IMG/VR virus record: IMGVR_UViG_2693429668_000006 | Reading direction: 5' to 3' (one strand) | Source: a virus | Lineage: Duplodnaviria; Heunggongvirae; Uroviricota; Caudoviricetes | Length of the DNA stretch: 64,000 nt | Shown here: in pieces, positions 1 to 64,000 of the stretch | How positions within the stretch are numbered: position 1 is the first letter of the stretch | Layout: each line of letters begins with the position of its first letter | Notes under the pieces: generated by a model | What the model was told of the DNA's origin: nothing | Databases searched by the model: none | Seen by the model: the letters and a program-made list of their open reading frames with translations, nothing else | Program-made: the position numbers and the translations under genes

Positions 1-10060: not shown

Positions 10061-10290
10061 GTTGTGCAGATTCGAAGCCTCTTTAAATTTTGCGCTGAAA
10101 ATTGTTATTTTACGGTAAGTAACGCTGTTTTCAGCGCATAAATGTCAGTGAATAATTTGATGCTTGCTGTAACGATGGTACGCTACGTAAAATCCGATAT
10201 TTATGAGACTGATTGCAGGTAAGGACTTACATAGCGCACAAAAATTGCTGATACCAGATGCAATATATGTTTAATGTCAAATTTTAGATA

Positions 10291-10306
10291 GGGGCGTATA
10301 CGCCCC
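10291..10306. terminator. palindromic hairpin GGGGCGTATACGCCCC followed by T-rich tract
   Basis: Perfect 16-bp palindrome then TGTCATTATTTTATTTT; abuts the stop of the lipoprotein gene at 10312. Confidence 0.5.
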
Positions 10307-10311
10307 TGTCA

Positions 10312-10866
10312 TTATTTTATTTTATCTTCTTCTAAACGAGAAAATTTAAATTGTTTATCGGTGATGGTGAGTAGTGTTACACCTTCCTTTTCGTGTAAAA
10401 GACCGGCACCGTTTGACACCATAATCAATCTATCCTTCCCTCGAAAGATTTCATAATATTTACCAGCTCCACAAGTTTTAGTTTCAATACAGTCCATGCC
10501 AGATACTGCTTCTCTGTTAAAAACACGATCTTTTGTAGCAACGGGTTTTCCGTACTCCTTTGTCAGCATTTCACTTATCTGGATGAATGTATACTTACCA
10601 ACATTACTGGTTAATGACATTTCGACTTTTCCGTCGATCAGGTTGCCATTCGTATGCGGTTCTTTTTCAGTCGGACTATTTTTATCTTGAAGAATAAACA
10701 CTTCAACATTTTGTGTTAGCTTCTTGAATTGGGCTTTATAATTTTGTTCAAGTTCACTTTTATCTTTGCCTATTAACGTTAATTCATCTATTTCAGATTC
10801 GTTACACCCTGTTAGTGTTAACGCAATTATTAGAGATGCGAAAATATTGAGATGGCACTTCTTCAT
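10312..10866 (-). CDS. lipoprotein (signal peptide with lipobox LTGC)
   Basis: 184 aa; MKKCHLNIFASLIIALTLTGC N-terminus; AT-rich like the neighbouring membrane protein. Confidence 0.6.
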   Translation of the reverse strand: MKKCHLNIFASLIIALTLTGCNESEIDELTLIGKDKSELEQNYKAQFKKLTQNVEVFILQDKNSPTEKEPHTNGNLIDGKVEMSLTSNVGKYTFIQISEMLTKEYGKPVATKDRVFNREAVSGMDCIETKTCGAGKYYEIFRGKDRLIMVSNGAGLLHEKEGVTLLTITDKQFKFSRLEEDKIK

Positions 10867-10985
10867 TAATTTGTCTCCATGTTTAACTGCTGCGATCTAA
10901 TCAGGAACATGAAGGCAGTCTAACGCTGCCTCGGATCAAAGCGATAAAACGATACGTGAATATAACTAAGTGTCAACAAATCAAA

Positions 10986-11006
10986 AAAGGGGCCGAAGCC
11001 CCTTTG
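10986..11006 (-). terminator. rho-independent terminator downstream of the tRNA cluster
   Basis: Stem AAAGGGGC-CGAA-GCCCCTTT; on the minus strand the stem is followed by a run of 6-7 T. Confidence 0.6.
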
Positions 11007-11159
11007 AATTTTGCGCTGAAAAAAGTGTTGCTAGGATGTTAGCAAGCTATGGTTAAGAACGTCTGCCGTAATTGTCTATCACAGCGTTGAGCGGTCTGGT
11101 TTATGTTAGCGGAGTCTTAATCTGGTTGATTAAAAGGCCAAACCGCTCAACGCTGTGTC

Positions 11160-11246
11160 TGGCGGAGAGTAATGGAATCGAACCATCATCGTTTGCACAA
11201 TGGGACGGTTTTCAAGACCGCTTGAGCACCATGCTCCCTACTCTCC
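11160..11246 (-). tRNA. tRNA-Ser (anticodon UGA), class II with long variable arm
   Basis: Minus-strand 87 nt: perfect 7-bp acceptor stem GGAGAGT/ACTCTCC, anticodon loop CTTGAAA, T-arm GGTTCGATTCC, encoded CCA; D-arm atypically short. Confidence 0.6.
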
Positions 11247-11540
11247 AATTGTGTTGTGTGCTCCGTTTCGTGGAGCTAACGGCGGGTGATCAGACCGCAC
11301 CAGGTTGGACGTATTTCAGCGTTATGCTGTTGCAAGAGAGCCAAATTGTGATGGCCGGTGCTGATCTCCGGCATTGCCTACGTTAGCGGCCTTCAGGCAG
11401 TTCATCCGCTTGCTTCTACGTCGCACATCAGCCTGTGCATTCACCACAATGTTGAGAACACTGGTTGTCACGCTGCAACGCAACATTATATTCATAAATT
11501 GGGATATGAACCCGTTACGCCAATGTTCTCAATATTATGT

Positions 11541-11616
11541 TGGTGCCGGTTAACGGACTTGAACCGCTGGCCATTTGCTTACAAAGCGACTGCTCTACCA
11601 ACTGAGCTAAACCGGC
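11541..11616 (-). tRNA. tRNA-Thr-like (anticodon UGU), possibly pseudo-tRNA
   Basis: 76 nt; acceptor GCCGGTT/AACCGGC, D-arm GCTCAGTTGGTAGAGC, T-arm GGTTCAAGTCC, CCA; anticodon loop TTTGTAA, but anticodon stem GTCGC/GCAAA has two mismatches. Confidence 0.5.
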
Positions 11617-11620
11617 AATT

Positions 11621-11707
11621 TGGTGGGGAGTGATGGAGTCGAACCACCCGAGTCGCAATGACAGTAGATTTACAGTCTACACCGCTACCTCTACGGACTA
11701 ACTCCCC
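11621..11707 (-). tRNA. tRNA-Tyr (anticodon GUA)
   Basis: 87 nt; acceptor GGGGAGT/ACTCCCC, anticodon stem-loop GTAGA-CTGTAAA-TCTAC, long variable arm, T-loop TTCGACT, encoded CCA. Confidence 0.8.
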
Positions 11708-11712
11708 TAAAT

Positions 11713-11787
11713 TGGCGATGGTGGGTGGATTCGAACCACCGATCAGTTGGTTAACAGCCAACTGCTCTACCGCTGAGCTACACCATC
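11713..11787 (-). tRNA. tRNA-Asn (anticodon GUU)
   Basis: 75 nt canonical cloverleaf: GATGGTG-TA-GCTC-AGCGGTA-GAGC-A-GTTGG-CTGTTAA-CCAAC-TGATC-GGTGG-TTCGAAT-CCACC-CACCATC-G-CCA. Confidence 0.85.
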
Positions 11788-12576
11788 AATTCAGCACTGC
11801 CAGTATTTATTACTCAGCAGTGCCAATCGCGGCGGTGTTAGTTTTTGCCAATAAACGCACCGCTACTTGCACTTTTCGTTAGTGCCAGACGTTTTCGACT
11901 TCGCTCAATAGAAGGCAAAATCTTTAAGTAGATGATGTTTCTGAGGACAGCACCTACTTTGTAATTTACATAATGCGGTGTATGGAATCATTTGTTGTGA
12001 AAACAGGCACCAATGGCAACAGTGGTTAAACCTACACAACAATCCTGTCTTCACAACGTTGAGGCCACTACCCCGATTGAATGTTTGCCCAACATGTTAC
12101 ATATCAACGTTCGCCAGTATCTCTGTGAATAGAACCTTAGAATTGATAAAAATGTAATGGCCTCAACGTTGTGTGCTGGCTAACCATACCAGCCGGGCTA
12201 CGTCGCCGCTTTTTAACCCAGTATAAACGACATAATTGAACAAAATGACGTAACAGGATGGGCGGTCAGTGGCTAAGAATCCGGGAGTGATATGGAGTTG
12301 GAAATATACCGACCGCCCATTCTGTTACTTCATCGGAGAGGGCATGGGTGGTGCCGTATCATGCCCTCTCCTGCGTTCTGCAATCACACTCGCTCAGTGT
12401 GTCCCATTTCGGTAACGAGGCTGGAAACTGACCTCGCTGGTGTTTGGCTTATTAGGCTACTGCCAGATAGACTTCTTCGTTTGCACTTGTATTTAAGTTC
12501 AAACAGTCGCGTCTCAACGAAAACAAAGCCATCTTATACATAAAAGATAAGTAAGTAAATACTTATCGTGATGTTT

Positions 12577-12867
12577 TTATTCGGTTGTGACTTTTTTGAT
12601 CATGGCCACTCTACGATCAGGTGTTCTTGTGATGGTTGCAGTGAATCGTTTCGCTTGGATAGTAATGGTTTCGTTCTCCTTAAGTTGCCCGTAGCGAGTT
12701 TCCACCAGGGTGCCAAGACGCCACAGGCAATCATCGATACGTTTATGACTGGCAAATTTAATCAGCAGCAGTTTTACGACTAACTGACCTACGTAAAAGG
12801 CGAATCCGACTCCAGTCGCGATGAAATAGTGTACCAACCACCAGTCCCAAGAAGTTAAATTGCTCAT
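12577..12867 (-). CDS. small membrane protein (96 aa)
   Basis: ORF track; TM segment WWLVHYFIATGVGFAFYVGQLVV; start overlaps stop of an upstream small ORF (ATGA). Confidence 0.45.
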   Translation of the reverse strand: MSNLTSWDWWLVHYFIATGVGFAFYVGQLVVKLLLIKFASHKRIDDCLWRLGTLVETRYGQLKENETITIQAKRFTATITRTPDRRVAMIKKVTTE

Positions 12868-13016
12868 TTTCTCACCTTTGTTTCATGAATTACCCGATAC
12901 ACACGCTTTCCGATGCACAGTGTTTTGGTTTTAAGTTCCTGCTTAATTAAGTCACGACAGATGCCGAAGCCGATAAGGAAACCAGCCATAAAAGCTAATG
13001 AGATGTATGGAATCAT
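12864..13016 (-). CDS. small membrane protein (50 aa, below ORF-track cutoff)
   Basis: Hand-translated: MIPYISLAFMAGFLIGFGICRDLIKQELKTKTL...; ATGA-coupled to both neighbours. Confidence 0.35.
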   Translation of the reverse strand: MIPYISLAFMAGFLIGFGICRDLIKQELKTKTLCIGKRVYRVIHETKVRK

Positions 13017-13228
13017 TCTAACGCTCCTGATTCTACTAATTGCTGTAGCAATACTTTCCCTTTATCAGTTAACTGGTAGTTGGCCGAGCACCACGTTTCA
13101 GAAACGTTTGCAACCAACCCTAACCGCTCTAACTTAGCCCGCGTTTTAGGCTTCCAGTACTCAGGGAACTCCGGCCACTTACTGATTTCATGAAGCGTTT
13201 CCTTCTCCCGCTTACTTAATACGATCAT
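13013..13228 (-). CDS. hypothetical protein (71 aa)
   Basis: ORF track; part of translationally coupled chain downstream of ligase. Confidence 0.45.
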   Translation of the reverse strand: MIVLSKREKETLHEISKWPEFPEYWKPKTRAKLERLGLVANVSETWCSANYQLTDKGKVLLQQLVESGALE

Positions 13229-13391
13229 CCTTAATCTCCTTCACTGTGTGGGTTATTTCTACAATGCGATAAATACGACCGCGTCGTTCTATAACACCGC
13301 TTTTAATGTAGTCATTGATGCAACTGGACATCACCACAATACCGATTAAAAAACCAACCGCTAAAAATGCAATCATCCAGCCGAGCATCAT
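13212..13391 (-). CDS. small membrane protein (59 aa, below ORF-track cutoff)
   Basis: Hand-translated MMLGWMIAFLAVGFLIGIVVMSSCINDYIKSG...; ATG overlaps ligase stop, 3' end overlaps next gene. Confidence 0.35.
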   Translation of the reverse strand: MMLGWMIAFLAVGFLIGIVVMSSCINDYIKSGVIERRGRIYRIVEITHTVKEIKDDRIK

Positions 13392-14710
13392 TCTTTATCT
13401 CCGATTCGATCTTCTGTATCGCGTAAGCAACGCGGCCATTTCAGTCGTGGGTGGCGTAAGCTGCCGTCCGGTGTTTTCTCGTGACAATGAACCTCAACAA
13501 TACGACCACGGTACTTCTCTTTGTTGTTCCAGATCTCGTCCAGATATTTATGCTTAATGCCGCTCGCACGAACAATCACACCGTTTTCAAGGCGAATAAC
13601 AATTTTTCCAAGCGTGTTGGCAAAACCAGAGTCCGGGTCGCCCGACTCAAAGTCGATAATTTCACCATCTTCTGAATCTTCGTCTTTTAACTTCCACCAG
13701 CTGCGGGTACGTTTAAACTCGTAAACAGAGTTCGGATCTTTGCCCATCTCCCCTTCTTCGTTATCGTCAAGGCGTTTCATGAAGCGTTCGATGAAGTCTT
13801 CGTGGCTATGGATGATATAGAACGGATGCAGGTGAATGTCTTGTGTGTAGCCTTCACTGCGATCGTTTTTGAACAACGCCACGAGAATAGCCAGGCGCTC
13901 TTTCAGCTTCATACCTGTCTTTGCATACTCTTTGGATTTAGCCTGTGCCCGCCATTCCGGTAGGAAGAAGTCGAAAACATGATAAATAGCGCCAATTGCC
14001 TGCACGTTCTTTTTGCGCAATGCAGATACGGACTGGTTAAATGAACCGGCTGTTCCTTCACCATCGAAGAAGATGTGTTTGTGGCCTGAAAGTTTGCCTA
14101 ATTCGAGCATTGCTGGCTTTAGGTGATCGAGAGACGTGATTGGATTACCAGTACGAGAAAGGAAGTTAACCTCTTCCTCGTCAACAATAACCTCGCAAAT
14201 TACTCGCAAACCATCGAGCTTAAGACTGCCAATCATCGGCCATTTTGCTTTAGGGTTTGGCTTGAAGGGGTATTTGTCGCCTTTTTCTTTATACGGTGAC
14301 GCCAGCTGCACCTCGAATTTCGGAATGGGATTTTCAAAAACCTTGTTGCATAGGCTAATCCCAACACCCGCTTTCGGGTCTTTTAAGAGGAAACGACGGA
14401 ACACGTCCTGCCCATCGGCGCACATTGACGCCACGATAGACTCAACAGCAGCTATTGCTGCGTTCCCCGTCAGCTCGCGAGAGGCCAGCTTATTCAGTAC
14501 ATCAATGGCTTTTTCGTCACTTGGGACGGACTCACTAAGCGGCTCTGCCACTTTGTATTTCTTTACCCCAAAACGGATGAAAGGGTTGAGCATCAATGAA
14601 ACCATGCTTTGTTCAAAGTCATCCATGTTGGCCAATGCCTCTTTTTTTGCATTGGTTCCCATAGCTTTCATTTCGTCCAGCTTATGCTTAAGTGCGATCA
14701 ACTTTTTCAT
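13388..14710 (-). CDS. ATP-dependent DNA ligase
   Basis: 440 aa; adenylation motif I KxDG in MIGSLKLDGLRVI; size and layout as in T7/T4-type ligases. Confidence 0.85.
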   Translation of the reverse strand: MKKLIALKHKLDEMKAMGTNAKKEALANMDDFEQSMVSLMLNPFIRFGVKKYKVAEPLSESVPSDEKAIDVLNKLASRELTGNAAIAAVESIVASMCADGQDVFRRFLLKDPKAGVGISLCNKVFENPIPKFEVQLASPYKEKGDKYPFKPNPKAKWPMIGSLKLDGLRVICEVIVDEEEVNFLSRTGNPITSLDHLKPAMLELGKLSGHKHIFFDGEGTAGSFNQSVSALRKKNVQAIGAIYHVFDFFLPEWRAQAKSKEYAKTGMKLKERLAILVALFKNDRSEGYTQDIHLHPFYIIHSHEDFIERFMKRLDDNEEGEMGKDPNSVYEFKRTRSWWKLKDEDSEDGEIIDFESGDPDSGFANTLGKIVIRLENGVIVRASGIKHKYLDEIWNNKEKYRGRIVEVHCHEKTPDGSLRHPRLKWPRCLRDTEDRIGDKE

Positions 14711-15177
14711 TGTTGTTTTGCCTCCATATGTTGATCGATTTGCTCATGTGTTTCTTTTGTTGTTTCTTCAATCAACGCCGCATACACGTCAGTGATCGCT
14801 GTTTGTGATGTGGCGCTCTTCTTAACCATGCTATTAATCATTACACTGTCACGTTTTCGTTTTATAGTTCTGGCTTGTTTATTCCGTTCTTCAACCTCCT
14901 TAATGAGTGCGGTCATATCTTCGAAATACAGAGATTCTCCTTTACGAATCTCTTCAACCATCATTTTTAACGCCTTGCATTTGCCTGCTTTAATAGCGGT
15001 TGCGCACGACTGGAAAGACGTTCGAGGAAGACGGTTTTCTTTGAAGGCAAGAATGGTGTGCTGGCAAACGGAGTAGCTGCAATATGCCGACTCACCGTTT
15101 ATCTTTACTTCCTCACAACGAAGTGAATAACCGTTATTTCCTGAAATAGAAGGGACTTTTGACAAATCAGCTTTCAC
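14707..15177 (-). CDS. hypothetical protein (156 aa)
   Basis: ORF track; ATGA-coupled to ligase gene; no motif recognised. Confidence 0.5.
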   Translation of the reverse strand: MKADLSKVPSISGNNGYSLRCEEVKINGESAYCSYSVCQHTILAFKENRLPRTSFQSCATAIKAGKCKALKMMVEEIRKGESLYFEDMTALIKEVEERNKQARTIKRKRDSVMINSMVKKSATSQTAITDVYAALIEETTKETHEQIDQHMEAKQQ

Positions 15178-15244
15178 AATTACCGCCAGAAATAATCTTG
15201 TGCTTACCTATCATTATTTGCGTAAAAAACGACACACAGAGAGC

Positions 15245-16027
15245 TTACCAACTTCCCCAGCTAATCATCTTGCGCTGATCGCTTTCTAAGCGATAGGGGG
15301 CAAGAAGCTCTGTGACATGATTGGTGGCGTATGATTTGGCCTCTTGCTCTATCATCGGTAATTCGTTAGCAATCCTGACCATCTTCCCAGCAAATTCCGC
15401 CATTACGCCATCACACGCCTTACCCGCATCAACAATGATATGCACAAGATCCAACTGGCTTTTGCACATGTCCCAAAGAGTCGAATATTCGCTCTCCCTG
15501 ATTAGGTTTACAGCATCATTAGCCCCTTTATTAATCAAAACCTCCAACAGATTTGTCGGGGTGACGAAATCGGCTTTCAGAGACAATGTTGGTTCAGCTT
15601 TTACCGACAGCAAGTAATCTTCAAAGTTTTGCTTGTCTTCCAGCAAAGCTAAACTACGCATAGCTCGAATTGATTCTCGAATAACGGCTTCAATATGTTC
15701 GTCACCTGGAGGACAGATAATGGTATCTGTATAGATGACTCTGCCATCAAACCACGCCCCAACCTGCACTTTTAGAGTTCGTAAGTTTTCTTTGCGTACA
15801 AAAACAACTAATGCAGAACGTCGTGCATGTGCAGGTTCGCCCCATACGCACAACTTAACCTTCAGATAAGGTAGCCCCGGTAGAGGGATCTCGACCAAAC
15901 GAGTGGCGATATGATCCATTGCCGTATTGACGGCTTTTTCAATGATGTCTAGCCGATTGCTCTCGCTGATTTCTAAACCAGTTTTATCAATGATGTTGCA
16001 GGCTAATCTCTTAATTTCTTCTTTCAT
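15245..16027 (-). CDS. hypothetical protein (260 aa)
   Basis: ORF track; operon-leading gene with promoter-like motif 40-60 nt upstream (16069-16089). Confidence 0.5.
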   Translation of the reverse strand: MKEEIKRLACNIIDKTGLEISESNRLDIIEKAVNTAMDHIATRLVEIPLPGLPYLKVKLCVWGEPAHARRSALVVFVRKENLRTLKVQVGAWFDGRVIYTDTIICPPGDEHIEAVIRESIRAMRSLALLEDKQNFEDYLLSVKAEPTLSLKADFVTPTNLLEVLINKGANDAVNLIRESEYSTLWDMCKSQLDLVHIIVDAGKACDGVMAEFAGKMVRIANELPMIEQEAKSYATNHVTELLAPYRLESDQRKMISWGSW

Positions 16028-16152
16028 ACCAACTCCTAGCTAACGGATGAAAGTATTCTTACAAAAACTTAAGTATGTATCTACTTATCATTTTAGGTGC
16101 AATAGTTCTTTATACTAAGATGCCGGGCATATCCTCAGCCCAGCATTCACCT

Positions 16153-16566
16153 TTAATGAGCTACAGCCTCACTGTTGCACATCTTTCTGTAGACCTGCTT
16201 ATAACGCTGTAAATCATGAGGATCATTAGGTGCCAACGACTTCGATAGGATTTTGTATACCACCCCTTTTGAAAACATGCCCTTTGGCTTCATTTCGAGT
16301 TCAACAACATATGAGTGATAGCCCACGTATGCACCAAAGCCATTTTTGGCGTTTAATTCACCACACACAAAGCCTGTCACACTCCCATCATCATGATCAG
16401 TCCTGACAAACTTATCTTTCCTAAACATCACCGACGTGGGATCTTTCATATCATCCGCAATTGCCTGTTGGCCCAGAGTAATAGCCTTCTCGTCTGTAGG
16501 CTTACACCCAACTAATGCAAACAACGACAATAAAGCACCTGTTAAAATCAACTTCTTTTTGCGCAT
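16153..16566 (-). CDS. lipoprotein (lipobox LVGC)
   Basis: 137 aa; MRKKKLILTGALLSLFALVGC signal/lipobox. Confidence 0.6.
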   Translation of the reverse strand: MRKKKLILTGALLSLFALVGCKPTDEKAITLGQQAIADDMKDPTSVMFRKDKFVRTDHDDGSVTGFVCGELNAKNGFGAYVGYHSYVVELEMKPKGMFSKGVVYKILSKSLAPNDPHDLQRYKQVYRKMCNSEAVAH

Positions 16567-16793
16567 TTTGACTTCCCTTTATTTATATTTATCGTAGGTA
16601 TTAGTTAACCAAAACACGAGCCGTGTCACAATAATTCCATAGCTCATTATTTCCATCAGTGATTAATATCACATCAACTTTACAGTTCATAAATTATCAA
16701 AGCTGACAGATTAACTAAATTTAAGTACCCTTTTCGCACACTTGACGCTTGCCGCGTCTAAACTGTTCATCCTATATCAACAGAACATAAAAT

Positions 16794-18047
16794 ATGAAAC
16801 TCATAAAACCTTCATCGTTGCTGGCATTAGCTTTGCTTTTCGGCCCTGGATACGTTAACGCAGATAATAAACAAACGCTGATCGACGCCGCCACCGCAGG
16901 AGATACCACAGCACAAAGTGCGTTAGGGACAAATTATTTGGATGGGGCTAATGGCTTTGATGAGGATTTAGTAGAGGCCAAGAAGTGGATCGATCTCGCC
17001 GCAGAAAAGGGAGATAAAGTAGCATATTATGCGCTTGGGGTTATGTACACAATTGGGAAGGGAGTAGATAAAGATCTAAATAAGGCCGTTGAGTACTACA
17101 AACTAGCAGGAAATGCTCGCAACGGCAGTGCTTACCATAATCTTGCCGTTATATACGAACGAGGTTGGACTGGAAAGGAGGACCCAGAAGCTGCTTTAAA
17201 ATATCACAAACTAGCAGTAGAAGCTGGTGATATACCTTCGCTTGCCTATATGGGATATTTATATCAATACGGTAAGGGAGTTCCGAAAGATTACAAGAAA
17301 GCATTTAAATCTTATAAAAAGGCTGCGGATAGTGGAAATGCCGCAGGAATGTATGGGCTAGGCTCTATGTACGACGATGGTGTTGCTGTTAAGCGCAACA
17401 ATAAAGAGGCAATTAAGTGGTACTTGAAAGCAGCTGAATTAGGAAATAATAACGCCATGAGCGCGCTTGGATACAAGTTGATGCATGGAGAAGGTATAAA
17501 AAAAGACTATTCGAAGGCCAGAAGTCTTTTAGAACAAGCAATCAGCTTAGGAAATGATTATGCCATGAACCACCTTGGTTACATGTATCTTAAGGGATTG
17601 GGCGTCAAACAGGATTATCGGAAAGCATCAGAGCTTTACCAAGCTGCTTGCGATAAAGATGACGAAACGGGCTGCGAAAACGTTGCTGCAATGAAAGCAA
17701 AAGGTACGTTCCGTTCGCCTTCAAAACAGCAAAATGCCAAATCTGACACTCAGCGACTTATTGCTAAATCCATTGATAAAGGCGTTAACGCAACATTTAC
17801 CTGGCAGGGTGATGATGCCGTCTTCACCGCTAATGATGGCAAAGTTGACTGCACCTTCTTGAAGGATTTTTCAGAGAAAGGAGGCAATCTGGCTACCTCG
17901 TTTGTTTGCACCGATAACGTTCAAATCATCCTGAAGCAATTCAGAGATACCAAGAATGCCTACCTCGCGGTAATGACTGACAACTTCAACACAGAAGTTA
18001 AATCATTTTCGGTCAATGTTTACGTGACTAATACTGGTTCAAACTAA
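16794..18047 (+). CDS. secreted Sel1-repeat (SLR/TPR-like) protein
   Basis: 417 aa; signal peptide MKLIKPSSLLALALLFGPGYVNA; at least 7 tandem ~36-aa Sel1 repeats (A..YxLGxMYxxGxGVxxDxxxAxxWYxKAA pattern). Confidence 0.8.
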   Translation: MKLIKPSSLLALALLFGPGYVNADNKQTLIDAATAGDTTAQSALGTNYLDGANGFDEDLVEAKKWIDLAAEKGDKVAYYALGVMYTIGKGVDKDLNKAVEYYKLAGNARNGSAYHNLAVIYERGWTGKEDPEAALKYHKLAVEAGDIPSLAYMGYLYQYGKGVPKDYKKAFKSYKKAADSGNAAGMYGLGSMYDDGVAVKRNNKEAIKWYLKAAELGNNNAMSALGYKLMHGEGIKKDYSKARSLLEQAISLGNDYAMNHLGYMYLKGLGVKQDYRKASELYQAACDKDDETGCENVAAMKAKGTFRSPSKQQNAKSDTQRLIAKSIDKGVNATFTWQGDDAVFTANDGKVDCTFLKDFSEKGGNLATSFVCTDNVQIILKQFRDTKNAYLAVMTDNFNTEVKSFSVNVYVTNTGSN

Positions 18048-19220
18048 TGCTGCTATACCTTTTACCTTGCTTAAAAGTTCAAGCTGTCGTGAGTAAGGTT
18101 TTGCGCAATAGTAGGCTTTGATAATCTGCCCCGGTGTCGCATCGCCGGGGTCGAGTCCTTCCTCGCCCAAACACGCAACTTTGACATTAAGACCAATACT
18201 GGTCAGTCGCCTGGCTGCGGCCATCGTGTTTCGTATAGCTTGCTTTTCACTATCCCACATCATGATCACATTACGTAATCCACGCGCCTTGAGCGTCAGG
18301 AACGCGCCCAACTGATCTTCTGCATCCTGAGTGGTGTTGCCAGATAGATGCATCCCGAACGTTCCTATTGGCTCCACGTAATCACGTAATGTTTCTTCGT
18401 CGAAAATAGCTCGTTTGACCCCCATAACATCGAACGCACCCTCACAGACAACTACAGTCTGTTTGCCGACTGCATTATGGCCGTTGTAGAGAAATTTACC
18501 TGAAGCTGGAAGCTGCATAGGAAAGAGGTAGCGGCGTTCTGCTGTACCGGTAATGTCTCGTCCCTGAAATGTCTTCATTACCCCATCCAGATCGTAAACC
18601 GGTATCAGTATTCGCATATCGAATATCTGCCCTTTTACCTGATCTGTATACGGATCTACATAAGCGTGCTTGCCTTCGACGCAGTATCGTAGGTCAAAAT
18701 ACTTTGCCATTTCAGGTGATATGTTTCGTTCAACCAGATAGTCTGGAAGACGGCCATCTATAGGAAGCTCGTAATGACGAGGGAGTGCAACTGGCCCCTC
18801 TAACTCGACTGTGCTTGCAAGCACTAGCTCTTCTTTCTTTGGTGTCCACCCCTGGGAAAGAAGAGCGTTCTGCACATATTCCTCGAACTGTCGTCGTGAT
18901 TTACCGCTGTAGTGCTTGAGGAAGACCAGCTTATTGAACTGAATCTCTTCGGGATGATCACCAGCGAAGCATTTGCCGACGCCACTGGTCAGATTGAAAT
19001 ATACCTTCCAGTTGGAGCTGCCGCATACCGGACACTCTTTGATATTCACTTCACGACCGCGAGCACTCACGCCTCCACGTCGATAAACGATACCTTCAGT
19101 ATCCAACCATTGTTCAAAATCTAATTCGGCAATTAGCTCTTTCAGCTCGCTCACGATAATTCCACTTTTAACAGGCAATATTGTGACCAACCTAAATGTT
19201 GATATAACATAAAGGCTCAT
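18039..19220 (-). CDS. DNA primase (zinc-finger plus TOPRIM)
   Basis: Zn-binding CPVCGSSNWKVYFNLTSGVGKCFAGDHPEE; TOPRIM region VVVCEGAFDVMGV. ORF-track start 19292 lies inside a terminator hairpin, so start placed at ATG 19220 (GTG at 19154 also possible). Confidence 0.75.
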   Translation of the reverse strand: MSLYVISTFRLVTILPVKSGIIVSELKELIAELDFEQWLDTEGIVYRRGGVSARGREVNIKECPVCGSSNWKVYFNLTSGVGKCFAGDHPEEIQFNKLVFLKHYSGKSRRQFEEYVQNALLSQGWTPKKEELVLASTVELEGPVALPRHYELPIDGRLPDYLVERNISPEMAKYFDLRYCVEGKHAYVDPYTDQVKGQIFDMRILIPVYDLDGVMKTFQGRDITGTAERRYLFPMQLPASGKFLYNGHNAVGKQTVVVCEGAFDVMGVKRAIFDEETLRDYVEPIGTFGMHLSGNTTQDAEDQLGAFLTLKARGLRNVIMMWDSEKQAIRNTMAAARRLTSIGLNVKVACLGEEGLDPGDATPGQIIKAYYCAKPYSRQLELLSKVKGIAALV

Positions 19221-19271
19221 GTGTTTTTCTTTTGTGGTTTGGCAAAAGAAAAGTTGTTTCACCAATGAATC

Positions 19272-19296
19272 AAGCGTGGAGGTGTTCTCCACGCTT
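19272..19296. terminator. hairpin AAGCGTGGAG-gtgtt-CTCCACGCTT with flanking T-run
   Basis: Perfect 10-bp stem between helicase stop (19302) and primase; T6 follows on plus strand, A6 precedes. Confidence 0.55.
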
Positions 19297-19301
19297 ATTT
19301 T

Positions 19302-20642
19302 TTAGGTAACGTCTAAGATTCGCTCAATGAAGCGCATTTGTTCGAGGTTTTGTTTAACGCGAATGCTGATCCCTCCCTGCTGGTTACGTGAACCGGCAAA
19401 GTAGAGACGAGCCTCTCCTTTCGCTTCTTCTTCTTCGGTTTTGTTGATCGTTATTACCAGGTCAGCAATACGTACTTTTTCGATGTTGTCGGCAGCGTGC
19501 ATCATTGTGGCAACTTCTGACGCGCCACCTTCACGGTTTGTCTGCGATGCCGTGATCCCAGCAACGTTATGCTTGTCATAAAGAGCACGTAAATCGGTGT
19601 AGATACTACGAATGTTGGCGCGATCATCACGAAGGTCATAACTGGCACGCATCAAATCTGCGTAGTCGACAACAACCATGTCAGGCACCATGCCGTTGGC
19701 TTTCATGCTGTTAAGCATACGGTCCAGATCTGCCGGTGACATACTTCCTGACGGACGCTCAACAACCCACAAACTACCAATCCCCTTAGAGGCTCCCAAC
19801 TCTGCCAACTTACGATGAACTTCATCGCGCCGTTCCACCAACTTGGACATTTCCGTCTCCGACAATCTTGCATCAAAACGGTCGGACAAAATGTTGGTGT
19901 GAACCTCCAGCGAGAGATACAGAACATTGTAGCCAGCAAGCGTTGCGTTTATGGAAAACTCGCCCATTGCGGTCGATTTACCGGATTTAGCGAACCCCAT
20001 GAAGAGCACCATTTCGCGCTTTGCCCAGCCTTTTTGGTACAGCAACCTATCGAGAAGAGGGAGTCCAGTTGTAATACTGTTTGGTACATACTCCTCTGAA
20101 GCCTCATATTCACGCGCTTTCAATCGCTCACTTGCGGAGGTGTAGTAGTCATAGATTCCGGTCGCTTCGTTCGATCCAATCTGCTGAACCTTGGCCATGA
20201 TTGCCATCGCCCCCTGAAAGTCGCCCTTCTCTTTCAGTTCAGCAGCCTTAATCAGAGCATCATCAAACGCTACGCTTTTTGCGAAGGTTGATACCTGGTC
20301 AACCATGTACGAGGTATCGGACAATTTTTCTGCAAGGATGCGCTTAAACGCAACAACAACATCGGCGAATAGTTCCTCACGGATAGTCTTATCGCGTTTC
20401 GCACGCTTAAGCATATCCAGAATTGCAGATGAAGAGGGCGCGCTCTTGTACATACGGTAATAGCCCGAAACCATATTAACCAATATGGCATTGGCCGCAT
20501 TGGCAAATTGGCTAGGCACAACCAGATCTCCCGCACGAGTAAGAAACTCGTGATCACGACAAAAATATGCCGTCAGTCTGTTCTGGAAATCTTCATCAAA
20601 CTCTTCGGACAGCCCGCGTCCTGTATGGCAAAGTTCGGTCAT
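19302..20642 (-). CDS. replicative DNA helicase (DnaB-like, RecA-fold)
   Basis: 446 aa; Walker A GFAKSGKST in C-terminal half, N-terminal helical domain, layout of DnaB/T7 gp4-type helicases. Confidence 0.8.
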   Translation of the reverse strand: MTELCHTGRGLSEEFDEDFQNRLTAYFCRDHEFLTRAGDLVVPSQFANAANAILVNMVSGYYRMYKSAPSSSAILDMLKRAKRDKTIREELFADVVVAFKRILAEKLSDTSYMVDQVSTFAKSVAFDDALIKAAELKEKGDFQGAMAIMAKVQQIGSNEATGIYDYYTSASERLKAREYEASEEYVPNSITTGLPLLDRLLYQKGWAKREMVLFMGFAKSGKSTAMGEFSINATLAGYNVLYLSLEVHTNILSDRFDARLSETEMSKLVERRDEVHRKLAELGASKGIGSLWVVERPSGSMSPADLDRMLNSMKANGMVPDMVVVDYADLMRASYDLRDDRANIRSIYTDLRALYDKHNVAGITASQTNREGGASEVATMMHAADNIEKVRIADLVITINKTEEEEAKGEARLYFAGSRNQQGGISIRVKQNLEQMRFIERILDVT

Positions 20643-20685
20643 GTGCTTTCCTTTGTTTTTTAAACAAATTGTTTTCTAGTATTAG

Positions 20686-21435
20686 TTAATTAGATAGGGG
20701 ATCAATAAACCGCCGTGCTTCTTCCAGTTCTTCTGGAAAGTGGGCGGAAATAAGGCGCTCTGGAACGATTTCCATTAGCCAGATAGCGGAGAAAATTGCG
20801 CGTATGCGCTTACTGCGAGGGATGGTGCGCAAACGCTCCAGAATCCACTCAAAATAGCTTTCCTGAATCGGGTTGAACTGCATGTCTCCCATATGCTTAA
20901 AGCTAACCAGAGAGTCATCCAGACGGGTTGTTGCGCGTCTGGCTAATTTCTCTTCAAATATCTCAATCAGTTCTGGCTGCCACAAATGCTGTGGGCGAGG
21001 CAGCTTGTCCCACAGACGTCGTGCAGCTGCGGAAAGAACAGTGGAGATAAAGTAGTCGTATGAGCAGCAATAGCGATCCGCAAACTGGCGTGCTTTCCAT
21101 AGCGACGTTTTATTAGCAGTCGACAACTCCTGATAAGGCAAGCGTTTTAACCCGGTGGTGAACGGAGCTGTTTCAAAGTGTTCACGACCGTGCGTCAGCA
21201 TGATATTTGAGTACTGACGTTTGTATGCCTCCGTAAACAGACAGGTGGCCATGAGAGGATGCATATCGCGGTAATCAAACCACTTCGTCTCAAACAGTTC
21301 AGCCTCGTCTTTGCAGCGCGACAAACCAATGTTTTCAGCAACCCACTTGTCCATAACAGCGGTATTCCACTCTGTCATGAAGTCGTACTGGTCGTTGTCG
21401 ATGGTATCGAAAAAGATTTGGCTCATGTGGCTCAC
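20686..21435 (-). CDS. hypothetical protein (249 aa)
   Basis: ORF track; promoter-like motif GGTAGGTAGTTACTTACTTATC immediately upstream. Confidence 0.5.
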   Translation of the reverse strand: MSHMSQIFFDTIDNDQYDFMTEWNTAVMDKWVAENIGLSRCKDEAELFETKWFDYRDMHPLMATCLFTEAYKRQYSNIMLTHGREHFETAPFTTGLKRLPYQELSTANKTSLWKARQFADRYCCSYDYFISTVLSAAARRLWDKLPRPQHLWQPELIEIFEEKLARRATTRLDDSLVSFKHMGDMQFNPIQESYFEWILERLRTIPRSKRIRAIFSAIWLMEIVPERLISAHFPEELEEARRFIDPLSN

Positions 21436-21540
21436 CTGGTAGGTAGTTACTTACTTATCACAATGAGCGGATGATAGCGACTGGTGGCAGTTTTTGGAAG
21501 TGGAAACGGAAGGGACTTGTTCTGGTGGGTGTCTTTAAAA

Positions 21541-21599
21541 GACCTGCTTCTGTATATACAAATAATAAGTAACTTATTAAATACATACGGAAGCAGGTC
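21541..21599. promoter_or_regulatory. 59-bp near-perfect palindrome (GACCTGCTTC ... AATAAGTAACTTATT ... GAAGCAGGTC)
   Basis: Outer arms GACCTGCTTC/GAAGCAGGTC and AT-rich palindromic core; near-identical inverted copy at 53656-53714. Confidence 0.55.
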
Positions 21600-21607
21600 A
21601 TAATCTA

Positions 21608-23314
21608 TTAATGATTGAGTATTTTATTAACACGCAGCTTATTAAGTGTTGATTTTGAAGCAACTTCCTCCAAAGCTTCTATTGCTTTATCAGTGATGCT
21701 CTTCTGTTCGTCTGTCGGGTGTTGCATACCCTTGAACTTGAGCATAGTCTCTTCTACTAAATTCAAAGCATCCTGATCACAGGATAATATCCAGTTTACG
21801 TAATCATCTTTAGAAAAACTGTTAAGAATATTCACATCACTATGGTTAAATCTTCCACCAGCTATTTTTTTTATAATTTTATCTAAGTTATAGTCATCTG
21901 GATTTCTATCTTTCAATTTTTTTTCAATTCTGAAACCTAATTCTTCATTTCCGAAGATCTCTACTCGCAAAGAATTAAATGTAGCATACGCATTGTCTTT
22001 ATTAACAAAAGCATCTGCATATGCCTCTATAATATTATTACAATCTCTATCCAATTTGATTAGGACATTTATTAAACCTACGAACTGTCCAATTGGTATA
22101 CGCAACAGACTATCGTTAATTACGCGCTCAATTTGAAAAATAAACTCTGATTCATTATCTTTAAAAGAGTTTCTAAAAACATCCCAAATTTTATAAACCT
22201 CACATAAAACCCTATTATCTCTATATTGTTCATTTTTTTCTTTTATTATATTTAGAATATTGCTTTCAGAAGACACATAACCGTTCTTAAGGTAAAAATC
22301 TATATCATCATCGAAAGCACTTTCTGCTCGTTCATAAATAATATCAAGGCTATTAACAAATGAATATACAGAGTTAACTTCTTCCTTTTCATCTTTATCA
22401 TCTAACATATAGTCGAATGCATGTATATTTTTGATTGACTCCTTAAATGAAGCATAATCAACGCTAGGAACACCAAAATAGTAAACCACTGAAAATAAGA
22501 CCAATCTATTAATAAAACTTTCTCTAACCTTATCCTCTGCTAACTTTAGCACATCTCTAAATATAACTAGAGATGATTTTATTTTATTTAATATTCTAAT
22601 GTTTTTGATGTTTAAATCATTTGCTAGGTTTTTTAACAAAAGAAAATCAGGGTCAGTCTCATAAAAAACTTTTCTTAAGTTTTTCTCAGGCGTGGGATCG
22701 TATTTTATTTCCACATCAATTATTTTTTCTCTATACTCTAAAAACTGTTGTTGTGCAGTTTCTTCATGTAAGTTATCTTCATTTAATATTAGAACAACCT
22801 TGCAATTTTTTCTTCTTGCCAACTCATCAATTACCCCCATAATCTCTTTAATTTCTAGCGCACTACCTTTTCGTTCAATATCATCAATGCAAACCAAATA
22901 ATTATTAACAAATTTATACTCAAGAGATGACAGCAGATTATCAGTTTTGAACCCAAAAAAATCGTTCTTTCCAAAATGTATTAAAAATTTTGACAAGGAG
23001 TTGTATTTCAACCATCCCCAAAACCCATTTCTATAACGAATCATAGTTCGATCCGTTTCAGATAAAATCAGTTCTTTATATTTCTTTTCATTAATTGGTG
23101 TGGCACAATGATAAAGAGCTTTTTTAATGTCTCCAATAGAATTTATTCCAAACAAAGAAACATATGAATATGCATTAAAATCTAATTTTTTAGAATGTTT
23201 AGTATAAAAGCTATTCCAATAATGCGTTTTACCTACTCCCCAATTTCCTTTTATGACAGCAACCCGATGATCTGAGTCCAAAAAATTTTTTAAAAATACT
23301 TCTATCGATTCCAT
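21608..23314 (-). CDS. KAP-family P-loop NTPase
   Basis: 568 aa; KAP-type Walker A VIKGNWGVGKTHYW and Walker B-like LVCIDDIERKG (compare GxWGxGKS and IDDLDR of KAP NTPases); gene body strongly AT-rich. Confidence 0.7.
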   Translation of the reverse strand: MESIEVFLKNFLDSDHRVAVIKGNWGVGKTHYWNSFYTKHSKKLDFNAYSYVSLFGINSIGDIKKALYHCATPINEKKYKELILSETDRTMIRYRNGFWGWLKYNSLSKFLIHFGKNDFFGFKTDNLLSSLEYKFVNNYLVCIDDIERKGSALEIKEIMGVIDELARRKNCKVVLILNEDNLHEETAQQQFLEYREKIIDVEIKYDPTPEKNLRKVFYETDPDFLLLKNLANDLNIKNIRILNKIKSSLVIFRDVLKLAEDKVRESFINRLVLFSVVYYFGVPSVDYASFKESIKNIHAFDYMLDDKDEKEEVNSVYSFVNSLDIIYERAESAFDDDIDFYLKNGYVSSESNILNIIKEKNEQYRDNRVLCEVYKIWDVFRNSFKDNESEFIFQIERVINDSLLRIPIGQFVGLINVLIKLDRDCNNIIEAYADAFVNKDNAYATFNSLRVEIFGNEELGFRIEKKLKDRNPDDYNLDKIIKKIAGGRFNHSDVNILNSFSKDDYVNWILSCDQDALNLVEETMLKFKGMQHPTDEQKSITDKAIEALEEVASKSTLNKLRVNKILNH

Positions 23315-23338
23315 TGGTGTCTATCCTTCAACTCATAT

Positions 23339-23361
23339 ATTGGGCGTAACAAACGCCCAAT
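23339..23361. terminator. hairpin ATTGGGCGT-aacaa-ACGCCCAAT between parG-like gene and KAP NTPase gene
   Basis: Perfect 9-bp stem located 5 nt downstream of the ParG-like stop. Confidence 0.45.
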
Positions 23362-23365
23362 ATAA

Positions 23366-23725
23366 TCACCCTTTCTTCATCAACTCGCGTTTAATTTCAT
23401 CGGTACGCATCGTGACATCGGCAGCTGTGATCGCCTCGTTAAGTTTCACGATGTCCTCGATTTCCTGCGGTGTCTTCTCCGCAAGATGGAAAATAGCAGC
23501 ACGAATCACGTCAGAACGAGTGAACTTCTCGAAGCGAGGGATGAACTTCATCATCTCCAGCAGTTCGAAGTATTCGTCCTCCAGTGACATTGTGCGGCTT
23601 TTAATTTTCTCTTTGCCACGAGTCGGGCGTCCCTGTGGTCTGACTGGTTGGCGCAAAGGAGTTGTGTTCTTAGCCGGTGCATCAGGCTCTTTGCGCTTTG
23701 CTAGGTCACCCATTTTCATGGACAT
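23366..23725 (-). CDS. parG: ParG-like centromere-binding protein (putative ribbon-helix-helix)
   Basis: 119 aa; basic flexible N-terminus then short helical C-terminus; stop/start coupled to ParA gene, as in ParF/ParG type Ib systems. Confidence 0.55.
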   Translation of the reverse strand: MSMKMGDLAKRKEPDAPAKNTTPLRQPVRPQGRPTRGKEKIKSRTMSLEDEYFELLEMMKFIPRFEKFTRSDVIRAAIFHLAEKTPQEIEDIVKLNEAITAADVTMRTDEIKRELMKKG

Positions 23726-24393
23726 TATTCTTCTTCCTCCAGACTCAACAGATAATCTACAAATTCTTCAAACTCGGCTTCCGCCTTTTTGTCGCGCTCG
23801 CTACCGGTCATTTCAAAGATAGAACGACCAGACTCTTCCGCATCATCATAGACGTTGCGGTTATATAGATTGACTGGCGCAGACTCGATGCCAAACGTCT
23901 CAACAATCTCTTTAGCCGCCAGAATGCGAGACACTTGTGATGGCAAAGCCGGGCACTGGTTCATGACCGCGCGGACCTTCACTTTATCGTTTACATTACG
24001 AACATTGTCGATAATAGGATCGATGTCACGCAGAGATTTCAAATCACGACGCTTAGGACGAAGCGGGATAATGATAACGTCGGCCATCAGCATCGCTTGT
24101 CGCTGAATTTCGGAGTCAAAGCCACCAGCATCTACCACTACAAACTCAGCTCTACCCTGAAGCGATTTTAGGTGCTTAATGATGTCATCCTGAACGTATG
24201 CAAAAGGAATCAGCTCAAGGTCTTCGTTCTGTCGACGGTCTTCACACCAGCTTGTTGTCGTGCGCTGAATATCTATATCAGTGATATAAACCTTCTTCTT
24301 CTTTTTGACTTTCAGGCAAACGGCAATTTGCTGGGCAACGGTGGATTTGCCAGGCCCGCCCTTTGTGCCGCCAACCACAAAGATCTTGGTCAT
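23725..24393 (-). CDS. parA: ParA/ParF-type partition ATPase (small type Ib)
   Basis: 222 aa; deviant Walker A GGTKGGPGKST at N-terminus. Confidence 0.8.
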   Translation of the reverse strand: MTKIFVVGGTKGGPGKSTVAQQIAVCLKVKKKKKVYITDIDIQRTTTSWCEDRRQNEDLELIPFAYVQDDIIKHLKSLQGRAEFVVVDAGGFDSEIQRQAMLMADVIIIPLRPKRRDLKSLRDIDPIIDNVRNVNDKVKVRAVMNQCPALPSQVSRILAAKEIVETFGIESAPVNLYNRNVYDDAEESGRSIFEMTGSERDKKAEAEFEEFVDYLLSLEEEE

Positions 24394-24672
24394 TGGAGAG
24401 TTCCCTTTGCGTCTATTATTATCGTCTGAAACAACTTGTTTTCTTATATGTGATATAGCCTAAATGCCTACGGCTACGGTGTAAAGGTTAAATGGTAGGT
24501 TGTGGTTAACAATTGGCAATCATAGCTTGTATTTGTCTGTTGAAAAAAGTAACAATGACCTCTATATTACAAGTACGGTGATATGCCGTACACAATTTGA
24601 TAATGCACACGTAATGGGCTATAGCCTTTTAAAGTAATTTTTGAGTCGAAAACTCAGTTTGAACAGAGGAGA

Positions 24673-24981
24673 TTGATGGCCTTCCTACATCACGGCCATC
24701 AGGAGGAATACATGTCAGCACTAAAAAAGCAGCGCATCGATTTGAGATTAACCGATGACGATAAAAGCATCATCGAGGAAGCTGCCGCAATGTCTAACCA
24801 GAGCATTACTCAGTTTATGGTTAGCAGTGCATCTGAACGTGCCGTGAAAGTTATAGAGCAACACCGTAGACTAGTTCTGAATGAAGAATCCTGGAATCTG
24901 GTTATGGACGCTATAAGCAATCCTCCGGCACCGAACGACAAGCTGAAACGAGCTGCTGATCGTCTGAAAAGCATGGAGTAG
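24673..24981 (+). CDS. tacA: antitoxin, TacA/DUF1778-like (RHH) partner of GNAT toxin
   Basis: 102 aa; RIDLRLTDDDKSIIEEAAAMSNQSITQFMVSSASERA matches the DUF1778 pattern; real start probably the internal ATG at 24712; 7-nt gap to toxin gene. Confidence 0.75.
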   Translation: MMAFLHHGHQEEYMSALKKQRIDLRLTDDDKSIIEEAAAMSNQSITQFMVSSASERAVKVIEQHRRLVLNEESWNLVMDAISNPPAPNDKLKRAADRLKSME

Positions 24982-24988
24982 TTTACTC

Positions 24989-25510
24989 GTGAGCAATACA
25001 ACGATAGAGATTTTCTCTGGAGAGAAAGATTATGATCTAAACGGTTTTGATTGCGGCGAAGAGTCACTAAACGCCTTTTTAGCCAACCACTTAAAAAGGC
25101 AGCATGAGGGAAAAATTCTTCGTGCTTATGTGCTTTGCACTCAAGAAGAAAGGCCAAAAGTGTTAGGATATTACACTTTGTCAGGTAGTTGTTTTGAAAA
25201 GGAGTCCTTACCTTCAAGAAGCAAACAAAAGAAGGTTCCTTATCGGAATGTTCCAAGTGTTACTTTGGGTAGGCTGGCTTTGGACAAGTCCCTTCAAGGT
25301 CAAGGATTTGGCTCAATGCTTGTAACACATGCAATGCGCGTTGTGTACAATGCATCTCTTGCTGTAGGCATTCATGGACTTTTCGTTGAGGCGTTAAATG
25401 ACAAAGCCAAGGCGTTTTATAAAAGTTTAGGCTTTATCCAGCTGGTTGGTAACAACGAGCGTTCTTTGTTCTATCCTACAAAATCTATCGAAAAATTGTT
25501 CGAAGAATAA
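24989..25510 (+). CDS. tacT: GNAT-family acetyltransferase toxin (TacT/AtaT-like)
   Basis: 173 aa; GNAT motif A region LQGQGFGSMLV; immediately follows the DUF1778 antitoxin. Confidence 0.8.
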   Translation: MSNTTIEIFSGEKDYDLNGFDCGEESLNAFLANHLKRQHEGKILRAYVLCTQEERPKVLGYYTLSGSCFEKESLPSRSKQKKVPYRNVPSVTLGRLALDKSLQGQGFGSMLVTHAMRVVYNASLAVGIHGLFVEALNDKAKAFYKSLGFIQLVGNNERSLFYPTKSIEKLFEE

Positions 25511-25542
25511 TGTGTTCCCCTCATTTGAGGGGAACTTCGACA

Positions 25543-25758
25543 TCACCAACCACAAACCCTCTCTCCCATCGTATTGTGAAAAAGGATTTGGCGTTCGGTT
25601 TCTTCAGTCATTACATCATTATTGCTGATATAGATAGGCTCAGCCCCATCGCAGAACAACACGCTGGCTGTTTGTGGTTTAATGACGCACCCACTTATCA
25701 TACAACTCACGATGAACGGCAGAAGCATCTTTCTGACGTATTTTACTGCTCGTCTCAT
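25543..25758 (-). CDS. candidate o-spanin-like outer-membrane lipoprotein overlapping the upstream gene
   Basis: 71 aa; lipobox CMISGC after hydrophobic leader; overlaps 3' end of the candidate i-spanin in another frame; not proline-rich, so tentative. Confidence 0.3.
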   Translation of the reverse strand: MRRAVKYVRKMLLPFIVSCMISGCVIKPQTASVLFCDGAEPIYISNNDVMTEETERQILFHNTMGERVCGW

Positions 25759-25930
25759 TCACCACTTTCACTGTGTTTTGAAGTCGTTTTCTGTCTTCCT
25801 GTTTTGCCTTCTCTTCCATTGCTCGTCGCGCCGCATTCCCGCCCATCGTGTAAGCGCCGACAAGAACGAAAAGAACGGCAGCCAGCGTAATCAAAGCAAC
25901 TTTTAGCTTTGTCATCAGGCTGCCTAGCAT
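25679..25930 (-). CDS. candidate i-spanin-like membrane protein
   Basis: 83 aa; N-terminal TM LKVALITLAAVLFVLVGAY then charged helical region; directly downstream of endolysin-like gene. Confidence 0.4.
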   Translation of the reverse strand: MLGSLMTKLKVALITLAAVLFVLVGAYTMGGNAARRAMEEKAKQEDRKRLQNTVKVVNETSSKIRQKDASAVHRELYDKWVRH

Positions 25931-25931
25931 A

Positions 25932-26651
25932 TTAGACCATCCCTTTCTGGTGTTTTCTTACCTGCGACCAGGCAATGAATCCTGCCACAACAATAGTGGC
26001 AATACCGAAGATGATGCGTACTGTATCCCCGCTAGAGATATGACCTTGTGCTTTATCCATAGCAGCGGAAACCTGCGGCATAACATCGGCCAGCTGCGCC
26101 AGACCAATACCTGCTGTAACAGTTGCGCCTGCGGTTTCTTTAGTTACAGGAACAGCCTTCACGGTTTTCACCGGCTTAACAACGCCAGCTCGACGCAGAC
26201 CTTCCTCAATAACTTCTGCCGCATACCAGGTGTTCAGCGTTTTTAGCGGGCCTCGGCCATTCTCGTGGCGAATGATTGCCTCAACCAAAGGTCGAAGGAT
26301 GTCGTAATCATGCAGATCGATGATCATGTCTGCGGTTACACCAACGGCTTTAGACACCTCATTAATGTAGGCGTCAGTATTGTTTTCATTCGGCGGTGCC
26401 CAGCGTTCAATAACTTCACGAATGGTATCGATACTTGTGCCGTCTTTTGCGCGACGTTTATCGTGGTAGGTAATTAGAGTCACCGCCAGCGCACGAATCC
26501 CCCAAACAGGGTCTTTAAACGTGCAAAAGCGCGGTTCGTCTGGATTCGCAACCAGACCTTGCCACGGTGATCCTTTATCAAGATTACCGGGGTTATTATT
26601 ACGAATGCCTCTCGGAGTCTTCATCCTTGATCTCCTGTTATTGCAGTCCAT
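25932..26651 (-). CDS. putative peptidoglycan hydrolase (endolysin-like) with C-terminal transmembrane anchor
   Basis: 239 aa; N-terminal GIRNNNPGNL motif region; C-terminal TM VRIIFGIATIVVAGFIAWSQV; flanked by membrane and spanin-like genes; family assignment from memory only. Confidence 0.4.
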   Translation of the reverse strand: MDCNNRRSRMKTPRGIRNNNPGNLDKGSPWQGLVANPDEPRFCTFKDPVWGIRALAVTLITYHDKRRAKDGTSIDTIREVIERWAPPNENNTDAYINEVSKAVGVTADMIIDLHDYDILRPLVEAIIRHENGRGPLKTLNTWYAAEVIEEGLRRAGVVKPVKTVKAVPVTKETAGATVTAGIGLAQLADVMPQVSAAMDKAQGHISSGDTVRIIFGIATIVVAGFIAWSQVRKHQKGMV

Positions 26652-26961
26652 TTTTTACGCCATACGCGGCTAACCCCAAAAGCAGTGCAGTAATAATGAA
26701 CGACGTTATTTTAGAAACAATGCCGCCAAAGAACCCACTGGAGATGGAATCTAACCGGTTAAGGAGCTTGTCCAGGTTGGAGTGTTGAATACTATGTTGC
26801 GCCGGGGTCATATCACCAAAGTAGGTTTTCAGCTGATCATTGACCTCCTGGCCAATTTCTTCACGTAGCTCTTTGCCTAATTTGCCAACAACCTCCCGAG
26901 CAACGATCGCGGCAATACGCTCAACTTGCTCTGTTGTAACGCCCGCCATCTCGTTCGACAT
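26638..26961 (-). CDS. membrane-anchored small protein, possible holin/lysis-associated
   Basis: 107 aa; single C-terminal TM ITSFIITALLLGLAAYGV; overlaps start of endolysin-like gene. Confidence 0.35.
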   Translation of the reverse strand: MSNEMAGVTTEQVERIAAIVAREVVGKLGKELREEIGQEVNDQLKTYFGDMTPAQHSIQHSNLDKLLNRLDSISSGFFGGIVSKITSFIITALLLGLAAYGVKNGLQ

Positions 26962-27164
26962 GTTTTCCTCCGTGAAAAGTCAAATCGGGATGGCGGATTT
27001 ATATCACACTTCTCCTTTTAATTGTAGGTATATACTTACCTACCTATACATATACCGTTTAACGGTTGTTCATATTCGCATCTAGTAACTCACTAATATA
27101 TCCCTATGATTGCGGCTGTGAAATCGCATTTTTAAACCACACAGCCATATAAATAATGTCTAAA

Positions 27165-30100
27165 TCAGTTACTTGTTGCCCCAACAGTACCTGCAAATTT
27201 CAGCCATTGACCTGACGGACTTCTATTACTACGGTAGTGATAAACGAGGATTGCGTTTGTAATCCCACCATAGTCAGCTTTGTGTGACGTCGTTAAACGA
27301 ATTGTATAATCACCGTTAGGTAGATTAAAAACTTCGATTATAGATTCTGCTAATTCTACAGCACCAAATCCCGTTATATTGTTGATACTGCCAGCATTGA
27401 ATCCCATAGCATCGCCAAAGCCAATCCAATAACTTTTGCTAAACGCCCCATTTGATTTTAGGTGGCTAATGAATGCGGACAAGCTCATGCCCATATCCCC
27501 ACCTGAAACAGAGGAAGTTCGCACAGTCATACTTGGAAGAGCACTGCTCTTCACATAGGAACTTAGAAGGTTTGTTACCTCTGTTTTCGTGTAAGCATTA
27601 AGGTTAGCCGCAGTCAAAGTTATATCGGCAGAGCCATCAAACGCCACACCAGCAATTTTCCTTGCTGTCTGCAATTTTGTGGCGGTTGCGGCATTACCAG
27701 TAGTGTTCTGGTTCCCATCTGCATTCACACCTGGAATGCTGTCTTTTTTAGTATATATCTGAGTCCAGTCCTCTTCGAACCCATAGCCATCACGTGATGA
27801 ACGGTAATACAATCCACCATTTTTATAATGCGCTCGGATTTGGAGAGTCCGACAACTACCTACGCCTATATAAAAATTTGCAACGATATAAGAATCCCCG
27901 GAGCGTGTAACATTATACGCACCTGATTCGGCATTCCACGGGACCGCACCACTAGCATCGGCATAAGTTCCAGTAGCGCGTCGAGCAAAAGCAGATACAT
28001 TTGCAGCTGTTAGTGTTATATCAGCAGAACCATCAAAAGACACGCCGCTTATTTTTCTAGCAGTTTGCAACTTCGTAGCTGTTGAAGCATTACCGTTCAA
28101 ACTACCATTTACGCCACCAGTAACATTTAGTCCATTACCAATGGACACAGCACCGCTGGTATTATTAATTGTAATAGGTCGCAAACCGTTCCATGAACCT
28201 AATGTGTCTCCTGATGCTGTTAGCATGAAATATGTGTTCGATCCATCATTACGGATAAAGAACCCAAAGCTACCGTAAGCAATGCGGAAACCATTTGCAT
28301 ATTTTGAAACGATCTCACCAGAAGACGTTAATCCGCCAGTTAACGCTCCTCCAGATAGTGGTAAAGCTCCGACATCAGCCGCAGTAGGCTTGTTTTTAGT
28401 GTTATACGCTCTGCGCCATCCTGGTGAATAGCTCGTCCCGTTAAATACATAGATAAACTCCGCATTAGTGAGAGCACCAGAGACACTCGCCGTTGTGGCC
28501 GTTGTTATACGGATCGTATAATTGTTTGAGCTACTACCGTTATTAAATACCTCTATAACAGCTCCTGCTAATGGAATAACGCCACAACCAGTTTCACTAT
28601 TTGGTATGGTTGCACTATTGGCATAGGCCCACGCACATCGAGCAATCCATGACTTTGTGTTAAATGCTCCATTATTTTGCAATAACGTCACTAACTGTGC
28701 TGTTGTTATTGCTCCGCCATTACTTCCTGTAGTTAACCAACCAGTAGGAGATGCCGGGCAACCTATATTTGCTGGCGACAAGGAAATATTTGCCGAGCCG
28801 TCAAACGACACCCCATTGATAGTACGCGCAGTCTGCAACTTCGTAGCAGTAGCCGCGTTGCCCGTTGTATTCTGATTACCAGTCGTATTAACACCTGGCA
28901 AATTAATATTCGCAGTACCATCAAAGCTCACGCCGCCGATAGTTCTTGCCGTCTGAAGTTTTGTAGCAGTTGCAGCATTACCAGTGGTGTTCTGATTACC
29001 CGTAGTGTTTACACCTGGAAGGTTAATATTTGCAGAACCGTCGAAAACAACTCCACCGATAGATCTTGCCGTCTGCAATTTCGTGGCTGTACTTGCATTA
29101 CCATTCAATGAACCAGTTAATCCACCTGTAACAGACAACGGACCTGAAACTGTTCCTCCGGTTGTTGGCAGTGCTCCAATATCTGATGGTGTAGGTTTCT
29201 GATGTGAGCTATACATCGTATAAACAACACCATCGGTAACGCTGGAAGGCTTACTCGCTGAATATGTTGGCGAGGTATAAATAGAAACTGTCGCATTTGC
29301 AGTACAATCCCAATGGATATTTACACGAGTCGCATAATTGCCAATCTCAACGTAAATATCATATGTATCGCCGGATGTGTTGATCCAGGCGAAATTCGTT
29401 AATCCGACAGCTGTACGCTTCCACAAAGCACCTGTAATCCCTTTGGGGTTTCCATTGCCTGCTCGTAGAACCAGTTCTGAAATGCCTGCCTGATGTGGGG
29501 AGCCGACGTTGTAACCAGCGCCACCAATCAATGCGATGTAAACGATGGAACTCGCTTGTGGCATGGTAACCGTAGCCAGTTTGAACCACCCTGCCCCGCC
29601 AGAGAAAGACATCGTTACTGAATTTAAAGTACCAATATCTTTCGGCGTTAATGTGATATCCGCAGTCAGTGCTTTACCGTTAACTTTTCGGTTAGATGGC
29701 ACCCTGCTATTCGCATTGTCATTGGCTGCTTTAACTGCTTTTGGCGTTGCGGCCAGCGATTCACTGGTGCTGTCGACAGCACTGCTAAGTTTCACAACAC
29801 CTTTAGTTGTAAGGCTTGCGTCTTCCATCGCAACTGCACCGGCAATCTCTTCAGCACGATCAGCAGCAGCTTCCGCACGGGTCGCAGCGGATTCAGCAGC
29901 AGTTTTGCTCTGAGATGCTGCCGTCGCACTGCCTGCCGCCTCTGTTGCTTTCGTGGATGCCGTCGTGGCACTGCCCTTCGCTGCTGACGCCTGTCTGGTC
30001 GCCTCATCTTTTGAAGCAGACGCAGATGATGCCGATGACGCCGCCGAACTGGCGGACGATGCGGCAGCCGTTTTTGAGGATTCTGCGCTGGTTTCCGACG

Positions 30101-31190
30101 CTTTCGCGTTCGTTTCGGATGTCTTCGCTGCGGAAGCAGACCTCGCTGCTGCGCTAGCCTGTTCAGTGGCTTCGCCAGCCTTCGTTGTGGCTGTTGAAGC
30201 AGACGATGCGGCACTTTCTGCCGATTTTCCGGCGGCGGTGGCACTGGCTGAGGCCTGCCCGGCACTTGTTGACGCGGCACTGGCAGACGACGCAGCCGCT
30301 GTTTTTGAGCCTGCCGCAGCTGAGGCACTCTGTGCTGCTGCCGTCTCAGAAGACTTAGCGTTCGTCTCGGACGTTTTTGCCGCCTTCGCGGAATTGCCTG
30401 CCGCTGTTGCCGAGGAGGCTGCACTACTGGCGCTCAAGGATGCGTTCGTTTCTGATGATTTCGCTGCCTCTTTTGAGGCCGCCGCATCCCGGGCTGAGGT
30501 GGCAGCTTCTGACGCTTTCGTGGTCGCGGTGGATGCAGAAGTGGCTGCTGATTGTTGTGACGCTGCGGCATTCGTTTCAGATTTTTTCGCAGCAGTTGCA
30601 CTCGCACTTGCGGCACTTTGTGAGGATGCCGCAGCGGATGCACTTTGAGACGCTTGAGAGGCTTTTTCTCCAGCGGTATTGGCGCTTTCTGCTGCTGCGG
30701 CAGCACTGGCCGCTGCCTCACGAGCTTTGTCGCCAGCAGCATCAATCGCGTCAGTGTTATTTTTATACCACTCAACGTTTTCGTTGTGCTCGTTGACGAT
30801 CTGCATTAGCGGCTTAACGGTTACTTCTGTACCGTCTTCACGCTCGATTGTCACCTCATCCAGAGCAGTCAACCAACTGCGCATAGACTTGGAATCAGCC
30901 GACATACGCGACATTAGTGCTGTAAAGCGCGCGCTAAACTGTGTTAAGTCGCCTTCATAGGTCGTAATGATTCGGCACGGAACCTCAGACTGAGTTTCGC
31001 CGGTATAAGGTTCTGAGAGAACAATATTCGTATCGCTTATTACGCGCTTGATCTCATACAGCTTATTGTCGGGGCCAATGACGATCATCCCCGGCAACAC
31101 ACCATTAGCTGTTACGTTCCAGGCTGTCCCTGCCCCAACCAGAGTATTGCTACCCTGTGTAAATGTGATAGTACCTTCCCTGTACCACAT
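27165..31190 (-). CDS. side tail fiber protein with Ala/Ser-rich rod and multiple phage tail-fibre repeats
   Basis: 1341 aa; about 300-aa A/S/T-rich low-complexity segment; at least 6 copies of GN(A/S)(A/S)TATKLQTAR(x)I(G/S)GV(x)FDG(S/T)A(N/D)I as in lambda Stf-type fibres. Confidence 0.85.
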   Translation of the reverse strand: MWYREGTITFTQGSNTLVGAGTAWNVTANGVLPGMIVIGPDNKLYEIKRVISDTNIVLSEPYTGETQSEVPCRIITTYEGDLTQFSARFTALMSRMSADSKSMRSWLTALDEVTIEREDGTEVTVKPLMQIVNEHNENVEWYKNNTDAIDAAGDKAREAAASAAAAAESANTAGEKASQASQSASAAASSQSAASASATAAKKSETNAAASQQSAATSASTATTKASEAATSARDAAASKEAAKSSETNASLSASSAASSATAAGNSAKAAKTSETNAKSSETAAAQSASAAAGSKTAAASSASAASTSAGQASASATAAGKSAESAASSASTATTKAGEATEQASAAARSASAAKTSETNAKASETSAESSKTAAASSASSAASSASSASASKDEATRQASAAKGSATTASTKATEAAGSATAASQSKTAAESAATRAEAAADRAEEIAGAVAMEDASLTTKGVVKLSSAVDSTSESLAATPKAVKAANDNANSRVPSNRKVNGKALTADITLTPKDIGTLNSVTMSFSGGAGWFKLATVTMPQASSIVYIALIGGAGYNVGSPHQAGISELVLRAGNGNPKGITGALWKRTAVGLTNFAWINTSGDTYDIYVEIGNYATRVNIHWDCTANATVSIYTSPTYSASKPSSVTDGVVYTMYSSHQKPTPSDIGALPTTGGTVSGPLSVTGGLTGSLNGNASTATKLQTARSIGGVVFDGSANINLPGVNTTGNQNTTGNAATATKLQTARTIGGVSFDGTANINLPGVNTTGNQNTTGNAATATKLQTARTINGVSFDGSANISLSPANIGCPASPTGWLTTGSNGGAITTAQLVTLLQNNGAFNTKSWIARCAWAYANSATIPNSETGCGVIPLAGAVIEVFNNGSSSNNYTIRITTATTASVSGALTNAEFIYVFNGTSYSPGWRRAYNTKNKPTAADVGALPLSGGALTGGLTSSGEIVSKYANGFRIAYGSFGFFIRNDGSNTYFMLTASGDTLGSWNGLRPITINNTSGAVSIGNGLNVTGGVNGSLNGNASTATKLQTARKISGVSFDGSADITLTAANVSAFARRATGTYADASGAVPWNAESGAYNVTRSGDSYIVANFYIGVGSCRTLQIRAHYKNGGLYYRSSRDGYGFEEDWTQIYTKKDSIPGVNADGNQNTTGNAATATKLQTARKIAGVAFDGSADITLTAANLNAYTKTEVTNLLSSYVKSSALPSMTVRTSSVSGGDMGMSLSAFISHLKSNGAFSKSYWIGFGDAMGFNAGSINNITGFGAVELAESIIEVFNLPNGDYTIRLTTSHKADYGGITNAILVYHYRSNRSPSGQWLKFAGTVGATSN
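28780..29140. repeat. three tandem ~120-bp imperfect repeats inside the tail fiber gene
   Basis: Units beginning at roughly 28784, 28904 and 29024 (ATATTTGCCGAGCCGTCAAACGACACC... / ATTCGCAGTACCATCAAAGCTCACGCC... / ATTTGCAGAACCGTCGAAAACAACTCC...); dispersed related copies near 27600 and 27990. Confidence 0.8.
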
Positions 31191-31283
31191 GTTGAATATG
31201 CTCCTTGATTTGGCGGGTTATCCTTGCCCGCCATTAAGTAAATACTTACCTATTTTTACCGATATAAAATTTTTTTTCCACCA

Positions 31284-34200
31284 TCACAGACGGCCAATTC
31301 TTACTCGTAGGACGTTGTTATCGTCATAAACGTCAATCCGCTGACCATTTATAACCAATCTCCCATTGCCGCCGCTATTACCGTTGATCTCAAGCGTTCC
31401 ATTTTTGCCGAACCGCCATCCAGATCTACCGCTAACAAAATTGGTAGATTGCAGATCGCCTACTTTTGCATTGGTGATTGTGCCATCCTTGATATACGCT
31501 CCATTCATATAGGCGATACTGTTTTCGATAACAAATGGCGTTGTGATCTTCCCGTTAACAGAGTTGACCAAACCAAACCTGTCCGCCTGAACCAAAAACT
31601 GAGATAGCCCAGTGGTGTCAATACCAAGCGCAATACCGGCAACATACTTCTGCCCTCCGCTCGTTGAAGTCTCCATTTTCAACGTCCACGCGGTTGATAC
31701 TTTTTTGTTGGTATCAGCAATAGCTGTTGCCTGCTGTTGAATTGTCGCGGTATTTCCATCCACCTCTGCTTTCAGAGTATCGATTCGCCCACTCAGAGCA
31801 TTATCTGCCTGCGTTCTCGCTGTCGTTTCAGTTGTGACCGCCGCAGAAATGTTGGCTGCTGTTTGAGACTCTAAGTTTGTGATTTGAGTCGCCAATGCAG
31901 CATCTTGCTCTGTACGCGTTTTCGTTTCGGTTGCTACAGCCGCTTTAATATCCTCTTTGTATTGAGAGGTCAGCTTGGTGATCTGAGACGACAACGCCGA
32001 GTCAGCATCAGTTCGAGCCTGCGTTTCAACTGCAACGGCCGCACTAATATCTTTCGCTGTCTGTGCTTTTAAACTTGAAACCTCTTTTGTTAAAGCGGTA
32101 TCACCATCTGCACGAGCCGTTGTTTCTCTGGCAAGAGACGCCTCGAGATCATTAGCTTTTGCTGTAAGAGACGTAATCTGGGTAGACAATGCACTATCGG
32201 CATCAGTCCTTGCTTTTGTCTCTACAGCAACCGCTGCGGCAATATCAGTTCCGGTTTGTGCTCGCAGGCTGTTAATTTCTCGTGAGAGCGCCTGGTCAGC
32301 ACTTGCTCTGGCCTCCTGCTCCTGAGTGATGGCCGCGGATATATCACCGTCAACCTTTGACTGAAGCTGGTTTATTTGTTTGGCTAACGCAGAGTCCCCG
32401 CTTGCTCGGGCCTCCTGCTCACTACGTATTGCAGCAGAAATATCATCATCAACCTTTGCCTGAAGTTGGGTGATCTGGCTTGCCAGAGCCGAATCTTCCG
32501 TTGCTCGGGCTTCTTGCTCTTCCTTAATGGCTGCGACGATATCGTTGCTTACTTTCGACTCAAGCTGAGTGATCTGTGTCGTCAGAGCTTCATCGGCAGA
32601 TGTACGAGCCTCCTGCTCTGTACTAATCGCCGCGCTGATATCTCCTTCAAACTTAGATTGCAGCTGAGTGACACGCTTTGCCAACGCTTCATCGCCATCG
32701 GCACGAGCGGTGGACTCTTCCAGAATACTGGCCTTAATGTCTTCGCCAATTTCTACGCGAATTTCCTCAACCTTCGTGGCCATTGCAGACATATCATCAG
32801 CAAAGGTTTTCTGTGTTGTTGCGATCTTCGCGTTATTGACCATCTGCTTGTGCTGGTCTTCATCTTGACGAAGAGCCAGGTCAATATTTGTTTTGGCTAA
32901 CGCCTCAATGTTCGTAGTCAGTTCTGCACTGGCACGATCGACCTCTGCAACCGTCTTTTTCATTTCTTCAACGGCAGCGGAGCTTTCCTCTACCGTTGAC
33001 TGCAACACTTCCAGTTGTTTAGCGTTTGCAGCATCGCCTTCAACACGAGCCTCGCTTTCCTTAGCAATAAGAGCCGCCGCTTCATCTCTTGCAGCCTTTA
33101 TTGCCTCGACTGTATTAGCGAGAGCTTTATCGTGTTCAGATACGGTGTTTTCGATTTCAACAATTGCAGCATCAGTAGCATCAATTTTTTCAAACGCTTC
33201 ATTGACCTTGTCGATCGTTGCCGAAACCTCACCTTTAAGCTCGGTTTGTGCGTTCTCCAAAGCATCGCTACGCTCGTTGAATTTTATTTCAAAATCCGCG
33301 AGGTTATCGCTGAACTGCTTATCTAATTCAGCTATATCTTCCTTAACGTCGTTTACCGCCCCCTCCAAAGATTCGACGCTCTGGTTGATATGCTCATTTA
33401 ACTCGTCAACTGCTTCTTGAGAGGCTTTGCTGTTGATGTCCTCAAGCAGAGCCTGACCAAGCTCGGAAGATGTAATTTTGCCAGTCAGGAACGACAGTAC
33501 ATCGCGAGTTGTCGCCTCTGTACCCAAGTTTGAGTTCGGAGGACTTAACATACCTCGCTTGTTCGATGCTCGAACCCAGTAATACCACGTTTCGCTATCC
33601 CCAAGACCAGCATGTGTAAAGGTGGTGCTTGCAGACTCTGCGATCAGTTTCGCCGTATCCAGATTGTTGGTCTGGGATGCGTAAACATTAATGTGATCAA
33701 GGTCTACCGAATCTGGATTAACCCAATTCAGTATCACATTACGATAGTCTCCAACGGCCGTTAATGACGTTGGGGCATCCGGCGGTGTCATTGTGCCCAA
33801 CACCTGATAAACGGTACTGATAATCTCTGTTTTTTTACCGTTGAATGAAACCGCATACAGCTGGAAGTCGTAGCGTCCATTCTCCGCGACATTAACGATT
33901 TCGTATTGCTCTTCGGTTACACGCGCCGATTGCCAGTTCGATACATTGTTTTCATCAGAACGTCGCCAACTGATCCAATACTCTGGAGATTTCCCTTCCC
34001 ATGTTGCAGTCAGTTTTACTGACAGGTTGCCCGGGCTTGAGAGATAAGTCCCTTCAGTGATTTGCAGATTAGATGGCTTGGAGTAAGTTGGGTCCAATAC
34101 CGTCGTATTCTGCGGGATCAGCGTTGCACCATTGTCGATTGCCTCATATTTAGACGGATTGTTCTCAACAGCGGTGATGTCAAAGCTACCCGGCGTTTCC

Positions 34201-36017
34201 CCCTGCGCGATGTTAACGATGCGAACGCGCATAGGTTCGAGGTCTGGTTCTGTAATAGTCCAGACGCCGTTCAAAACAGGCGTTTCAGCCGAAGACAGGG
34301 CTTTTGAAAACGTAACTTTTGTTATATTTTCGCCAGTTTCAAGAACATCGCGTTCAACGATTTTGCCTTCCTGATTCAGTATTCGAATAAAGCAGCCGCC
34401 TTTGGCTAACGACACAGGCGCATCGAGTGTGACGCTGTTTTTGGTAAACGCCACAATTCGACCTGAGTTACGTTTGCCTGCGCGATATTTGTTCTGAATC
34501 AGAACGGTTTCACCAGGCATCAGAAATGACGCGTCTAAGCCGGCAGTAAATGTAATTACATCCGACTCCATTCTGGCGGTATATAAAAGCCACAAACCAA
34601 CTCGGTGAGCCTGCCCTCGGCTTGTACAGCCAAATGCTACGACTTCTGTTTTACGCTCACCATAACGGCGCATTGCGTCCTGATCTTCGACGTACTCGAT
34701 GTTTTGCTTATAACCGTCCTCCTTGTTGTTGTAGGTTACGAGCGCAACGGATGGGCGATCTTTACGCGCAGAACCTTTATAGGTAAACAATCCATCTTTG
34801 ACGTTAGAGTTGGTAAACATCATTACCGGATCTGATGGGCTATCCTGCATGATGTTAACCATCCCACCAGCCCAAAACACCATGCCGCGGAATGCTCCGG
34901 CAATATCCTGAATTAGCCGGTATGCGTCCTGTCGACTGGTGATCTGCGTATTGATTGCAAAGCGTTTCTCTTTGCCACCAAAGCCATCATCGACCTCTTC
35001 GTCACAATATCGACCAATCTGGTACAACTGGCCAAGGTCAATCATAGATTCCGACACATACTGACCAAGGCCATATCGAGCATTGGTCAGCAAATCAAAG
35101 AGAATCCACGCGGGGTTCGAAGAAGACAACAGCTTAAAAGTGCCATCCCATACCCCAGCGTAAGTGTTACTGGACTCGTTATAGTTTGAAGGTACTCGAA
35201 TTTTTAGGCCACGCACCAGATAAGAGCGAGATGGCATGGTGCTGCCGAATTGCTCAGAGTTTACCTTCAATCCAACCAAAACAGAGTTTGGATAGTTCAT
35301 CGGTGTATCGACAATTTCCCCGATTGAATCCACCCATGTATCGTTATAGAGATACTGGCTACTGTTATCATCGGTAATACGGACCACACGAACCTTGTAT
35401 GCTCGTCCAGGCTTAGGCAGCTTCAGCTCATAGCTACGGTAATAAACGCCGGTCTTCTTTGCTGTTAGCTTAATGCCAACGCTTTTTTCACCTTCAGCGA
35501 CCACATCTACAAATGTTGAGTCGCCATTTGCTATCTGGAACTTGTACTCAACAGTCGTACCGTTCGTGTCACCAGTTTTTTTATCTATGCTTCGCAAAGA
35601 AGGAAACTTCATGATGACACGAACCCGATCAGCTTCATCGTTATCGATTGAAACCGTTACATAATGTGTTTTTTTTAACTGGATATTGACGGATTTAGGC
35701 GTTTCAACGAAATCAAAGCCAGACATTGGAGTCTGGTCTTGTGAACCGTCGCGAAAATCCCATGTGATTCCGCTGAAGTTGGAGGAACCGTCTTCATTTA
35801 CAATCGGCAGATCGTCGATAAAAATAGATCTTGCGCCATTTACTAAGCCGCCAATTACCCCTTCCCCAAGAAGATCGAGGATAGCGGCCATTGCACGAGA
35901 ATTTACGGTATCGTCGGCTTCAACCGGTGTACGGCTGGAGCTTTTGCTGCTTTTTTTACCACCCGCACCGGCAATAAACAGCGGTAGCTTTTTCTTCTTG
36001 AACTGTTCCATGTTCAA
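31284..36017 (-). CDS. host specificity / tail tip protein (lambda gpJ-like) with long C-terminal coiled-coil repeat region
   Basis: 1577 aa; N-terminal two-thirds resembles gpJ-type tip attachment proteins; position after I-K-L-M as in lambda; C-terminal about ten 33-aa tandem repeats. Confidence 0.8.
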   Translation of the reverse strand: MNMEQFKKKKLPLFIAGAGGKKSSKSSSRTPVEADDTVNSRAMAAILDLLGEGVIGGLVNGARSIFIDDLPIVNEDGSSNFSGITWDFRDGSQDQTPMSGFDFVETPKSVNIQLKKTHYVTVSIDNDEADRVRVIMKFPSLRSIDKKTGDTNGTTVEYKFQIANGDSTFVDVVAEGEKSVGIKLTAKKTGVYYRSYELKLPKPGRAYKVRVVRITDDNSSQYLYNDTWVDSIGEIVDTPMNYPNSVLVGLKVNSEQFGSTMPSRSYLVRGLKIRVPSNYNESSNTYAGVWDGTFKLLSSSNPAWILFDLLTNARYGLGQYVSESMIDLGQLYQIGRYCDEEVDDGFGGKEKRFAINTQITSRQDAYRLIQDIAGAFRGMVFWAGGMVNIMQDSPSDPVMMFTNSNVKDGLFTYKGSARKDRPSVALVTYNNKEDGYKQNIEYVEDQDAMRRYGERKTEVVAFGCTSRGQAHRVGLWLLYTARMESDVITFTAGLDASFLMPGETVLIQNKYRAGKRNSGRIVAFTKNSVTLDAPVSLAKGGCFIRILNQEGKIVERDVLETGENITKVTFSKALSSAETPVLNGVWTITEPDLEPMRVRIVNIAQGETPGSFDITAVENNPSKYEAIDNGATLIPQNTTVLDPTYSKPSNLQITEGTYLSSPGNLSVKLTATWEGKSPEYWISWRRSDENNVSNWQSARVTEEQYEIVNVAENGRYDFQLYAVSFNGKKTEIISTVYQVLGTMTPPDAPTSLTAVGDYRNVILNWVNPDSVDLDHINVYASQTNNLDTAKLIAESASTTFTHAGLGDSETWYYWVRASNKRGMLSPPNSNLGTEATTRDVLSFLTGKITSSELGQALLEDINSKASQEAVDELNEHINQSVESLEGAVNDVKEDIAELDKQFSDNLADFEIKFNERSDALENAQTELKGEVSATIDKVNEAFEKIDATDAAIVEIENTVSEHDKALANTVEAIKAARDEAAALIAKESEARVEGDAANAKQLEVLQSTVEESSAAVEEMKKTVAEVDRASAELTTNIEALAKTNIDLALRQDEDQHKQMVNNAKIATTQKTFADDMSAMATKVEEIRVEIGEDIKASILEESTARADGDEALAKRVTQLQSKFEGDISAAISTEQEARTSADEALTTQITQLESKVSNDIVAAIKEEQEARATEDSALASQITQLQAKVDDDISAAIRSEQEARASGDSALAKQINQLQSKVDGDISAAITQEQEARASADQALSREINSLRAQTGTDIAAAVAVETKARTDADSALSTQITSLTAKANDLEASLARETTARADGDTALTKEVSSLKAQTAKDISAAVAVETQARTDADSALSSQITKLTSQYKEDIKAAVATETKTRTEQDAALATQITNLESQTAANISAAVTTETTARTQADNALSGRIDTLKAEVDGNTATIQQQATAIADTNKKVSTAWTLKMETSTSGGQKYVAGIALGIDTTGLSQFLVQADRFGLVNSVNGKITTPFVIENSIAYMNGAYIKDGTITNAKVGDLQSTNFVSGRSGWRFGKNGTLEINGNSGGNGRLVINGQRIDVYDDNNVLRVRIGRL
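31730..32720. repeat. about ten tandem 99-bp (33-aa) coiled-coil repeats within the gpJ-like gene
   Basis: Protein repeats ALxxQITQLxSKVxxDISAAIxxEQEARxxxDx; DNA periodicity visible across this interval. Confidence 0.75.
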
Positions 36018-36028
36018 AAAATCCTTGT

Positions 36029-36622
36029 TTACATTAGCTGGTCAATCGTGATTGAAGAACTCACAACCTGTGAGCCAACCAGAATTTCCTCGCCATAGAT
36101 AAGTTGTACTGGGTTGCCCTGGTTTTCTGTATTTTGAGGGCCGTCGAAATAATAAGAGTTCGAGTTATCTGCCTGTCTCACACTTTCGTTAGTGGCTTGC
36201 GGCGATATGATTTGTGATATGCCGCCCATCATCAGTGACAAACCGAGAGGTGCTAAAGCAGGCATCACTACCGCCGATACAACCAACAAAGCGGCCCCTA
36301 CTACCGTCTGAAACCACCCAAAAGCAGATCCACCGCTTCCTCGCGGAACAGGTGTAATGCGGATTTTGGCAATGTTGTCAGACTGCCCCATCATCTGATA
36401 TTCACTTTCGTCAACAGACCACTTGTGGCCCTGTTTATTGGTGATCTGGATGTGGTAACGGTCATAGGTTTTGATATTGCGCTTCATCCATGCTTTAAAC
36501 CCAGGCTTGTTGGCCTCAATTAAATCCAGAGCCTGTTTTGTATTGCGCACCTTTAGATGCCAGTGGCGGCCAAAATGTTTGGCCATAGGGCCGCCAAGCT
36601 GCACATGAACTAACTCAGACAC
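36029..36622 (-). CDS. tail assembly protein (lambda gpI-like)
   Basis: 197 aa; C-terminal hydrophobic region GWFQTVVGAALLVVSAVVMPALAPLGLSLMMGG typical of gpI family; synteny K-I-J. Confidence 0.7.
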   Translation of the reverse strand: MSELVHVQLGGPMAKHFGRHWHLKVRNTKQALDLIEANKPGFKAWMKRNIKTYDRYHIQITNKQGHKWSVDESEYQMMGQSDNIAKIRITPVPRGSGGSAFGWFQTVVGAALLVVSAVVMPALAPLGLSLMMGGISQIISPQATNESVRQADNSNSYYFDGPQNTENQGNPVQLIYGEEILVGSQVVSSSITIDQLM

Positions 36623-37434
36623 GTCTCATCTCCCTTGAGCAAGTCTCTGTGACGCAAGTGATGCGTCGTATGTTTCTGATACATTCCGCCGTAATAAGCA
36701 CGACAACTAAGACGGTCGATCTGGTGATGAAGAATCATTCCATCGCCGATATAAACCGCGCAGTGATCTGGCATTTTCCCGTATTGAATAAAGAAGACGT
36801 CCCCACGTTGAGGCTCTGTTCTAGGTGCAAGCCGTACCAATCCCTCGTTTCGGTAGTTCTGGTCGAGAATGTCGTTATCGCCGGTGTACCACGATGGAAT
36901 ATGCAGGTGTGCGTTCGGGTTAAGCTCGACGTTAAACTCACGCTTCAAATAGTCCCGACACAACATCCAGCAATCGAATACGCCAAATACATACGGTCTA
37001 CCCAGGTATGGCATTTCGAAACCATCAGGTGTGATCACATTCATCTCGCTAAAATGGAAAGGGGCATCTCCCTCAACATTCTTGCGAATAGCCAGAATCA
37101 TCCACGGAACTTCCGTCGCTTCACAGCCTGCACGATCGGCATCAGATGCTTCTGCTGATTCATCAGTATGTGAATGCCAGATTGCGATTACGTCACCTGC
37201 ATCCTCTGCCGCCATAATGTCGTCAACGTGCATTACAAAAGTGTTCTGCGGGTTCTCCGAAACATTTCGCGCTTCCATAAAGCGATATTTGTCGCCATTA
37301 GTTCTCACCAGAAAGCCACACGCTTCATTAGGGTAGCGATTTATGGCGCAGAGATAGATTTGCTGCATAACATCAGAGCCAAGCTCAGGGATTGCTTTAT
37401 TACCCATATCGCGTAGCTCCAATAAACCCGCCAA
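36610..37434 (-). CDS. tail assembly protein (lambda gpK-like; JAB/MPN plus NlpC/P60 domains)
   Basis: 274 aa; JAMM motif WHSHTDESAEASDAD; Cys-containing DCWMLCRDY consistent with NlpC/P60. Confidence 0.8.
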   Translation of the reverse strand: MAGLLELRDMGNKAIPELGSDVMQQIYLCAINRYPNEACGFLVRTNGDKYRFMEARNVSENPQNTFVMHVDDIMAAEDAGDVIAIWHSHTDESAEASDADRAGCEATEVPWMILAIRKNVEGDAPFHFSEMNVITPDGFEMPYLGRPYVFGVFDCWMLCRDYLKREFNVELNPNAHLHIPSWYTGDNDILDQNYRNEGLVRLAPRTEPQRGDVFFIQYGKMPDHCAVYIGDGMILHHQIDRLSCRAYYGGMYQKHTTHHLRHRDLLKGDETCLS

Positions 37435-38095
37435 AATGGATCACTCCGTTGGCAAAATAATTCCGACGCGCATTACAGGCGTCATAACGTTTTGTGCAGT
37501 AATCAGCACCAGACATAGACGTCTGCTGGTTATTTTTGTCGAAATATGGACCGGTATAGCCGCATTCTGGCCCTCGGTATTTCCACGGGCAGGTGTTTTT
37601 AATGATCTGACGATACGGCAGTTGCACCCCCATCAAATCGAACACACTGGACAATTCAAACTCGACAACCTGATGAGTTTCGAGAGTTTTCTGTTCGATA
37701 AACCACATTTCATCCGGGAAATGTTGGTTTGGATCTGCTGTTGGGTTGCCGTCTTTAAAATTAACGGCATCGAGGAAGCGAGCCAGCGTCATCTTGCGAA
37801 TAATGCGGCAGCCAACAAGATCGTCGTTCGCCTGAACTTCCGCAGAGACGGTTCCGGCAAAGTTCGATACCTGAATTTTTGGACGTGGCAACGTTCCCTG
37901 GCCAGTTTTGTCAAAGCCTGATGCTTTGATTGGCCACGGCTCGTATGTCACTCCTTGCCAGACGACCGGTTGCATCAGTTCGTTTGTTCCGGCGTGGAAG
38001 AATAACTTCCCCCCTGAAGTTGTGTTCGACATATCCAGTACGAACAACTCAATGAGTGCAGAGGGAGATAAGCTCTGAATATCAGCTTTAATTCC
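37400..38095 (-). CDS. minor tail protein (lambda gpL-like)
   Basis: C-terminal Cys cluster CPWKYRGPECGY...C..C; start set to internal ATG 38095 (MGIKAD, SD AAGGA) because ORF-track start 38131 lies inside a hairpin. Confidence 0.75.
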   Translation of the reverse strand, partial: GIKADIQSLSPSALIELFVLDMSNTTSGGKLFFHAGTNELMQPVVWQGVTYEPWPIKASGFDKTGQGTLPRPKIQVSNFAGTVSAEVQANDDLVGCRIIRKMTLARFLDAVNFKDGNPTADPNQHFPDEMWFIEQKTLETHQVVEFELSSVFDLMGVQLPYRQIIKNTCPWKYRGPECGYTGPYFDKNNQQTSMSGADYCTKRYDACNARRNYFANGVIHFGGFIGATRYG

Positions 38096-38180
38096 CATTG
38101 TTTCATCCTTGAAATAAGTAGGCGCTAACATCCTGTCAGCGCCACAATGATAGTAAATTAGTACTTACTTATCCAGATAC

Positions 38181-38516
38181 TTAAGCCTCAAATACTTGTC
38201 TGAATGTAGCAGTTAAGACACAGTACCCCTGATATCGCTTGACCGTATGACTGTCACATACAACTACAATCCGTTTTCCTCTTGGATTAACCCAATAGAA
38301 CGACTCAACGCCTGCTCGCTCAGTCAGGAAGTCATCGATTGCATTAATTTCGTTGTATGATCTGGTAAAGGTTAACGACCATTCTTCTTTAATACGATTA
38401 AGACCTTGAGCCTGTCGCTGCTCGTAGTCATCACCAAAATTAAGTACCGTTACATTCGGTTTTACGCTTTTTTCAGATTCGTAATCTGGATACCAATTAA
38501 ACGTTTGTCTTTCCAT
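38181..38516 (-). CDS. minor tail protein (lambda gpM-like)
   Basis: 111 aa; size and position between tape measure and gpL homolog. Confidence 0.7.
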   Translation of the reverse strand: MERQTFNWYPDYESEKSVKPNVTVLNFGDDYEQRQAQGLNRIKEEWSLTFTRSYNEINAIDDFLTERAGVESFYWVNPRGKRIVVVCDSHTVKRYQGYCVLTATFRQVFEA

Positions 38517-38558
38517 CTCACATCCTTGTGAGACTGCCCCGGTCGGGGCAGTCGATAG

Positions 38559-41500
38559 TTAGTTACGTTGAGTGTTTGGGTTGAGTGATCCGCCAGGGCG
38601 TTTCTCTTGAGCGATAGTCTCAAGCGCGATTGCTTTCATCCGTTGAGCGGCATTGTTCCATATGCTTTCTGTATCGCCGGATTCAGTTGTGCTACCGTCA
38701 CTATGGACGTTGATCTCAATTGATACAGGAGAAAGAACATTTCCTCCTCCACTCATACCATCGGTACTGAGCGTTACAGGGATTGTTCGACCATCAGGCA
38801 ATGGAACATACGCCTCATTCATAGAACCTTCCCCAAACAACGCTAATTGAGGTGAGTTAGCAATACCGCCTTTCTGGTATGCCCGGAGCGGGATCACGCC
38901 GTCTTTTCCGAATATTCCGCCATTTGCAAACTTCGGGATTGCAGGAATGCCTTTAGTTCCGTCAGCCACACTGCTGGTTGCGGTTTTAGCAGAGCTTGAT
39001 GTCACGCTGTCGAAACCACCGCCAGCCCATACTGAAACCAAACCAGATGCAACTGTCGCGCCGAAATTCAACCACTTATTACCAGAGCCGGAAGCATTAG
39101 CTCCAAGCATTGCAAACGCGGCAGACAGAGCGCCGGTAACAGAGCTGAGGTTCTGCATCGAGAAGATGGAGTCCTTCACTGCTTTTGTCTCAGCATCTTT
39201 GGCTTCGGTGCTATTAAATAGCCCTGATACCCAGCTACCAATCGCATTTGTTGCTGTGCCAATTGCGCTGGTGGTCTGCTGTGTCGTTTGCCCCAATCCA
39301 GTTACCGAACTGGACGTCTCCTTCGTGGCTTCTCCTACCGACTTGTCGCCATTAACAGTGTTGCTTATGCGCACACCTTGATTGGCAACTGCGGAAGCAA
39401 CCCCGGTGAGCAAATTACCACTCTGTGAACTACCAGCTGCGGTGGTTCCCATTCCCAACATGTTCATTAGAGGCAGCGTGATCTGCGACTTCACGACCAT
39501 ATTGGTGATATCTTTCAAAATGGACTGAGATAGGCTGGAGAAGCTCATCTTCCCGTTAATAACGAAATCAGTCAGGACATCAGTTAAGCCACTAAACAAA
39601 TCAGTCCAGGTGCTTTCGATCTGCTCTGCCAGATTTTCGTATTCCAGTGCCAACTTCTGCGTCGCAGTCCCCGTCTCTTTAATAAGCGCGGTATTGCCAG
39701 CAGCAATCAGTTGATTGATTTTCTTTGTATAAAGCGCCACAACTTTAGGATCAGACGCCTTATCACGAAGTTCTATCAACGCTTTGAGATTGCGGTTGTA
39801 GGTGTCTTCGAAATCAGCAACTTTCTCTTCGCGAGACGGCGTATAGCCAGCACTAATAATGGAATCCGCCTCCGGTGCCCAAGTGGAGATCATCTGCTCA
39901 ACATTGCGGCGATTAAACATCTCACGATATTCAGGTGTCGCATTTTTGAGGTCTTCAAGACGTTTTTTCGCCTTGTCGATCATCTCTTGAGTGATGAACT
40001 CGTTAGGAACCGCATTAGCCAAATCTGTCAGCGATTTCGTTGTATCGCGAAGAGACTGATCAAACGATACCGTAGCCTTAGAGCTTTCACCCATTTGCCC
40101 CATAAGCTGATCGGCTTTGTCCAGAGCCTTCTGGTATCCGGCTGCCAGTTTCTGTTGCGCTGCCTGTTCCTTCTTGGCCGCACGCTGCGAGGCGTTAGCT
40201 GATCGTTGGGCTGCTTTCTCGGCAGCTGCTGCATCCTGTTCACGAGCTTTAGTAAGTGCGGCAATGGCTGCGGCACGCTCTTCATCGCTCATTTTCTCCA
40301 GAGAGCTGGCACTGGATGCTTTCTGCAAATTAAGCTGCGTCTTGAGTTGTTTAGGCCCAATAATCGGCTTACCTTCGAAGTCCATCATCGGAGTGCCGTC
40401 AGGCAAAGTACGCTGATAAGTCGCAGAATCCATCTGGTTTCGCATATATTGCGCCAACGCCTTCTGAGCAGCTTTATCAGTTGTACCTAACCCAAGAACA
40501 GTCCCCTGGTTTGACATTACGCCCTTACCAGTTTTGGCCGCGTTATCTCTCTCGAACTCTGCCTGAGTAAGTTCCTGAGCAACGGCTTCCAAATGCTCCT
40601 GATAACCACGAATACTGCCTTGCAGTTTCTGGATTTGCTCGGTATTGCCATCCTTTTTGGCTTTTTCAAGCTGATCATTAAGAGTCGCGATTTGCTTCTC
40701 GGTCGCATTCTTACGAGAAGAAAGTGAATCAACCAGTTTTTGCGCAGGCTCCAGATAGCTTTTGTTTACCGTTTCACGTAACGGTGCCAATAGCTTGTTC
40801 TTTTCGTCATCTGAAAGTGAACCGTCATCATTGATTTTCTGGATCTTATCCAGAGCCTCCTGCCGGGCTTTCACGAATGTTGCCGCGAAAATCTGGTTTT
40901 CCGCTCGAATTTTCTCAATCTGAGATTCGGCAGCCTCTTTAGCCAAACGCTTTGCTACAGCGCCGTCACCAAGAGCTATCGTGCCGGTTATCTTTTGATA
41001 CTCTTCCTGATTTTTTTTCAGGCGTGCTTCGATGTCAGCCTTCGACTCTTTGTGAGTAATAACACCGGCAGAGTTAGATACGTAATTAACACCCTCACCA
41101 GTTTTTAATGCTCGTTGATCAGCAAGAATCTGCTTTTCGAGCTTTTCTGCGCGGTCGGCCATTTGTGCACGTTTGGCCGCCGTCATCGCCTCTGGTATTT
41201 TCCTAATCTCGTCAACGACCTTTGAAGTTTCGCTGCGGAGCATGGTCATGTACGTGATTAGGCCAGCAACAGCTACAGTGGCAACTGTAAATGCTGCCCC
41301 TATAGGGTTTGCTGCAATGAACGCCGTTAATCCAGCAAAAGCGCCTTTAAGCCCCGTAATCGCCCCACGGATGGCGAAAATAAGAGAGGGGATCGGAGCC
41401 AGCCCCATACGTGCCGCACGATTGAATCGGGTTACTGCTGTAGCGCCGAGGTTAAATGGAGTCTGTATGGCGGTCGCCATCGTGGCAAAGGTGCTAACCA

Positions 41501-43133
41501 TCTGGCTGCCTGCGCCAACTACCCCCATGATCCCTGCTCGCATCAGTTTGAACGCAACCATCGCGGCCACGACCTTACCGAGATTAATTACCAGCTCTTG
41601 GTTCTTTGCTAACCATTGAGCAAGCTGACGCAACCCATCGATTGCCGTCGTTAACCCCGAGCCTAAAGAATTGGCAAACGAAATCCCTTCGGCGCTATTC
41701 ATGATTGAAGCCAGTTCTTTCATCCCCTTCGATAGAGAATCCAGATATCCGGCCTGACCAACCCGATCAGCAAATAACGTGAATGACGTCTGAAGTTGCG
41801 CCAGCGCACCTGTGTAGGTTTGCATCATGTCTTTCGCTGCGTTCTCATTCTCCGCACGCAGACCAACAAACATCAGAGACAACGCCTGTTTTGCCTCAAC
41901 CGTACCGCTGGCAACGGCTTTAGTCAGTTCCCCCATAGTGATGCCTGCGGCGTCTGCCATTGCCTGCATCGCGTTAGGAACGGCTTCACCTAATTGCTGA
42001 CGTAGCTCTTCCATTGACACAACGCCCTTACCGGACATCTGCTGAACGGCCACAGCCGCACGTTTCAACAGCTCACTATCACCACCAAAACGAGCAACGG
42101 AGTCCACCAGCGCCTTCAGAGAACCATCGGTTGGATCTAAGCCAGCAGAACGAAACTTCACGAAGGAATCTGTTAACGCCTGCATCGCGAACGGCGCATT
42201 TTGCGCCATGTCTACGATGTACTTCATATCATCAGCGGCAGCCTGGCCCGGGTTGGACTTCTCCTTATTCAACCCTCGAAGCATCACCCGCATACGTTCC
42301 ATTTCGGCCGCAGCTTCAACAATAGGCTTCTGCCACCCAAACATGATGTCAGTAACCGTTCTGGCTGCATCTCCGATCTCGCCAAGCAGGAAAATGTTGC
42401 CACGAAGGCCAGAGAATATACCTCCTTCGTTACTTTTACCGCTATGGCCAGAAGCGCCGCTACGCCGCCCGCTACCACCATCGCCACTTCCAGATGTACG
42501 AACGCGTACCGGCTTGCTAATCAGTTGCTGACGTCCGATAACTTCGTCCATCTGCTCACGAACCTTTTTCAGTCCCTCGGCAGCCTGACTCGTTGTGACA
42601 CCCCAATTACTGAGTCGCTTCGTCGTGGTATTAAGGCGCGTATTCATGCCACTCACGGACGCAGAGGCTTCTTTGGCCTCCGTACCAAAGCGGCTTGCGC
42701 TTTTGCTTGCATAGGTCGCCCAATCAGAGAAATCATTTAGCTCTGATTGCACTTTACGTAATGACGCGGTGAGTTTATCTACTGAAGAAGTTGTCGTATC
42801 GACGCGCTCAATCAGGGCTTTAAGACCAGAATTGAGGCTGGTGATGTTGCCACGCATTTTACGCGTAGCATCTGAAGCAAGCTCAAAACCGGCAGCTACA
42901 TCCTGTAGTTTATCTGCCGTAGAATCGAGCTTGCTTTCCAGAACGCCAATGATACGGGCGACCGAACCCAAAGAGCGTTCAAAGGTTTGGATTTTTTGAG
43001 CAGGCTTTGTTACCTGCTCACCAAATCGAGTAAGCAGTTTCCCCGCACGATCGATTGACGCTGTAAACTGTTTGTCTTCCAGCGACAGGATAAACTCTAC
43101 GTTTTGTGACATTCCCTTGTCATCCTCTGCCAA
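38559..43133 (-). CDS. tail tape measure protein
   Basis: 1524 aa, largely alpha-helical/coiled-coil with internal hydrophobic segments and Gly-rich C-terminus; directly downstream of tail chaperone pair. Confidence 0.9.
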   Translation of the reverse strand: MAEDDKGMSQNVEFILSLEDKQFTASIDRAGKLLTRFGEQVTKPAQKIQTFERSLGSVARIIGVLESKLDSTADKLQDVAAGFELASDATRKMRGNITSLNSGLKALIERVDTTTSSVDKLTASLRKVQSELNDFSDWATYASKSASRFGTEAKEASASVSGMNTRLNTTTKRLSNWGVTTSQAAEGLKKVREQMDEVIGRQQLISKPVRVRTSGSGDGGSGRRSGASGHSGKSNEGGIFSGLRGNIFLLGEIGDAARTVTDIMFGWQKPIVEAAAEMERMRVMLRGLNKEKSNPGQAAADDMKYIVDMAQNAPFAMQALTDSFVKFRSAGLDPTDGSLKALVDSVARFGGDSELLKRAAVAVQQMSGKGVVSMEELRQQLGEAVPNAMQAMADAAGITMGELTKAVASGTVEAKQALSLMFVGLRAENENAAKDMMQTYTGALAQLQTSFTLFADRVGQAGYLDSLSKGMKELASIMNSAEGISFANSLGSGLTTAIDGLRQLAQWLAKNQELVINLGKVVAAMVAFKLMRAGIMGVVGAGSQMVSTFATMATAIQTPFNLGATAVTRFNRAARMGLAPIPSLIFAIRGAITGLKGAFAGLTAFIAANPIGAAFTVATVAVAGLITYMTMLRSETSKVVDEIRKIPEAMTAAKRAQMADRAEKLEKQILADQRALKTGEGVNYVSNSAGVITHKESKADIEARLKKNQEEYQKITGTIALGDGAVAKRLAKEAAESQIEKIRAENQIFAATFVKARQEALDKIQKINDDGSLSDDEKNKLLAPLRETVNKSYLEPAQKLVDSLSSRKNATEKQIATLNDQLEKAKKDGNTEQIQKLQGSIRGYQEHLEAVAQELTQAEFERDNAAKTGKGVMSNQGTVLGLGTTDKAAQKALAQYMRNQMDSATYQRTLPDGTPMMDFEGKPIIGPKQLKTQLNLQKASSASSLEKMSDEERAAAIAALTKAREQDAAAAEKAAQRSANASQRAAKKEQAAQQKLAAGYQKALDKADQLMGQMGESSKATVSFDQSLRDTTKSLTDLANAVPNEFITQEMIDKAKKRLEDLKNATPEYREMFNRRNVEQMISTWAPEADSIISAGYTPSREEKVADFEDTYNRNLKALIELRDKASDPKVVALYTKKINQLIAAGNTALIKETGTATQKLALEYENLAEQIESTWTDLFSGLTDVLTDFVINGKMSFSSLSQSILKDITNMVVKSQITLPLMNMLGMGTTAAGSSQSGNLLTGVASAVANQGVRISNTVNGDKSVGEATKETSSSVTGLGQTTQQTTSAIGTATNAIGSWVSGLFNSTEAKDAETKAVKDSIFSMQNLSSVTGALSAAFAMLGANASGSGNKWLNFGATVASGLVSVWAGGGFDSVTSSSAKTATSSVADGTKGIPAIPKFANGGIFGKDGVIPLRAYQKGGIANSPQLALFGEGSMNEAYVPLPDGRTIPVTLSTDGMSGGGNVLSPVSIEINVHSDGSTTESGDTESIWNNAAQRMKAIALETIAQEKRPGGSLNPNTQRN

Positions 43134-43389
43134 ATATTTGCATCAGTTGCTCTTTGGCGTCAGGGTCTGCCTTATCCTGGCTTGGATCGTAGACTTTATC
43201 TGTTACGACTGGTCTTCCAATCCTGAGTTGCAAACCCTCCATGAACGCCTTCACAGCCTCGCCATCCGCCTGGGACGCACGAGCGACTTGTAAGTTGCGG
43301 ACATCCTCTTCCGCACGCAGACGGTCTATATTGCGACTGAGCATCCAGAACATCGTGAGAGGAACGTTCAGTAGCTCTAATGGCGACAC
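43120..43389 (-). CDS. tail assembly chaperone, downstream (-1 frame) segment; likely expressed as a frameshift fusion
   Basis: ORF-track start is GTG with no SD; the same frame is open upstream to 43506, overlapping the 3' end of the G-like gene in the -1 frame. Confidence 0.55.
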   Translation of the reverse strand: MSPLELLNVPLTMFWMLSRNIDRLRAEEDVRNLQVARASQADGEAVKAFMEGLQLRIGRPVVTDKVYDPSQDKADPDAKEQLMQIFGRG

Positions 43390-43469
43390 GGCGTAGTGAG
43401 CAACTACACGACTGAAATAGAATCCGAGATCTATTGAGACGGTCCTTGTCCCGGATTCATCGCGGGAAA

Positions 43470-43787
43470 TTACTTTGCCCCTTCGCCAGCCGCTTTTTCG
43501 TTTTCTTCATCAATCACTTCCATAGCGAAGGTGAAGATCTGCTGGAGTTGCGGAACAGTCAGTTTTTCAAGAACTTCGTCAGGTACTGAAGGGATAACCT
43601 TACGAACCAGATCTGCATAAGCTGTCACTTGCTCAACAGGAGACATATTCATGAGATCTTTGCCTTCCATCTGCTTGATGGAAACGAACAGACCTACCGT
43701 CATTTCAACGATGGGATATTCCTGACCGCCAAATTTGATGCTTTTCTTCGGAGGCAGAATGGAATCTAGATCGAGTAATTTGGTCAT
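43470..43787 (-). CDS. tail assembly chaperone (gpG-like)
   Basis: 105 aa acidic protein between major tail and tape measure genes; SD AAAGGA upstream. Confidence 0.7.
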   Translation of the reverse strand: MTKLLDLDSILPPKKSIKFGGQEYPIVEMTVGLFVSIKQMEGKDLMNMSPVEQVTAYADLVRKVIPSVPDEVLEKLTVPQLQQIFTFAMEVIDEENEKAAGEGAK

Positions 43788-43799
43788 TGGTTAAAATCC

Positions 43800-43828
43800 T
43801 TTTAAAAGAGAGGCCCATCCTGAGCCTC
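43800..43828 (-). terminator. rho-independent terminator directly after the major tail protein gene
   Basis: Stem GAGGC-ccatcctga-GCCTC; on minus strand followed by TCTTTTAAAAGGATTTT. Confidence 0.5.
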
Positions 43829-43842
43829 TGCTTAATTACTGA

Positions 43843-44625
43843 TTAATCTGCGGGGTTAATCGTTACTGACTTAGTTGCCTTCTTACCACCGCTATTGCTG
43901 GTGAAGGAGATATTTGTAGAACCCTGCGCCACACCACGTACCAGACCCGTTTGATCTACCGTGGCCTTTTCCTGGTCTTCGGATTCCCAAACACCGGTTT
44001 TGTCTGCGGCATCAGCTGGAGTGATTTCGGCTGTCAGTTGCACAGTTTCTCCAGCTTTTACGGTTGGAGATTCCGGTGAGATCGACACAGTTTTTACCGG
44101 TTTAGGACCGCTCATTTTGCCCAGAACGCCTTCATCATCCGGGTATGCGCTGAACTGAACAGAGAACACACGAACATCATCAGACTGGTAGGTCATAGTG
44201 AAGTTGCCCGCGGTTGCCGCTTTCGGGATGGTCAACACATAGTCGGTGGTGTCCTGCGGAGTCAGAACCAGCTCCTTCGCCACATCAATCAGGTTAACGC
44301 CCTGTGCAGATGTGATCGTGACAGAGTTGTCATCTTCGCTCAGAGTAGAACCAGGCATCAGGTCAACCATGTTTTGGAGTACAGACTCAGCCAGAGGCGC
44401 GGTGATGGTAATGTTGCGCCCCTGAACTAATTCGGAAATTACGGTCTGCCCCAACTGATCGACGGTGACTTTCAGCGTTTCAGTGGCTACTTCAACCTGA
44501 ACACCACCTTTGGTGTAACCCAAATCCACACCACCAAACGACACCTTACAGGCACCAAGTTTGATGTTTTTTACATGGGTATTAGACATTGATGGAAAAC
44601 TCCTTTTTCCGTTAATTCTACGCAT
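43843..44625 (-). CDS. major tail protein with C-terminal Ig-like (Big_2) domain
   Basis: 260 aa; C-terminal Big_2-like segment; real start possibly the internal ATG (MSNTHV) near 44586. Confidence 0.75.
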   Translation of the reverse strand: MRRINGKRSFPSMSNTHVKNIKLGACKVSFGGVDLGYTKGGVQVEVATETLKVTVDQLGQTVISELVQGRNITITAPLAESVLQNMVDLMPGSTLSEDDNSVTITSAQGVNLIDVAKELVLTPQDTTDYVLTIPKAATAGNFTMTYQSDDVRVFSVQFSAYPDDEGVLGKMSGPKPVKTVSISPESPTVKAGETVQLTAEITPADAADKTGVWESEDQEKATVDQTGLVRGVAQGSTNISFTSNSGGKKATKSVTINPAD

Positions 44626-44663
44626 TCATTGCGCTAATAGTAAGTATATACTTACCAATTGAG

Positions 44664-45020
44664 TTAATTCAATAAATAGCCAGCAAATTCAACAGGAATG
44701 CCTGCTTCTATTAATGCCCCATCATTTTTGGGATAAATGATTGGCATCGCCATCGGTCGTACAAGTCGAAAATAAACACCACCAGATTCCGTTTCCTCTA
44801 CTGGAAACATCTCAATGATTTTATTGGCTTTCTCAACCGTCGTAGTAATTGACGAACCACGCACAATGATTGTGAATGATTCGTGATAAAAGCCCTGTAG
44901 CTCATGATCGATGCTGATACCGGTATTTGGGTTAATAAGCAGGACGCCAGATTTCACATTGGCAGGCAAGTAGTGACAGAAAATATCAGTCCCGACCGTG
45001 CCAATCTTTGCCTTCTGCAT
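44664..45020 (-). CDS. tail terminator / tail completion protein candidate
   Basis: ORF-track ORF trimmed to internal ATG at 45020 (MQKAKIGTVGT) to avoid overlap with upstream gene; position between HK97 gp10-like gene and major tail gene. Confidence 0.5.
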   Translation of the reverse strand: MQKAKIGTVGTDIFCHYLPANVKSGVLLINPNTGISIDHELQGFYHESFTIIVRGSSITTTVEKANKIIEMFPVEETESGGVYFRLVRPMAMPIIYPKNDGALIEAGIPVEFAGYLLN

Positions 45021-45048
45021 CAAACTTGCAAACGCTTCAATAAACACA

Positions 45049-45522
45049 TTAACCTCTCGTAAAACCGGCTTTTCTGGCAGCCTCCAGAATCGCTTCTGAG
45101 AACTGCTTCTCGCTAATTTCCACCGCTCTTTCCAGAAAGTGTGGCCCAACACGAGGTTTAACACCGGCAATTGGTGGGTTTGTCACGTTCTTCATTCGAG
45201 AAAGATAACCGAGTCGGTATTTACCCAGCTCCATGTACTTAGCATAGTCACCTACTTCTACGCCCGGATGCCCCTGACGTGGTTTTGCTCCAGACACAGA
45301 AAGCTCAATGCGCAGCCCTGAATAACCTTCTTTAATCACCCTGGCAAAGATAGCTGTCTCCAGAGATCCGGTTTCCAGCGGAGCCATTGCACGGCTGAGA
45401 CGCTCAACCAAACGCGCCAGCTTTTCCATGTCCCGGATAAGATATCGCTTAAATGCTTTCTGGCTGTTGTTGAGTCGATTCCCCGCACGTTTGAACTGAT
45501 GCGCATCGTATTTCAGACCCAT
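45049..45522 (-). CDS. HK97 gp10-like tail-component protein
   Basis: 157 aa; position and size; assignment from synteny and general similarity. Confidence 0.5.
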   Translation of the reverse strand: MGLKYDAHQFKRAGNRLNNSQKAFKRYLIRDMEKLARLVERLSRAMAPLETGSLETAIFARVIKEGYSGLRIELSVSGAKPRQGHPGVEVGDYAKYMELGKYRLGYLSRMKNVTNPPIAGVKPRVGPHFLERAVEISEKQFSEAILEAARKAGFTRG

Positions 45523-45953
45523 ATATTCGCCCCTACTTCAAGATGCCCAGGTCTTCCTCGTAGCCCCCAGCGGCGATGAACACTGGACACCTTTAATTTT
45601 TGACCTTCAAGGATCAGCACATCATCAAGTTGTACAGCCGCTTCTAAAGGGACAACTAACACAGCATCAAACAGCTCCAGACTCGCCTTACCACGACTAC
45701 CAGAGCTATCAGCACGAACTGACGATTTCTCATTACTCTGTTCGAACTTAACCACGCCGACATTCGTCTTCCTGACGAATTGTAATTGCGCCTCGCCGTA
45801 AACGTTCTTTGCGCCAAAGCGGTAGATCGCAATTTCTGTTTGCCACGAAATATTCATGCTCTCTCTCTGTTGTTGTCGGTCGCTCTCATTACTGGCCAAA
45901 AACCCTTTCGACCAAAAGTAAATAATGCGACTGGCGTTACGCACGGCGAACAA
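45513..45953 (-). CDS. head-tail joining / head closure protein candidate
   Basis: ORF track; alternative internal start MNISWQ at 45857; between connector-region genes. Confidence 0.45.
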   Translation of the reverse strand: MFAVRNASRIIYFWSKGFLASNESDRQQQRESMNISWQTEIAIYRFGAKNVYGEAQLQFVRKTNVGVVKFEQSNEKSSVRADSSGSRGKASLELFDAVLVVPLEAAVQLDDVLILEGQKLKVSSVHRRWGLRGRPGHLEVGANIWV

Positions 45954-46770
45954 TCATACGGTTGTTGATGTAACTGACCAGCAAGCGCCAGGTACTGCGA
46001 GCCACATGAACGTTTGCAGCTTTACCGGTACGGTACATGTTGGTTGTTTCACCGATTGACTCTGACAAAATGCCATCCTCTCGTGCTGCGGCAACATCAT
46101 TGCCATTTGCGATCTCACACGCTTCGTTGACAACGGCAAGCATCAACGCTTCTTTGAAGTAGTCAGGGAACTCTTCAAACTGCTCCTGCGTCATCTTTTC
46201 CCAATCGACTAAATCATGCCGGTACGCTCCATCTGCTCCCCACGGAATGTCATACACATTCAGCATATTTTGAGGGCGATCGTATCGGTCAAAGTCGATA
46301 CGTAGAATTTTGCGGATTGAGAACGGTAAAGTTTTAATTCGTCTGGTAGCCTCAATGAGACGCTTGCGCATTAAGCCTTCACCATCCGACAGCAAAGTGT
46401 CCCCATTCAGCATATCGATCGCCTGCATTTGAGCATCAGCGACAGTTGCAAACGACTGTTCTGGTATCGACAGTTCAAAACTATTCAGCAGAACATACAT
46501 TTGCCGCTCTTCATGCGTCAGACCCGATGCAACAGCCTTCACAATGACGTACCGCAGATCGCGTTCTTTCTCAGAGAGCTGGTTATATTCAGCCGACACG
46601 ACAACCGGAATCGACATTTGACCGCTGGTAATTTCTAGCGGCTCGCCATCAACGAGAATAGCCCCGGTGCTGTCCTTTACTGTGTAGGTAGCAGATTCGA
46701 TATCCAGCACGTTGAAGGCAAATGAAAGGGAAACAGCTTCACCGCTACGATACGAGTCGATCTGCGCCAT
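45937..46770 (-). CDS. hypothetical structural protein (277 aa)
   Basis: ORF track; within head-tail connector region. Confidence 0.45.
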   Translation of the reverse strand: MAQIDSYRSGEAVSLSFAFNVLDIESATYTVKDSTGAILVDGEPLEITSGQMSIPVVVSAEYNQLSEKERDLRYVIVKAVASGLTHEERQMYVLLNSFELSIPEQSFATVADAQMQAIDMLNGDTLLSDGEGLMRKRLIEATRRIKTLPFSIRKILRIDFDRYDRPQNMLNVYDIPWGADGAYRHDLVDWEKMTQEQFEEFPDYFKEALMLAVVNEACEIANGNDVAAAREDGILSESIGETTNMYRTGKAANVHVARSTWRLLVSYINNRMIVRRA

Positions 46771-47204
46771 TACTCACCGCCTTGTGCTTTCAGGATGCCT
46801 TCAATCATCTCGACAATTCCTTTCGCTTTGACACCAACCTGATTACCAATCACACGTAGACCGGCAATGCCTTCATTGTCTGCAATTGACTCCAACTCTT
46901 CTCGTGTGAAAGTCTGGATCTGTTTGGCCGGTTCATCTGGTGTCCCACGTTTCATTGGCACAATGTCAGGTGCTGCTGGCTCGGTAATCAGGTCTGCGGT
47001 CAACTCGCCACGATCACTGTATGCGGCAGACGGAGAAACATTTTTGCCCTCGACTGTTGATGCTCGCATTGAGGCACAAATCCTTTGCTGATCGATAAAA
47101 GGCAACTCCGCTACGGACACCCCGTTCTCGAACTGAACGCCGCACAACATTCCCGAATAACCGGAAAATTGCGGTTCTAATAAAACAATTTTTGCTGGTT
47201 TCAT
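46770..47204 (-). CDS. hypothetical structural protein (144 aa)
   Basis: ORF track; stop/start overlap with downstream gene. Confidence 0.45.
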   Translation of the reverse strand: MKPAKIVLLEPQFSGYSGMLCGVQFENGVSVAELPFIDQQRICASMRASTVEGKNVSPSAAYSDRGELTADLITEPAAPDIVPMKRGTPDEPAKQIQTFTREELESIADNEGIAGLRVIGNQVGVKAKGIVEMIEGILKAQGGE

Positions 47205-47248
47205 AACGCATTCTCTCTACTTGGGCGGCTTTCGCCGCCCAATATTGA

Positions 47249-48169
47249 TTATTCCTGTGCAGCAGTGACTTCTACGGTCGCTGTCGCTTTGTGGCTACCA
47301 TCTTGGGTAGTAACCTCGATTGTGGCAGTACCAGCCGCAACGCCAGTTACAACACCGGTTTCGCTATCCACCGTTGCAAACTCGGTATTTTTGGATTCCC
47401 AAGTAACGGTTTTATTTGTTGCTCCTGCCGGCTCGACATTTGCGGTCAGCTGAACAGTTTTGTTTGCCTCAACGGTTGTGCTATTTGGGTCGATTTCGAC
47501 GCCGGTAACAGCCACAACAGGCGCAGTTACTTCCACCGTTGCAGTTCCCTTTTTGCTGCCATCTTGGGAAACGATCTCAATCGTCGCAGTGCCAACTTCT
47601 ACACCAGTAACGTTCCCGCTCTGGTCTACCGTTGCCTTGTCTTCATTTTTGGAAGACCAAGTAACTGCCTTATTCGTCGCATTTGACGGCTGAACATTCG
47701 CTTTCAGACTGACTGATTTCCCTTTCTCAACAGAGGTTGAGTCTGGCGTTACCGTTACGGATTGAACGGCTACCGGATTTACGGTGACTTCCACTGACGC
47801 GGAAAGCTGGGTTTCCTGATCAGTTGCGGTAATTTTCACTTTGCCTGGTGCTACGCCAGTTACTAATCCAGTGCCGTTGACGGTTGCAATTTGATCATTG
47901 GCTGACTTCCAGGTGAATGAACTGGCACTCTTACCCATAGTAATACCTGCACTAAGTTGAACAGTTTTCCCAACCAAAACTGACGGTGAAGCCGGGGTTA
48001 TGTTTACGGATTGGGAGAAGGGAACCGCCTGCAAACAAGCAGATAGCTGACTTTGTTGTCGCTCGGTTAAAGGTTCATCGGAGATAGAATTGGTAAATCC
48101 GGCACGGCACATATGCCCCGTAAAATCCGAAAATGCCTCTTCCGTAATCTTCATCTTTTGTTCTGGCAT
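47249..48169 (-). CDS. Ig-like (Big_2) domain protein, probable capsid decoration protein
   Basis: 306 aa; three tandem Big_2-like repeats (VTVTP..V..G....L.A.V.P..AT.K.VTW.S.N...ATVD..G.VTGV..G.ATI); immediately after major capsid gene. Confidence 0.6.
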   Translation of the reverse strand: MPEQKMKITEEAFSDFTGHMCRAGFTNSISDEPLTERQQSQLSACLQAVPFSQSVNITPASPSVLVGKTVQLSAGITMGKSASSFTWKSANDQIATVNGTGLVTGVAPGKVKITATDQETQLSASVEVTVNPVAVQSVTVTPDSTSVEKGKSVSLKANVQPSNATNKAVTWSSKNEDKATVDQSGNVTGVEVGTATIEIVSQDGSKKGTATVEVTAPVVAVTGVEIDPNSTTVEANKTVQLTANVEPAGATNKTVTWESKNTEFATVDSETGVVTGVAAGTATIEVTTQDGSHKATATVEVTAAQE

Positions 48170-48178
48170 TTCTCGCTC

Positions 48179-48208
48179 CTACAAAAAGGGTGGGCGTATA
48201 GCCCACCC
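48179..48208 (-). terminator. rho-independent terminator directly after the major capsid protein gene
   Basis: Stem GGGTGGGC-gtata-GCCCACCC (48188-48208); on minus strand followed by CCTTTTTGT, then SD and decoration gene start. Confidence 0.55.
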
Positions 48209-48242
48209 TTTAACATAGATAATTACTTATCTACTTCACTGA

Positions 48243-49118
48243 TTAAATTTTTACATTGGTCAGTGCAGCGATAGCCTTATCGTGCTTATTCGCCAGAGAG
48301 CAGTACCACTTCACACGGGTACGTACTGCGTCTTTGTTCTGTACAGTACCAATGTTTTCAACAACGATACCTGCGTTGTCGCCGCCATACAGACCAGTAA
48401 CGCCGTTCTCTTCTGACAGATGCAGGCAGTAGATGCTTGCTTTGCCAGAATCGGTCGGGATGAAGTCGTTGATGATGAACGGAACGCCGTTATGACACAG
48501 CATCGGACGACCGAAGTTCTCCATCATGATTTCAGACGGACCTACGTTTACTGTACGCAGCAGCGCACGGTAAGCACGCAGGTGCTCTGAACGCATCATG
48601 ATGCAGTCAGCACCAAGATCTTTCACCGCATCGACCAGTTCGTCGAACATAGAGAAAGTCATAGATGCACCGGCGATATCGATCTTCTGATCTGCGTGCA
48701 TCAGGCGTGGAATGCCGTCAAACGCCTTGTTGTTGGAGCTGGAGTCACCCAAAATCAGGTTGCGACGGAACGCACGAGCCAGACCTTTAACTTTCTGACG
48801 AACCTGAATAGCCAACTGGTTGTTGGTGTCGGCCATAGTGGTCGCCAGGAATTTATCAACGTCTACGTCACCAGCCAGAATACGCAGTTTCGCAACGCAT
48901 TCTTCGAAGGTTGCTGCACCTTCAGGGATGGTGTCGTTAACGTCGATGAAGGTAGCTTCACTCAGCGTTTTTTCACGGTTGTACAGATATGCCTTTGAAT
49001 TAATTTTCATAAAAGGCAGGATGGCAAACAGGTCATCGCGATCGATGATAGTTTCGATCACACCCTGTTCAAGTTCGTTGTTAGACAGCTTTTCAGCTTC
49101 TTCACGCAGTAATGGCAT
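48243..49118 (-). CDS. major capsid protein
   Basis: 291 aa; follows scaffold gene and precedes terminator plus decoration gene; assignment by synteny. Confidence 0.65.
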   Translation of the reverse strand: MPLLREEAEKLSNNELEQGVIETIIDRDDLFAILPFMKINSKAYLYNREKTLSEATFIDVNDTIPEGAATFEECVAKLRILAGDVDVDKFLATTMADTNNQLAIQVRQKVKGLARAFRRNLILGDSSSNNKAFDGIPRLMHADQKIDIAGASMTFSMFDELVDAVKDLGADCIMMRSEHLRAYRALLRTVNVGPSEIMMENFGRPMLCHNGVPFIINDFIPTDSGKASIYCLHLSEENGVTGLYGGDNAGIVVENIGTVQNKDAVRTRVKWYCSLANKHDKAIAALTNVKI

Positions 49119-49143
49119 CTATCAATTCCCTTTGATTTAGATG

Positions 49144-50031
49144 TTACTTAAGTCCAATTTTCCCCAGACCGGAGGCCAACTTATCCATAGTCGACTTGTT
49201 CTTCGGTTGGGATATTGTGTAGGTCGATTTGGAATGTGAGCCTACACCCTGCTTGGCTTCGCTACGCATCAATGCGTCAGCTTCCGGATCTGCCCGCACA
49301 ATGCGTTCAATCGCGGATTCAAACGGCAACGGCTTACCTTCACCGTCAACCAGAACAGCTCGTTCTTTGTGACCTGCCGGTTTGTCATAACCCACTACGC
49401 TACCGTCTTCACCCACTTCAAAATGAGAACCGTAGATCACGCGGGCTTTTGCCGGGGTCATCAGAACTTTGTCACGTAGGAAGAGAGAGTTACTGAAGGA
49501 AGCGCCCACGGTCATCTCGACTAATTGAGATTTCAGTGATGCGTTTTCACTTTCCAGTGCTGCATAACGTTCGTCACGCTGTGCCAGCTCTGCCTGGTGT
49601 GCTTCGATCATCTGTTTTTTAACAGCATCGAACTCACCACGACGCTCCAGTTCAGCTTGCTCCGCCTCACGACGTGCGTTTTCTGCGGCCTGTTCAGCTT
49701 CTAAAAGCTGGCGAGCACGAGCCGGATCGATATCACCGTACTGAGCAAGCTGATCGGCCAATGTGCGCTCTTTCTCTTTGCGCTTCATGTTCTCCTTCAG
49801 CAGTTCAGCACCAGCTTTCTTGGTTTTACGAAGTTCGGCCAGTAACTCTTCCTGAGTCATGCCAGCGTATTCGTCATCGCCCTTCGGCTGCTCTTTTTGT
49901 TCACCCTGTTTGTCAGGATCTTGTGTACTCTGCTCATTATCAGCAGCTACACCGCCAGCGCCTCCACGCTCATGCGCTTCAGCGACATCCATCAGACCAC
50001 GACGGGCCAAAAGCATTTGCCACAGATTCAT
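49144..50031 (-). CDS. capsid scaffolding protein
   Basis: 295 aa; E/A/Q/R-rich coiled-coil core (QLLEAEQAAENARREAEQAELERR); between portal and capsid genes. Confidence 0.65.
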   Translation of the reverse strand: MNLWQMLLARRGLMDVAEAHERGGAGGVAADNEQSTQDPDKQGEQKEQPKGDDEYAGMTQEELLAELRKTKKAGAELLKENMKRKEKERTLADQLAQYGDIDPARARQLLEAEQAAENARREAEQAELERRGEFDAVKKQMIEAHQAELAQRDERYAALESENASLKSQLVEMTVGASFSNSLFLRDKVLMTPAKARVIYGSHFEVGEDGSVVGYDKPAGHKERAVLVDGEGKPLPFESAIERIVRADPEADALMRSEAKQGVGSHSKSTYTISQPKNKSTMDKLASGLGKIGLK

Positions 50032-50052
50032 AAAAATTCCTTTTGTTACTTA

Positions 50053-51627
50053 TCACTCGTTCTCTTGAGTAGATGAGTCCCCATTCCCTCGGGGTTGATC
50101 TTGCCCGCTTTCTTGGGCTGCACCACGATCATAGGTAAGTACTGACTTATTTTCAAGGGTATTTAGATCATTTTTTGGAGGAAAATTCAAGAGATCTTTA
50201 TCAAATTCCTTTTTCATCGCCTCAGTAATGTTCGGGAAAATCTTCTCAATAAGCATTTCCATCTGGTGACGACGTACAGAGTCCGGTGCCTGAAGTAATG
50301 ACAGTTTCTCGGCAACAGAAAATTCATCAGTAAGGCCACGAATATCGAAACTTTCTGGATATGCAATTAAAGAGTGGTCTTCGTCCAGATCTACCCCCAT
50401 CCATTTCGCAACCAGTAGCATGATTTGGCGTTCAGCCCTTTCCAGACGCTCTGCTTTTGTGACAAGCAAGCTATTTACACGCTGGAAGTCATACATTTTT
50501 GCGGCACCAGATGAATTATCGATTCCCTGTGCGTTGTCCTGCTTCGTTCGCTCACCAGCTACACCAACTGAATGGTAGATTTCGTTAATCACCGTCTTAA
50601 TCGTAGTGATGATCATCTGAGCTTGTTTCGGGTCTGGTGACAGATAAAACGGCTGGTTTCCACCTTCAGAATCGTAGGTGAAGACTCGCTTTGTGCCCAT
50701 TTCAAGCACTTTAGTGTGGTTTTCATCACCAGGTAAAAGCGACTGTACCGGTATAGCCAACTGGCTAAATGTCTGATCCTGAATAATGGCATCAAGGTTT
50801 GACAGATAGTTTGCAACCGCACGATCAAGATAAGCGATATCATCGATCAACGATGGGCTGAAATACGGTGATTCACTTTCTCCAATACAATCAACAGGAA
50901 ACACAGGAACTACGCCGAGATTATGCTCACCGCTATCCTCTAAAATAACTTTTGCCTGACGGCGACCTGCTCCACCAGCGCCCTTCTTCACTTCCTCACG
51001 GAACAGATACCACTCGTTTTGTGTCCACAGACGATAACGTTGGTATTCCTGACCTGTAGAAGTAAAAGGATCTGCGTCATCACGAGCGACTTCCACAATT
51101 AACGCCCACAACATATTCCCGTCGTCGTCCCATGCCACATCCAGCATTTGCTGAGGTGAAATCCAGTAGGCGTAGGCGCGAGCATCTTTCTTTTTCTCGT
51201 CAGCTACTGACTCAACATCACCACTCATCGTGCTATCGACAACAACCCATATGCGACCGTAAATAGACGACTGCAAATCAATAGCGGCCATAAATGAGTC
51301 AATAGAGGCATTCTGGCGAGTCGCACGTTTCCAGAAATTGCGGATCTGCTCTGGTGCCTCTTCGATATTTCTATGAATGTCTTCTTTAAAGAGATATTTG
51401 TTGATGAGGTTTACCACCTCACGAGTGTGGTTGAAGCGATAAGCACGTTCAACTCGCTCCTTAAACTCCTGATCTCCCTCTTTAAAGTAACGAAAGATAT
51501 TGTCTGTAAACCAACCACGCCCGCCAGCGTAAGTGCTGGCGAGGAAGTCCCAATGTTCTTTTTTCTTTTCGTATTCCGGGTGGCGTCGCGCCACCAGATC
51601 CTTAATTTGTTTGTCGTTCAATTCCAT
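50053..51627 (-). CDS. portal protein
   Basis: 524 aa; immediately downstream of terminase large subunit; acidic C-terminus. Confidence 0.75.
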   Translation of the reverse strand: MELNDKQIKDLVARRHPEYEKKKEHWDFLASTYAGGRGWFTDNIFRYFKEGDQEFKERVERAYRFNHTREVVNLINKYLFKEDIHRNIEEAPEQIRNFWKRATRQNASIDSFMAAIDLQSSIYGRIWVVVDSTMSGDVESVADEKKKDARAYAYWISPQQMLDVAWDDDGNMLWALIVEVARDDADPFTSTGQEYQRYRLWTQNEWYLFREEVKKGAGGAGRRQAKVILEDSGEHNLGVVPVFPVDCIGESESPYFSPSLIDDIAYLDRAVANYLSNLDAIIQDQTFSQLAIPVQSLLPGDENHTKVLEMGTKRVFTYDSEGGNQPFYLSPDPKQAQMIITTIKTVINEIYHSVGVAGERTKQDNAQGIDNSSGAAKMYDFQRVNSLLVTKAERLERAERQIMLLVAKWMGVDLDEDHSLIAYPESFDIRGLTDEFSVAEKLSLLQAPDSVRRHQMEMLIEKIFPNITEAMKKEFDKDLLNFPPKNDLNTLENKSVLTYDRGAAQESGQDQPRGNGDSSTQENE

Positions 51628-51653
51628 TTGAATAACCTTAGATAATTACTTAC

Positions 51654-52910
51654 CTATCGAGAACCACCAAGAATAACACGGTTTTTGACTGGATACCTAC
51701 GATGTACTGGATAGCCCAATGCGTCTGCACTATGCTCAATGCCACCTGTCTTATCCATATCTCGTGTTCCAGGCTTGTAGATGACTTTTTCCAGTGAATC
51801 AATCAAATGCTTGCACTTCGGATCGATATACAGCCGGATATCTCCAGATGCGGTCATCAGCATTCGGTTAACAGCATTAACACGATCCGCAATTGGCGGG
51901 TGCTTTTTCGAATAATCGACACGTAAGAATCCCTTCTCTTTGAATATGTCGACGTCAGACTCCCCGCGAGCATGTTGGCGATAAGCACCTGCCGGATCTG
52001 GAAATACCGTTATCTGTGATTTCCAGCGCCAGAAGCGTCTCTCAAGCTCATCACAAACCTCTGCCGTGTTAGAGGAAAAGAGCACCAATTCATCAATTGC
52101 CCATAGCTCACCATTTGGCTGAGGTTGCAAAATTACTGAAGACATCGGGTCAATGTTGAAGTCCTGCCCTACCCATATAGGCAACCGAGGGTTGAACTGA
52201 AGCGGTTTTACATGCACGTTACGATCGAACGGGTAGTAAACGCGCCCGGACATGTTCTCAAAGCTCGCCAGGTACTCCTGAGCGAACGATTTCGGGTCCA
52301 TATCGTTCTTAGCAGCTTCAATTTCCGCCGTAGGTACAAACGGAGAATCGGCAGTTACAAACTGCCAGCTCTTCCACTGTCCCTTTCTTTGCAGCTCTAC
52401 GTTCTGGCCTATAGTCCACAGTTTGTGAAATTCCGAGAAGCCTTTTGGCGTACCAATGATCAGTGCACCGCCGCGTGTCGATGAAAGAGTAGGTCGTAAC
52501 ACCTTGTACCAGGTGTCAGCCTTCATATCCTGAAATTCATCAAGCACTACAAAATGCAACGCTACGCCGCGCAGAGTGTCAGGCTTATCAGCACCTTTGA
52601 GGGCGATCTCCGAACCGTTCTTCAACACGATTGTCATCGTGGTGTCGTTCTTTTTCCTAACCCACTTACGAGGCAGAACTTCCTGTAGATCGTCCCACAA
52701 AATCTGGCGAGCCATCTGGTAAGTAGGAGCGACATACCAGACTCTTTGCTTTTTTTCCTTTGCCGCCGCACGAATAATAGTGGAGATCGACAACCGGGAT
52801 TTTCCCCAGCGTCGACCAGCACAAACAACTTTAAATCGATGCGGAGACTGGAAGACTTTCATCTGTCCAGAATGCAGTTGCACAAGACTGAGCGAGGACG
52901 GGATTGCCAT
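51654..52910 (-). CDS. terminase large subunit
   Basis: 418 aa; N-terminal Walker A VVCAGRRWGKS, Walker B-like LHFVVLDEFQD, C-terminal nuclease region. Confidence 0.85.
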   Translation of the reverse strand: MAIPSSLSLVQLHSGQMKVFQSPHRFKVVCAGRRWGKSRLSISTIIRAAAKEKKQRVWYVAPTYQMARQILWDDLQEVLPRKWVRKKNDTTMTIVLKNGSEIALKGADKPDTLRGVALHFVVLDEFQDMKADTWYKVLRPTLSSTRGGALIIGTPKGFSEFHKLWTIGQNVELQRKGQWKSWQFVTADSPFVPTAEIEAAKNDMDPKSFAQEYLASFENMSGRVYYPFDRNVHVKPLQFNPRLPIWVGQDFNIDPMSSVILQPQPNGELWAIDELVLFSSNTAEVCDELERRFWRWKSQITVFPDPAGAYRQHARGESDVDIFKEKGFLRVDYSKKHPPIADRVNAVNRMLMTASGDIRLYIDPKCKHLIDSLEKVIYKPGTRDMDKTGGIEHSADALGYPVHRRYPVKNRVILGGSR

Positions 52911-53542
52911 TATTCGTCCTCCCCTTCACTTCCATCATCTGTCGCATCAAATTCGCTTAGAGCTTCTTCTTCCAACGTCTCAAGCAATTCGTCATCGATG
53001 ATTTCAGGCTCGTCGTCTTCCTGACGTAATTTCGCCACCTGGGAAGGCGTAAGCTCACCAAATACCAGGTTCGGAATTTCTTCCTCGTCATTTTCCGCAT
53101 GATCCATGCCCAATGCTTTGGACGAAACTTCAAAGCATTTTGCAAGGGTATTACTGGCTCTCTGTAAGCTCTTGAGAGAATCCTCAATCGCCCCTAAAGG
53201 CTTACCCTCACGTTTGGCCGTAGTGACTTCGACCATCACCATCTGCCCCAACGCATACGCCCAGCCGTCATAACGTGTACGACGTTCTTCTATCTTTTCC
53301 GCACGGGCTTTAGCGCGAAGCTCTGCGTCAGATTTAAGAGACTCACGAACCATCTTCCCAACAGAGTCCGCGCCTTTCTCTAATCCTCGCTTTTTGAAAT
53401 GTCTGGAGAGTGTTTCACGACGAATGCCGTACTCTTCCTCCAGCTTTGAGAGTGTATATTCGCCTGACGTCCATTTGGCTTCAGCTTCGGCCCACTCCGC
53501 TGGTGTCAGGCGAGTTTTTACCTCGTCTTTTTCGACCGTCAT
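52910..53542 (-). CDS. terminase small subunit candidate
   Basis: 210 aa; HTH-like N-terminal segment, highly acidic C-terminal tail; 1-nt overlap with large subunit start. Confidence 0.55.
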   Translation of the reverse strand: MTVEKDEVKTRLTPAEWAEAEAKWTSGEYTLSKLEEEYGIRRETLSRHFKKRGLEKGADSVGKMVRESLKSDAELRAKARAEKIEERRTRYDGWAYALGQMVMVEVTTAKREGKPLGAIEDSLKSLQRASNTLAKCFEVSSKALGMDHAENDEEEIPNLVFGELTPSQVAKLRQEDDEPEIIDDELLETLEEEALSEFDATDDGSEGEDE

Positions 53543-53655
53543 AGATCCCTCTAAAACACACAGAGCGCGTCCATGCGCTCTAAAACAACTTGTTTACTGC
53601 ATCTGCTAACCAACTTGTTTTCTGGGGTGTTTAATTAGGTCTGGCATGTCTTACG

Positions 53656-53714
53656 AAGCCTGCTTCCGTATATATTTAATAAGTTACTTATTATTTATAT
53701 ATACAGATGCAGGT
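53656..53714. promoter_or_regulatory. 59-bp near-perfect palindrome, inverted near-identical copy of 21541-21599
   Basis: GCCTGCTTCCGTATATATTTAATAAGTTACTTATTATTTATATATACAGATGCAGGTC; about 55/59 identical to reverse complement of 21541-21599. Confidence 0.55.
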
Positions 53715-53737
53715 CTTTAAATAAGCTCCCAGACCGA

Positions 53738-54004
53738 TTACATCACCAGTAACTTCGCTTTGGCTCGACCTAAAGTGGTTAACCCAAGAGTCCGGCGGTG
53801 ATAGCGATTGTCACTGCGTTGGCGCGTATGCCCTTTCTCCACCAGCCCCTTTTTTATCAGAGCGCGAATTGAGAACTGGATACTTTGCTTGGTTGTCTTG
53901 TACGGCAAAACTTCAAGCAATTCGTCCAGGTCAAGTAGATGACCTCGCTCATAACCGAGATTGAGCGTTTTGATGATGTCCTTTTGTTTGTCGGTTAACG
54001 TCAT
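53738..54004 (-). CDS. small basic putative DNA-binding protein (winged-helix-like)
   Basis: 88 aa; last gene of the ParB/ABC operon, 10-nt gap from upstream gene. Confidence 0.4.
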   Translation of the reverse strand: MTLTDKQKDIIKTLNLGYERGHLLDLDELLEVLPYKTTKQSIQFSIRALIKKGLVEKGHTRQRSDNRYHRRTLGLTTLGRAKAKLLVM

Positions 54005-54013
54005 GGCAAATCC

Positions 54014-54904
54014 TTATGCCGGTAAAGCAATTTCTAACGGTTTATCCAAAGGTTGTTTGTCGAATGCCAGCAGTGGCAGCGTGTCAGGCAGTCGACGGCC
54101 AAAGTCAGGGTTTCGGTACACACCATACAACGGAGACGTAAAGCTCAGGTTGTGAATGTCCTTGAGCAGCTTCACAATGCTGGCCTCGTCCACCAGACTG
54201 TCGGCAATGTCCTGAATCGTCGTGCCACGATTCCGCCCAGCTTTTGCCAGGGAACTGTTCTTATGGTAGTCCGCCACCAAATCGCGCAGCGCACGGCGAC
54301 GACGAGACTCGCTCATAGCGAACAACTCTTTGACGATCGCCTCGTTATCACCCGGGTCGGAGCGGAAATGGCGCTGGAACACACGCAGTGCACTTTCATA
54401 GCTCTTCGGTCGCTCAGGGCGGATGAACTTAAACCCTGCTTTCATGGCGAAGGGATTGTATTTGCTCATCGAGGACTGGATCTCAATGATTGGCCGGTCA
54501 TGCATCCTGCTAACCAGGTTAATCATTCTATAAGAGACGCCTACGCCACGATACTGAGTATCCACAACTGAGCGACTGATCACCGCAAAGTTGTTATTCA
54601 CGTACCGACCCCAGTACTGGTTAGCCACGGTGGTATTAGTGGTTGGTTTCAACTTAGGAAACATGCGGTGGCGAGGTGCCAACAGTAGTTTCGGGTAAGC
54701 CATAACCACGACGCCCACCAGACGGTCATCAAGTTCGCAGCGATAGTAAGTTGGCGCGAAAGGTTTGCCGTCTGTTTTGTAGTGAAGCGACTTAAGAGCG
54801 TGCCAGTCCTCTACAGTTCCCTTTGTAACAGTCATTCGCTCCAGAAAGTCCAGATGACGCGGAAACTCTTCAGGGCGGTAGCGTTTAATGATGATGTCCG
54901 TCAT
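54014..54904 (-). CDS. GNAT-like acetyltransferase-fold protein with C-terminal extension
   Basis: 296 aa; GNAT motif A-like VVDTQYRGVGVSYRMINLV and terminal strand AMKAGFKFIR; ATGA-coupled to ABC ATPase gene. Confidence 0.5.
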   Translation of the reverse strand: MTDIIIKRYRPEEFPRHLDFLERMTVTKGTVEDWHALKSLHYKTDGKPFAPTYYRCELDDRLVGVVVMAYPKLLLAPRHRMFPKLKPTTNTTVANQYWGRYVNNNFAVISRSVVDTQYRGVGVSYRMINLVSRMHDRPIIEIQSSMSKYNPFAMKAGFKFIRPERPKSYESALRVFQRHFRSDPGDNEAIVKELFAMSESRRRRALRDLVADYHKNSSLAKAGRNRGTTIQDIADSLVDEASIVKLLKDIHNLSFTSPLYGVYRNPDFGRRLPDTLPLLAFDKQPLDKPLEIALPA

Positions 54905-55566
54905 GAATGGACCTCATCATGACTACCATTGTGATATTCCACCTTCACGCGTTCTTTGTAGTGCTTGGTGATCTGCATATCAGGGCGCAGCGCGTTCTTC
55001 AGGTCTTCGTGAGTCGTCGCCACCATTACCGTCGCACCAACCTTTCGAGCGGCACGCTGGAGGTTAGACGCCACAACCTGAGCGGTTACACGGTCGAGAA
55101 CAGCGCCGAACTCGTCAGCAGCCCATACTTTAGCGCCTGACTCAATCAGTTTGGCAATCTTGAGACGATATTTCTGGCCGTCTGACATTTCAGAAGGCTT
55201 GCGAACAAACAGATATGCATCGTTCAGACCAGCCATAGATAACAACCCAAGCGCATCACTGGTCGTTTTGCCCAACTGATCGATGACGTTAACCTCATTA
55301 TCGAAGGTAAAATCATCGATGGAGGCTACAGACAGCCCTTCATCCTTCATCTGTCGTTGCAACTCGCGCAGCACAACGGATTTGCCGGAACCGGATTGGC
55401 CGGTGATGTACACCACATCGCCCTGCTTCACTTCCAGCTCCAGATTGTCGTAAAGCGTCCACTCTTTTTCGTCCAGGCCAAGCCCGAACGACTCAGCGAT
55501 TTCCAACGTGCGCGTGGTTTTATTTACGCGTGTCTGAAACGATACGTTGATGATGTATTTGCTCAT
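54901..55566 (-). CDS. stand-alone ABC-type ATPase (nucleotide-binding domain only)
   Basis: 221 aa; Walker A GQSGSGKS, signature-like MSDGQKYRLKIA, Walker B VWAADEFGAVLD, H-loop TTHE; no permease gene adjacent. Confidence 0.75.
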   Translation of the reverse strand: MSKYIINVSFQTRVNKTTRTLEIAESFGLGLDEKEWTLYDNLELEVKQGDVVYITGQSGSGKSVVLRELQRQMKDEGLSVASIDDFTFDNEVNVIDQLGKTTSDALGLLSMAGLNDAYLFVRKPSEMSDGQKYRLKIAKLIESGAKVWAADEFGAVLDRVTAQVVASNLQRAARKVGATVMVATTHEDLKNALRPDMQITKHYKERVKVEYHNGSHDEVHS

Positions 55567-56264
55567 GCAGCCATCTCCCCGGAAGAGATCTTCTCCGCAT
55601 ATGCCACAAATGCGTCTACCCCGCTTTCTCCCGTCATTTCTTCCATATGGGCAAGCAAATCACCAACAACAATGGCAGAGCCAGCAGGGAGCGTTTTAAA
55701 GCCCAATACGTCGACAACACGTACTTCTTCCGCTGCAACTTCACGACTGATCTCGGTGTGTTCATCCTTCTGTCGTTTAGTTTCTTCGCCAAGATCGATA
55801 ACTAGCGAGTCGGTGTCCATTTCTTCTGTCATACTGCCAACGAGAACATTCAACTCACGCTCTTCAAAGCCGAAAACCTCGATATCGTCCAGAACAAGCG
55901 ACTCAAGCTCTTTCTGTAGCTTAATTGCATCGTAATCAATGCTGGCAAGTCGGTTATCTTCAAGGCGCTTCGCACGAACCTCGTCATCACTGAGATCATC
56001 GCGAACAATAACCGGTACGCGCTCAAGTCCAGCAAAAATTGCAGCCTCACGGCGGCCGTGGCCAGTAATAATTACGTCGTTCTTATCGACCGTAATTGGC
56101 TGGTCAAATCCGCGCTTTTTAATGGCTGCGGCTAGATCTCGGATCTGCTGTTCATCATGCTTTTTGGCATTCATCTCATAGGGAATAAGATCTGCCGGGT
56201 CGCGATATACGATTTCAAACTTTTTGGTCATTACATACGCTCCTTGTAGTAGTCGACCAGCCAC
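55563..56264 (-). CDS. ParB-like nuclease-domain protein (ParB/Srx fold)
   Basis: 233 aa; ParB N-domain motif IITGHGRREAA; acidic C-terminal half. Confidence 0.7.
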   Translation of the reverse strand: MAGRLLQGAYVMTKKFEIVYRDPADLIPYEMNAKKHDEQQIRDLAAAIKKRGFDQPITVDKNDVIITGHGRREAAIFAGLERVPVIVRDDLSDDEVRAKRLEDNRLASIDYDAIKLQKELESLVLDDIEVFGFEERELNVLVGSMTEEMDTDSLVIDLGEETKRQKDEHTEISREVAAEEVRVVDVLGFKTLPAGSAIVVGDLLAHMEEMTGESGVDAFVAYAEKISSGEMAA

Positions 56265-56929
56265 ACCAGAGCCTCACCAGCGTTCTCCATTTCATTACCG
56301 GTGTTAATAGCCTGCTCTTTGATGATGTTTTTTATGGTTTCTGCAACACGATCTGACGCATCGAAAGTTACTTTGAAGCGCATGGTCTGATGTTCCGCAC
56401 CCACACGTTCGGTTTTCTCTCGTTTGTCGGTATCGACAGGCTCATCACTACCACGAGACAACGCCTCCAGTGCTTCAAGGTCGATTGCCGCCTCTTTTGC
56501 TAAAACCATCGAGATTTCGTCGTCATACGGAGCGATTTCAGACAGTTGATAGTCAAGTTCTGACTGAATTTCTTCAATGAAGCGTTGCAATGCGATTTGG
56601 TCGTCTTCACCGTATCGCTCGTTGTCCACCAGTGACATCTGTTTAGCTACGACATCGCTAATTTTGCCCACAGAAAGCACCGGAACCGTTGAAATTCCTT
56701 GCTCAATAGCAGCACGCCAGCGATGTTCGCCGCCGAGGATTTCAAAAAATCCATCTTCAAGTTCACGAGCCAAAATTGGCTTAAAAAAGCCCAATTTTTC
56801 GATAGAACCTTTCAGTTTTTCAAAATTCTGCGCACCAACCGAATTGGTGTTCCAGGTATTCGGGCGAAGGTTGGCAACATCAACCTGCAAAATCGTGATT
56901 TTTACATCCATTTTATTGCTACAATCCAC
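56231..56929 (-). CDS. ParB-like nuclease-domain protein (second paralog)
   Basis: 232 aa; ParB N-domain motif ILGGEHRWRAA; overlaps downstream paralog by 34 nt. Confidence 0.7.
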   Translation of the reverse strand: MDCSNKMDVKITILQVDVANLRPNTWNTNSVGAQNFEKLKGSIEKLGFFKPILARELEDGFFEILGGEHRWRAAIEQGISTVPVLSVGKISDVVAKQMSLVDNERYGEDDQIALQRFIEEIQSELDYQLSEIAPYDDEISMVLAKEAAIDLEALEALSRGSDEPVDTDKREKTERVGAEHQTMRFKVTFDASDRVAETIKNIIKEQAINTGNEMENAGEALVWLVDYYKERM

Positions 56930-56993
56930 TAAGTAATCACTTACTTATTATAATAGCCAAATAACATACAAAAGGCACTAAGGAAAGAGGTTT

Positions 56994-58553
56994 ATGACTG
57001 TTCGGATTGTATCTAACGCAGTAAATGCGCTTATTTCTGGCGCAGATGACAAGGTAAAGCAACTGGTGCAGCAAATGTTGAGCTACGAAGTCGAGACTGG
57101 CGACTGGAAGGGCACAAGCACGATGTTCAACTGGAGTAAAAACTCGTTCCCTGCTGGCTTTGCCAAGCCTGTAGCGGCGAACTTGAACAAGGCGGGCATC
57201 AAATGTGTTCATATCCGCAAAGACAAAGCCCCGGCGCTTGGTAAACCAAATCCTGCGGTTAACCCATTCCCATACAATCCTGATTATGCGTATCAGGATC
57301 AGACTGTGGAAACACTGGTTCGAGAGGGAATGATGATTGCGCAGATCGCTACTGGTGGCGGGAAATCTAACGTTGCCTGCAAAGCAGCTGCACGTATCGG
57401 TCGAATGACATTATTTTTAACAACCCGCTCTGTTCTGATGTTTCAAATGGCCGAAAACTTCCAGAGATCCATCGACTACCGCGCCGAAAATGGCGAACCG
57501 TGGTTAAAAGACCAAAAGGTTGGAGTCATTGGCTCGGGTGAGTTCCAGGTATCACGACATATCAACGTCGCTACAGTTCAAACTCTTGCAAGTTTCCTCG
57601 AAGAACCACCACGCGATGCAACACCAGATAAGAAAAGCTACCACCTCAAACGTCGGGAGTTGGTGAAACGCTTCCTTTCAAGTGTCTCTCTTCTTATTCT
57701 GGAAGAGGCGCATGAGTCTTCAGGCTCAAATTTCTATGACATCGCCAGATTATGTGTGAACGCAGACTATCGTCTGGCGCTTACAGCCACGCCGTTCATG
57801 AAGGATTCGACGGAAGCCAACATGCGCCTGATGGCGGTGGCCGGGCGAATTGAAATTAAAGTCACAGAAAAGTACCTGATTGATCGAGGCATTCTGGCAA
57901 AGCCGTACTTCCTTTATCATAAAGTTGCCTACAAGCCAGACGAGGCCAGAATCAAGGCCGAACTTGCCAACAAACACCTCAATTTTAGAGTTGGTATGAG
58001 CACCGCCTACCAAAAGGCTTATCAGTTGGGGATCGTGTATAATTTGGGACGTAACGAGGCCATAGTGCGCGAGGCATTGCTTTATAAGCAACATTCACTC
58101 AACTGCATGACTCTGGTTCGTCTTAAACGCCACGGGCAAATCCTGATGGAGATGATGAAGGAGTCAGGTCTTAAAGTTGATTTCATCTATGGGGAATCTA
58201 ACCAGACGACAAGGCAAGCAAAGCTGAATAGTTTAGCGTCTGGTGAAATAGATGTTTTAATAGGCTCGACTATTCTGGATGTTGGTGTTGATGTGCCAAG
58301 CGTTGGTGCGGTCATTCTTGCTGGTGGTGGGAAAGCAGAAGTTGAAATGAGACAGCGTGTCGGTCGTGGCTTACGAGCCAAAAAAAATCAGGCAAACGTG
58401 TGTTTTATCACCGATTTCATTGACATTAGCAACAAATACCTGTTGTCTCACTCTTATGAGCGAAAACACATCATCGACACCACACCTGGCTTTGCAGAAG
58501 GTGTATTGCCTATTGATGGAGCATTCGATTTTGGAGTTCTGAAACGAGATTAG
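56994..58553 (+). CDS. superfamily 2 DEAD/DEAH-box-type helicase
   Basis: 519 aa; motif I IATGGGKS, motif II LILEEAHES, motif III LTATP, motif VI QRVGRGLR; strong SD AAGGAAAGAGG. Confidence 0.8.
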   Translation: MTVRIVSNAVNALISGADDKVKQLVQQMLSYEVETGDWKGTSTMFNWSKNSFPAGFAKPVAANLNKAGIKCVHIRKDKAPALGKPNPAVNPFPYNPDYAYQDQTVETLVREGMMIAQIATGGGKSNVACKAAARIGRMTLFLTTRSVLMFQMAENFQRSIDYRAENGEPWLKDQKVGVIGSGEFQVSRHINVATVQTLASFLEEPPRDATPDKKSYHLKRRELVKRFLSSVSLLILEEAHESSGSNFYDIARLCVNADYRLALTATPFMKDSTEANMRLMAVAGRIEIKVTEKYLIDRGILAKPYFLYHKVAYKPDEARIKAELANKHLNFRVGMSTAYQKAYQLGIVYNLGRNEAIVREALLYKQHSLNCMTLVRLKRHGQILMEMMKESGLKVDFIYGESNQTTRQAKLNSLASGEIDVLIGSTILDVGVDVPSVGAVILAGGGKAEVEMRQRVGRGLRAKKNQANVCFITDFIDISNKYLLSHSYERKHIIDTTPGFAEGVLPIDGAFDFGVLKRD

Positions 58554-58555
58554 TT

Positions 58556-58834
58556 ATGAGTGAAAAGAAAACAACTTACTGTCAGGTAGCATTGTCTGAT
58601 AAGGCCAATGACAAACTTGGAAAGTTTCAAGTGAAACTAAAAGAAAAAAATATCAAAATGTCTAAGGCTGAAGTCATAAATACCATTCTGGAACAATTGA
58701 CAATGGCCGACTTTGACAAGGTTATATCTTCTGTCGGGGCTTCCGCTAAGACTCGTGAGAAAATCATGCGTATCTATGAGAACTCTAATATGACAAAGGA
58801 AGATCTCGAAACGCTATTAAGCAGATTAAAATAA
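58556..58834 (+). CDS. hypothetical protein (92 aa)
   Basis: ORF track; 2-nt gap after helicase. Confidence 0.45.
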   Translation: MSEKKTTYCQVALSDKANDKLGKFQVKLKEKNIKMSKAEVINTILEQLTMADFDKVISSVGASAKTREKIMRIYENSNMTKEDLETLLSRLK

Positions 58835-58860
58835 TCACGCTATCAATTAGGGAGACAAAG

Positions 58861-59325
58861 ATGAAGTCTCCCATACTGTTCACTTTCTGTTCTAAAACTA
58901 TCATGAAATACTCGCTTCTCCCTCTACTAACGTTACCAGTGTTGATGCTTGCCGCGTGCCAATCACACCCAATATCAATCCATGACGCCAAACCAGCACC
59001 GCAGGCCAAAGTGTTAAAGTATCAAAGCGCAGCGCCAGCTACGTTGGTGGTAATGAGAGACACAGGTTTTGTAGGAGCTGGATGTGATGCTTCCATTTTC
59101 ATCAACGGCGAAACTGTCGCAAAACTGGCTACAGGCGAAAAAGCGACTTTCCATTTAAATGCCGGAGAATTAATTGTGGGTGCATCTCTTGAAGGTGCAG
59201 GTTTATGTGCTCTAAACCCCGCTCGTCAAGAGCGAGAAACGACTCTGAAGAATGGAGACACAAAAGCGTTCAGGGTGTTTACCAGCAATTCTGGTGACAT
59301 CGACATTCTGCCAACAACTCTGTGA
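58861..59325 (+). CDS. lipoprotein (lipobox LAAC)
   Basis: Signal/lipobox LLPLLTLPVLMLAAC; start may be the internal ATG (MKYSLLP). Confidence 0.55.
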   Translation: MKSPILFTFCSKTIMKYSLLPLLTLPVLMLAACQSHPISIHDAKPAPQAKVLKYQSAAPATLVVMRDTGFVGAGCDASIFINGETVAKLATGEKATFHLNAGELIVGASLEGAGLCALNPARQERETTLKNGDTKAFRVFTSNSGDIDILPTTL

Positions 59326-59329
59326 TGAC

Positions 59330-59854
59330 ATGACAACCAAAGATATTACCTACGGTATCCAAGCTGAACTCTGGCCGCGAGATTACACTAACGTTGAAAA
59401 ACTACTGATGTTCTGGCGCAGAGAACAAATTCCTGTAAGGGTCACTCTCGAAGATGGCCAGGCGTTTTGCATGTACGTTTATGGCCTCATGCCATCTCGT
59501 AACAAAGTTGACCTTTGCCCAGCCCCTTTTGACAAAGAAAATCGTATAAGGCTCCCACTTGAACGCATTAGTACAATTGAATCAGGTGTGGTTGACAGTA
59601 TCGCTCACGATTTCAAAGGTCGACTAACAGTTCACCCTGATTATGTCGATAATCGGCCATCACGCCGCGATTTTTTTGCAATTTGCAACCAAGCCTACAA
59701 AGCAAACAAATCTATAAGGGTGTACATGGCGGATGGCCGTGAAATTGAGGGGGTGTCAGCAGGCGCAGATGCTTGTCAGGTTACACTACGTGTCGAGAAC
59801 GGTAGAAAAATAGTTGTTTTGTTCGATTGGGTTGAACGAATTTTGCCTTTTTGA
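59330..59854 (+). CDS. hypothetical protein (175 aa)
   Basis: ORF-track ORF 59252-59854 trimmed to ATG at 59330 (MTTKDITYG), which begins 5 nt after the upstream stop. Confidence 0.45.
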   Translation: MTTKDITYGIQAELWPRDYTNVEKLLMFWRREQIPVRVTLEDGQAFCMYVYGLMPSRNKVDLCPAPFDKENRIRLPLERISTIESGVVDSIAHDFKGRLTVHPDYVDNRPSRRDFFAICNQAYKANKSIRVYMADGREIEGVSAGADACQVTLRVENGRKIVVLFDWVERILPF

Positions 59855-59857
59855 GTT

Positions 59858-60166
59858 ATGAAATCGATATTGTTACCACCATTATTTTTACTTTGCTCAG
59901 TTGCGGCAAATGCAATGGACTATAAGCCTGTCATTCAGTCGCTGATGAATGACGTGTGCTCAACGTCTCAGAATGTATCAGTTTGCATGTATCAATTTTC
60001 GGCAGCCGTAAAAGCAGGAAAAGCGATAGGCGAGAATGTGGAACTGTGTAAGAAAGTGGCAAATGAAGAACGGGCAATGTTGGATTGCGAATCTAGCGAG
60101 TCATCGGCACAGTTCGTTGATGCGCTATTTGACACCAATCGTAAGGCTGTAGAGTCTGTTCAATAA
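59858..60166 (+). CDS. small secreted protein (signal peptide)
   Basis: 102 aa; MKSILLPPLFLLCSVAANA signal peptide; four Cys. Confidence 0.5.
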   Translation: MKSILLPPLFLLCSVAANAMDYKPVIQSLMNDVCSTSQNVSVCMYQFSAAVKAGKAIGENVELCKKVANEERAMLDCESSESSAQFVDALFDTNRKAVESVQ

Positions 60167-60180
60167 ATCTATAAGGTTAA

Positions 60181-60208
60181 TAACCGGCTAAGTCCGGTTA
60201 TTATTTTT
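60181..60208 (+). terminator. rho-independent terminator
   Basis: Stem TAACCGG-ctaagt-CCGGTTA followed by TTATTTTT, 15 nt after stop at 60166. Confidence 0.7.
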
Positions 60209-60356
60209 CACATCACTTCTTTATATCTACAAATCAAATAACCTAAATATATATAAGGTCTAAAGCCGCAATCAATTATTTATTTAGGGAACACCTTCGA
60301 CGATCTCGCTTTTATTTCTAGGACTTTCATCCCTGCAAAAAATTTAAAAAAAACAC

Positions 60357-60384
60357 TTGCAATCTTTTTTCGCATATCGATAAT
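60357..60384 (+). promoter_or_regulatory. sigma70-like promoter
   Basis: TTGCAA, 16-nt spacer, GATAAT; about 65 nt upstream of ATG at 60450 in an AT-rich intergenic region. Confidence 0.45.
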
Positions 60385-60449
60385 TGAACTCGTCGAAAGC
60401 GAAGACGCTAACGACAATAAATTTTAAATTTACATAAGGAAAAATTATC

Positions 60450-61100
60450 ATGGCTAACATTATCATTTCTAAAAAATCCATCATTGAAGCTGCTTCCATT
60501 GTATCCGATGAACTGCGCGAAAAAGCAGATCTGGCAACTCAAACATATAACGAACATTATAAAAATGGTACGCACACTAAAGCAGACAAAGCAAATATGC
60601 AAGCTGCGACCACTAAACTTGCTTACTTCATCAACAACGTCGTAAACGCAGTAGAAGACGAAAAATTATGCTCTGTTTTCTACTATGCGATTAAAGCAAG
60701 CAAACAAGCGCCAGAAGTATTTTTCCGTGATGCAATGACTAATAGTTATTCTCTGGAAAAACTGGTTTATCTGGTTAAATCAATTAAATCTGGTAAATGC
60801 GTTTATTCCATCGCTGATATGTCTGGATCTCGTGTATTCGCTTTAATCGATATGATTAACGACGAGATCGACACGTTCACTAATGGCGCTGTTTTCGATT
60901 TAATGAATGAAGCTAAAAAAGCGTGTGAAATTAAATTGGACGCTGGTTATACTCAAGCCAACCAGTTGATCAATCTTTGCGAACGTCTTGGACTTGTTGA
61001 AAAAGTCAAAGGAGCTGGGAGCGCGAAAGCTGGTACTCAGCAATATCGCTTCATTAAAAATGATTTCTACAATTATTTAGCTGATGCTTTCAAAGCGTAA
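60450..61100 (+). CDS. hypothetical protein (216 aa)
   Basis: ORF track; own promoter; no motif recognised. Confidence 0.5.
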   Translation: MANIIISKKSIIEAASIVSDELREKADLATQTYNEHYKNGTHTKADKANMQAATTKLAYFINNVVNAVEDEKLCSVFYYAIKASKQAPEVFFRDAMTNSYSLEKLVYLVKSIKSGKCVYSIADMSGSRVFALIDMINDEIDTFTNGAVFDLMNEAKKACEIKLDAGYTQANQLINLCERLGLVEKVKGAGSAKAGTQQYRFIKNDFYNYLADAFKA

Positions 61101-61148
61101 TTAATGGAATCAAGCGCCCACTATGGGCGCTTTAAAGGAGCTTTGAAA

Positions 61149-61352
61149 ATGGTCAGCTATGACAAGATCCGCGCGGAATATCGCGCAAAGTATCGCGCTT
61201 ATAAACTAGAATTAATCGATGATTTAATCGCGCAACGCGACCAATTAAATTTTACGTTTTCTGATTTGCTTAACAGCAAGCGAGATTGCAAGCGCAAACG
61301 TGAATACTTACGTTTAAGCGCATTAATCGGAAAACTTCAAAATTCTATTTAA
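61149..61352 (+). CDS. small basic hypothetical protein (67 aa)
   Basis: ORF-track ORF 61104-61352 trimmed to ATG at 61149 (MVSYDK), which follows hairpin 61113-61131 and SD AAAGGAG. Confidence 0.4.
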   Translation: MVSYDKIRAEYRAKYRAYKLELIDDLIAQRDQLNFTFSDLLNSKRDCKRKREYLRLSALIGKLQNSI

Positions 61353-61372
61353 TTTTTTTAAGGAGCTTAATC

Positions 61373-61603
61373 ATGTTTGTTCTTATCGCTGGCGTTAACG
61401 TCCATAACGAATATTATGTTAATCGCATCGCTGGGATCGCTGGTTACGCTGGGCGCGCAGTCGAGTTTATCGATGAAACAACGCGTAAAATTGATTTATT
61501 GAGCGACCAGGAGCGAAAAAAAGCAGACGTGAACGACGCTGATATATTTTTAATGTTAAAAGCGTTTGTAGAAATGGGATTTAAAATCAGTTTACACAAA
61601 TAA
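61373..61603 (+). CDS. hypothetical protein (76 aa)
   Basis: ORF track; SD AAGGAG upstream; followed by two tandem terminators. Confidence 0.45.
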   Translation: MFVLIAGVNVHNEYYVNRIAGIAGYAGRAVEFIDETTRKIDLLSDQERKKADVNDADIFLMLKAFVEMGFKISLHK

Positions 61604-61608
61604 AATCG

Positions 61609-61632
61609 AGCGCCCACTATGGGCGCTTTTTT
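61609..61632 (+). terminator. rho-independent terminator (GAGCGCCC-acta-GGGCGCTT plus T-run)
   Basis: Hairpin then TTTTTTCG; same hairpin without T-run also at 61113-61131. Confidence 0.7.
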
Positions 61633-61653
61633 CGTTTCCAATACTTCCACAAT

Positions 61654-61680
61654 AACGCGCCATTGATGGCGCGTTTTTTA
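61654..61680 (+). terminator. second tandem rho-independent terminator
   Basis: Stem AACGCGCCA-ttga-TGGCGCGTT followed by TTTTTTA. Confidence 0.65.
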
Positions 61681-62094
61681 TTGTCTTTAACTCACTCCAA
61701 CAACATAAAAATAAGCGCCAAAATAACGCCATAAACGCGCTTTTATATCCTTACCAGTACATACCCATTACTTAACACATTAACGCGCTTAAAACGCGTT
61801 ATATTGCGCTATAGCGTATGGTTAATCATTGGCTTTTAGTCTTGCTATGTGATCCGCGTTTATTTGTCGGCGCGGATCGGCATTTTGTTTTGTTCCGTAT
61901 CCGCTCGCGTATTATGTGCGCGTGATTTTTCACATAATCACACCACTTAATCACGTATGTGATTATGCTACGAAAGAAATCTGGATGTCTCAGGCGACGA
62001 AAGTCATCATAATTTTCCCCGCTCGCCTGTCCGACAACCGCTGGTTGGATTCCACCAGCTTCCCGATGTTTTTTTCTACATAAAGGCGAATGCA

Positions 62095-62208
62095 GCCGTT
62101 TCCCGAAAAAATCCTGGCCGTTTCCCGTCGGCTCATGAATACGTTCCTCGCCGTTTCTGAAAATTTCCCTGCGGCAGCTGGTGGCTATAGAGAAAGGGCC
62201 GTTTCTGG
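62095..62208. repeat. four direct repeats GCCGTTTC(C/T)(C/T)G in non-coding DNA
   Basis: Exact 11-mer GCCGTTTCCCG at 62095 and 62117; variants at 62150 and 62198, the last embedded in hairpin GGGCC-gtttct-GGCCC. Confidence 0.5.
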
Positions 62209-62220
62209 CCCTCTTCTCAG

Positions 62221-62703
62221 TTACACGCCATCAAGGATGTGGATGCGGTTGCTTGCGTATACATTCAGCATAAAGTTAGCGCAAAACAGTTTCCATGTAT
62301 CAACGCCAGCGGTATACGTAATGTTTTTGCATTTAATCGCATTGTTGGCGATCCGCATCCCCTGCGATACTGCTTCATCGTCGGAAAATTTGAACGACGA
62401 TTGAGTTTTAATCCAGACAGAAATCTGCGTAGCGAACTCAATCAGCTTGGACTGGCAGAATCGCCCGGAGCGCACCGGAAAGACGAACGTTCCGAATCCA
62501 GAATTTACCACATATGCTTTCTCAAATACCCGCGAGTAACGACGATTGCCAATGATGTCGCGTGCAATAATGCATTTTTCTTGTGCTGACAGTTCTACCG
62601 TCTCATTGTCGCGCCATGCACCAAGTACTCGTTTTTCAATGTCAGAGAACGTTACAGCGATATTGCCATGTGCGGGTGCGTTTACAGTAGCGATAAAATT
62701 CAT
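62221..62703 (-). CDS. hypothetical protein (160 aa)
   Basis: ORF track; SD AAGGA; conserved upstream element at 62728-62785 shared with the next cassette. Confidence 0.5.
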   Translation of the reverse strand: MNFIATVNAPAHGNIAVTFSDIEKRVLGAWRDNETVELSAQEKCIIARDIIGNRRYSRVFEKAYVVNSGFGTFVFPVRSGRFCQSKLIEFATQISVWIKTQSSFKFSDDEAVSQGMRIANNAIKCKNITYTAGVDTWKLFCANFMLNVYASNRIHILDGV

Positions 62704-62880
62704 GATTAATTCCTTATCGTAAATAACAAATTGTTTTCTTGTTGGTGTTAATTATCGTTGTACGAATAAGGCGTCAAAGTGGAAAGTTGCGGTAGCCGGA
62801 CGGGAACAGGTGGGTTTGTCGGTTGCCTGGAGGTAAGAGGTTGGTGTTTTTAGCCTGCGGGAAACAGGATGGTCATTTAA

Positions 62881-62900
62881 GGCCACCAGCATTGGTGGCC
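62881..62900. terminator. hairpin GGCCACC-agcatt-GGTGGCC
   Basis: Directly downstream of stop at 62908; near-identical copy with inverted loop at 63351-63370. Confidence 0.5.
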
Positions 62901-62907
62901 TTAATCT

Positions 62908-63195
62908 TTAGTGGAGCAGACCGATGTCGATGGTATCCCCTGAATCATCCACACGGATCATCAGCATGGCAAAGGCGTTTAGTGGATAGCTTGCGTGCCA
63001 TTCAGGGAAGCGGTCATCTCGCATGAAGTCGGCAATGTCGTAAACGCATCCCTCAAAGTGGAAGAATCGCGTGCTTACCTGCTCGTCATAATCCACATGA
63101 TCCATTTCTTGCTGTTCTGTTTCCGGCAAGTCCAGCCATGATTCAAGAAATACATTTTGTGCTTTAGGGGTAATGGTGAAATCAGTCATGAGCAT
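62908..63195 (-). CDS. small acidic hypothetical protein (95 aa)
   Basis: ORF-track ORF trimmed to ATG 63195 (MLMTDFT) with SD GTGAGGAT; D/E-rich. Confidence 0.45.
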   Translation of the reverse strand: MLMTDFTITPKAQNVFLESWLDLPETEQQEMDHVDYDEQVSTRFFHFEGCVYDIADFMRDDRFPEWHASYPLNAFAMLMIRVDDSGDTIDIGLLH

Positions 63196-63350
63196 ATCCT
63201 CACTGCGTAAACATGTTGTTTTCTTGTTGGTGTAATTATCGCAGTGTAGATAAGGCATAAAAGAAGTTAATACAGGCTGAATACACAAGAAAGGTTCTGG
63301 AAGTTGATAGCCAGGTTTCAAACTAACCTTCGGTTATTAAAAGTCATTTA

Positions 63351-63370
63351 AGACCACCAATGCTGGTGGC
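63351..63370. terminator. hairpin GACCACC-aatgct-GGTGGCC (loop-inverted copy of 62881-62900)
   Basis: Downstream of stop at 63525; shares flanks CATTTAA...TTAAT with the first copy. Confidence 0.45.
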
Positions 63371-63524
63371 CTTAATAATTATCGCCCGATTACGCTAAGG
63401 ATCTTTTCCTCAACTGATTTGTTGTTGCGACTAAACTGCCTTGCGTATCTGATGACAGAAGAGGCGTTTTGCTTTCTGACCATCTCGGCTCTTTCCTTCA
63501 GGCGTTTCTTGAAATCGCCCATAT

Positions 63525-63899
63525 TTACCACCAGGCGCAGAAGGTCAGTCTGTTATTGTGAAAGTCGTGGTTCTTAATCAGATCTTCCACAAGCTCTTTC
63601 AACTCCCCCACATCATGCCAGTAACCTTCATCGTACTCCTGACTGCCGAAGAAAAAACCTTCCCGGGTAGGCAAGTACTCTTCGCAATTACTTTCGTTTA
63701 TGTGCATCAAATGAGCCTTCAGAAAACAAATGTCATTCATCGTTAATTCTAAAAGCTCACAATTTTCGACTTCACCTACGTTGCGCTCCATCCACCCAAC
63801 GAGCGCATTGAACTTACGGAAGTAAGCAACCTGCTTTCTGGATGCCTCGTTATTCAGATCGTTTTTAGGCTGTGTCTCGATATAGATATCAAGTCCCAT
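63525..63899 (-). CDS. hypothetical protein (124 aa)
   Basis: ORF-track ORF trimmed to ATG 63899 (MGLDIYIET) with SD AAGGAAA; acidic. Confidence 0.45.
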   Translation of the reverse strand: MGLDIYIETQPKNDLNNEASRKQVAYFRKFNALVGWMERNVGEVENCELLELTMNDICFLKAHLMHINESNCEEYLPTREGFFFGSQEYDEGYWHDVGELKELVEDLIKNHDFHNNRLTFCAWW

Positions 63900-64000
63900 G
63901 ATGGTTTCCTTATTAAGTTGCTTCAGTGAAATCATTTTCACAAATCAGATAAGGCAGAAAACAAATTGTTATCGGGCTTAATAAAATGGCGCGGTTTACG

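What the first reader, a model, noticed from the sequence alone, without database searches (positions are those of the whole stretch)
27165..31190. Side tail fiber with tandem DNA repeats, multiple fibre-repeat modules and a ~300-aa Ala/Ser-rich rod
The gene contains three tandem ~120-bp repeats (28780-29140), further dispersed copies of the same unit (near 27600, 27990), and a GC-rich low-complexity segment (about 29870-30770) that produces long spurious ORFs in other frames. Such internal repeats are substrates for recombination and repeat-number variation, a plausible host-range diversification mechanism.
Basis: seen in the sequence. Interest (0 to 1): 0.4.

Follow-up and report, generated by a model that had tools for sequence, protein, structure and literature searches.

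The report
Mosaic phage-plasmid side tail fibre
This is the ordinary but well-preserved side tail fibre gene of an SSU5-type E. coli phage-plasmid, built from a long coiled-coil rod and knob modules joined by a conserved 40-residue connector; a minority of natural relatives carry one connector fewer, and modules are swapped between phages at the connectors.

Summary
Window 27165-31190 (-) is one intact 1341-aa ORF directly after the J gene of an SSU5/Cyrano-like phage-plasmid.

- **Repeats.** Five 120-nt (40-aa) units are present: three in tandem (28779-29138) and two dispersed (28011-28130, 27615-27734).
- **Rod.** The GC-rich segment (about 29835-30755) encodes roughly 42 uninterrupted heptads with Ala in the core. 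It is homologous to the lambda Stf/StfR proximal coiled coil. Its off-frame ORFs are by-products of codon composition.

The units are old: 54-73% nt identity, synonymous sites at the random expectation, and no shared exact run above 14 nt. They are therefore poor substrates for homologous recombination.

Even so, close relatives carry alleles exactly one unit shorter. There are three distinct in-frame junctions, each in a 7-12-nt in-register microhomology. These alleles are rare, about 5 of roughly 200 plasmids.

Knob modules and the C-terminus are exchanged among SSU5-like, lambdoid and P1-like fibres. Left edges of the swapped modules fall at the ends of units. The unit matches 16,509 representative proteins but no Pfam or NCBIfam model.

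This fits the long-known picture of mosaic tail fibres. Any effect on host range is untested. Low-to-moderate interest.

The parts
27165..31190 (-). Side tail fibre gene, 1341 aa, intact
   Evidence: Single ORF. 100% identical to plasmid MF554642.1 and to an E. coli plasmid; 97% identical to phage Cyrano CYRAN_21 'tail fiber protein'. Follows the J gene at 31284-36017.
30756..31190 (-). N-terminal anchor domain (aa 1-145), SSU5 type
   Evidence: 77.9% nt identity to the SSU5 tail fibre over nt 1-515. Matches tail-fibre PHROGs. Weak match to the F2-pyocin side fibre N-terminus 25ve, E 0.0025. No PF08400 match.
29835..30755 (-). Ala/Ser/Thr-rich coiled-coil rod (aa ~146-452), about 42 uninterrupted heptads
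   Evidence: Ala periodicity power at 3.5 and 7.0 residues is 7.8 and 3.9, against a shuffle maximum of 2.5. Identity autocorrelation peaks at every multiple of 7. One heptad position is Ala in every heptad from about aa 150 to 445 with no phase shift. 87-95% nt identity to lambdoid stf/stfR, and 4124 of 5426 E. coli genomes hold a match to some part of the gene, almost all in this rod. Corresponds to the Ur-lambda Stf proximal coiled coil, residues 102-393 (PMC12617516).
29706..29828 (-). Conserved G-VVKLSS...LAATPKAVK motif (aa 455-495), the single alpha-beta fibre repeat shared with Mu S/S', P1 S and lambda Stf
   Evidence: Aligns to Mu S and S' (5yvq, 8ju3) residues 105-156. Resembles the Gly-strand...Thr-Pro-helix repeat described for T4 gp34/gp12 (PMC5537660); this resemblance is inferred, not aligned. 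Similarity to lambdoid genes ends at nt 1478, just after it.
29646..29684 (-). Half-unit (aa 503-515, VNGKALTADITLT) preceding knob A
   Evidence: the repeat finder family D6 third copy at 29657-29679. In relatives the same knob follows a full unit ending ...FDGSKNIELT.
29199..29645 (-). Knob A (aa 516-664), globular module of unknown fold
   Evidence: No Pfam or PDB sequence match. Replaced as a block in 7 relative clusters, aa 497-664. Present a second time after R3 in 1362-aa relatives and in a P1-like S protein.
29139..29198 (-). Connector motif KPTPSDIGALPTTGG... (aa 665-684); a second copy lies at aa 934-949
   Evidence: Right edges of swapped modules fall just before both copies, at aa 664 and 933.
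28779..29138 (-). Three tandem 40-aa/120-nt units: R1 29019-29138, R2 28899-29018, R3 28779-28898
   Evidence: One-unit deletion junctions in relatives lie at CAGACGGCAAGA (29064-29075 / 28944-28955), CTATCGG (29056-29062 / 28936-28942) and GGTAATCAGAA (28990-29000 / 28870-28880).
28392..28778 (-). Knob B (aa 805-933), homologous to a domain of Mu gp52 (S')
   Evidence: 8ju3 residues 186-326, domain E 1.5e-27. Swapped as a block, aa 800-933, in 15 relative clusters.
28131..28391 (-). Segment similar to the T4 gp34 / Mu S trimerisation domain (aa 934-1020)
   Evidence: Pfam PF21446 Gp34_trimer, E 2.7e-30, aa 901-1008. PDB 5yvq residues 243-339 and gp34 structures 4uxe/9x3r.
28011..28130 (-). 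Unit R4 (aa 1021-1060)
   Evidence: Left edge of the knob C swaps at aa 1053-1061. DNA similarity ends at nt 3069-3075 and 3165-3176.
27735..28010 (-). Knob C (aa 1061-1152), homologous to a second domain of Mu gp52
   Evidence: 8ju3 residues 324-411, domain E 2.2e-19. The most frequently replaced module, in 57 of 120 relative clusters. L006 is 38% identical over nt 3201-3400 (replaced segment about nt 3173-3423) and 99-100% elsewhere.
27615..27734 (-). Unit R5 (aa 1153-1192)
   Evidence: C-terminal swaps start at aa 1188, inside ...FDGS|ADITL, or at aa 1213.
27165..27614 (-). C-terminal linker and distal knob B' (aa 1193-1341), the presumed receptor-binding tip
   Evidence: Paralogue of knob B: 37% identity, E 8e-14. 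Matches 8ju3 residues 215-304, E 1e-8. Replaced in relatives by tips carrying Peptidase_S74 or a gp37/lambda-type His-box tip plus tfa. The receptor-binding role is inferred from its distal position only.

Best explanation
The gene encodes the trimeric side tail fibre of an SSU5/Cyrano-type siphoviral phage-plasmid. It is a modular mosaic.

Architecture, N- to C-terminus:
- an SSU5-type anchor domain;
- a roughly 300-residue Ala-core coiled-coil rod of about 42 heptads, about 44 nm if alpha-helical, which is the same module as in lambda Stf and Rac StfR;
- a distal beta-rich part in which knobs A, B, a gp34-like trimer domain, knob C and knob B' are strung together by a conserved 40-residue connector, PGVN..GNQNTTGNAATATKLQTARxIxGVxFDGSANIxL, present as a triplet and two singles.

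Shown here:
- The connector is an ancient, strongly constrained protein element. Synonymous sites between copies are at the random expectation.
- It is very widespread in phage fibres, with tandem runs of 1-6 copies.
- In natural relatives, arrays lose exactly one unit through rare deletions at the best in-register microhomologies (7-12 nt).
- Whole knob and tip modules differ between otherwise near-identical genes, with left edges at the C-terminal end of a unit.
- The same modules occur in different orders in lambdoid prophage Stf and P1-like S proteins.

Inferred:
- The units are structural spacers that set the length and spacing of the fibre in 40-residue quanta.
- Because they are conserved across otherwise unrelated fibre genes, they also provide the homology and the fold-compatible joints at which modules are exchanged between co-resident phages. 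That exchange, rather than a change in unit number, would be the main route to new receptor specificity.

The confidence given is for the whole statement. Identity and architecture alone would rate about 0.95; the connector-as-exchange-joint inference about 0.55.
For: Identity and context:
- Searches give 97-100% nt identity to Cyrano/pLF82-type plasmids.
- One search shows J-protein domains in the upstream ORF.
- PMC9928086 describes Cyrano as an SSU5-like siphovirus that produces virions.

Coiled coil: for the heptad signal; for homology to stf/stfR; PMC12617516 for the Stf coiled coil.

Age of the units:
- Nucleotide identity is 54-73% and third-position identity 30-47%.
- The longest shared exact run is 8-14 nt.
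- Identical-residue codons match 111 times against 94 expected by chance.

Unit-number polymorphism:
- L002/L003 equal the window array minus 120 nt, with 0 mismatches in 288 nt.
- There are three junction types. Two of them occur on two different array haplotypes.
- All are in frame and found in complete plasmids and independent assemblies.

Module exchange:
- Block replacements are bounded at aa 800, 1053-1061 and 1188, all at ...FDGS|A of a unit, and at aa 664 and 933 before the KPTxxDxGALP motif.
- Of 12 DNA similarity end-point classes from whole-gene searches, 7 lie in units that cover 24% of the distal gene (P = 0.015).
- P0082/P0095 join a lambda-type N-terminus to this body at 99% identity.
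- L012 and L013 show the same units and knobs in other orders.

Spread of the unit: 16,509 representative proteins match at E <= 0.001, with up to 20 stretches per protein and tandem runs up to 6.
Against: - No structure of the 40-residue unit is available. The AF2 monomer model was unusable (pLDDT 48), and PDB matches to the unit are weak (E about 0.002). 'Structural connector' is therefore inferred from position and conservation.
- Mosaic edges at units could reflect survival of fold-compatible chimeras rather than homology-guided crossover. Similarity naturally ends where a conserved motif ends, so the end-point statistic is not an independent test.
- End-point classes are few and not phylogenetically independent.
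- Right edges of swapped modules often lie outside units (aa 664, 933, 1121-1141).
- No host-range, adsorption or fibre-length data exist for any allele.
- No tail fibre assembly chaperone gene follows the fibre, so how the tip folds is unknown.
Confidence: 0.75

Rival explanations
1. One reading: the tandem DNA repeats are active recombination or slippage substrates. Unit number would then vary at appreciable frequency within phage populations and act as a host-range switch, in the manner of a contingency locus.
For: One-unit-shorter alleles arose at least three times. Arrays of 1-6 units occur in the wider family, and some have 93-97% identical neighbouring units.
Against: - The units share 54-73% nt identity and no exact run above 14 nt.
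- Synonymous sites are saturated, so there has been no recent duplication or gene conversion.
- Only 2 or 3 tandem units are seen among the 120 closest protein clusters.
- The window's exact protein heads a cluster of 182 member sequences.
- Two-unit junctions at >=99% identity occur in only about 5 of roughly 200 plasmids with the array.
- From my own knowledge (Lovett laboratory work on RecA-independent tandem-repeat deletion), deletion rates fall steeply with divergence and with shorter homology. High-frequency switching is therefore not expected.
Confidence: 0.1
2. Module boundaries coincide with units only because of selection. Recombination happens anywhere (illegitimately or at short homologies), and only chimeras joined at domain borders fold into working trimers. 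On this view the units play no role in promoting exchange.
For: Right-hand edges of swapped blocks often fall outside units, at aa 664, 933 and 1121-1141. The one-unit deletions themselves used only 7-12-nt microhomology, which shows that illegitimate events do occur here.
Against: Units are conserved at the DNA level between different phage lineages well enough to seed megablast matches that start or stop inside them. Examples are P1 at nt 2176-3075 and lambdoid prophages ending at nt 2248-2261. Usable homology therefore exists exactly there. Left edges coincide with unit ends in 3 of 5 classes, while the last 8 residues of units make up about 3% of the protein.
Confidence: 0.3
3. The one-unit-shorter alleles are assembly artefacts, produced by collapse of tandem repeats.
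For: Some examples come from short-read (Logan) assemblies.
Against: - Neighbouring units differ at 28-42% of nucleotides, so they do not collapse in assembly.
- The alleles occur in closed circular plasmids from different countries and species: CP088392, CP088482, E. albertii CP099896 and AP026520.
- There are three distinct junctions, all in frame and each at a microhomology.
Confidence: 0.02

Closest known systems
Lambda/Ur-lambda side tail fibre Stf and Rac prophage StfR
   Same: Both sit after J in a lambda-like tail module. Both have an Ala/Ser-rich proximal trimeric coiled coil (87-95% nt identity to lambdoid stf genes over nt 525-1478; PMC12617516). Both carry the conserved ...LAATPKAVK motif after the rod.
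   Different: The N-terminal anchor is SSU5-type, not PF08400. The distal half is built from Mu gp52-like knobs and 40-aa units instead of the gp37-like His-box tip. No tfa gene follows. Natural hybrids with the lambda N-terminus do exist (P0082, P0095).
Phage Mu S/S' (gp49/gp52) and P1 S tail fibres
   Same: It shares the conserved motif region (Mu residues 105-156), both gp52 knob domains, and the gp34/Mu S trimer domain. It is 78% nt-identical to P1 S over nt 2176-3075. A P1-like plasmid S protein carries the same units and knobs.
   Different: There is no invertible segment, no Cin/Gin recombinase and no U-type chaperone next to the gene. It sits on a siphoviral, not a contractile, tail. 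The knob modules are separated by 40-aa units and one knob is duplicated.
T-even gp37/gp38 adhesin swapping at conserved motifs (Tetart et al. 1998, title cited in PMC3157838; recalled from my own knowledge), and the mosaic tail-fibre concept of Haggard-Ljungquist 1992 and Sandmeier 1994 (own knowledge)
   Same: Conserved short motifs flank variable modules, and mosaic edges coincide with the motifs. Duplication or loss of small fibre segments changes fibre composition.
   Different: The motif is different (a 40-residue unit rather than His boxes or Gly-rich islands) and so is the phage group. There is no experimental demonstration here.
T4 gp34/gp12 mixed alpha-beta fibrous repeats (PMC5537660)
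   Same: Tandem 33-47-residue structural repeats form the fibre shaft between globular domains. One such motif appears to be present at aa 455-495.
   Different: The 40-aa unit studied here has a different consensus and does not align to gp34 (one search matches only aa 941-1033). Its fold is unknown.

Membership tests
Lambda-type side tail fibre (Stf/StfR) | Gene immediately downstream of the J (tip attachment) gene in a lambda-like tail module | tested here: met
   The upstream ORF 31284-36017 carries FNIII-A_GpJ, Phage-tail_3 and Phage_Tail_Tip. The Cyrano annotation reads TMP-M-L-K-I-J-fibre.
Lambda-type side tail fibre (Stf/StfR) | N-terminal PF08400 'Prophage tail fibre N-terminal' collar domain | tested here: not met
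   Pfam finds only Gp34_trimer even at E <= 10. Relatives P0082/P0095 carry PF08400 in place of aa 1-203.
Lambda-type side tail fibre (Stf/StfR) | Long Ala/Ser-rich proximal coiled coil homologous to Stf | tested here: met
   87-95% nt identity to stf/stfR over nt 525-1478. Uninterrupted heptads.
Lambda-type side tail fibre (Stf/StfR) | gp37-like His-box receptor-binding tip with a downstream tfa chaperone | tested here: not met
   The C-terminus is a Mu gp52-like knob. Holin and endolysin follow the gene. The lambdoid relative L012 does have the His-box tip and tfaR.
Mu S/S' - P1 S tail fibre family | Conserved Sc-type motif (GxVxLSSA..SxSE..AATxKAVK) and gp52/gp49 distal domains | tested here: met
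   8ju3: aa 451-502, 790-939 and 1067-1152. 5yvq: aa 451-502 and 931-1027. C-terminal knob against 8ju3, E 1e-8.
Mu S/S' - P1 S tail fibre family | Invertible segment with alternative C-termini, a Gin/Cin recombinase and U/U' chaperones | tested here: not met
   No inverted fibre cassette, recombinase or tfa lies adjacent. The downstream ORFs are holin, endolysin, a KacT-type toxin-antitoxin pair and ParA.
Pfam PF21446 Gp34_trimer | Score above the gathering threshold | tested here: met
   105.7 bits against a cut-off of 27, aa 901-1008.
Pfam PF03406 Phage_fiber_2 (phage tail fibre repeat) | The 40-aa units match the model | tested here: not met
   No hit at E <= 10 for the protein or at E <= 1 for the isolated array. 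NCBIfam gives no hit. PF03406 is found in relative P0061 at a different position.
Contingency-type (hypermutable) tandem-repeat locus | Near-identical tandem DNA units able to slip or recombine at high rate | tested here: not met
   54-73% nt identity, longest shared exact run 14 nt, and synonymous sites at the random expectation.
Contingency-type (hypermutable) tandem-repeat locus | Unit-number polymorphism among close relatives | tested here: met
   2-unit against 3-unit alleles with three junction types. They are rare in PLSDB.
Contingency-type (hypermutable) tandem-repeat locus | Length heterogeneity within a single phage population | not testable with these tools
   This needs deep long-read sequencing of lysates.
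Motif-mediated mosaic tail fibre (T-even gp37/38 paradigm) | Variable modules flanked by conserved motifs, with mosaic edges at the motifs | tested here: met
   Block replacements are bounded at unit ends. 7 of 12 DNA end-point classes lie in units, P = 0.015. The same modules appear in other orders in L012 and L013.
Motif-mediated mosaic tail fibre (T-even gp37/38 paradigm) | Recombination at the motifs shown to change host specificity | not testable with these tools
   This needs crosses and host-range assays.

The most novel reading that the evidence does not exclude
The 40-residue unit could be a cross-family 'adaptor'. It would be kept nearly invariant in protein sequence in thousands of sipho-, myo- and phage-plasmid fibres because it does two jobs. 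First, it would be a universal fold-compatible joint at which any knob or tip module can be exchanged. Second, it would be a length quantum whose copy number (1-6) tunes how far the tip reaches through O-antigen or capsule. Under this reading, the rare one-unit deletions seen here would be adaptive host-range changes rather than neutral accidents.
Probability: 0.15. Interest if true: 0.5.

Novelty: new member of a known kind. Interest (0 to 1): 0.3.

Why it matters
Tail fibres set phage host range, and SSU5-type phage-plasmids are common in E. coli, some carrying resistance genes. A clear module map has three practical uses.

- **Engineering.** The map (anchor, coiled-coil rod, knobs, 40-residue connectors) gives rational junction points for fibre engineering. 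Nature has already joined lambda-, P1- and SSU5-type parts at these positions.
- **Annotation.** Many database records mis-annotate this gene. The fibre is truncated at an internal ATG and an antisense 'hypothetical protein' is called inside the rod.
- **Curation.** A very widespread fibre repeat lacks a Pfam or NCBIfam model.

Biologically the result is confirmatory. It fits the classical picture of mosaic tail fibres and does not open a new question.

Tried and rejected
- **AF2 monomer model of aa 665-823 (R1-R3 with flanks).** Mean pLDDT was 48, so the model is unusable. No fold search was attempted.
- **Pfam, NCBIfam and PDB searches for the 40-aa unit.** No family matched. Only weak PDB matches appeared, to the phage L Dec C-terminus and to PhiM1 gp47.
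- **PDB search for knob A.** Nothing found.
- **Counting 2-unit alleles with 100-nt junction probes.** The coverage criterion failed because hybrid units also align to 3-unit alleles at about 88%. Only the >=99% identity band could be used.
- **Selection for synonymous 'scrambling' between units (to suppress deletion).** Rejected as a demonstrable claim. Codon identity is at, not below, the random expectation: 111 observed against 94 expected.
- **Foreign origin for the GC-rich segment.** Rejected. GC3 is at background, and the excess sits at codon positions 1 and 2, reflecting Ala, Ser and Thr codons.
- **An invertible-segment (Cin/Gin) system, suggested by the P1/Mu similarity.** Rejected. 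No recombinase or inverted cassette lies in the neighbourhood.
- **Two extra genes after the fibre in relative L007 as possible chaperones.** They match membrane-protein moron PHROGs instead.
- **The 18-class end-point statistic.** It included end points from a query centred on the repeats and is biased. The 12-class version is the one reported.

Full report
**1. What is there**

Window 27165-31190 (- strand) is one intact ORF of 1341 codons.

- The DNA is 100% identical to plasmid MF554642.1 and to an E. coli plasmid.
- It is 97% identical to 'tail fiber protein' CYRAN_21 of Escherichia phage Cyrano (= pLF82). Cyrano is an SSU5-like phage-plasmid that makes siphovirus particles (PMC9928086).
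- The gene follows the tape-measure, M, L, K, I and J genes. The upstream ORF carries the GpJ domains.
- Holin and endolysin follow it, not a tail-fibre assembly gene.

**2.

Tandem Repeats Finder reports a 120-nt period at 28843-29103. The repeat finder reports five in-register copies.

In protein register the 40-residue units are:

| Unit | Residues | Window coordinates |
|---|---|---|
| R1 | aa 685-724 | 29019-29138 |
| R2 | aa 725-764 | 28899-29018 |
| R3 | aa 765-804 | 28779-28898 |
| R4 | aa 1021-1060 | 28011-28130 |
| R5 | aa 1153-1192 | 27615-27734 |

The consensus is PGVN..GNQNTTGNAATATKLQTARxIxGVSFDGSANIxL, with 22 of 40 columns invariant. A half-unit precedes knob A at aa 503-515 (family D6).

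The GC-rich segment (GC up to 0.62) encodes residues of about 146-452, which are 70-78% Ala+Ser+Thr. Five ORFs of 113-231 aa in other frames overlap it. They are by-products of composition:

- Four of six frames are almost free of stops there.
- The GC excess is at codon positions 1 and 2 (0.55, 0.77), while GC3 (0.46) is at background.
- Polymorphisms among relatives fall 42:11:10 on positions 3:1:2 of the fibre frame.

Several database records nevertheless call an antisense 'hypothetical protein' here and start the fibre at an internal ATG.

**3. The rod**

The Ala/Ser region is a regular heptad repeat.

- The Ala signal has power 7.8 at period 3.5 and 3.9 at period 7.0, against a maximum of 2.5 in 200 shuffles.
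- Sequence self-identity peaks at every multiple of 7.
- One heptad position is Ala in every heptad from about aa 150 to 445, with no phase shift.

That gives about 42 heptads, or roughly 44 nm if alpha-helical (inference).

At the DNA level, nt 525-1478 is 87-95% identical to stf genes of many lambdoid phages and to stfR of the K-12 Rac prophage. In all, 4124 of 5426 complete E. coli genomes hold a match to some part of the gene; in the sampled rows these matches fall almost entirely in this rod segment.

**4. The distal half is a string of modules**

- aa 451-502 aligns to the conserved region of Mu S and S'. It resembles the Gly-strand...Thr-Pro-helix repeat described for T4 gp34/gp12 (PMC5537660).
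- Knob A (aa 516-664) has no Pfam or PDB match.
- Knob B (aa 805-933) and knob C (aa 1061-1152) match two domains of Mu gp52/S', PDB 8ju3, with domain E-values 1.5e-27 and 2.2e-19.
- aa 931-1033 matches Mu S and the T4 gp34 trimerisation region, Pfam PF21446, E 2.7e-30.
- The C-terminal knob (aa about 1230-1320) is a paralogue of knob B (37% identity, E 8e-14). It also matches 8ju3 (E 1e-8).
- The N-terminal 145 residues are SSU5-type, not the lambda PF08400 domain. They weakly resemble an F2-pyocin side fibre (E 0.0025).

**5. Age and nature of the units**

- Between copies, amino-acid identity is 57-93% and nucleotide identity only 54-73%.
- Third-position identity is 30-47%.
- In-register shared exact runs between two units are 8-14 nt, and the longest exact direct repeat anywhere in the gene is 14 nt.
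- At positions with the same residue, the same codon is used 111 times against 94 expected from random synonymous choice. Every pair lies within about 1-2 SD of expectation.

The copies are therefore ancient and held by strong purifying selection on the protein. They are not recent duplications and are not homogenised by gene conversion.

A profile of the five units matches 16,509 representatives (50%-identity clusters) at E <= 0.001. There are up to 20 matched stretches per protein, a strict 40-residue spacing, and tandem runs of 1 to 6.

Neither Pfam nor NCBIfam models the unit. The only PDB sequence matches are weak: the phage L Dec C-terminus 6e3c and PhiM1 fibre gp47 8vbx. An AF2 monomer model was unusable (pLDDT 48).

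**6. Unit number does vary**

Among the 120 closest protein clusters, the tandem array has three units in most and two in about 29. None has four.

DNA from seven two-unit alleles shows exact 120-nt in-frame losses at three junctions:

| Junction | Microhomology | Units | Found in |
|---|---|---|---|
| J1 | 12-nt CAGACGGCAAGA | R1/R2 | L008 |
| J2 | 7-nt CTATCGG, one mismatch downstream of J1 in the same 20-nt block | R1/R2 | L002, L003, L011 |
| J3 | 11-nt GGTAATCAGAA | R2/R3 | L004, L010, L009 |

- The 12-nt and 11-nt runs are the longest in-register identities between adjacent units.
- L002/L003 equal the window's array minus one unit, with 0 mismatches in 288 nt.
- J2 and J3 each occur on two different array haplotypes. 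This implies at least three, and probably five, independent events.
- Because the three units differ at synonymous sites, the three-unit form is ancestral and the two-unit forms are deletions.

They are not assembly artefacts. Neighbouring units differ at 28-42% of nucleotides, and the alleles occur in closed plasmids from E. coli and E. albertii.

They are uncommon. Junction probes at >=99% identity find three (J2) and two (J3) plasmids among roughly 110-210 matching records per probe.

This pattern fits rare microhomology-mediated slippage or illegitimate recombination. It does not fit a fast switch. The expectation that rates are very low at this divergence is from my own knowledge of the tandem-repeat deletion literature.

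**7. Modules are exchanged at the units**

Protein alignments of the 120 relatives to the window show block replacements:

| Block | Residues replaced | Clusters |
|---|---|---|
| Knob A | aa 497-664 | 7 |
| Knob B | aa 800-933 | 15 |
| Knob C | aa 1053/1061 to 1121-1152 | 57 |
| C-terminus | from aa 1188 | 9 |
| C-terminus | from aa 1213 | 8 |

- Left edges sit at ...FDGS|A inside R3, R4 and R5.
- Two right edges sit just before the repeated motif KPTxxD(I/V)GALPxxGG.

The DNA identity profiles are sharply mosaic. L006 is 99-100% identical except for 38% in the 200-nt bin nt 3201-3400, within a replaced segment spanning about nt 3173-3423, between R4 and R5. L005 is 66-70% identical only in nt 601-1200.

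Similarity to other phage lineages starts or stops inside units:
- P1 S: nt 2176-3075.
- P1-like plasmids: nt 2171-3569.
- CMS-2020a: nt 1-3176.
- Lambdoid prophages: nt 525-2248/2261.

Of the 12 end-point classes from whole-gene searches, 7 lie in units that cover 24% of the distal gene (binomial P = 0.015). This statistic is suggestive only, because similarity naturally ends where a conserved motif ends.

Other natural examples:
- A lambdoid prophage Stf (L012) has the same rod, knob A and R1. A second unit is then fused directly to knob C and a gp37-type His-box tip, with tfaR and pinR downstream.
- A P1-like S protein (L013) has unit pairs alternating with knob A, the gp34-like domain and knob C.
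- P0082/P0095 carry a lambda PF08400 N-terminus on this fibre body at 99% identity.
- Alternative C-termini carry a Peptidase_S74 intramolecular chaperone.

**8. Interpretation**

The fibre is an anchor, a coiled-coil rod, and a chain of knobs joined by a conserved connector.

Shown:
- the architecture;
- the antiquity and constraint of the unit;
- rare exact one-unit deletions at microhomologies;
- module replacement bounded by units;
- re-use of the same parts in lambdoid and P1-like fibres.

Inferred:
- that the unit is a shaft spacer setting length in 40-residue steps;
- that its conservation supplies both homology and fold-compatible joints for exchange;
- that tip and knob exchange, rather than unit number, changes receptor specificity.

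The main rival for the second inference is that selection for foldable chimeras alone explains the edge positions.

**9. Verdict**

Repeat-number variation and recombination are real. However, the DNA repeats are too diverged to be good recombination substrates, variation is rare, and a link to host range is untested.

The whole picture is an instance of classical tail-fibre mosaicism in a phage-plasmid lineage. Two minor new details are a widespread 40-residue fibre unit with no curated model and documented one-unit deletion alleles.

Novelty: new member of a known kind. Interest: about 0.3.

Noticed in passing
window 29953-30648 (+); L002/L003/L004 2043-2726 (-), L007 3043-3336 (-): Several GenBank/RefSeq records of related plasmids start the fibre CDS at an internal ATG. 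They also annotate an antisense 'hypothetical protein' inside the Ala/Ser coiled-coil region. This is an annotation artefact of the stop-poor GC-rich segment.
   Followed up: partly
Plasmids CP025883, CP025870, CP025894, CP025868 (H73-H76): The orthologous fibre gene is interrupted by an IS2 element in four related plasmids. These phage-plasmids are probably fibre-defective.
   Followed up: no
window 27165-27614 and 28392-28778 (-): The C-terminal knob is a paralogue of the internal knob B (37% identity, E 8e-14). Both are homologous to a domain of Mu gp52/S' (8ju3). The fibre thus contains an internal copy of a tip-like domain, suggesting growth by accretion of a second distal segment.
   Followed up: partly
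window 25932-27164 (-): No tail-fibre assembly chaperone gene follows the fibre; holin (26638-26961) and endolysin (25932-26651) come next. Relatives with other C-termini carry a Peptidase_S74 intramolecular chaperone (P0060, P0106) or tfaR plus pinR (L012). How this tip folds is open.
   Followed up: partly
window 29199-29645 (-), knob A: This 150-residue module has no Pfam, NCBIfam or PDB sequence match. It is swapped as a block, and it occurs twice in 1362-aa relatives and in a P1-like S protein.
   Followed up: partly
40-aa unit; P0121-P0270: The unit matches 16,509 representative proteins, with up to 20 stretches per protein and tandem runs up to 6, but no Pfam or NCBIfam model. The same motif occurs in the C-terminal stalk of the phage L decoration protein Dec (6e3c) and in PhiM1 fibre gp47 (8vbx).
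   Followed up: partly
L007 6719-7581: One relative has two small membrane-protein genes inserted between the fibre and the holin. They match PHROG 557 'outer membrane protein' and PHROG 425 'membrane associated protein', and they accompany a different fibre C-terminus.
   Followed up: partly
window 24989-25890 (+) and 23725-24393 (-): An acetyltransferase-type (KacT-like) toxin sits beside a small neighbouring ORF; Cyrano annotates a KacT toxin and a putative antitoxin at this position. A ParA partition gene lies just beyond the lysis genes, as in phage Cyrano.
   Followed up: no
P0061 (1236 aa) and P0002 (1329 aa): Rare relatives have shorter rods: the ATPKAV motif lies at aa 375 or 468 instead of 480. 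P0061 carries a PF03406 Phage_fiber_2 repeat at aa 354-394, near the end of its shortened rod. Rod length is otherwise strikingly constant.
   Followed up: no

What the first reader, a model, noticed from the sequence alone, without database searches (positions are those of the whole stretch)
31730..32720. About ten tandem 33-residue coiled-coil repeats in the C-terminal part of the gpJ-like tip protein
The translation shows a regular 33-aa unit (ALxxQITQLxSKVxxDISAAIxxEQEARxxxDx) repeated about ten times, with related degenerate helical repeats further upstream. This predicts a long extended coiled-coil fibre appended to a lambda-J-like tip protein. The repeat number could tune fibre length.
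Basis: seen in the sequence. Interest (0 to 1): 0.4.

Follow-up and report, generated by a model that had tools for sequence, protein, structure and literature searches.

The report
Repeat-built coiled-coil shaft of phage tail fibre
The tail-tip protein of this E. coli phage-plasmid carries about ten tandem 33-residue helical repeats that build a long three-stranded shaft, a longer version of a shaft known in phage T1 and in F-type pyocins, where it acts as a spring that refolds on host contact.

Summary
On the minus strand, the J/TipJ gene (31284..36011) encodes nine strong 33-residue units (31806..32693; one is 32 residues) flanked by two degenerate units. Lag-33 identity is 0.47, against at most 0.18 in shuffles.

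The hydrophobic period is 3.66, so each unit is three hendecads, not heptads. The 593 residues from aa 845 to 1437 contain no proline. AlphaFold2 models aa 1177-1408 as one confident helix.

The array lies between the FNIII domains and the terminal beta-prism (Pfam Phage_Tail_Tip). It is therefore the alpha-helical shaft of a lambda-J-type central fibre, here about 590 residues against about 50 in lambda.

It is homologous to the shafts of T1 gp33, DEV gp56 and the F2-pyocin central fibre. Every unit carries the published coiled-coil-to-beta-prism switch motif in both orientations, plus the Glu-Arg (i, i+4) pair. The downstream side fibre has the F-pyocin-type shaft-docking anchor.

Copy number varies: 8, 9 or 10 units in near-identical E. 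coli alleles, 3-9 across SSU5-group elements, and up to 21 elsewhere.

The array is a new, long member of a recently described module. Whether it switches fold is untested.

The parts
31284..36011 (-). J/TipJ-type central tail fibre (tip attachment) gene, 1575 aa from the ATG. The ORF listing gives a TTG at 36017; residue numbers in this report count from that TTG.
   Evidence: 99.2% nucleotide identity to 'tail host specificity protein J' of Escherichia phage Cyrano. phmmer matches lambda J, T1 gp33 and the F2-pyocin fibre.
33540..35708 (-). Hub and FNIII part of J: FNIII-A_GpJ (aa 104-238), Phage-tail_3 (aa 360-523), fn3 (aa 747-826).
   Evidence: Pfam. About 90% conserved across SSU5-group homologues.
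32793..33485 (-). Proximal, irregular part of the helical shaft (aa 845-1075). Proline-free, hydrophobic period 3.56. Variable among homologues, with indels of 7, 18, 25 and 29 aa.
32760..32897 (-). Conserved acidic island in the shaft (aa 1041-1086, KTNIDLALRQDEDQHKQMVNNAKIATTQKTFADDMSAMATKVEEIR). Candidate docking site for the side fibres; this is an inference.
   Evidence: aa 1023-1082 is 87-90% conserved while the flanking shaft is variable. By analogy with the acidic kink of the F-pyocin shaft.
32694..32792 (-). Degenerate unit 0 (aa 1076-1108).
   Evidence: Unit HMM score 13; 27-39% identity to the other units.
31806..32693 (-). Nine strong tandem units (aa 1109-1404), eight of 33 aa and one of 32 aa. 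Units 1-4 are the EQEAR subtype; units 5-9 are the ETxAR subtype.
   Evidence: AlphaFold2 gives a continuous helix for aa 1177-1408.
32103..32198 (-). The single 32-residue unit (aa 1274-1305, ends ARADG). It shifts the repeat register by one residue.
   Evidence: The single-sequence AlphaFold2 model breaks the helix at aa ~1302-1305. phmmer places the F2-pyocin kink insertion next to this unit.
31707..31805 (-). Degenerate unit 10 (aa 1405-1437), at the junction with the beta-prism.
   Evidence: Modelled as strands (aa 1414-1434) with the alignment but as helix without it.
31341..31745 (-). Terminal beta-prism, the central straight fibre domain (Pfam Phage_Tail_Tip, formerly DUF1983; aa 1425-1559). 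The protein ends 18 aa later, with no lambda-type receptor-binding domain.
   Evidence: Foldseek matches lambda gpJ 8xcj/8xci and phage SU10 7z4b. phmmer.
27165..31190 (-). Side tail fibre gene (1341 aa), immediately downstream of J.
30837..31190 (-). N-terminal anchor of the side fibre (aa 1-118), homologous to the shaft-docking N-terminus of the F2-pyocin side fibre.
   Evidence: phmmer E = 0.004. Profile E = 9.2e-6 against 25ve_A residues 2-115. 79-89% conserved in the eight fibres that share this anchor type, while the distal parts of those fibres differ.

Best explanation
The repeats are the greatly expanded alpha-helical shaft of a lambda-J/TipJ-type central tail fibre in an SSU5-group phage-plasmid.

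Structure. Three J chains are expected to form a parallel three-stranded coiled coil. Each 33-residue unit is three hendecads. Two have a hydrophobic core (L4, I8, L11, V15, I19, A22/I23). The third has a polar core built from the invariant Glu26-Arg30 (i, i+4) pair. Together with about 230 less regular helical residues upstream, the shaft is about 590 residues long. Fully extended that would be roughly 85-90 nm, or about 4.9 nm per unit. It links the FNIII domains that close the tail tip to a terminal beta-prism.

Copy number. Unit number sets shaft length. It changes in-frame by unequal recombination between neighbouring units.

Function, by homology with the F-type pyocin shaft, has two further likely parts:
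(a) The shaft is the docking platform for the side fibres encoded downstream.
(b) It is a metastable spring. On receptor engagement it would refold, nucleated from the distal prism, into a beta-prism. That would shorten the fibre and open the tail tip.

Shown here: the repeat, its period, helix prediction, position in J, homology, and copy-number polymorphism.
Inferred: trimer, extended geometry, docking site, fold switch. The confidence given (0.75) is for the shaft identity and length-setting role. I put side-fibre docking at about 0.5 and the fold switch at about 0.45.
For: Repeat and period:
- Lag-33 identity is 0.47 against at most 0.18 in shuffles.
- The hydrophobic period is 3.66 in the repeats, with no power at 3.5.
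- There is no proline in aa 845-1437.

Helix: AlphaFold2 with a 60-sequence alignment gives one helix for aa 1177-1408, pLDDT 83-90.

Position: the array lies between fn3 and Phage_Tail_Tip. Lambda J aligns only to the hub and to aa 1421-1549. Lambda's own domain order is FNIII, alpha-helical shaft, beta-prism, receptor-binding domain.

Homology:
- The repeat-only query hits only phage central fibres in the PDB: T1 gp33 at 1.3e-10 and DEV gp56 at 8e-9. No generic coiled coils appear.
- The family profile aligns F2-pyocin residues 908-1199 at E = 5.7e-62, with high posterior probabilities through the shaft.

Published behaviour of the F-pyocin shaft: it is a trimeric coiled coil, it carries the side fibres, and it switches to a beta-prism.

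Switch motif:
- SxSxxMxxLxS occurs once forward and once reversed in every unit: 27 hits against 5.3 +/- 2.2 in shuffles.
- All S, L and M positions comply in the eight canonical units.
- E26/R30 aligns with F2 E1039/R1043. These are the residue numbers of the salt bridge that He et al. describe as buried in the F7 coiled coil.

Side fibre: its anchor is homologous to the F2 side fibre N-terminus.

Copy number:
- 10, 9 and 8 units occur in near-identical E. coli alleles. The 10-unit allele is an exact duplication of unit 4. The 8-unit allele is a fusion of units 3 and 4.
- 3 to 9 units occur across the SSU5 group.
- Up to 21 contiguous units occur in a 2138-aa protein with the same architecture.
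Against: - No multimer prediction or experiment was possible. Trimer state and extended geometry rest on homologues.
- The single-sequence AlphaFold2 model folds the helix back on itself at aa ~1302. A hairpin is therefore not excluded.
- The unit-only profile and the repeat-only query do not reach the F2-pyocin shaft on their own. That link needs the family profile, and part of its score comes from the adjoining beta-prism domain.
- The switch motif was derived from this same family, so matching it shows homology, not switching.
- He et al. note that lambda and T5 do not show the extensive switch. A shaft 3.6 times longer than F7's may behave differently.
- No PyoF11/PyoF12-like adhesin genes follow J here.
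Confidence: 0.75

Rival explanations
1. Static spacer only. The repeats form a stable coiled-coil rod that just holds the terminal domain, and perhaps the side fibres, at a set distance from the tail tip. Copy number tunes reach and there is no fold switch. This rivals only the spring sub-claim of the best explanation, not the shaft identity.
For: Helix prediction is confident and continuous. Copy number varies in whole units. No beta alternative appeared for the strong units in either AlphaFold2 run. He et al. state that lambda and T5 lack an extensive switch.
Against: One hendecad in three has a polar Glu/Arg core. Every unit keeps small residues at all six published 'S' positions, a pattern not needed for a plain rod. 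The homologous F7 shaft does switch. In lambda, the distal 21 residues of the shaft convert to strands.
Confidence: 0.4
2. The helices fold back on themselves into antiparallel bundles, for example at the 32-residue unit. The result would be a shorter, thicker stalk rather than one long parallel coiled coil.
For: The single-sequence AlphaFold2 model places a turn at aa ~1302-1305 and pairs the two halves. Gly occurs at three unit junctions: aa 1108, 1207 and 1305.
Against: The alignment-based model keeps one straight helix. Monomer models of long amphipathic helices commonly fold back as an artefact. The solved F-pyocin shafts are parallel trimers. SSU5-group relatives with 3-5 units have no 32-residue unit.
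Confidence: 0.1
3. A single alpha-helix or a flexible, disordered linker rather than a coiled coil.
For: 24-33% charged residues, depending on the part of the shaft. The C-terminal part of T1 gp33 was too flexible to resolve.
Against: There is a clear hydrophobic seam with period 3.66 and invariant L4, L11 and I19. pLDDT is high. Homologues are resolved as three-helix bundles.
Confidence: 0.03
4. Chance or low-complexity artefact, or a repeat that is not translated.
For: None found.
Against: The ORF is intact and 99% identical to the annotated J of an isolated phage. The repeat statistics are far above shuffles. Indels among alleles are always in-frame whole units.
Confidence: 0.01

Closest known systems
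Central fibre protein of F-type pyocins (P. aeruginosa F2/F7, PA0641): alpha-helical shaft and fold-switching coiled coil (He et al. 2026, PMC12874032; Gu et al. 2026, PMC13455828; bioRxiv 10.64898/2026.02.24.707460)
   Same: Same order: hub, FNIII, helical shaft, beta-prism. Profile homology runs through shaft and prism (E = 5.7e-62). Same SxSxxMxxLxS motif in alternating orientation. Same Glu-Arg i+4 pair (F2 E1039/R1043 aligns with E26/R30). The side fibre has a homologous N-terminal anchor.
   Different: The pyocin shaft is about 163-178 residues, roughly 3.6 recognisable units distal to a Gly/Asp kink plus about one unit proximal to it. Here the shaft is about 590 residues with 9-11 crisp units. 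No RDDADDGNG-type kink insertion is present. No PyoF11/F12-like adhesin genes lie downstream. One pyocin paper describes the register as mainly heptad, whereas the period here is hendecad (3.66). This is a phage-plasmid virion, not a tailocin.
Phage T1 central fibre protein gp33 (PDB 9L9P; PMC11945409) and other Drexlerviridae J-like proteins
   Same: Closest solved-protein match for the repeats alone (E = 1.3e-10). T1 has the same kind of 33-residue unit (ALSREIDQLKAQIGDDIQASLTDIREVIATETE) directly before the same terminal domain.
   Different: T1 has about 3 units. Its C-terminal residues 821-1172 were not resolved and are only modelled by AlphaFold3 at about 37 nm. Most of the 1715 phage records with this module align only to about the last 290 residues of the query.
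Bacteriophage lambda gpJ: alpha-helical shaft, central straight fibre and receptor-binding domain (PDB 8IYK, 8XCJ, 8XCK; PMC11101478)
   Same: Homologous hub and beta-prism. Same gene order M-L-K-I-J. The shaft sits below FNIII-2, and in lambda its distal 21 residues convert helix to strand on LamB binding while the fibre shortens from 29.7 to 13.2 nm.
   Different: Lambda's shaft is about 50 residues (809-861) with no tandem units. Lambda has a C-terminal Ig-like receptor-binding domain of about 160 residues that is absent here. Ur-lambda side fibres ring the distal tail protein, not the shaft.
Receptor-binding fibre gp56 of Pseudomonas phage DEV (N4-like podovirus; PDB 9ZE4; PMC12892993)
   Same: Coiled coil plus the same terminal domain. 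Profile E = 3e-74. The repeats alone match at E = 8e-9.
   Different: A 429-residue stand-alone fibre on a podovirus, with no J hub and a short coiled coil.

Membership tests
Lambda J / TipJ central tail fibre (tip attachment) proteins | N-terminal hub domains homologous to gpJ | tested here: met
   Pfam FNIII-A_GpJ 1.5e-29 and Phage-tail_3 7e-34. phmmer to 8iyk_J 2.3e-124 over aa 21-863.
Lambda J / TipJ central tail fibre (tip attachment) proteins | Gene placed after tape measure, M, L, K and I homologues in a siphovirus tail module | tested here: met
   Annotation of the 99%-identical phage Cyrano region: TMP, M, L, K, I, J, tail fibre.
Lambda J / TipJ central tail fibre (tip attachment) proteins | Beta-prism central straight fibre domain (Pfam Phage_Tail_Tip) | tested here: met
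   PF09327 1.4e-41 at aa 1425-1559. Foldseek to 8xcj_F with probability 1.00.
Lambda J / TipJ central tail fibre (tip attachment) proteins | Lambda-type C-terminal Ig-like receptor-binding domain. This is specific to lambda and not required for the wider family. | tested here: not met
   The protein ends 18 aa after the prism domain. The lambda alignment stops at J residue 971.
F-pyocin-type fold-switching central-fibre shaft | Long helical segment between FNIII and the distal beta-prism, homologous to the pyocin shaft | tested here: met
   AlphaFold2 helix. The family profile aligns F2 908-1199 at E = 5.7e-62. Caveat: the repeat-only query and the unit-only profile do not reach F2.
F-pyocin-type fold-switching central-fibre shaft | SxSxxMxxLxS motif in alternating orientation, with Glu at an M position paired to Arg at i+4 | tested here: met
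   One forward and one reversed motif per unit: 27 hits against 5.3 +/- 2.2 in shuffles. E26 and R30 are invariant and align to F2 E1039/R1043.
F-pyocin-type fold-switching central-fibre shaft | Parallel trimeric coiled coil in the pre-ejection state | not testable with these tools
   Only monomer AlphaFold2 was available. The trimer is inferred from the solved homologues.
F-pyocin-type fold-switching central-fibre shaft | Conversion of the coiled coil to a beta-prism on receptor binding | not testable with these tools
   One hint only: the repeat-related unit 10 (aa 1414-1434) is modelled as strands with the alignment and as helix without it.
F-pyocin-type fold-switching central-fibre shaft | Side fibres with an OB-domain anchor that dock on an acidic kink of the shaft | tested here: inconclusive
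   Anchor homology is met (profile E = 9.2e-6 to 25ve_A residues 2-115). The docking site is not identified. The candidate is the conserved acidic island at aa 1041-1086. No RDDADDGNG-like insertion is present.
F-pyocin-type fold-switching central-fibre shaft | Small adhesin genes (PyoF11/PyoF12-like) immediately downstream of the central fibre gene | tested here: not met
   J is followed after 93 nt by the 1341-aa side fibre gene, then by holin and endolysin.

The most novel reading that the evidence does not exclude
The 33-residue unit is the modular unit of a coiled-coil-to-beta-prism spring. Each unit would be about 4.9 nm of helix that collapses into one beta-hairpin, adding about 1 nm to the prism. 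Unit number (3 to 21 in nature; 8, 9 or 10 within one E. coli lineage) would then set the stroke by which the tail tip is pulled to the outer membrane. Unequal recombination would let phage-plasmids retune that stroke to the thickness of the host's surface layers.
Probability: 0.25. Interest if true: 0.65.

Novelty: new member of a known kind. Interest (0 to 1): 0.4.

Why it matters
How non-contractile tails obtain the energy to open and reach the membrane is only now being answered. The leading case is the F-pyocin coiled-coil-to-beta-prism switch, reported in 2026.

SSU5-group phage-plasmids carry the same module as a clean tandem array. Natural alleles differ by exactly one unit (8, 9 or 10), and relatives span 3 to 21 units. 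Several of them are propagatable phages of laboratory hosts (PhiR41_1 on MG1655, SSU5 on Salmonella LT2). This gives a ready-made length series for testing two things: whether shaft length and stroke matter for adsorption, host range or ejection, and whether the switch occurs in a real phage rather than a tailocin.

The elements are also relevant in practice. In the complete E. coli genomes searched here, this allele is found only on plasmids, in 172 of 5426 genomes. Elements of this group are reported to carry antibiotic resistance genes.

If the shaft turns out to be only a rigid spacer, the finding is an ordinary structural repeat.

Tried and rejected
1. Unit-only profile (33 positions) against the PDB. 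It hit only T1 gp33 (6.8e-8). F2-pyocin was not reached, so the pyocin link rests on the broader family profile.

2. AlphaFold2 with a deep alignment versus a single sequence, to provoke the alternative beta state as He et al. did with trimers. Both runs gave helix for the strong units; only unit 10 differed.

3. Foldseek of the model against the PDB. It matched only the terminal beta domain (SU10, lambda) and says nothing about the helix.

4. Supplementary tables of He et al., to see whether SSU5-type phages were among their 24 central fibre proteins. The tables are not held.

5. Literature search for EM or functional data on the SSU5 or Cyrano central fibre. Nothing was found.

6. The search for homologous proteins for the side-fibre anchor. 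It returned only close relatives, so I built the profile from loci instead. One chimeric sequence (P0087) produced a spurious hit to the F2 central fibre hub, which I ignored.

7. Whether the giant J-like proteins of related plasmids (3662 and 2476 aa) are simply longer arrays. They are not: they are mosaics with inserted globular domains.

8. A gradient of beta-propensity toward the prism. It is weak: Thr/Val/Ile fraction 0.19 in units 1-4 against 0.26 in units 5-9. I do not rely on it.

9. Correlation between unit number and side-fibre length. None was obvious from nine elements, and I did not pursue it.
Full report
OBSERVATION

The finding lies on the minus strand, in an ORF spanning 31284..36017 (1577 codons from the listed TTG). 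The 99.2%-identical 'tail host specificity protein J' of Escherichia phage Cyrano starts at the ATG two codons later, which is window 36011. I number residues from the TTG, so 31730-32720 corresponds to aa 1100-1430.

Autocorrelation peaks at lags 33, 66 and 99. Within aa 1100-1430 the lag-33 identity is 0.47. In 2000 shuffles, the best lag of any averaged 0.15 and never exceeded 0.18.

D-x-A-L anchors are spaced 33,33,33,33,33,32,33,33,33. This gives nine strong units at aa 1109-1404 (31806..32693), one of them 32 residues long (aa 1274-1305). A degenerate unit lies on each side (32694..32792 and 31707..31805). Nine of the 33 positions are invariant in the eight canonical units.

The units fall into two subtypes, 1-4 and 5-9. 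They are old at the DNA level, with 45-70% nucleotide identity. This is why Tandem Repeats Finder reports only 2.2 copies of a 99-nt period.

WHAT KIND OF HELIX

- The hydrophobicity spectrum of the repeats peaks at 3.66 residues (11/3), with no power at 3.5. The less regular region upstream, aa 845-1108, peaks at 3.56.
- The predicted core positions are 4, 8, 11, 15, 19, 22/23, 26, 30 and 33: nine per unit, or three hendecads.
- Two hendecads are hydrophobic. The third places the invariant Glu26 and Arg30 (i, i+4) at core positions.
- aa 845-1437 (593 residues) contains no proline.
- AlphaFold2 on aa 1175-1577 with a 60-sequence alignment gives one continuous helix for aa 1177-1408 (pLDDT 83-90), followed by a beta domain.
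- Without an alignment, the helix breaks once, at aa ~1302-1305, which is the end of the 32-residue unit.

WHERE IT SITS

Pfam finds FNIII-A_GpJ (aa 104-238), Phage-tail_3 (360-523), fn3 (747-826) and Phage_Tail_Tip (1425-1559). Nothing is found in aa 840-1425.

Lambda J aligns to the hub (aa 21-863) and then only to aa 1421-1549. The lambda literature gives the domain order as hub domains, FNIII-1, FNIII-2, alpha-helical shaft (residues 809-861), beta-sheet prism (central straight fibre), receptor-binding domain.

The repeats therefore occupy the position of lambda's roughly 50-residue shaft, expanded to about 590 residues. They are not an appendage on the end of J. The protein stops 18 residues after the prism domain, so it has no lambda-type receptor-binding domain.

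HOMOLOGUES WITH KNOWN BEHAVIOUR

- The repeats alone hit only phage central fibres in the PDB: T1 gp33 (9L9P, 1.3e-10) and phage DEV gp56 (9ZE4, 8e-9). No generic coiled-coil proteins appear. T1 has the same kind of 33-residue unit.
- A profile built from 60 diverse homologues aligns F2-pyocin central fibre residues 908-1199 at E = 5.7e-62, with high posterior probabilities through the shaft. The pyocin's RDDADDGNG kink appears as an insertion between units.
- The unit-only profile and the repeat-only query do not reach the pyocin. The link is therefore at family level and is partly carried by the adjoining prism domain.

Three 2026 papers on F-type pyocins show the following:
- The shaft is a three-stranded coiled coil.
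- Three side-fibre trimers dock on an acidic, Gly-kinked stretch of it through an N-terminal OB domain and stem.
- In F7, the whole 163-residue coiled coil refolds into a triangular beta-prism on cell contact. This opens the tip and releases the tape measure protein.
- The sequence signature is SxSxxMxxLxS in alternating orientation, with Glu at an M position salt-bridged to Arg at i+4. The example given is E1039-R1043.

In lambda, the distal 21 residues of the shaft also convert to strands, and the fibre shortens from 29.7 to 13.2 nm.

THE SIGNATURE IN THIS WINDOW

- Every unit carries one forward motif (A-L-x-x-x-[IV]-x-x-L-x-[SA], positions 3-13) and one reversed motif (A-A-[IV]-x-x-E-x-x-A-R-[TA], positions 21-31).
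- There are 27 hits in aa 1077-1437, against 5.3 +/- 2.2 (maximum 13) in shuffles.
- All six S positions, both L positions and both M positions comply in all eight canonical units.
- The reversed motif aligns with F2 'ASLQSEQTARA', in which E and R are residues 1039 and 1043.
- Caveat: the motif was derived from this same family. The match therefore demonstrates homology and conservation of the pattern, not switching.
- One small hint: unit 10 (aa 1405-1437) is clearly repeat-related. It is modelled as strands (aa 1414-1434) with the alignment and as helix without it. This fits the 'seed' strands described by He et al..

SIDE FIBRE

The next gene (27165..31190, 1341 aa) is a side tail fibre.

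- Its first ~118 residues match the N-terminus of the F2-pyocin side fibre, residues 2-115. The single-sequence E-value is 0.004 and the profile E-value is 9.2e-6.
- This anchor is 79-89% identical in the eight fibres that share this anchor type: seven SSU5-group elements and the window. Their distal parts differ.

Within J, conservation across ten SSU5-group homologues runs as follows:
- the hub is about 90% conserved;
- aa 873-1020 is variable;
- aa 1023-1082 is again 87-90% conserved, and the alignment shows the acidic stretch ...LRQDEDQHKQ...FADDMSAMA... within a conserved island at aa 1041-1086;
- the repeats are variable and full of indels;
- the prism is conserved.

I infer that the conserved island is the docking site. 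This is not shown.

COPY NUMBER

Counting units that score above 25 bits with a unit HMM:

| Element | Strong units |
|---|---|
| Window / Cyrano | 9 |
| E. coli CP081792 | 8 |
| CMS-2020a CP054387 | 8 |
| PhiR41_1 | 7 |
| E. hormaechei, Y. pestis pMT1 | 5 |
| SSU5, E. marmotae, E. coli CP046008 | 4 |
| S. Typhi pHCM2 | 3 |

- Among complete E. coli genomes, 172 of 5426 carry this allele, always on plasmids.
- Among alleles 97-99% identical, one has 10 units through an exact duplication of unit 4. Others have 8 units through a fusion of units 3 and 4. Units 3 and 4 are the most similar adjacent pair (70% nucleotide identity), so this is what unequal recombination would produce.
- In a library of 1.84 billion representative proteins, 197 clusters match the unit at E <= 0.001.
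- Among the 143 best clusters examined, spacings between successive units are 32 (most common), 33, 36 and 39 residues. Copy numbers reach 21 contiguous units in a 2138-aa protein with the same Pfam architecture.
- Most of the 1715 phage records with this module align only to about the last 290 residues of the query. This window is therefore at the long end of the range, but it is not the extreme.

MECHANISM

Most likely (about 0.75): a parallel trimeric, hendecad-type coiled-coil shaft whose length is set by unit number, at about 4.9 nm per unit and about 85-90 nm in total if fully extended.

Likely but unproven:
- It carries the side fibres (about 0.5).
- It is a metastable spring of the F-pyocin type (about 0.45). 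One polar core hendecad per unit would supply periodic destabilisation. If each unit becomes one hairpin of a prism, the fibre would shorten by roughly 4 nm per unit. That geometry is my inference from the published description, not a measurement.

Rivals:
- A purely static spacer (0.4). This competes only with the spring sub-claim.
- Fold-back antiparallel bundles (0.1).
- A single alpha-helix or disordered linker (0.03).
- An artefact (0.01).

COMPARISON AND NOVELTY

The protein is a member of the J/TipJ family. The hub, gene order and prism features are met; the lambda-specific receptor-binding domain is absent.

It shares the sequence-level hallmarks of the F-pyocin-type shaft. The defining behaviours, trimer state and fold switch, could not be tested. 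One accessory feature, the downstream adhesin genes, is absent.

I file it as a new, unusually long and regular member of a known, recently described kind. What adds value beyond the published work:
- the 33-residue (3 x 11) unit structure;
- the finding that each unit carries both motif orientations and the Glu-Arg pair;
- the natural one-unit allelic series.

Interest is moderate, at 0.4.

Noticed in passing
window 27165..31190 (-): The side fibre protein has an Ala/Ser-rich low-complexity stretch of about 300 aa (aa ~150-450). It also has five copies of a GNA[AS]TATKLQTAR motif and a Gp34_trimer domain at aa 901-1008.
   Followed up: partly
L014 481-11469 (-) (E. coli NZ_CP062852); L015 549-7979 (-) (K. 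pneumoniae NZ_CP027801): Related phage-plasmids encode giant J-like proteins of 3662 and 2476 aa. They are mosaics with inserted domains (ILEI-like and SlyX-like Pfam hits), not longer 33-residue arrays. They keep a short coil before the same terminal domain.
   Followed up: partly
window 33300..33400 (-), aa ~873-905 of J: Among SSU5-group homologues, the proximal shaft differs by indels of 7, 18, 25 and 29 residues. All are sums of 7 and 11, as expected if coiled-coil register must be preserved.
   Followed up: partly
proteins P0089-P0231 (representative library hits): In the wider family the related unit recurs with periods of 32 (commonest), 33, 36 and 39 residues. P0089 (2138 aa) has 21 contiguous units in the same J architecture.
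   Followed up: partly
L016 (NZ_CP182176), L017 (NZ_CP027358), L002 (NZ_CP081792): Near-identical E. coli plasmid alleles have 10 units (exact duplication of unit 4) or 8 units (fusion of units 3 and 4). This points to recent unequal recombination.
   Followed up: yes
window 31284..31340 (-); L004, L005, L006: The window's J ends 18 aa after the prism domain. The J proteins of E. hormaechei, S. Typhi pHCM2 and Y. pestis pMT1 carry extra C-terminal extensions of roughly 120-170 aa, and pMT1 has an added DUF4376 gene before the fibre gene. The distal receptor-binding arrangement therefore differs within the group.
   Followed up: no
L006 990-5621 (Y. pestis pMT1): The Yersinia pestis plasmid pMT1 keeps an intact 1543-aa J ORF with 5 repeat units and a conserved side-fibre anchor.
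   Followed up: no
window 36011..36017 (-): The mechanical ORF start is a TTG at 36017. The Cyrano annotation, and the other annotated SSU5-group J genes examined, start at the ATG (MEQF...) at 36011.
   Followed up: yes
window, whole; E. coli genome search: This J allele occurs in 172 of 5426 complete E. coli genomes, always on plasmids of about 95-120 kb and never on chromosomes. This fits an SSU5-type phage-plasmid. The Cyrano annotation of the neighbouring region lists KacT-type and RelE/ParE-type toxin genes and a ParA partition gene.
   Followed up: partly

What the first reader, a model, noticed from the sequence alone, without database searches (positions are those of the whole stretch)
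43389..43506. Probable programmed -1 translational frameshift in the tail assembly chaperone pair, without a canonical slippery heptamer
The ORF downstream of the gpG-like chaperone (43470-43787) has only a GTG start with no Shine-Dalgarno, but its reading frame is open upstream to 43506 and lies in the -1 frame relative to the chaperone, overlapping its last 12 codons. That is the conserved G/GT frameshift architecture of long-tailed phages. I could not find a classical XXXYYYZ heptamer in the overlap (sequence GAAAACGAAAAAGCGGCTGGCGAAGGGGCAAAG), so the slip site may be non-canonical.
Basis: partly seen in the sequence, partly recalled or inferred. Interest (0 to 1): 0.45.

Follow-up and report, generated by a model that had tools for sequence, protein, structure and literature searches.

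The report
Tail chaperone frameshift at A_AAG-stop
Two small unnamed genes between the tail-tube and tape-measure genes of this SSU5-like phage-plasmid are almost certainly the usual tail-assembly chaperone pair joined by a -1 ribosomal frameshift. The slip happens on a minimal A_AAG site at the very last codon before the stop, not on a classical seven-base slippery sequence.

Summary
All features are on the minus strand.

- **Genes.** A 105-aa ORF (43787-43470) is followed by an ORF in its -1 frame. That frame is open from 43506, and its first start codon (GTG 43389) has no Shine-Dalgarno. The overlap contains no X_XXY_YYZ heptamer.
- **Element.** The window is an SSU5-like phage-plasmid.
- **Frame conservation.** In every relative examined the downstream ORF is in the -1 frame. 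These span Enterobacterales, Aeromonas, Acinetobacter, Photobacterium, Pseudomonas, Stenotrophomonas, Rhizobium and Methylobacterium.
- **Linker is translated.** The best-conserved motif (S-I-D-[LF]-G-F-Y-F-S-R) lies upstream of any start codon. The linker evolves with codon periodicity in the -1 frame (p = 6e-4).
- **Slip site.** Many relatives (SSU5, pMT1 and others) have a -1-frame TGA three codons before the stop. This confines the shift to GAA GGG GCA AAG TAA. Only G[C/T]A_AAG + TAA/TAG is conserved, down to 49% identity. Outgroups carry canonical G_GGA_AAG, C_CCA_AAG or A_AAA_AAG.
- **Most likely mechanism.** tRNA-Lys slips from AAG to AAA at 43476-43473, giving a 222-aa fusion.
- **Unproven.** A downstream hairpin is a possible stimulator.
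- **Verdict.** A new, unannotated member of a known kind, of moderate interest.

The parts
43470..43787 (-). G-like tail assembly chaperone ORF (105 aa; ATG 43787; stop TAA 43472-43470)
   Evidence: Searches give the ORF. It matches PHROG 893 (E 4.5e-49, 'unknown function') and no Pfam family. The AlphaFold model has pLDDT 72. Its best BFVD match is named 'Tail assembly chaperone' (E 2.8e-4). The anti-SD duplex upstream of the ATG is -5.4 kcal/mol.
43473..43478 (-). Proposed slip site: hexamer GCA_AAG. The tetramer A_AAG is 43476-43473. tRNA-Lys re-pairs from AAG (43475-43473) to AAA (43476-43474).
   Evidence: This is the only motif in the overlap that allows -1 re-pairing and is conserved. 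G[C/T]A AAG TA[A/G] is present in all Enterobacterales-type junctions seen. The neighbouring Gly codon, by contrast, shows all four synonymous forms. A -1-frame TGA three codons upstream in SSU5, pMT1, Morganella, Xenorhabdus hominickii, Moellerella and others excludes any earlier site.
43470..43472 (-). 0-frame stop codon TAA directly after the slip codon; possibly part of the signal
   Evidence: The stop is adjacent to AAG in every tetramer-type relative. It is also adjacent in Aeromonas, Acinetobacter and L183, which have canonical heptamers. Any role in pausing the ribosome is inferred.
43120..43473 (-). T segment read in the -1 frame after the shift. It runs from GUA 43473-43471 to stop TGA 43122-43120 (117 aa). 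The predicted G-T fusion is 222 aa.
   Evidence: Searches give the reading. It matches PHROG 1131 from the GTG onwards. tblastn homology in distant phages starts at fusion residues 108-119, upstream of the GTG. Invariant D120 and near-invariant I119, F123, R127 and Y132 lie in the start-less part.
43390..43469 (-). Linker between the G stop and the first possible start codon of the T frame: no ATG, GTG or TTG, yet protein-coding in the -1 frame
   Evidence: Variable alignment columns by T-frame codon position are 15/28, 10/28 and 24/28, chi-square p = 6e-4. Changes among close relatives are synonymous in the T frame, and the GTG becomes GTA in the Klebsiella lineage.
43507..43512 (-). TGA TGA in the -1 frame: the upstream limit of the open -1 frame in this window
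   Evidence: and direct reading.
43493..43499 (-). GAA_AAA_G: an alternative weak A_AAA slip site present in this window but not conserved
   Evidence: It is replaced by GAA GCC GC in 60-70% relatives. In many lineages it is separated from T by a -1-frame TGA.
43407..43464 (-). Candidate stimulatory stem-loop. The upper stem pairs 43458-43451 with 43427-43420. A weak lower stem pairs 43464-43459 with 43412-43407. It begins 8 nt (lower stem) or 14 nt (upper stem) after AAG.
   Evidence: RNAalifold predicts the upper stem independently. In it, 96.9% of cells are paired and one pair covaries (UA 7, GC 3, AU 1, UG 1). The lower stem has no covariation. The fold of the window's own sequence is not significant (z -0.5). 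Lineage L114 lacks the hairpin.
43843..44625 (-). Upstream neighbour: Ig-domain tail tube (major tail) protein gene
   Evidence: Pfam Big_2 (E 5.8e-26). PHROG 1280 and major tail protein families. Annotated as 'Tail protein' in phage Cyrano.
38559..43112 (-). Downstream neighbour: tape measure protein gene (ATG 43112)
   Evidence: Pfam TMP_3 and Tape_meas_lam_C. PHROG 1292 over the full length. The anti-SD duplex upstream of the ATG is -5.8 kcal/mol.

Best explanation
The two ORFs are the G and T parts of a phage tail assembly chaperone.

- **Standard decoding** gives G (105 aa), ending at UAA 43472-43470.
- **The shift.** A minority of ribosomes shift -1 on the last sense codon. tRNA-Lys, decoding AAG 43475-43473, re-pairs with AAA 43476-43474. 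The next codon read is then GUA 43473-43471, and translation continues to 43120.
- **The product** is a 222-aa G-T fusion: ...GEGAK-VISRDESG...IDLGFYFSRV...
- **The site** is a tetramer/hexamer of the NNA_AAG type (GCA_AAG). The upstream tRNA-Ala has no re-pairing option. The site descends from an ancestral canonical G_GGA_AAG-stop signal that outgroups still carry.

**What is shown.** The frame arrangement, translation of the linker in the -1 frame, the restriction of the shift window to the last 3-4 codons, and conservation of GYA_AAG + stop.

**What is inferred.** The exact tRNA event, the low efficiency, any help from the adjacent stop codon or from the downstream hairpin at 43464-43407, and the role of T in recruiting tail-tube subunits by analogy with lambda gpGT.
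For: - **Synteny.** Tail terminator, Ig tail tube, G, T, tape measure.
- **Frame.** T is in the -1 frame, overlapping the 3' end of G, in all homologues analysed. These include SSU5, Klebsiella, pMT1 and Buttiauxella, and Photorhabdus, Morganella, Xenorhabdus and Photobacterium. They also include Aeromonas, Acinetobacter, Moellerella and Methylobacterium, the Pseudomonas, Rhizobium and Stenotrophomonas phages, and metagenome contigs.
- **Linker homology.** Distant tblastn matches begin at fusion residues 108-119, inside the start-less linker. The most conserved residues of T lie there.
- **Linker periodicity.** Third-position excess in the T frame, p = 6e-4.
- **No stable start.** The GTG is lost in the Klebsiella lineage. 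Annotators chose different starts, giving 89, 77, 75 and 55 aa. There is no SD and no promoter or terminator between the ORFs.
- **Shift window.** A -1-frame TGA three codons before the stop occurs in 29 of 78 IMG/VR loci and in many other lineages.
- **Conserved motif.** GYA AAG TAR is invariant across all Enterobacterales-type junctions, while flanking codons vary synonymously.
- **Outgroups.** They have canonical heptamers at the same place: G_GGA_AAG, G_GGA_AAA, C_CCA_AAG, G_GGA_AAC, A_AAA_AAG and A_AAA_AAA.
- **Literature.** A_AAG is the most shift-prone tetramer in E. coli (PMC4066793). NNA_AAG sites function in cdd and IS1222 (PMC5009743).
Against: - **No direct evidence.** No fusion protein has been detected.
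- **Weak site alone.** Without a stimulator, A_AAG gave only about 0.15% frameshifting in reporter constructs, against 5.6% with a strong pseudoknot (PMC4066793). No stimulator is proven here.
- **Hairpin doubts.** The hairpin is largely imposed by Glu/Phe and Ser/Gly codon complementarity. It is not significant in this window (z -0.5) and is absent in lineage L114.
- **Strong terminator.** From my own knowledge, UAA-U is a strong termination context. That does not favour a slow stop.
- **No conserved SD-like element.** The SD-like GAAGGGG upstream is not conserved.
- **Family membership.** G and T match no curated chaperone family. The matches to solved structures are weak.
Confidence: 0.8

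Rival explanations
1. T is made only as a separate small protein from its own start (GTG 43389 or ATG 43353/43344). The open frame upstream is incidental.
For: Gene callers annotate it this way in all records seen. PHROG 1131 starts at the GTG. In isolation, a 39-codon open extension has a chance probability of about 0.15.
Against: The linker is conserved as protein in distant phages and holds the invariant I-D-x-x-F motif. It shows codon periodicity in the T frame. The GTG is GTA or ATT in Klebsiella lineages. There is no SD. Annotated starts differ between relatives.
Confidence: 0.05
2. In this window the shift occurs mainly at the upstream GAA_AAA_G run (43499-43493). The fusion then has the junction ...ENEK-SGWRRGKVISRDE...
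For: The -1 frame is open there in this window. A_AAA is a weakly shift-prone tetramer (PMC4066793). One metagenome protein call (P0001) follows that path, though probably through an assembly indel.
Against: The site is replaced by GAA GCC GC in relatives of 60-70% identity. A -1-frame TGA lies between it and T in SSU5, pMT1 and 29 of 78 IMG/VR loci. It therefore cannot be the conserved functional site.
Confidence: 0.05
3. T is reached by termination-reinitiation, or by non-AUG initiation right after the G stop (for example AUU 43470-43468), rather than by frameshifting.
For: Some outgroups do have a start codon close to the G stop. Stenotrophomonas phage BUCTxx99 has a TAATG overlap, Aeromonas has a GTG three codons after the stop, and Acinetobacter has a TTG.
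Against: In the Enterobacterales clade the codon after GUA is AUU, AUA, GUU, ACA or GAA, so there is no conserved start-like codon. No SD precedes it. The conservation of A_AAG, rather than AAA or other Lys/Ala codon choices, would go unexplained.
Confidence: 0.05
4. Transcriptional slippage by RNA polymerase produces an mRNA with one extra or one missing A, and this joins the frames.
For: Same-frame outcomes are possible in principle. Some outgroups have long A runs, such as A8-9 in BUCTxx99.
Against: The conserved run here is only three A's (CAAAG). From my own knowledge, that is far below the lengths known to support transcriptional slippage.
Confidence: 0.01

Closest known systems
Phage lambda gpG/gpGT and the conserved tail-assembly-chaperone frameshift of long-tailed phages (Levin 1993; Xu, Hendrix & Duda 2004, as cited in PMC5009743)
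   Same: Two small ORFs lie between the major tail and tape measure genes. The second ORF is in the -1 frame, overlaps the end of the first, and has no start of its own. The slip site is within a few codons of the stop. The expected outcome is an abundant short product plus a rare fusion.
   Different: Lambda uses the canonical heptamer G_GGA_AAG, where both tRNAs re-pair. Here the P-site half is GCA or GUA with a variable preceding base, so only tRNA-Lys can re-pair. The proteins match no curated chaperone family in Pfam or PHROGs.
NNA_AAG hexanucleotide -1 sites: Bacillus subtilis cdd (A_CGA_AAG) and IS1222 (G_CGA_AAG) (PMC5009743); A_AAG as the best Z_ZZN tetramer in E. coli (PMC4066793)
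   Same: Single-tRNA slippage of tRNA-Lys from AAG to AAA, without re-pairing of the upstream tRNA. Low intrinsic efficiency. Dependence on the identity of the 5' NNA codon.
   Different: The 5' codon here is GCA or GUA rather than CGA. The site is the last sense codon, directly before a stop. The stimulators known for those cases (an upstream SD, a pseudoknot or a stem-loop) are not demonstrated here.
Homologous G/T pairs of Aeromonas caviae plasmid p1, Acinetobacter baumannii phage-plasmids and Photobacterium ganghwense
   Same: The same protein family and the same -1 arrangement. The slip codon AAG is at or next to the stop (G_GGA_AAG TAA, G_GGA_AAG TAG, and G_GGA_AAG GAA TAA).
   Different: They keep the full canonical heptamer. 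The Enterobacterales clade, including this window, has lost the GGA codon to GCA or GUA.
E. coli dnaX A_AAA_AAG frameshift
   Same: It exploits the weak AAG pairing of the single E. coli tRNA-Lys (PMC5009743).
   Different: dnaX has a full heptamer, an upstream SD-like element and a strong stem-loop, and shifts at about 50%. None of these features is established here.

Membership tests
Tail assembly chaperone G/GT pair with programmed -1 frameshift | Two small ORFs located between the major tail (tube) protein gene and the tape measure gene | tested here: met
   Big_2 tail tube at 43843-44625, G at 43787-43470, T at 43476-43120, tape measure from 43112.
Tail assembly chaperone G/GT pair with programmed -1 frameshift | The second ORF overlaps the 3' end of the first in the -1 frame and lacks its own start and SD | tested here: met
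   Frame analysis. No start codon in 43506-43390. Anti-SD duplex of 0 kcal/mol or weaker.
Tail assembly chaperone G/GT pair with programmed -1 frameshift | The arrangement is conserved in diverged relatives, and the overlap or linker is under coding selection in the second frame | tested here: met
   The -1 arrangement holds in all lineages analysed. Linker periodicity p = 6e-4. Distant homology starts in the linker.
Tail assembly chaperone G/GT pair with programmed -1 frameshift | Canonical X_XXY_YYZ slippery heptamer in the overlap | tested here: not met
   None in 43505-43470 (direct reading). Distant homologues do have one.
Tail assembly chaperone G/GT pair with programmed -1 frameshift | Sequence or fold relationship of the first protein to known tail assembly chaperones | tested here: inconclusive
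Tail assembly chaperone G/GT pair with programmed -1 frameshift | Both a short product and a frameshifted fusion are produced, and both are needed for tail assembly | not testable with these tools
   This needs protein detection and genetics.
Z_ZZN / NNA_AAG single-tRNA -1 frameshift sites | A_AAG in the 0 frame, with the -1 frame open across it and continuing into a long ORF | tested here: met
   GCA AAG at 43478-43473. -1 frame codons GGC AAA GUA....
Z_ZZN / NNA_AAG single-tRNA -1 frameshift sites | The motif is conserved against synonymous drift | tested here: met
   The Lys codon is always AAG and the preceding codon is always GCA or GUA in all Enterobacterales-type junctions. The Gly codon three positions upstream is GGC, GGT, GGA or GGG.
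Z_ZZN / NNA_AAG single-tRNA -1 frameshift sites | A stimulatory element (upstream SD-like sequence or downstream structure) at suitable spacing | tested here: inconclusive
   The upstream SD-like sequence is not conserved. The downstream hairpin is 96.9% paired with one covarying pair. It is codon-imposed in part, not significant in the window, and missing in L114.
Z_ZZN / NNA_AAG single-tRNA -1 frameshift sites | The 5' NNA codon is read by a tRNA with high wobble propensity, and the host has a single tRNA-Lys(UUU) | not testable with these tools
   The principle comes from PMC5009743. That GCA and GUA are read by cmo5U34 tRNAs in E. coli is my own knowledge. The window encodes no tRNA-Lys.

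The most novel reading that the evidence does not exclude
The Enterobacterales SSU5/pMT1/pHCM2-type phage-plasmids carry a distinct, evolutionarily stable class of G/T recoding signal. The ancestral heptamer G_GGA_AAG has decayed to the tetramer A_AAG placed on the last sense codon. Adequate efficiency would then come from the adjacent stop codon together with a hairpin embedded in the T coding sequence (43464-43407), not from P-site re-pairing.
Probability: 0.3. Interest if true: 0.5.

Novelty: new member of a known kind. Interest (0 to 1): 0.4.

Why it matters
**Annotation.** The gene pair is annotated as two hypothetical proteins in every record seen. tblastn found it in about 800-950 plasmids of PLSDB. 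These include Yersinia pestis pMT1 and plasmids of Salmonella, Klebsiella, E. coli and Enterobacter. It is also present in SSU5-like phage genomes. Its two PHROG families (893 and 1131) are labelled 'unknown function'. Recognising the pair as a frameshifted tail assembly chaperone would correct the annotation of a large, clinically common phage-plasmid group.

**Prediction tools.** The case shows that frameshift predictors which require an XXXYYYZ heptamer will miss this family.

**Recoding biology.** It offers a natural series from G_GGA_AAG to N_GYA_AAG at the same position in homologous genes. That series could be used to measure how much P-site re-pairing, an adjacent stop codon and a downstream hairpin each contribute in E. 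coli.

Tried and rejected
- **Upstream SD-like stimulator (GAAGGGG, or GGUGA in relatives).** Rejected. The sequence varies freely: GGC, GGT, GGA or GGG, then GAA or GAC, then GGG, GAG, GAA, GAC or GAT.
- **Upstream GAA_AAA_G as the slip site.** Rejected as the conserved site.
- **Small hairpin UCCCG/CGGGA right after the stop.** Not conserved in Photorhabdus or Xenorhabdus.
- **Outer helix AGUAAU/GUUGCU from RNAalifold.** It includes the slip site itself, and the TAG variants give only G-U pairs. Not pursued.
- **Lower stem 43464-43459 / 43412-43407.** 80.6% paired, no covariation.
- **Pfam on window proteins and eight distant G homologues.** No family above threshold.
- **PDB Foldseek.** No significant match.
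- **Protein search with the fusion.** It returned only six chimeric or indel-containing metagenome calls and no annotated fusion.
- **Genome-contig scan with the broad alignment.** It was repeated successfully with a narrower alignment.
- **Literature.** No paper held links SSU5 to a frameshift. Licznar 2003 could not be opened.

Full report
**What is in the sequence.**
The genes lie on the minus strand.
- **G.** A 105-aa ORF starts at ATG 43787 behind a good Shine-Dalgarno (anti-SD duplex -5.4 kcal/mol). It ends ...GAA GGG GCA AAG TAA, with the stop at 43472-43470.
- **T.** The next ORF is listed from GTG 43389 to 43120 (89 aa). It lies in the -1 frame relative to G.
- **Overlap.** The -1 frame is open back to 43506, just after TGA TGA.
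- **No start or signals.** The -1 frame has no ATG, GTG or TTG between 43506 and 43389. The three candidate starts have no SD (+0.9, +0.4 and 0.0 kcal/mol). No promoter-like or terminator-like site separates the ORFs.
- **No heptamer.** Read in the G frame, the overlap contains no X_XXY_YYZ heptamer.

On its own, a frame that stays open for 39 extra codons is not unusual (about 0.15 by chance).

**Context.**
- **Identity of the element.** The window is 99.6-99.7% identical here to Escherichia phages CMS-2020a and Cyrano. It is 87-95% identical to Salmonella phage SSU5 and to Klebsiella phage-plasmids.
- **Gene order.** The order is tail terminator (PF12691), Ig-domain tail tube protein (Big_2), the two small ORFs, then the tape measure protein (TMP_3, Tape_meas_lam_C). 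This is the position of the tail assembly chaperone genes.
- **Family matches.** Neither small protein hits Pfam. They fall in PHROG 893 and PHROG 1131, both labelled 'unknown function'.

**Is the linker translated in the -1 frame?** Four results say yes.
1. A tblastn search with the hypothetical fusion found distant homologues (24-37% identity) in Pseudomonas Nickievirus, Rhizobium and Stenotrophomonas phages. Their matches begin at fusion residues 108-119, well upstream of the GTG at residue 139.
2. In an alignment of eleven fusions, the invariant D120 and the near-invariant I119, F123, R127 and Y132 all lie in the start-less linker.
3. Across twelve Enterobacterales lineages, the 28 linker codons vary at T-frame positions 1, 2 and 3 in 15, 10 and 24 columns (chi-square p = 6e-4).
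4. The GTG itself is GTA in the Klebsiella phage lineage and ATT in others. The amino acids encoded around it remain conserved. Annotators have chosen starts that give 89, 77, 75 or 55 aa in different records.

T is in the -1 frame and overlaps the end of G in every lineage I analysed.
- Close relatives.
- Photorhabdus, Morganella, two Xenorhabdus species, Photobacterium and an Oxalobacter MAG.
- Aeromonas, Acinetobacter, Moellerella and Methylobacterium.
- Azospirillum.
- Metagenome contigs.

**Where is the slip?**
- **A TGA narrows the window.** In this window the -1 frame is open for 11 codons before the stop. In SSU5, Y. pestis pMT1 and Buttiauxella, a synonymous GGC to GGT change in G creates a TGA in the -1 frame three codons before the stop. 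The same is seen in Klebsiella IR12073, Morganella, X. hominickii and Moellerella, and in 29 of 78 IMG/VR loci. In those genomes the shift must occur within GAA GNN GYA AAG.
- **The upstream run is not conserved.** GAA_AAA_G (43499-43493) becomes GAA GCC GC in relatives of 60-70% identity.
- **What is conserved.** The only element invariant across the Enterobacterales-type clade, down to 49% protein identity, is G[C/T]A AAG followed at once by TAA or TAG. The base before it is G, A, C or T. The two preceding codons vary (GGG, GAG, GAA, GAC, GAT). The Gly codon upstream uses all four synonymous forms.
- **Why this matters.** Constant use of the rarer Lys codon AAG, and of an A-ending Ala or Val codon, against that background of synonymous turnover argues for selection on A_AAG itself.

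**Outgroups show the ancestry.** All outgroups with an identifiable site have a canonical heptamer in the G frame at or near the stop.

| Relative | Site |
|---|---|
| Aeromonas caviae | G_GGA_AAG TAA |
| Acinetobacter baumannii | G_GGA_AAG TAG |
| Photobacterium | G_GGA_AAG GAA TAA |
| Pseudomonas phage hairong | G_GGA_AAA |
| Pseudomonas phage ZY21 | C_CCA_AAG |
| Rhizobium phage V1VFA-S | G_GGA_AAG |
| Rhizobium phage RHEph10 and Methylobacterium | G_GGA_AAC |
| Stenotrophomonas phage BUCTxx99 and contig L184 | A_AAA_AAA |
| Oxalobacter MAG and contig L183 | A_AAA_AAG |

The Enterobacterales clade therefore looks like a decayed G_GGA_AAG-stop signal. The P-site codon GGA became GCA or GUA, and the base before it drifted.

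**Mechanism.**
- **The event.** The best-supported reading is single-tRNA slippage. tRNA-Lys on AAG (43475-43473) re-pairs with AAA (43476-43474). GUA (43473-43471) is read next, and a 222-aa fusion results.
- **Precedent.** This is the documented Z_ZZN / NNA_AAG class.
  - A_AAG is the most shift-prone tetramer in E. coli. It gave 5.6% with the IS3 pseudoknot and about 0.15% without a stimulator (PMC4066793).
  - A_CGA_AAG and G_CGA_AAG operate in B. subtilis cdd and in IS1222. Efficiency depends on the wobble propensity of the tRNA reading the 5' NNA codon (PMC5009743).
  - From my own knowledge, GCA and GUA are read by cmo5U34 tRNAs in E. coli. That would fit this rule.
- **What supplies the stimulation is not settled.**
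  - *Stop codon.* It is adjacent to AAG in every tetramer-type lineage. It is also adjacent in three canonical-heptamer outgroups, and UAA-U is a strong terminator (own knowledge). A pausing role is only an inference.
  - *Upstream element.* An SD-like sequence upstream is not conserved.
  - *Downstream hairpin, support.* RNAalifold independently predicts an 8-bp stem, 43458-43451 with 43427-43420. 96.9% of its cells are paired. One pair covaries through UA, GC, AU and UG, its 3' partner being the free third base of a Gly codon. Slid controls give 22-71% pairing. Downstream 75-nt folds are more stable relative to shuffles in the tetramer clade (mean z -2.2) than in heptamer outgroups (mean z -1.0; one-sided Mann-Whitney p = 0.027, not corrected for phylogeny).
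  - *Downstream hairpin, doubts.* Three of the eight pairs are forced by Glu (GAR) and Phe (UUY) codon complementarity. The possible lower stem, which would set an 8-nt spacer, shows no covariation. The window's own fold is unremarkable (z -0.5). One lineage, L114, lacks the stem.
  - *Rating.* I put the hairpin as a stimulator at about 0.3.

**Rivals.**
- **Independent initiation of T.** It cannot explain the conserved, periodic, start-less linker.
- **Reinitiation or non-AUG initiation just after the stop.** This is conceivable in a few outgroups: TAATG in BUCTxx99, GTG in Aeromonas and TTG in Acinetobacter. The corresponding codon in the Enterobacterales clade is AUU, AUA, GUU, ACA or GAA.
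- **Transcriptional slippage.** Implausible on a run of three A's.
- **The upstream A-run.** It may leak in this particular window, but it is not the conserved site.

**Novelty.**
- **Unannotated.** None of the GenBank or RefSeq records inspected annotates a frameshift. The pair is 'hypothetical protein (x2)' across the roughly 800-950 plasmids found by tblastn and in the phage records.
- **Not in the literature held.** No paper in the held library links SSU5 to a frameshift.
- **But both parts are known.** The system (a G/GT chaperone frameshift) and the site type (NNA_AAG) are both established. Non-heptamer chaperone sites have been noted before: three of the 28 Xu et al. cases have motifs outside those searched by PRFect (PMC10885494).
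- **Filing.** I file this as a new, unannotated member of a known kind, with a modest twist. The twist is a conserved tetramer-at-the-stop signal derived from a canonical heptamer.

Noticed in passing
window 11160-11787 (minus strand): A cluster of four tRNA genes: Ser-UGA, Thr-UGU, Tyr-GUA and Asn-GUU. There is no tRNA-Lys, so the element does not supply its own slip-site tRNA.
   Followed up: no
window 43800-43829 (minus strand): Between the tail-tube stop (43843) and the G start there is an 8-bp hairpin, AGAGGCUC-AGGAU-GGGCCUCU (43829-43809), followed by CUUUUAAAA. It looks like a weak intrinsic terminator or attenuator that could lower chaperone and tape-measure expression relative to the tube protein. 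The consensus scan did not flag it.
   Followed up: no
window 43112-43133 and 43120-43122: The ORF list starts the tape measure gene at TTG 43133. The SD-backed ATG at 43112 is the start used in related records and matches PHROG 1292 from residue 1. The T stop (43122-43120) lies just upstream of it.
   Followed up: partly
L008 (Stenotrophomonas phage BUCTxx99) 1150-1225: This distant homologue has both a canonical A_AAA_AAA heptamer nine codons before the G stop and a TAATG stop-start overlap that puts an ATG in the T frame. Two routes to T are therefore possible there.
   Followed up: partly
L013 (Azospirillum sp. B510 pAB510b) 900-960: T is again in the -1 frame, but I found no clear canonical heptamer near the G stop (GCG GGC AAG CGG GGG AGC CGT CGG GCA CGC TGA). 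The -1 frame is open for 113 codons in this GC-rich sequence.
   Followed up: no
P0001 (ENA metagenome protein): A called protein runs from the G frame into the T frame at the GAAAAAG run (...EENEK-SGWRRGKVISRDE...). This most likely reflects a homopolymer indel in that assembly, not evidence of recoding.
   Followed up: no
window about 43390-43530 versus flanks (alignment A1): Among relatives 87-95% identical overall, the stretch from the last ~25 codons of G through the linker is almost invariant at the nucleotide level. Synonymous sites vary freely on both sides. This fits dual coding plus possible RNA structure.
   Followed up: partly
PHROG 893 and PHROG 1131: Both families are labelled 'unknown function'. 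The evidence here suggests they are the G and T parts of a tail assembly chaperone.
   Followed up: partly

What the first reader, a model, noticed from the sequence alone, without database searches (positions are those of the whole stretch)
54014..56929. Tightly coupled operon: two ParB-like proteins, a stand-alone ABC ATPase and a GNAT-like protein, divergent from an SF2 helicase
Four minus-strand genes overlap by ATGA or longer (56231-56929, 55563-56264, 54901-55566, 54014-54904), followed by a small basic protein (53738-54004), so they are almost certainly co-translated as one unit. The ABC ATPase has all nucleotide-binding-domain motifs but no permease partner. Both ParB-like proteins carry the ParB/Srx GxxRxxA motif, and the 296-aa protein has a GNAT-like core. 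The operon shares a divergent promoter region (56930-56993, with a GGTAAGTA-type palindrome) with a DEAH-type SF2 helicase (56994-58553) and sits next to the terminase. I do not recognise this combination as any named partition, packaging, modification or defence system. ParB-fold proteins and ABC ATPases both occur in DNA-targeting immunity and DNA-modification systems, so this is my top candidate for an undescribed module, possibly DNA-modification, anti-defence or packaging-accessory.
Basis: partly seen in the sequence, partly recalled or inferred. Interest (0 to 1): 0.8.

Follow-up and report, generated by a model that had tools for sequence, protein, structure and literature searches.

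The report
ParB-partnered ATPase–acyltransferase module of phages
This is a real five-gene operon of an SSU5-type phage-plasmid; its core, a ParB-like protein working with an ATPase and an acyltransferase, recurs in unrelated bacterial and archaeal viruses, has no known function, and most likely chemically modifies phage DNA.

Summary
The window is an E. coli SSU5-like phage-plasmid (98.5% identical to phage Cyrano). It carries five coupled minus-strand genes: ParB1, ParB2, a soluble ABC ATPase, a 296-aa GNAT-fold protein and an 88-aa basic protein.

The ABC and GNAT genes are a split form of an uncharacterised fused family, "ABC-type ATPase with predicted acetyltransferase domain" (COG2401). 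In archaea that family sits inside tailed proviruses. ParB2 is the conserved partner. A ParB2-type gene lies directly upstream of ABC(-GNAT) in Pasteurella, Streptococcus, Oenococcus, Gordonia and Leptospira phages, and is fused to it in metagenomic phages. ParB2 also matches the N-terminal module of phage ParB–methyltransferases.

Other lineages add a dedicated formyltransferase, aspartate decarboxylase or amidoligase, or fuse ABC-GNAT to DNA polymerase B. The best viral fold match is Mom. The helicase belongs to a T4-like recombination set and is not part of the module.

Best reading (about 0.4): a ParB-assisted, ATP-gated acyltransferase that modifies phage DNA before packaging. No chemistry has been shown. 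I found no paper describing the module. It occurs in 967 PLSDB plasmids, including Yersinia pestis plasmids.

The parts
56231..56929 (-). ParB1: ParB/Srx-fold protein, 232 aa from the GTG at 56929 or more probably 226 aa from the ATG at 56911. Acidic (pI 4.6). Resembles canonical ParB through the region after the N domain. Found only in the SSU5 lineage.
   Evidence: Pfam ParB_N 3.3e-13. phrog_723 2e-79. Aligns to Spo0J 1vz0 residues 23-171, E 2.6e-9. Invariant G66 G67 H69 R70 and D102 N103 R105 across 73 orthologues. No ParA-binding motif.
55563..56231 (-). ParB2: ParB/Srx nucleotide-binding domain, acidic helix and small C-terminal helical bundle, 222 aa from the ATG at 56231. This is the widely conserved partner of ABC-GNAT.
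   Evidence: Pfam ParB_N 1.5e-8. phrog_930 1e-112 and phrog_498 'DNA methyltransferase' N-module 5e-32. PADLOC MTase_II 2.7e-17. ParB2-specific HMM hits the ParB next to ABC(-GNAT) in Pmp13 (4e-41), Javan511 (2e-39) and Oenococcus (3.5e-24). Model pLDDT 80; about 135 residues match Noc/ParB/KorB.
54901..55566 (-). Soluble ABC-type ATPase, 221 aa. It is the N-terminal half of the split ABC-GNAT enzyme.
   Evidence: Pfam ABC_tran 5.8e-13. All nucleotide-binding motifs present. Homologous to the N halves of fused 450-500 aa proteins. ATGA overlaps on both sides.
54014..54904 (-). GNAT-fold acyltransferase, 296 aa, basic (pI 9.8). It has two insertions: residues 70-105 and a helical insert at about 165-255. 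It is the C-terminal half of the split ABC-GNAT enzyme.
53738..54004 (-). 88-aa basic protein (pI 10.2), probably a winged helix-turn-helix. Always follows the GNAT gene in the SSU5-like lineage.
   Evidence: phrog_900 1.9e-45. Weak matches to a CARF-associated wHTH (4.5e-5) and to Sta1/Lrs14 regulators. Found in 120 loci at the same position.
56930..56947 (.). Palindromic operator TAAGTAA-N4-TTACTTA. On the operon strand it directly follows a TATAAT (56947-56952), about 20-40 nt upstream of the ParB1 start.
   Evidence: Sequence. Three exact and six one-mismatch copies of TAAGTA-N6-TACTTA in the window, against 0 and 0.18 expected. Conserved as TAAGTCA..TGACTTA in relatives with about 40% protein identity.
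53561..53582 (-). Terminator-like hairpin between the 88-aa gene and the TerS-like gene. It may close the five-gene transcription unit.
   Evidence: Consensus scan: 8-bp stem with 5 GC pairs and a T-rich tail. The number of such sites equals the shuffled expectation, so this is weak evidence.
56994..58553 (+). Divergent SF2 helicase (UvsW/XPB-like). A neighbour, not judged part of the module.
   Evidence: Pfam ResIII, DEAD and Helicase_C. Annotated UvsW in Cyrano. UvsW_N weak hit in a homologue. Motifs GGGKS, EEAH, TAT and QRVGRGLR. The phage also has UvsY, gp32-like SSB, RecA and SbcCD.
51654..53542 (-). TerS-like DNA-binding protein (52910-53542) and large terminase (51654-52910), directly downstream on the same strand. 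Context, not module.
   Evidence: phrog_867. Pfam Terminase_6N and Terminase_6C.

Best explanation
The operon most likely encodes a ParB-assisted, ATP-gated acyltransferase that acts on phage DNA after replication and before or during packaging.

Proposed mechanism (all steps inferred, none shown):
1. The ABC ATPase (221 aa) and the GNAT protein (296 aa) form one enzyme. They are fused in most relatives.
2. ATP-driven dimerisation of the ABC domains positions or opens the substrate.
3. The GNAT domain then transfers an acyl group from an acyl-CoA-type donor.
4. ParB2, an NTP-binding ParB fold without a canonical DNA-binding domain, acts as the obligatory activator or DNA-tethering partner. ParB folds play this role for phage T-dioxygenases, in phage ParB-methyltransferase fusions, and as DpdB and DndB.
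5. ParB1, which is closer to canonical ParB, and the 88-aa wHTH-like protein are SSU5-lineage additions. They probably supply DNA binding or regulation.

Shown here: the folds and motifs, the split/fused relationship, and the recurrent gene neighbourhoods.

Inferred: DNA as the substrate, the acyl donor, the role of ATP, and protection from host nucleases as the benefit.
For: 1. ABC and GNAT are one enzyme. The GNAT profile retrieves many 450-500 aa proteins with an N-terminal ABC_tran domain and a C-terminal GNAT. Fused P0185 aligns to both window genes over 96% of its length.

2. The GNAT domain is probably active. R119 and G122 of the acyl-CoA loop are invariant, and the same RGxGxG motif is in the fused consensus.

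3. ParB is linked to ABC-GNAT in independent lineages. It is adjacent, usually overlapping, in Gordonia Sisko and Jace, Leptospira LE4, Pasteurella Pmp13, Streptococcus Javan511, an Oenococcus phage, L165 and L166. It is fused in L118 (666 aa; ParB HMMs E 4e-11 and 9e-10; BLASTP 4e-5) and more weakly in L110 and L112.

4. ParB2 is the same module that phages fuse to DNA methyltransferases.

5. Other DNA-linked contexts exist:
- fusion to family-B DNA polymerase (P0207, P0182)
- an intein in the ABC domain (P0162)
- a C-terminal TFIIB repeat (P0154)
- nucleases next to it in archaeal proviruses

6. Biosynthetic partners are typical of base-modification clusters. A dedicated formyltransferase subfamily has full-length relatives only in ABC-GNAT phages and is always adjacent (Burkholderia, Pseudomonas and Gordonia; shorter, weaker matches also adjacent in Porphyromonas and two faecal phage contigs). 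PanD follows ABC-GNAT in Jace and Amidoligase_2 follows it in L091. In the Mu-like phage phiE255 the cassette sits after the tail-fibre genes. From my own knowledge of the Mu map, mom occupies that position in Mu.

7. The best viral structural match of the GNAT protein is Mom, the DNA-adenine modifier.

8. There is experimental precedent. Phage ParB-like proteins with a nucleotide-binding domain and a C-terminal domain but no DNA-binding domain are required activators of post-replicative DNA T-dioxygenases. In those neighbourhoods terminases are among the commonest co-occurring genes, at 19% (PMC13229309). Separately, a bacterial ParB-acetyltransferase fusion binds GTP (PMC12704722).

9. The GNAT protein and the 88-aa protein are basic, with pI of 9.8 and 10.2.
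Against: - No modified base is known for SSU5-like phages, and nothing here shows a chemical product.
- The ATPase resembles transporter-type nucleotide-binding domains rather than SMC/Rad50-type DNA ATPases.
- Many ABC-GNAT lineages have no adjacent ParB. The largest archaeal group is one of them.
- The SSU5 lineage itself lacks the formyltransferase, PanD or amidoligase partners.
- The ParB assignment in the L110 and L112 fusions is weak.
Confidence: 0.4

Rival explanations
1. Packaging-coupled factor. The ParB-ABC-GNAT complex works with the terminase, for example in recognising, nicking or protecting the packaging site or DNA ends. Alternatively it acylates a packaging or head protein, or polyamines that neutralise packaged DNA.
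For: In the SSU5 lineage the module is always directly upstream of TerS and TerL on the same strand. Fused ABC-GNAT lies immediately downstream of TerL in about 20 archaeal-type loci and in L182. A terminase lies within about 3 kb in Sisko, LE4, Javan511, Pmp13 and L118. A 55-bp AT-rich palindrome, at the point where the SSU5 and Cyrano records are linearised, lies between the module and TerS.
Against: A separate TerS-like gene is present, so the module does not replace TerS. In phiE255, Porphyromonas phages, L178 and Nonlabens P12024S the gene is not next to a terminase. DNA-modification genes of phages also cluster near terminases (PMC13229309), so position does not discriminate. Formyltransferase, PanD and amidoligase partners and the polymerase fusion have no obvious packaging role.
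Confidence: 0.2
2. Host-takeover or anti-defence acyltransferase. The ATP-gated GNAT acylates a host protein (for example a defence or nucleoid protein), an aminoacyl-tRNA or a signalling or small molecule. ParB serves as an NTP-dependent regulator rather than a DNA adaptor.
For: GNAT enzymes mostly act on proteins and small molecules. ABC ATPases commonly serve as sensor or regulator modules for effectors in conflict systems (PMC10853773). The gene often sits at accessory-gene positions: provirus edges, after tail fibres, and next to nucleases. Formyltransferase relatives include Met-tRNA formyltransferase.
Against: There are no matches to known defence or anti-defence families. The module is a syntenic core block over about 40% protein divergence, not a variable cargo gene. 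The fusions to DNA polymerase, ParB and a TFIIB repeat point to DNA.
Confidence: 0.2
3. The two ParB proteins are plasmid partition or KorB-like transcription factors of the phage-plasmid. They merely share an operon with an unrelated ABC-GNAT enzyme.
For: The element is a phage-plasmid, and the literature reads the duplicated ParB genes of the related Acinetobacter (AB) phage-plasmid group as partition genes (PMC7969092). ParB1 aligns with Spo0J beyond the N domain. A conserved multi-copy palindrome sits at the operon promoter, as with KorB operators. A MinD/ParA-like gene exists about 13 kb away in Cyrano.
Against: There is no adjacent ParA, and neither protein has a ParA-binding motif. ParB2-type genes pair with ABC(-GNAT) in integrating or lytic phages that need no partition. 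ParB is fused to ABC-GNAT in L118. The ParB2 model lacks a canonical HTH domain.
Confidence: 0.08
4. The ATPase is the energising subunit of a membrane ABC transporter, using a host permease.
For: The best sequence matches are transporter nucleotide-binding domains such as CcmA, DevA, MetN and ABCB1. Databases annotate it as 'ABC transporter'.
Against: No permease gene and no hydrophobic segment occur anywhere in the operon. The domain is fused to GNAT, ParB or DNA polymerase in relatives. It is encoded in viral structural or packaging modules in bacteria and archaea.
Confidence: 0.02

Closest known systems
COG2401-type 'ABC-type ATPase with predicted acetyltransferase domain' (fused ABC-GNAT proteins; function uncharacterised)
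   Same: Homologous over both halves with the same domain order (ABC then GNAT) and the same conserved motifs: FGLG, GxSGSGKS, LSDGQKYR, DEF..LDR, HY(K/R), RGxGxG, YNPF..KAG and the C-terminal Y..W.NP.
   Different: Here the enzyme is split into two genes overlapping by ATGA. The GNAT half carries a 35-residue insertion (residues 70-105) that is absent from minimal versions such as phiE255 gp29. I show that the archaeal members lie in tailed proviruses.
ParB-dependent phage T-dioxygenases (5mYOX with ParB; PMC13229309)
   Same: A phage ParB-fold protein with a nucleotide-binding domain and a C-terminal domain, but no canonical DNA-binding domain, is encoded next to an enzyme. The gene clusters often lie near terminases.
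   Different: The partner enzyme here is an ABC ATPase plus GNAT acyltransferase, not an Fe/2-oxoglutarate dioxygenase. Dependence on ParB and action on DNA are untested.
Phage ParB-methyltransferase fusions (phrog_498; PADLOC MTase_II PDLC03229)
   Same: ParB2 matches their N-terminal 150 residues strongly, at E 5e-32 and 2.7e-17. These fusions are common in prophages (PMC12704722).
   Different: There is no methyltransferase domain. The ParB module is a separate protein partnered with ABC-GNAT, or fused to it in L118.
Phage Mu Mom (GNAT-fold enzyme that modifies adenine in DNA)
   Different: No sequence-level family membership. Mom works without an ATPase or ParB partner. The product here is unknown.
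Dnd and Dpd DNA-modification systems (DndB ParB-like with DndD ABC ATPase; DpdA with DpdB ParB-like ATPase)
   Same: The logic is the same: a ParB-fold protein, an NTPase and a modifying enzyme acting on DNA (PMC10853773; PMC12839542).
   Different: The catalytic chemistry differs: GNAT acyl transfer against sulfur insertion or base exchange. This ABC lacks the coiled-coil insert of DndD. These are viral late-operon genes, not cellular defence islands. PADLOC matches are only noise-level.
TmcA/NAT10 (P-loop ATPase fused to GNAT; ATP-dependent N4-acetylation of cytidine in RNA)
   Same: Both couple an ATPase to a GNAT domain that acts on a nucleic-acid base. This comparison rests on my own knowledge and was not tested here.

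Membership tests
COG2401-type ABC-GNAT family | ABC nucleotide-binding domain with Walker A, signature, Walker B and H-loop | tested here: met
   Pfam ABC_tran 50.1 bits against a cutoff of 25. Motifs located.
COG2401-type ABC-GNAT family | GNAT-fold domain with an acyl-CoA-binding loop (R/Q-x-x-G-x-G/A) | tested here: met
COG2401-type ABC-GNAT family | Sequence homology to fused members across both halves | tested here: met
   Profile search E 1e-27 to 1e-15 to the C halves of 450-500 aa ABC_tran proteins. tblastn of fused P0185 covers 96% of its length across the two window genes.
COG2401-type ABC-GNAT family | Both domains on one polypeptide | tested here: not met
   Two genes overlapping by ATGA. 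This is a split variant, conserved as such throughout the SSU5-like lineage.
ParABS partition system | ParA ATPase gene in the same operon | tested here: not met
   No ParA in the operon. The nearest MinD/ParA-like gene is about 13 kb away in Cyrano.
ParABS partition system | N-terminal ParA-binding motif (L/F/I)G(K/R)G(L/F/I) | tested here: not met
   Regex search of both proteins found none. Motif definition taken from PMC12704722.
ParABS partition system | ParB/Srx NTP-binding fold with GxxR box II | tested here: met
ParABS partition system | Central HTH DNA-binding domain and cognate parS sites | tested here: inconclusive
   ParB1 aligns to Spo0J residues 23-171, but no structure was predicted for it. 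The ParB2 model shows no canonical HTH domain. A conserved palindrome exists but its binder is unknown.
ABC transporter | Membrane permease partner or fused transmembrane domain | tested here: not met
   No hydrophobic segment in any of the five proteins (maximum Kyte-Doolittle score 1.46) and no permease ORF nearby.
Mom-type DNA modification enzyme | Sequence membership in the Mom family | tested here: not met
   No Pfam, PHROG or NCBIfam match other than phrog_886. Similarity is structural only.
Mom-type DNA modification enzyme | Produces a modified base in phage DNA | not testable with these tools
   Requires LC-MS of virion DNA.
ParB-dependent DNA-modifying enzymes (5mYOX with ParB, ParB-MTase, DpdAB) | ParB-fold partner adjacent to or fused with the enzyme in several lineages | tested here: met
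ParB-dependent DNA-modifying enzymes (5mYOX with ParB, ParB-MTase, DpdAB) | Enzyme acts on DNA and needs the ParB partner | not testable with these tools
   Requires co-expression and in vitro assays.
Known anti-phage defence systems (PADLOC) | Significant match of the components to a defined system | tested here: not met
   The GNAT protein has no hit. The ABC gives only generic ATPase hits (mad3, PtuA). The ParBs hit only the N-module of MTase_II.
Small terminase | The DNA-recognition subunit encoded directly upstream of TerL | tested here: not met
   A separate 210-aa TerS-like gene (phrog_867) occupies that position and overlaps the TerL start.

The most novel reading that the evidence does not exclude
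ABC-GNAT with its ParB partner is an ancient enzyme of tailed viruses, shared by bacterial and archaeal viruses. In this reading it installs a previously unknown acyl-type DNA base modification, which some lineages extend by formylation, decarboxylation or amide ligation. ATP hydrolysis and a ParB-fold NTP switch would gate access to duplex DNA.
Probability: 0.3. Interest if true: 0.85.

Novelty: new variant of a known kind. Interest (0 to 1): 0.66.

Why it matters
The module is very common but unexplained.

- Prevalence: the GNAT gene alone is in 967 of 72,556 PLSDB plasmids. These include Klebsiella (341), Escherichia (207), Acinetobacter (147), Yersinia (62; two listed Y. pestis plasmids of about 100 kb carry it at 99% identity) and Salmonella (49). 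It also occurs in archaeal proviruses and in Gordonia, Streptococcus, Leptospira and Burkholderia phages.
- Annotation: databases currently call the genes 'ABC transporter' and 'partition protein', and both labels are probably wrong.
- Biochemistry: if the module modifies DNA, it adds an ATP-dependent acyl-transfer route to the known phage DNA modifications. It would also be a second enzyme class activated by a ParB fold, a question opened experimentally only in 2025-2026.
- Practical use: it would bear on restriction evasion by clinically widespread phage-plasmids and on sequencing and cloning of their DNA. It would also supply candidate enzymes for DNA labelling.
- Testability: the question can be tested directly by co-expression followed by nucleoside mass spectrometry.

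Tried and rejected
**Searches that found nothing**
- Pfam, NCBIfam and PADLOC on the 296-aa protein gave no hit.
- PDB sequence searches with the single sequence and with the profile gave nothing meaningful: AlkD at E about 1 and a chimera at 0.22.
- Literature searches for COG2401, 'ABC-type ATPase fused', SSU5+ParB+ABC, ParB+GNAT+ABC ATPase and ParB-like nuclease+terminase+ABC found no description of the module.
- Two papers most likely to mention it could not be read because they are not held: Krishnan et al. 2020 (NAR, ABC ATPase classification) and Iyer et al. 2013 (NAR, DNA base modifications). Prior computational mention therefore cannot be excluded.

**Analyses that were uninformative or limited**
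- The first viral-contig scan with the GNAT alignment returned only close SSU5-like loci, so it said nothing about distant context.
- My automated co-occurrence count with strict lineage-specific HMMs undercounted. It found ParB in 7 of 25 lineages and TerL in 8 of 25, because it misses distant ParB, TerL and GNAT halves. Adding record annotations and weaker HMM hits gives at least 10 and at least 12 of 25.
- Enterococcus phage 9184 ORF024 as the GNAT half is inconclusive (hhalign E 0.034).
- The consensus promoter scan found no sigma-70 promoter in the divergent region. The -10-like TATAAT elements were read by eye.

**Ideas rejected**
- The helicase as a module member: it co-occurs only within the SSU5-like lineage.
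- The ABC as a transporter: no permease is present.
- The module as a replacement for TerS: a separate TerS-like gene is present.

Full report
**What the window is.** The region 53700-58600 is 98.5% identical to Escherichia phage Cyrano and 83% identical to Salmonella phage SSU5, so the window is an SSU5-type phage-plasmid of E. coli. The public records annotate the five genes as ParB protein, ParB-like nuclease domain protein, ABC transporter, [quoted passage not shown], and DNA-binding-domain protein. The divergent gene is annotated as UvsW helicase.

**Checking the observation.**
- All ORFs exist as described.
- Both ParB-like proteins pass the Pfam ParB_N threshold, and the ATPase passes ABC_tran. 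The 296-aa and 88-aa proteins have no Pfam match.
- The stated motifs are present: GEHRWRA and GHGRREA in the ParBs, and Walker A, signature MSDGQ, Walker B, D-loop and H-loop in the ATPase.
- The helicase has GGGKS, EEAH, TAT and QRVGRGLR.
- None of the five proteins has a membrane-like segment.
- Junctions, read on the coding strand, are TAATG (ParB1/ParB2 if ParB2 starts at the annotated ATG at 56231), ATGA (ParB2/ABC), ATGA (ABC/GNAT) and a 9-nt gap before the 88-aa gene.
ParB1 probably starts at the ATG at 56911.
- The intergenic palindrome is TAAGTAA-N4-TTACTTA.

**The 296-aa protein.** An AlphaFold model built on 29 homologues has pLDDT 85.
- Among predicted viral structures the best hit is Mom.
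- The secondary-structure order suggests one GNAT domain with two insertions: residues 70-105, and a helical insert at about 165-255 before the last strand.
- The acyl-CoA pyrophosphate loop RGVGVS is conserved, with R119 and G122 invariant.

**ABC and GNAT are one enzyme.** A profile search of 1.84 billion representative proteins found 888 relatives. Many are 450-500 aa long, with the GNAT region in the C-terminal half and an ABC_tran domain in the N-terminal half.
- JGI names them "ABC-type ATPase with predicted acetyltransferase domain".
- A fused example, P0185, aligns by tblastn to the two window genes in order, over 96% of its length at 35% identity.
- Variants are fused to family-B DNA polymerase (P0207, P0182), carry an intein in the ABC domain (P0162), or end in a TFIIB repeat (P0154).

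**Distribution.**
- Within the SSU5-like lineage the block is syntenic down to about 40% identity. The order is helicase (divergent), ParB1, ParB2, ABC, GNAT, 88-aa protein, TerS-like, TerL, portal.
- This holds in chromosomal prophages (L003, L004), Pseudomonas phage nickie, Rhizobium phage RHEph10 and many metagenomic contigs. Small variable ORFs are inserted between the core genes.
- The GNAT gene is in 31 phage records and 967 plasmid records. These include 62 Yersinia records, with two listed Y. pestis plasmids of about 100 kb at 99% identity, as well as Klebsiella and Acinetobacter.
- The archaeal fused proteins (Nitrososphaerota, Aigarchaeota) lie inside tailed proviruses. They sit directly after TerL (L182), after tail genes next to an SNase nuclease (L178), or two genes upstream of a PLD-type nuclease (L180).
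- The family therefore looks viral rather than cellular.

**ParB is the recurrent partner.** A ParB-like gene immediately precedes ABC(-GNAT) in the following unrelated phages:
- Gordonia Sisko (gp1, gp2) and Jace (gp85, gp86)
- Leptospira LE4 (gp14, gp15)
- Pasteurella Pmp13
- Streptococcus Javan511
- an Oenococcus phage
- loci L165 and L166

Further points on the pairing:
- HMMs built separately from positionally defined ParB1 and ParB2 orthologues show these partners are ParB2-type. Pmp13 scores 4e-41 against 2e-16, Javan511 scores 2e-39 against 4e-14, and the Oenococcus protein scores 3.5e-24 against 6e-9.
- In L118 a ParB-like N-terminus is fused to ABC-GNAT in one 666-aa protein. L110 and L112 look similar, but the evidence there is weak.
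- ParB2 also matches strongly the N-terminal module of phage ParB-methyltransferases (phrog_498 at 5e-32; PADLOC MTase_II at 2.7e-17).
- Its model shows a ParB/Noc/KorB-like nucleotide-binding domain, an acidic helix and a small C-terminal helical bundle, with no canonical HTH domain.
- ParB1 is confined to the SSU5 lineage and aligns with Spo0J through residue 171.
- Neither protein has a ParA-binding motif, and no ParA gene is nearby.
- Box II and a DN-containing box III-like motif are invariant in both orthologue sets.

**Other recurrent neighbours.**
- A formyltransferase follows ABC-GNAT in Burkholderia phiE255 (gp29, gp30), Pseudomonas Komp_PAO1_1, ten Gordonia phages (gene 3), Porphyromonas phages and faecal phage contigs. 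Full-length relatives of the phiE255 enzyme occur only in ABC-GNAT-carrying phages.
- Aspartate decarboxylase follows it in Jace, and an Amidoligase_2 enzyme follows it in L091.
- A large terminase lies within about 3 kb in at least 12 of 25 ABC lineages defined at 60% identity. It is immediately upstream of the fused gene in the largest archaeal-type group.

**Interpretation.** The contexts point to DNA: ParB, polymerase B, the TFIIB repeat, nucleases, terminase and the basic wHTH-like protein. The amine-directed partner enzymes (formyltransferase, decarboxylase, amidoligase) resemble phage base-hypermodification clusters.

Two recent experimental papers provide precedent.
- Phage ParB-like proteins with a nucleotide-binding and a C-terminal domain, but no DNA-binding domain, are required activators of post-replicative T-dioxygenases. 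Terminases are among the most frequent neighbours of those genes (PMC13229309).
- The ParB fold binds CTP, ATP or GTP and is often fused to methyltransferases in prophages and to an acetyltransferase in a bacterium (PMC12704722).
- DpdB and DndB are further ParB-fold components of DNA-modification systems.

I therefore favour an ATP-gated, ParB-assisted acyl transfer to phage DNA, at about 0.4. No step of the chemistry is shown.

Packaging-coupled and protein- or small-molecule-directed functions remain serious rivals, at about 0.2 each. A purely partition or regulatory role for the ParBs is unlikely, given the pairings in non-plasmid phages and the fusion. A transporter role is essentially excluded.

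**The helicase.** It is always divergent from the operon in the SSU5-like lineage. Cyrano also encodes UvsY, a gp32-like SSB, RecA, SbcCD and RuvC, so the helicase fits a T4-like recombination-replication set. Outside this lineage it does not accompany ABC-GNAT, except in Nonlabens phage P12024S, where a related helicase lies about 1 kb downstream.

**Regulation.**
- The palindrome upstream of ParB1 directly follows a TATAAT on the operon strand.
- TAAGTA-N6-TACTTA occurs three times exactly and six times with one mismatch or fewer in the window. All copies appear to lie between the larger ORFs, against 0 and 0.18 expected.
- Distant relatives keep a related palindrome (TAAGTCA..TGACTTA) at the same place.
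- It is therefore a genome-wide operator or promoter element. Its binding protein is unknown; ParB1 and the 88-aa protein are candidates.

**Novelty.** The genes carry generic or misleading database names. The one paper that comments on such genes treats the duplicated ParBs of a related phage-plasmid group (Acinetobacter AB) as partition genes (PMC7969092). I found no description of the ParB-ABC-GNAT module. I rate it a new variant of a known kind, namely ParB-partnered nucleic-acid modification enzymes.

Noticed in passing
window 8655-8672, 12548-12565, 16070-16087, 21440-21457, 31235-31252, 56930-56947: A palindromic motif, TAAGTA-N6-TACTTA, has three exact and six one-mismatch copies, against 0 and 0.18 expected. 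All lie between the larger ORFs, several just upstream of gene starts and next to -10-like hexamers. More copies occur in the rest of the Cyrano genome, and a related palindrome is kept in distant relatives. It is probably the operator or promoter element of a phage-wide regulator.
   Followed up: partly
window 53659-53713: An AT-rich imperfect palindrome of about 55 bp is centred at 53685, between the 88-aa gene and the TerS-like gene. The linear GenBank records of SSU5 and Cyrano both end inside it, at about window position 53676. It is a candidate cos/pac or other packaging-related site.
   Followed up: partly
window 53561-53582 (minus strand): A terminator-like hairpin (8-bp stem, T-rich tail) lies just upstream of the TerS-like start. 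It would separate the five-gene operon from the terminase genes. The count of such sites in the region is no higher than in shuffled sequence.
   Followed up: no
L172 4589-5203 (phiE255 gp30); L087 1814-2464 (Sisko gp3); L170 4586-5059: A formyltransferase subfamily has full-length relatives only in phages that carry ABC-GNAT, and it always sits directly downstream of that gene (Burkholderia, Pseudomonas, Gordonia). Shorter matches are also adjacent in Porphyromonas and faecal phage contigs. In Gordonia records it is annotated as 'tRNA-methyltransferase', but Pfam identifies Formyl_trans_N.
   Followed up: partly
proteins P0162, P0207, P0182, P0154: Relatives of the ABC-GNAT enzyme carry an intein with a LAGLIDADG endonuclease inside the ABC domain. 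Others are fused to a complete family-B DNA polymerase or end in a TFIIB repeat.
   Followed up: no
L149 8614-9132; L155 7144-7986; L084 9439-10008: In relatives, variable ORFs are inserted between the conserved module genes. They include a thioredoxin-like protein (7 loci), an SPFH/Band-7 protein, and a 189-aa protein without any Pfam match that sits between ABC and GNAT in 30 Klebsiella-type loci.
   Followed up: partly
L178 10491-10970; L180 11673-12257: In archaeal proviruses a nuclease gene lies close downstream of the fused ABC-GNAT gene. An SNase-type gene follows it directly in L178, and a PLD-type gene lies two genes downstream in L180.
   Followed up: no
plasmid hits H109, H112: Yersinia plasmids (62 records) carry the GNAT gene. 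The two listed Y. pestis plasmids of about 100 kb carry it at 99% identity to the E. coli phage-plasmid copy. I did not check whether the whole module is intact there.
   Followed up: no
Cyrano record, L176 and L177: The phage-plasmid encodes a second small ABC ATPase (CYRAN_75) beside DHFR and polynucleotide kinase. It also encodes a methionyl-tRNA synthetase, cobalamin-related genes, and HicAB and RelE-type toxin-antitoxin genes.
   Followed up: no
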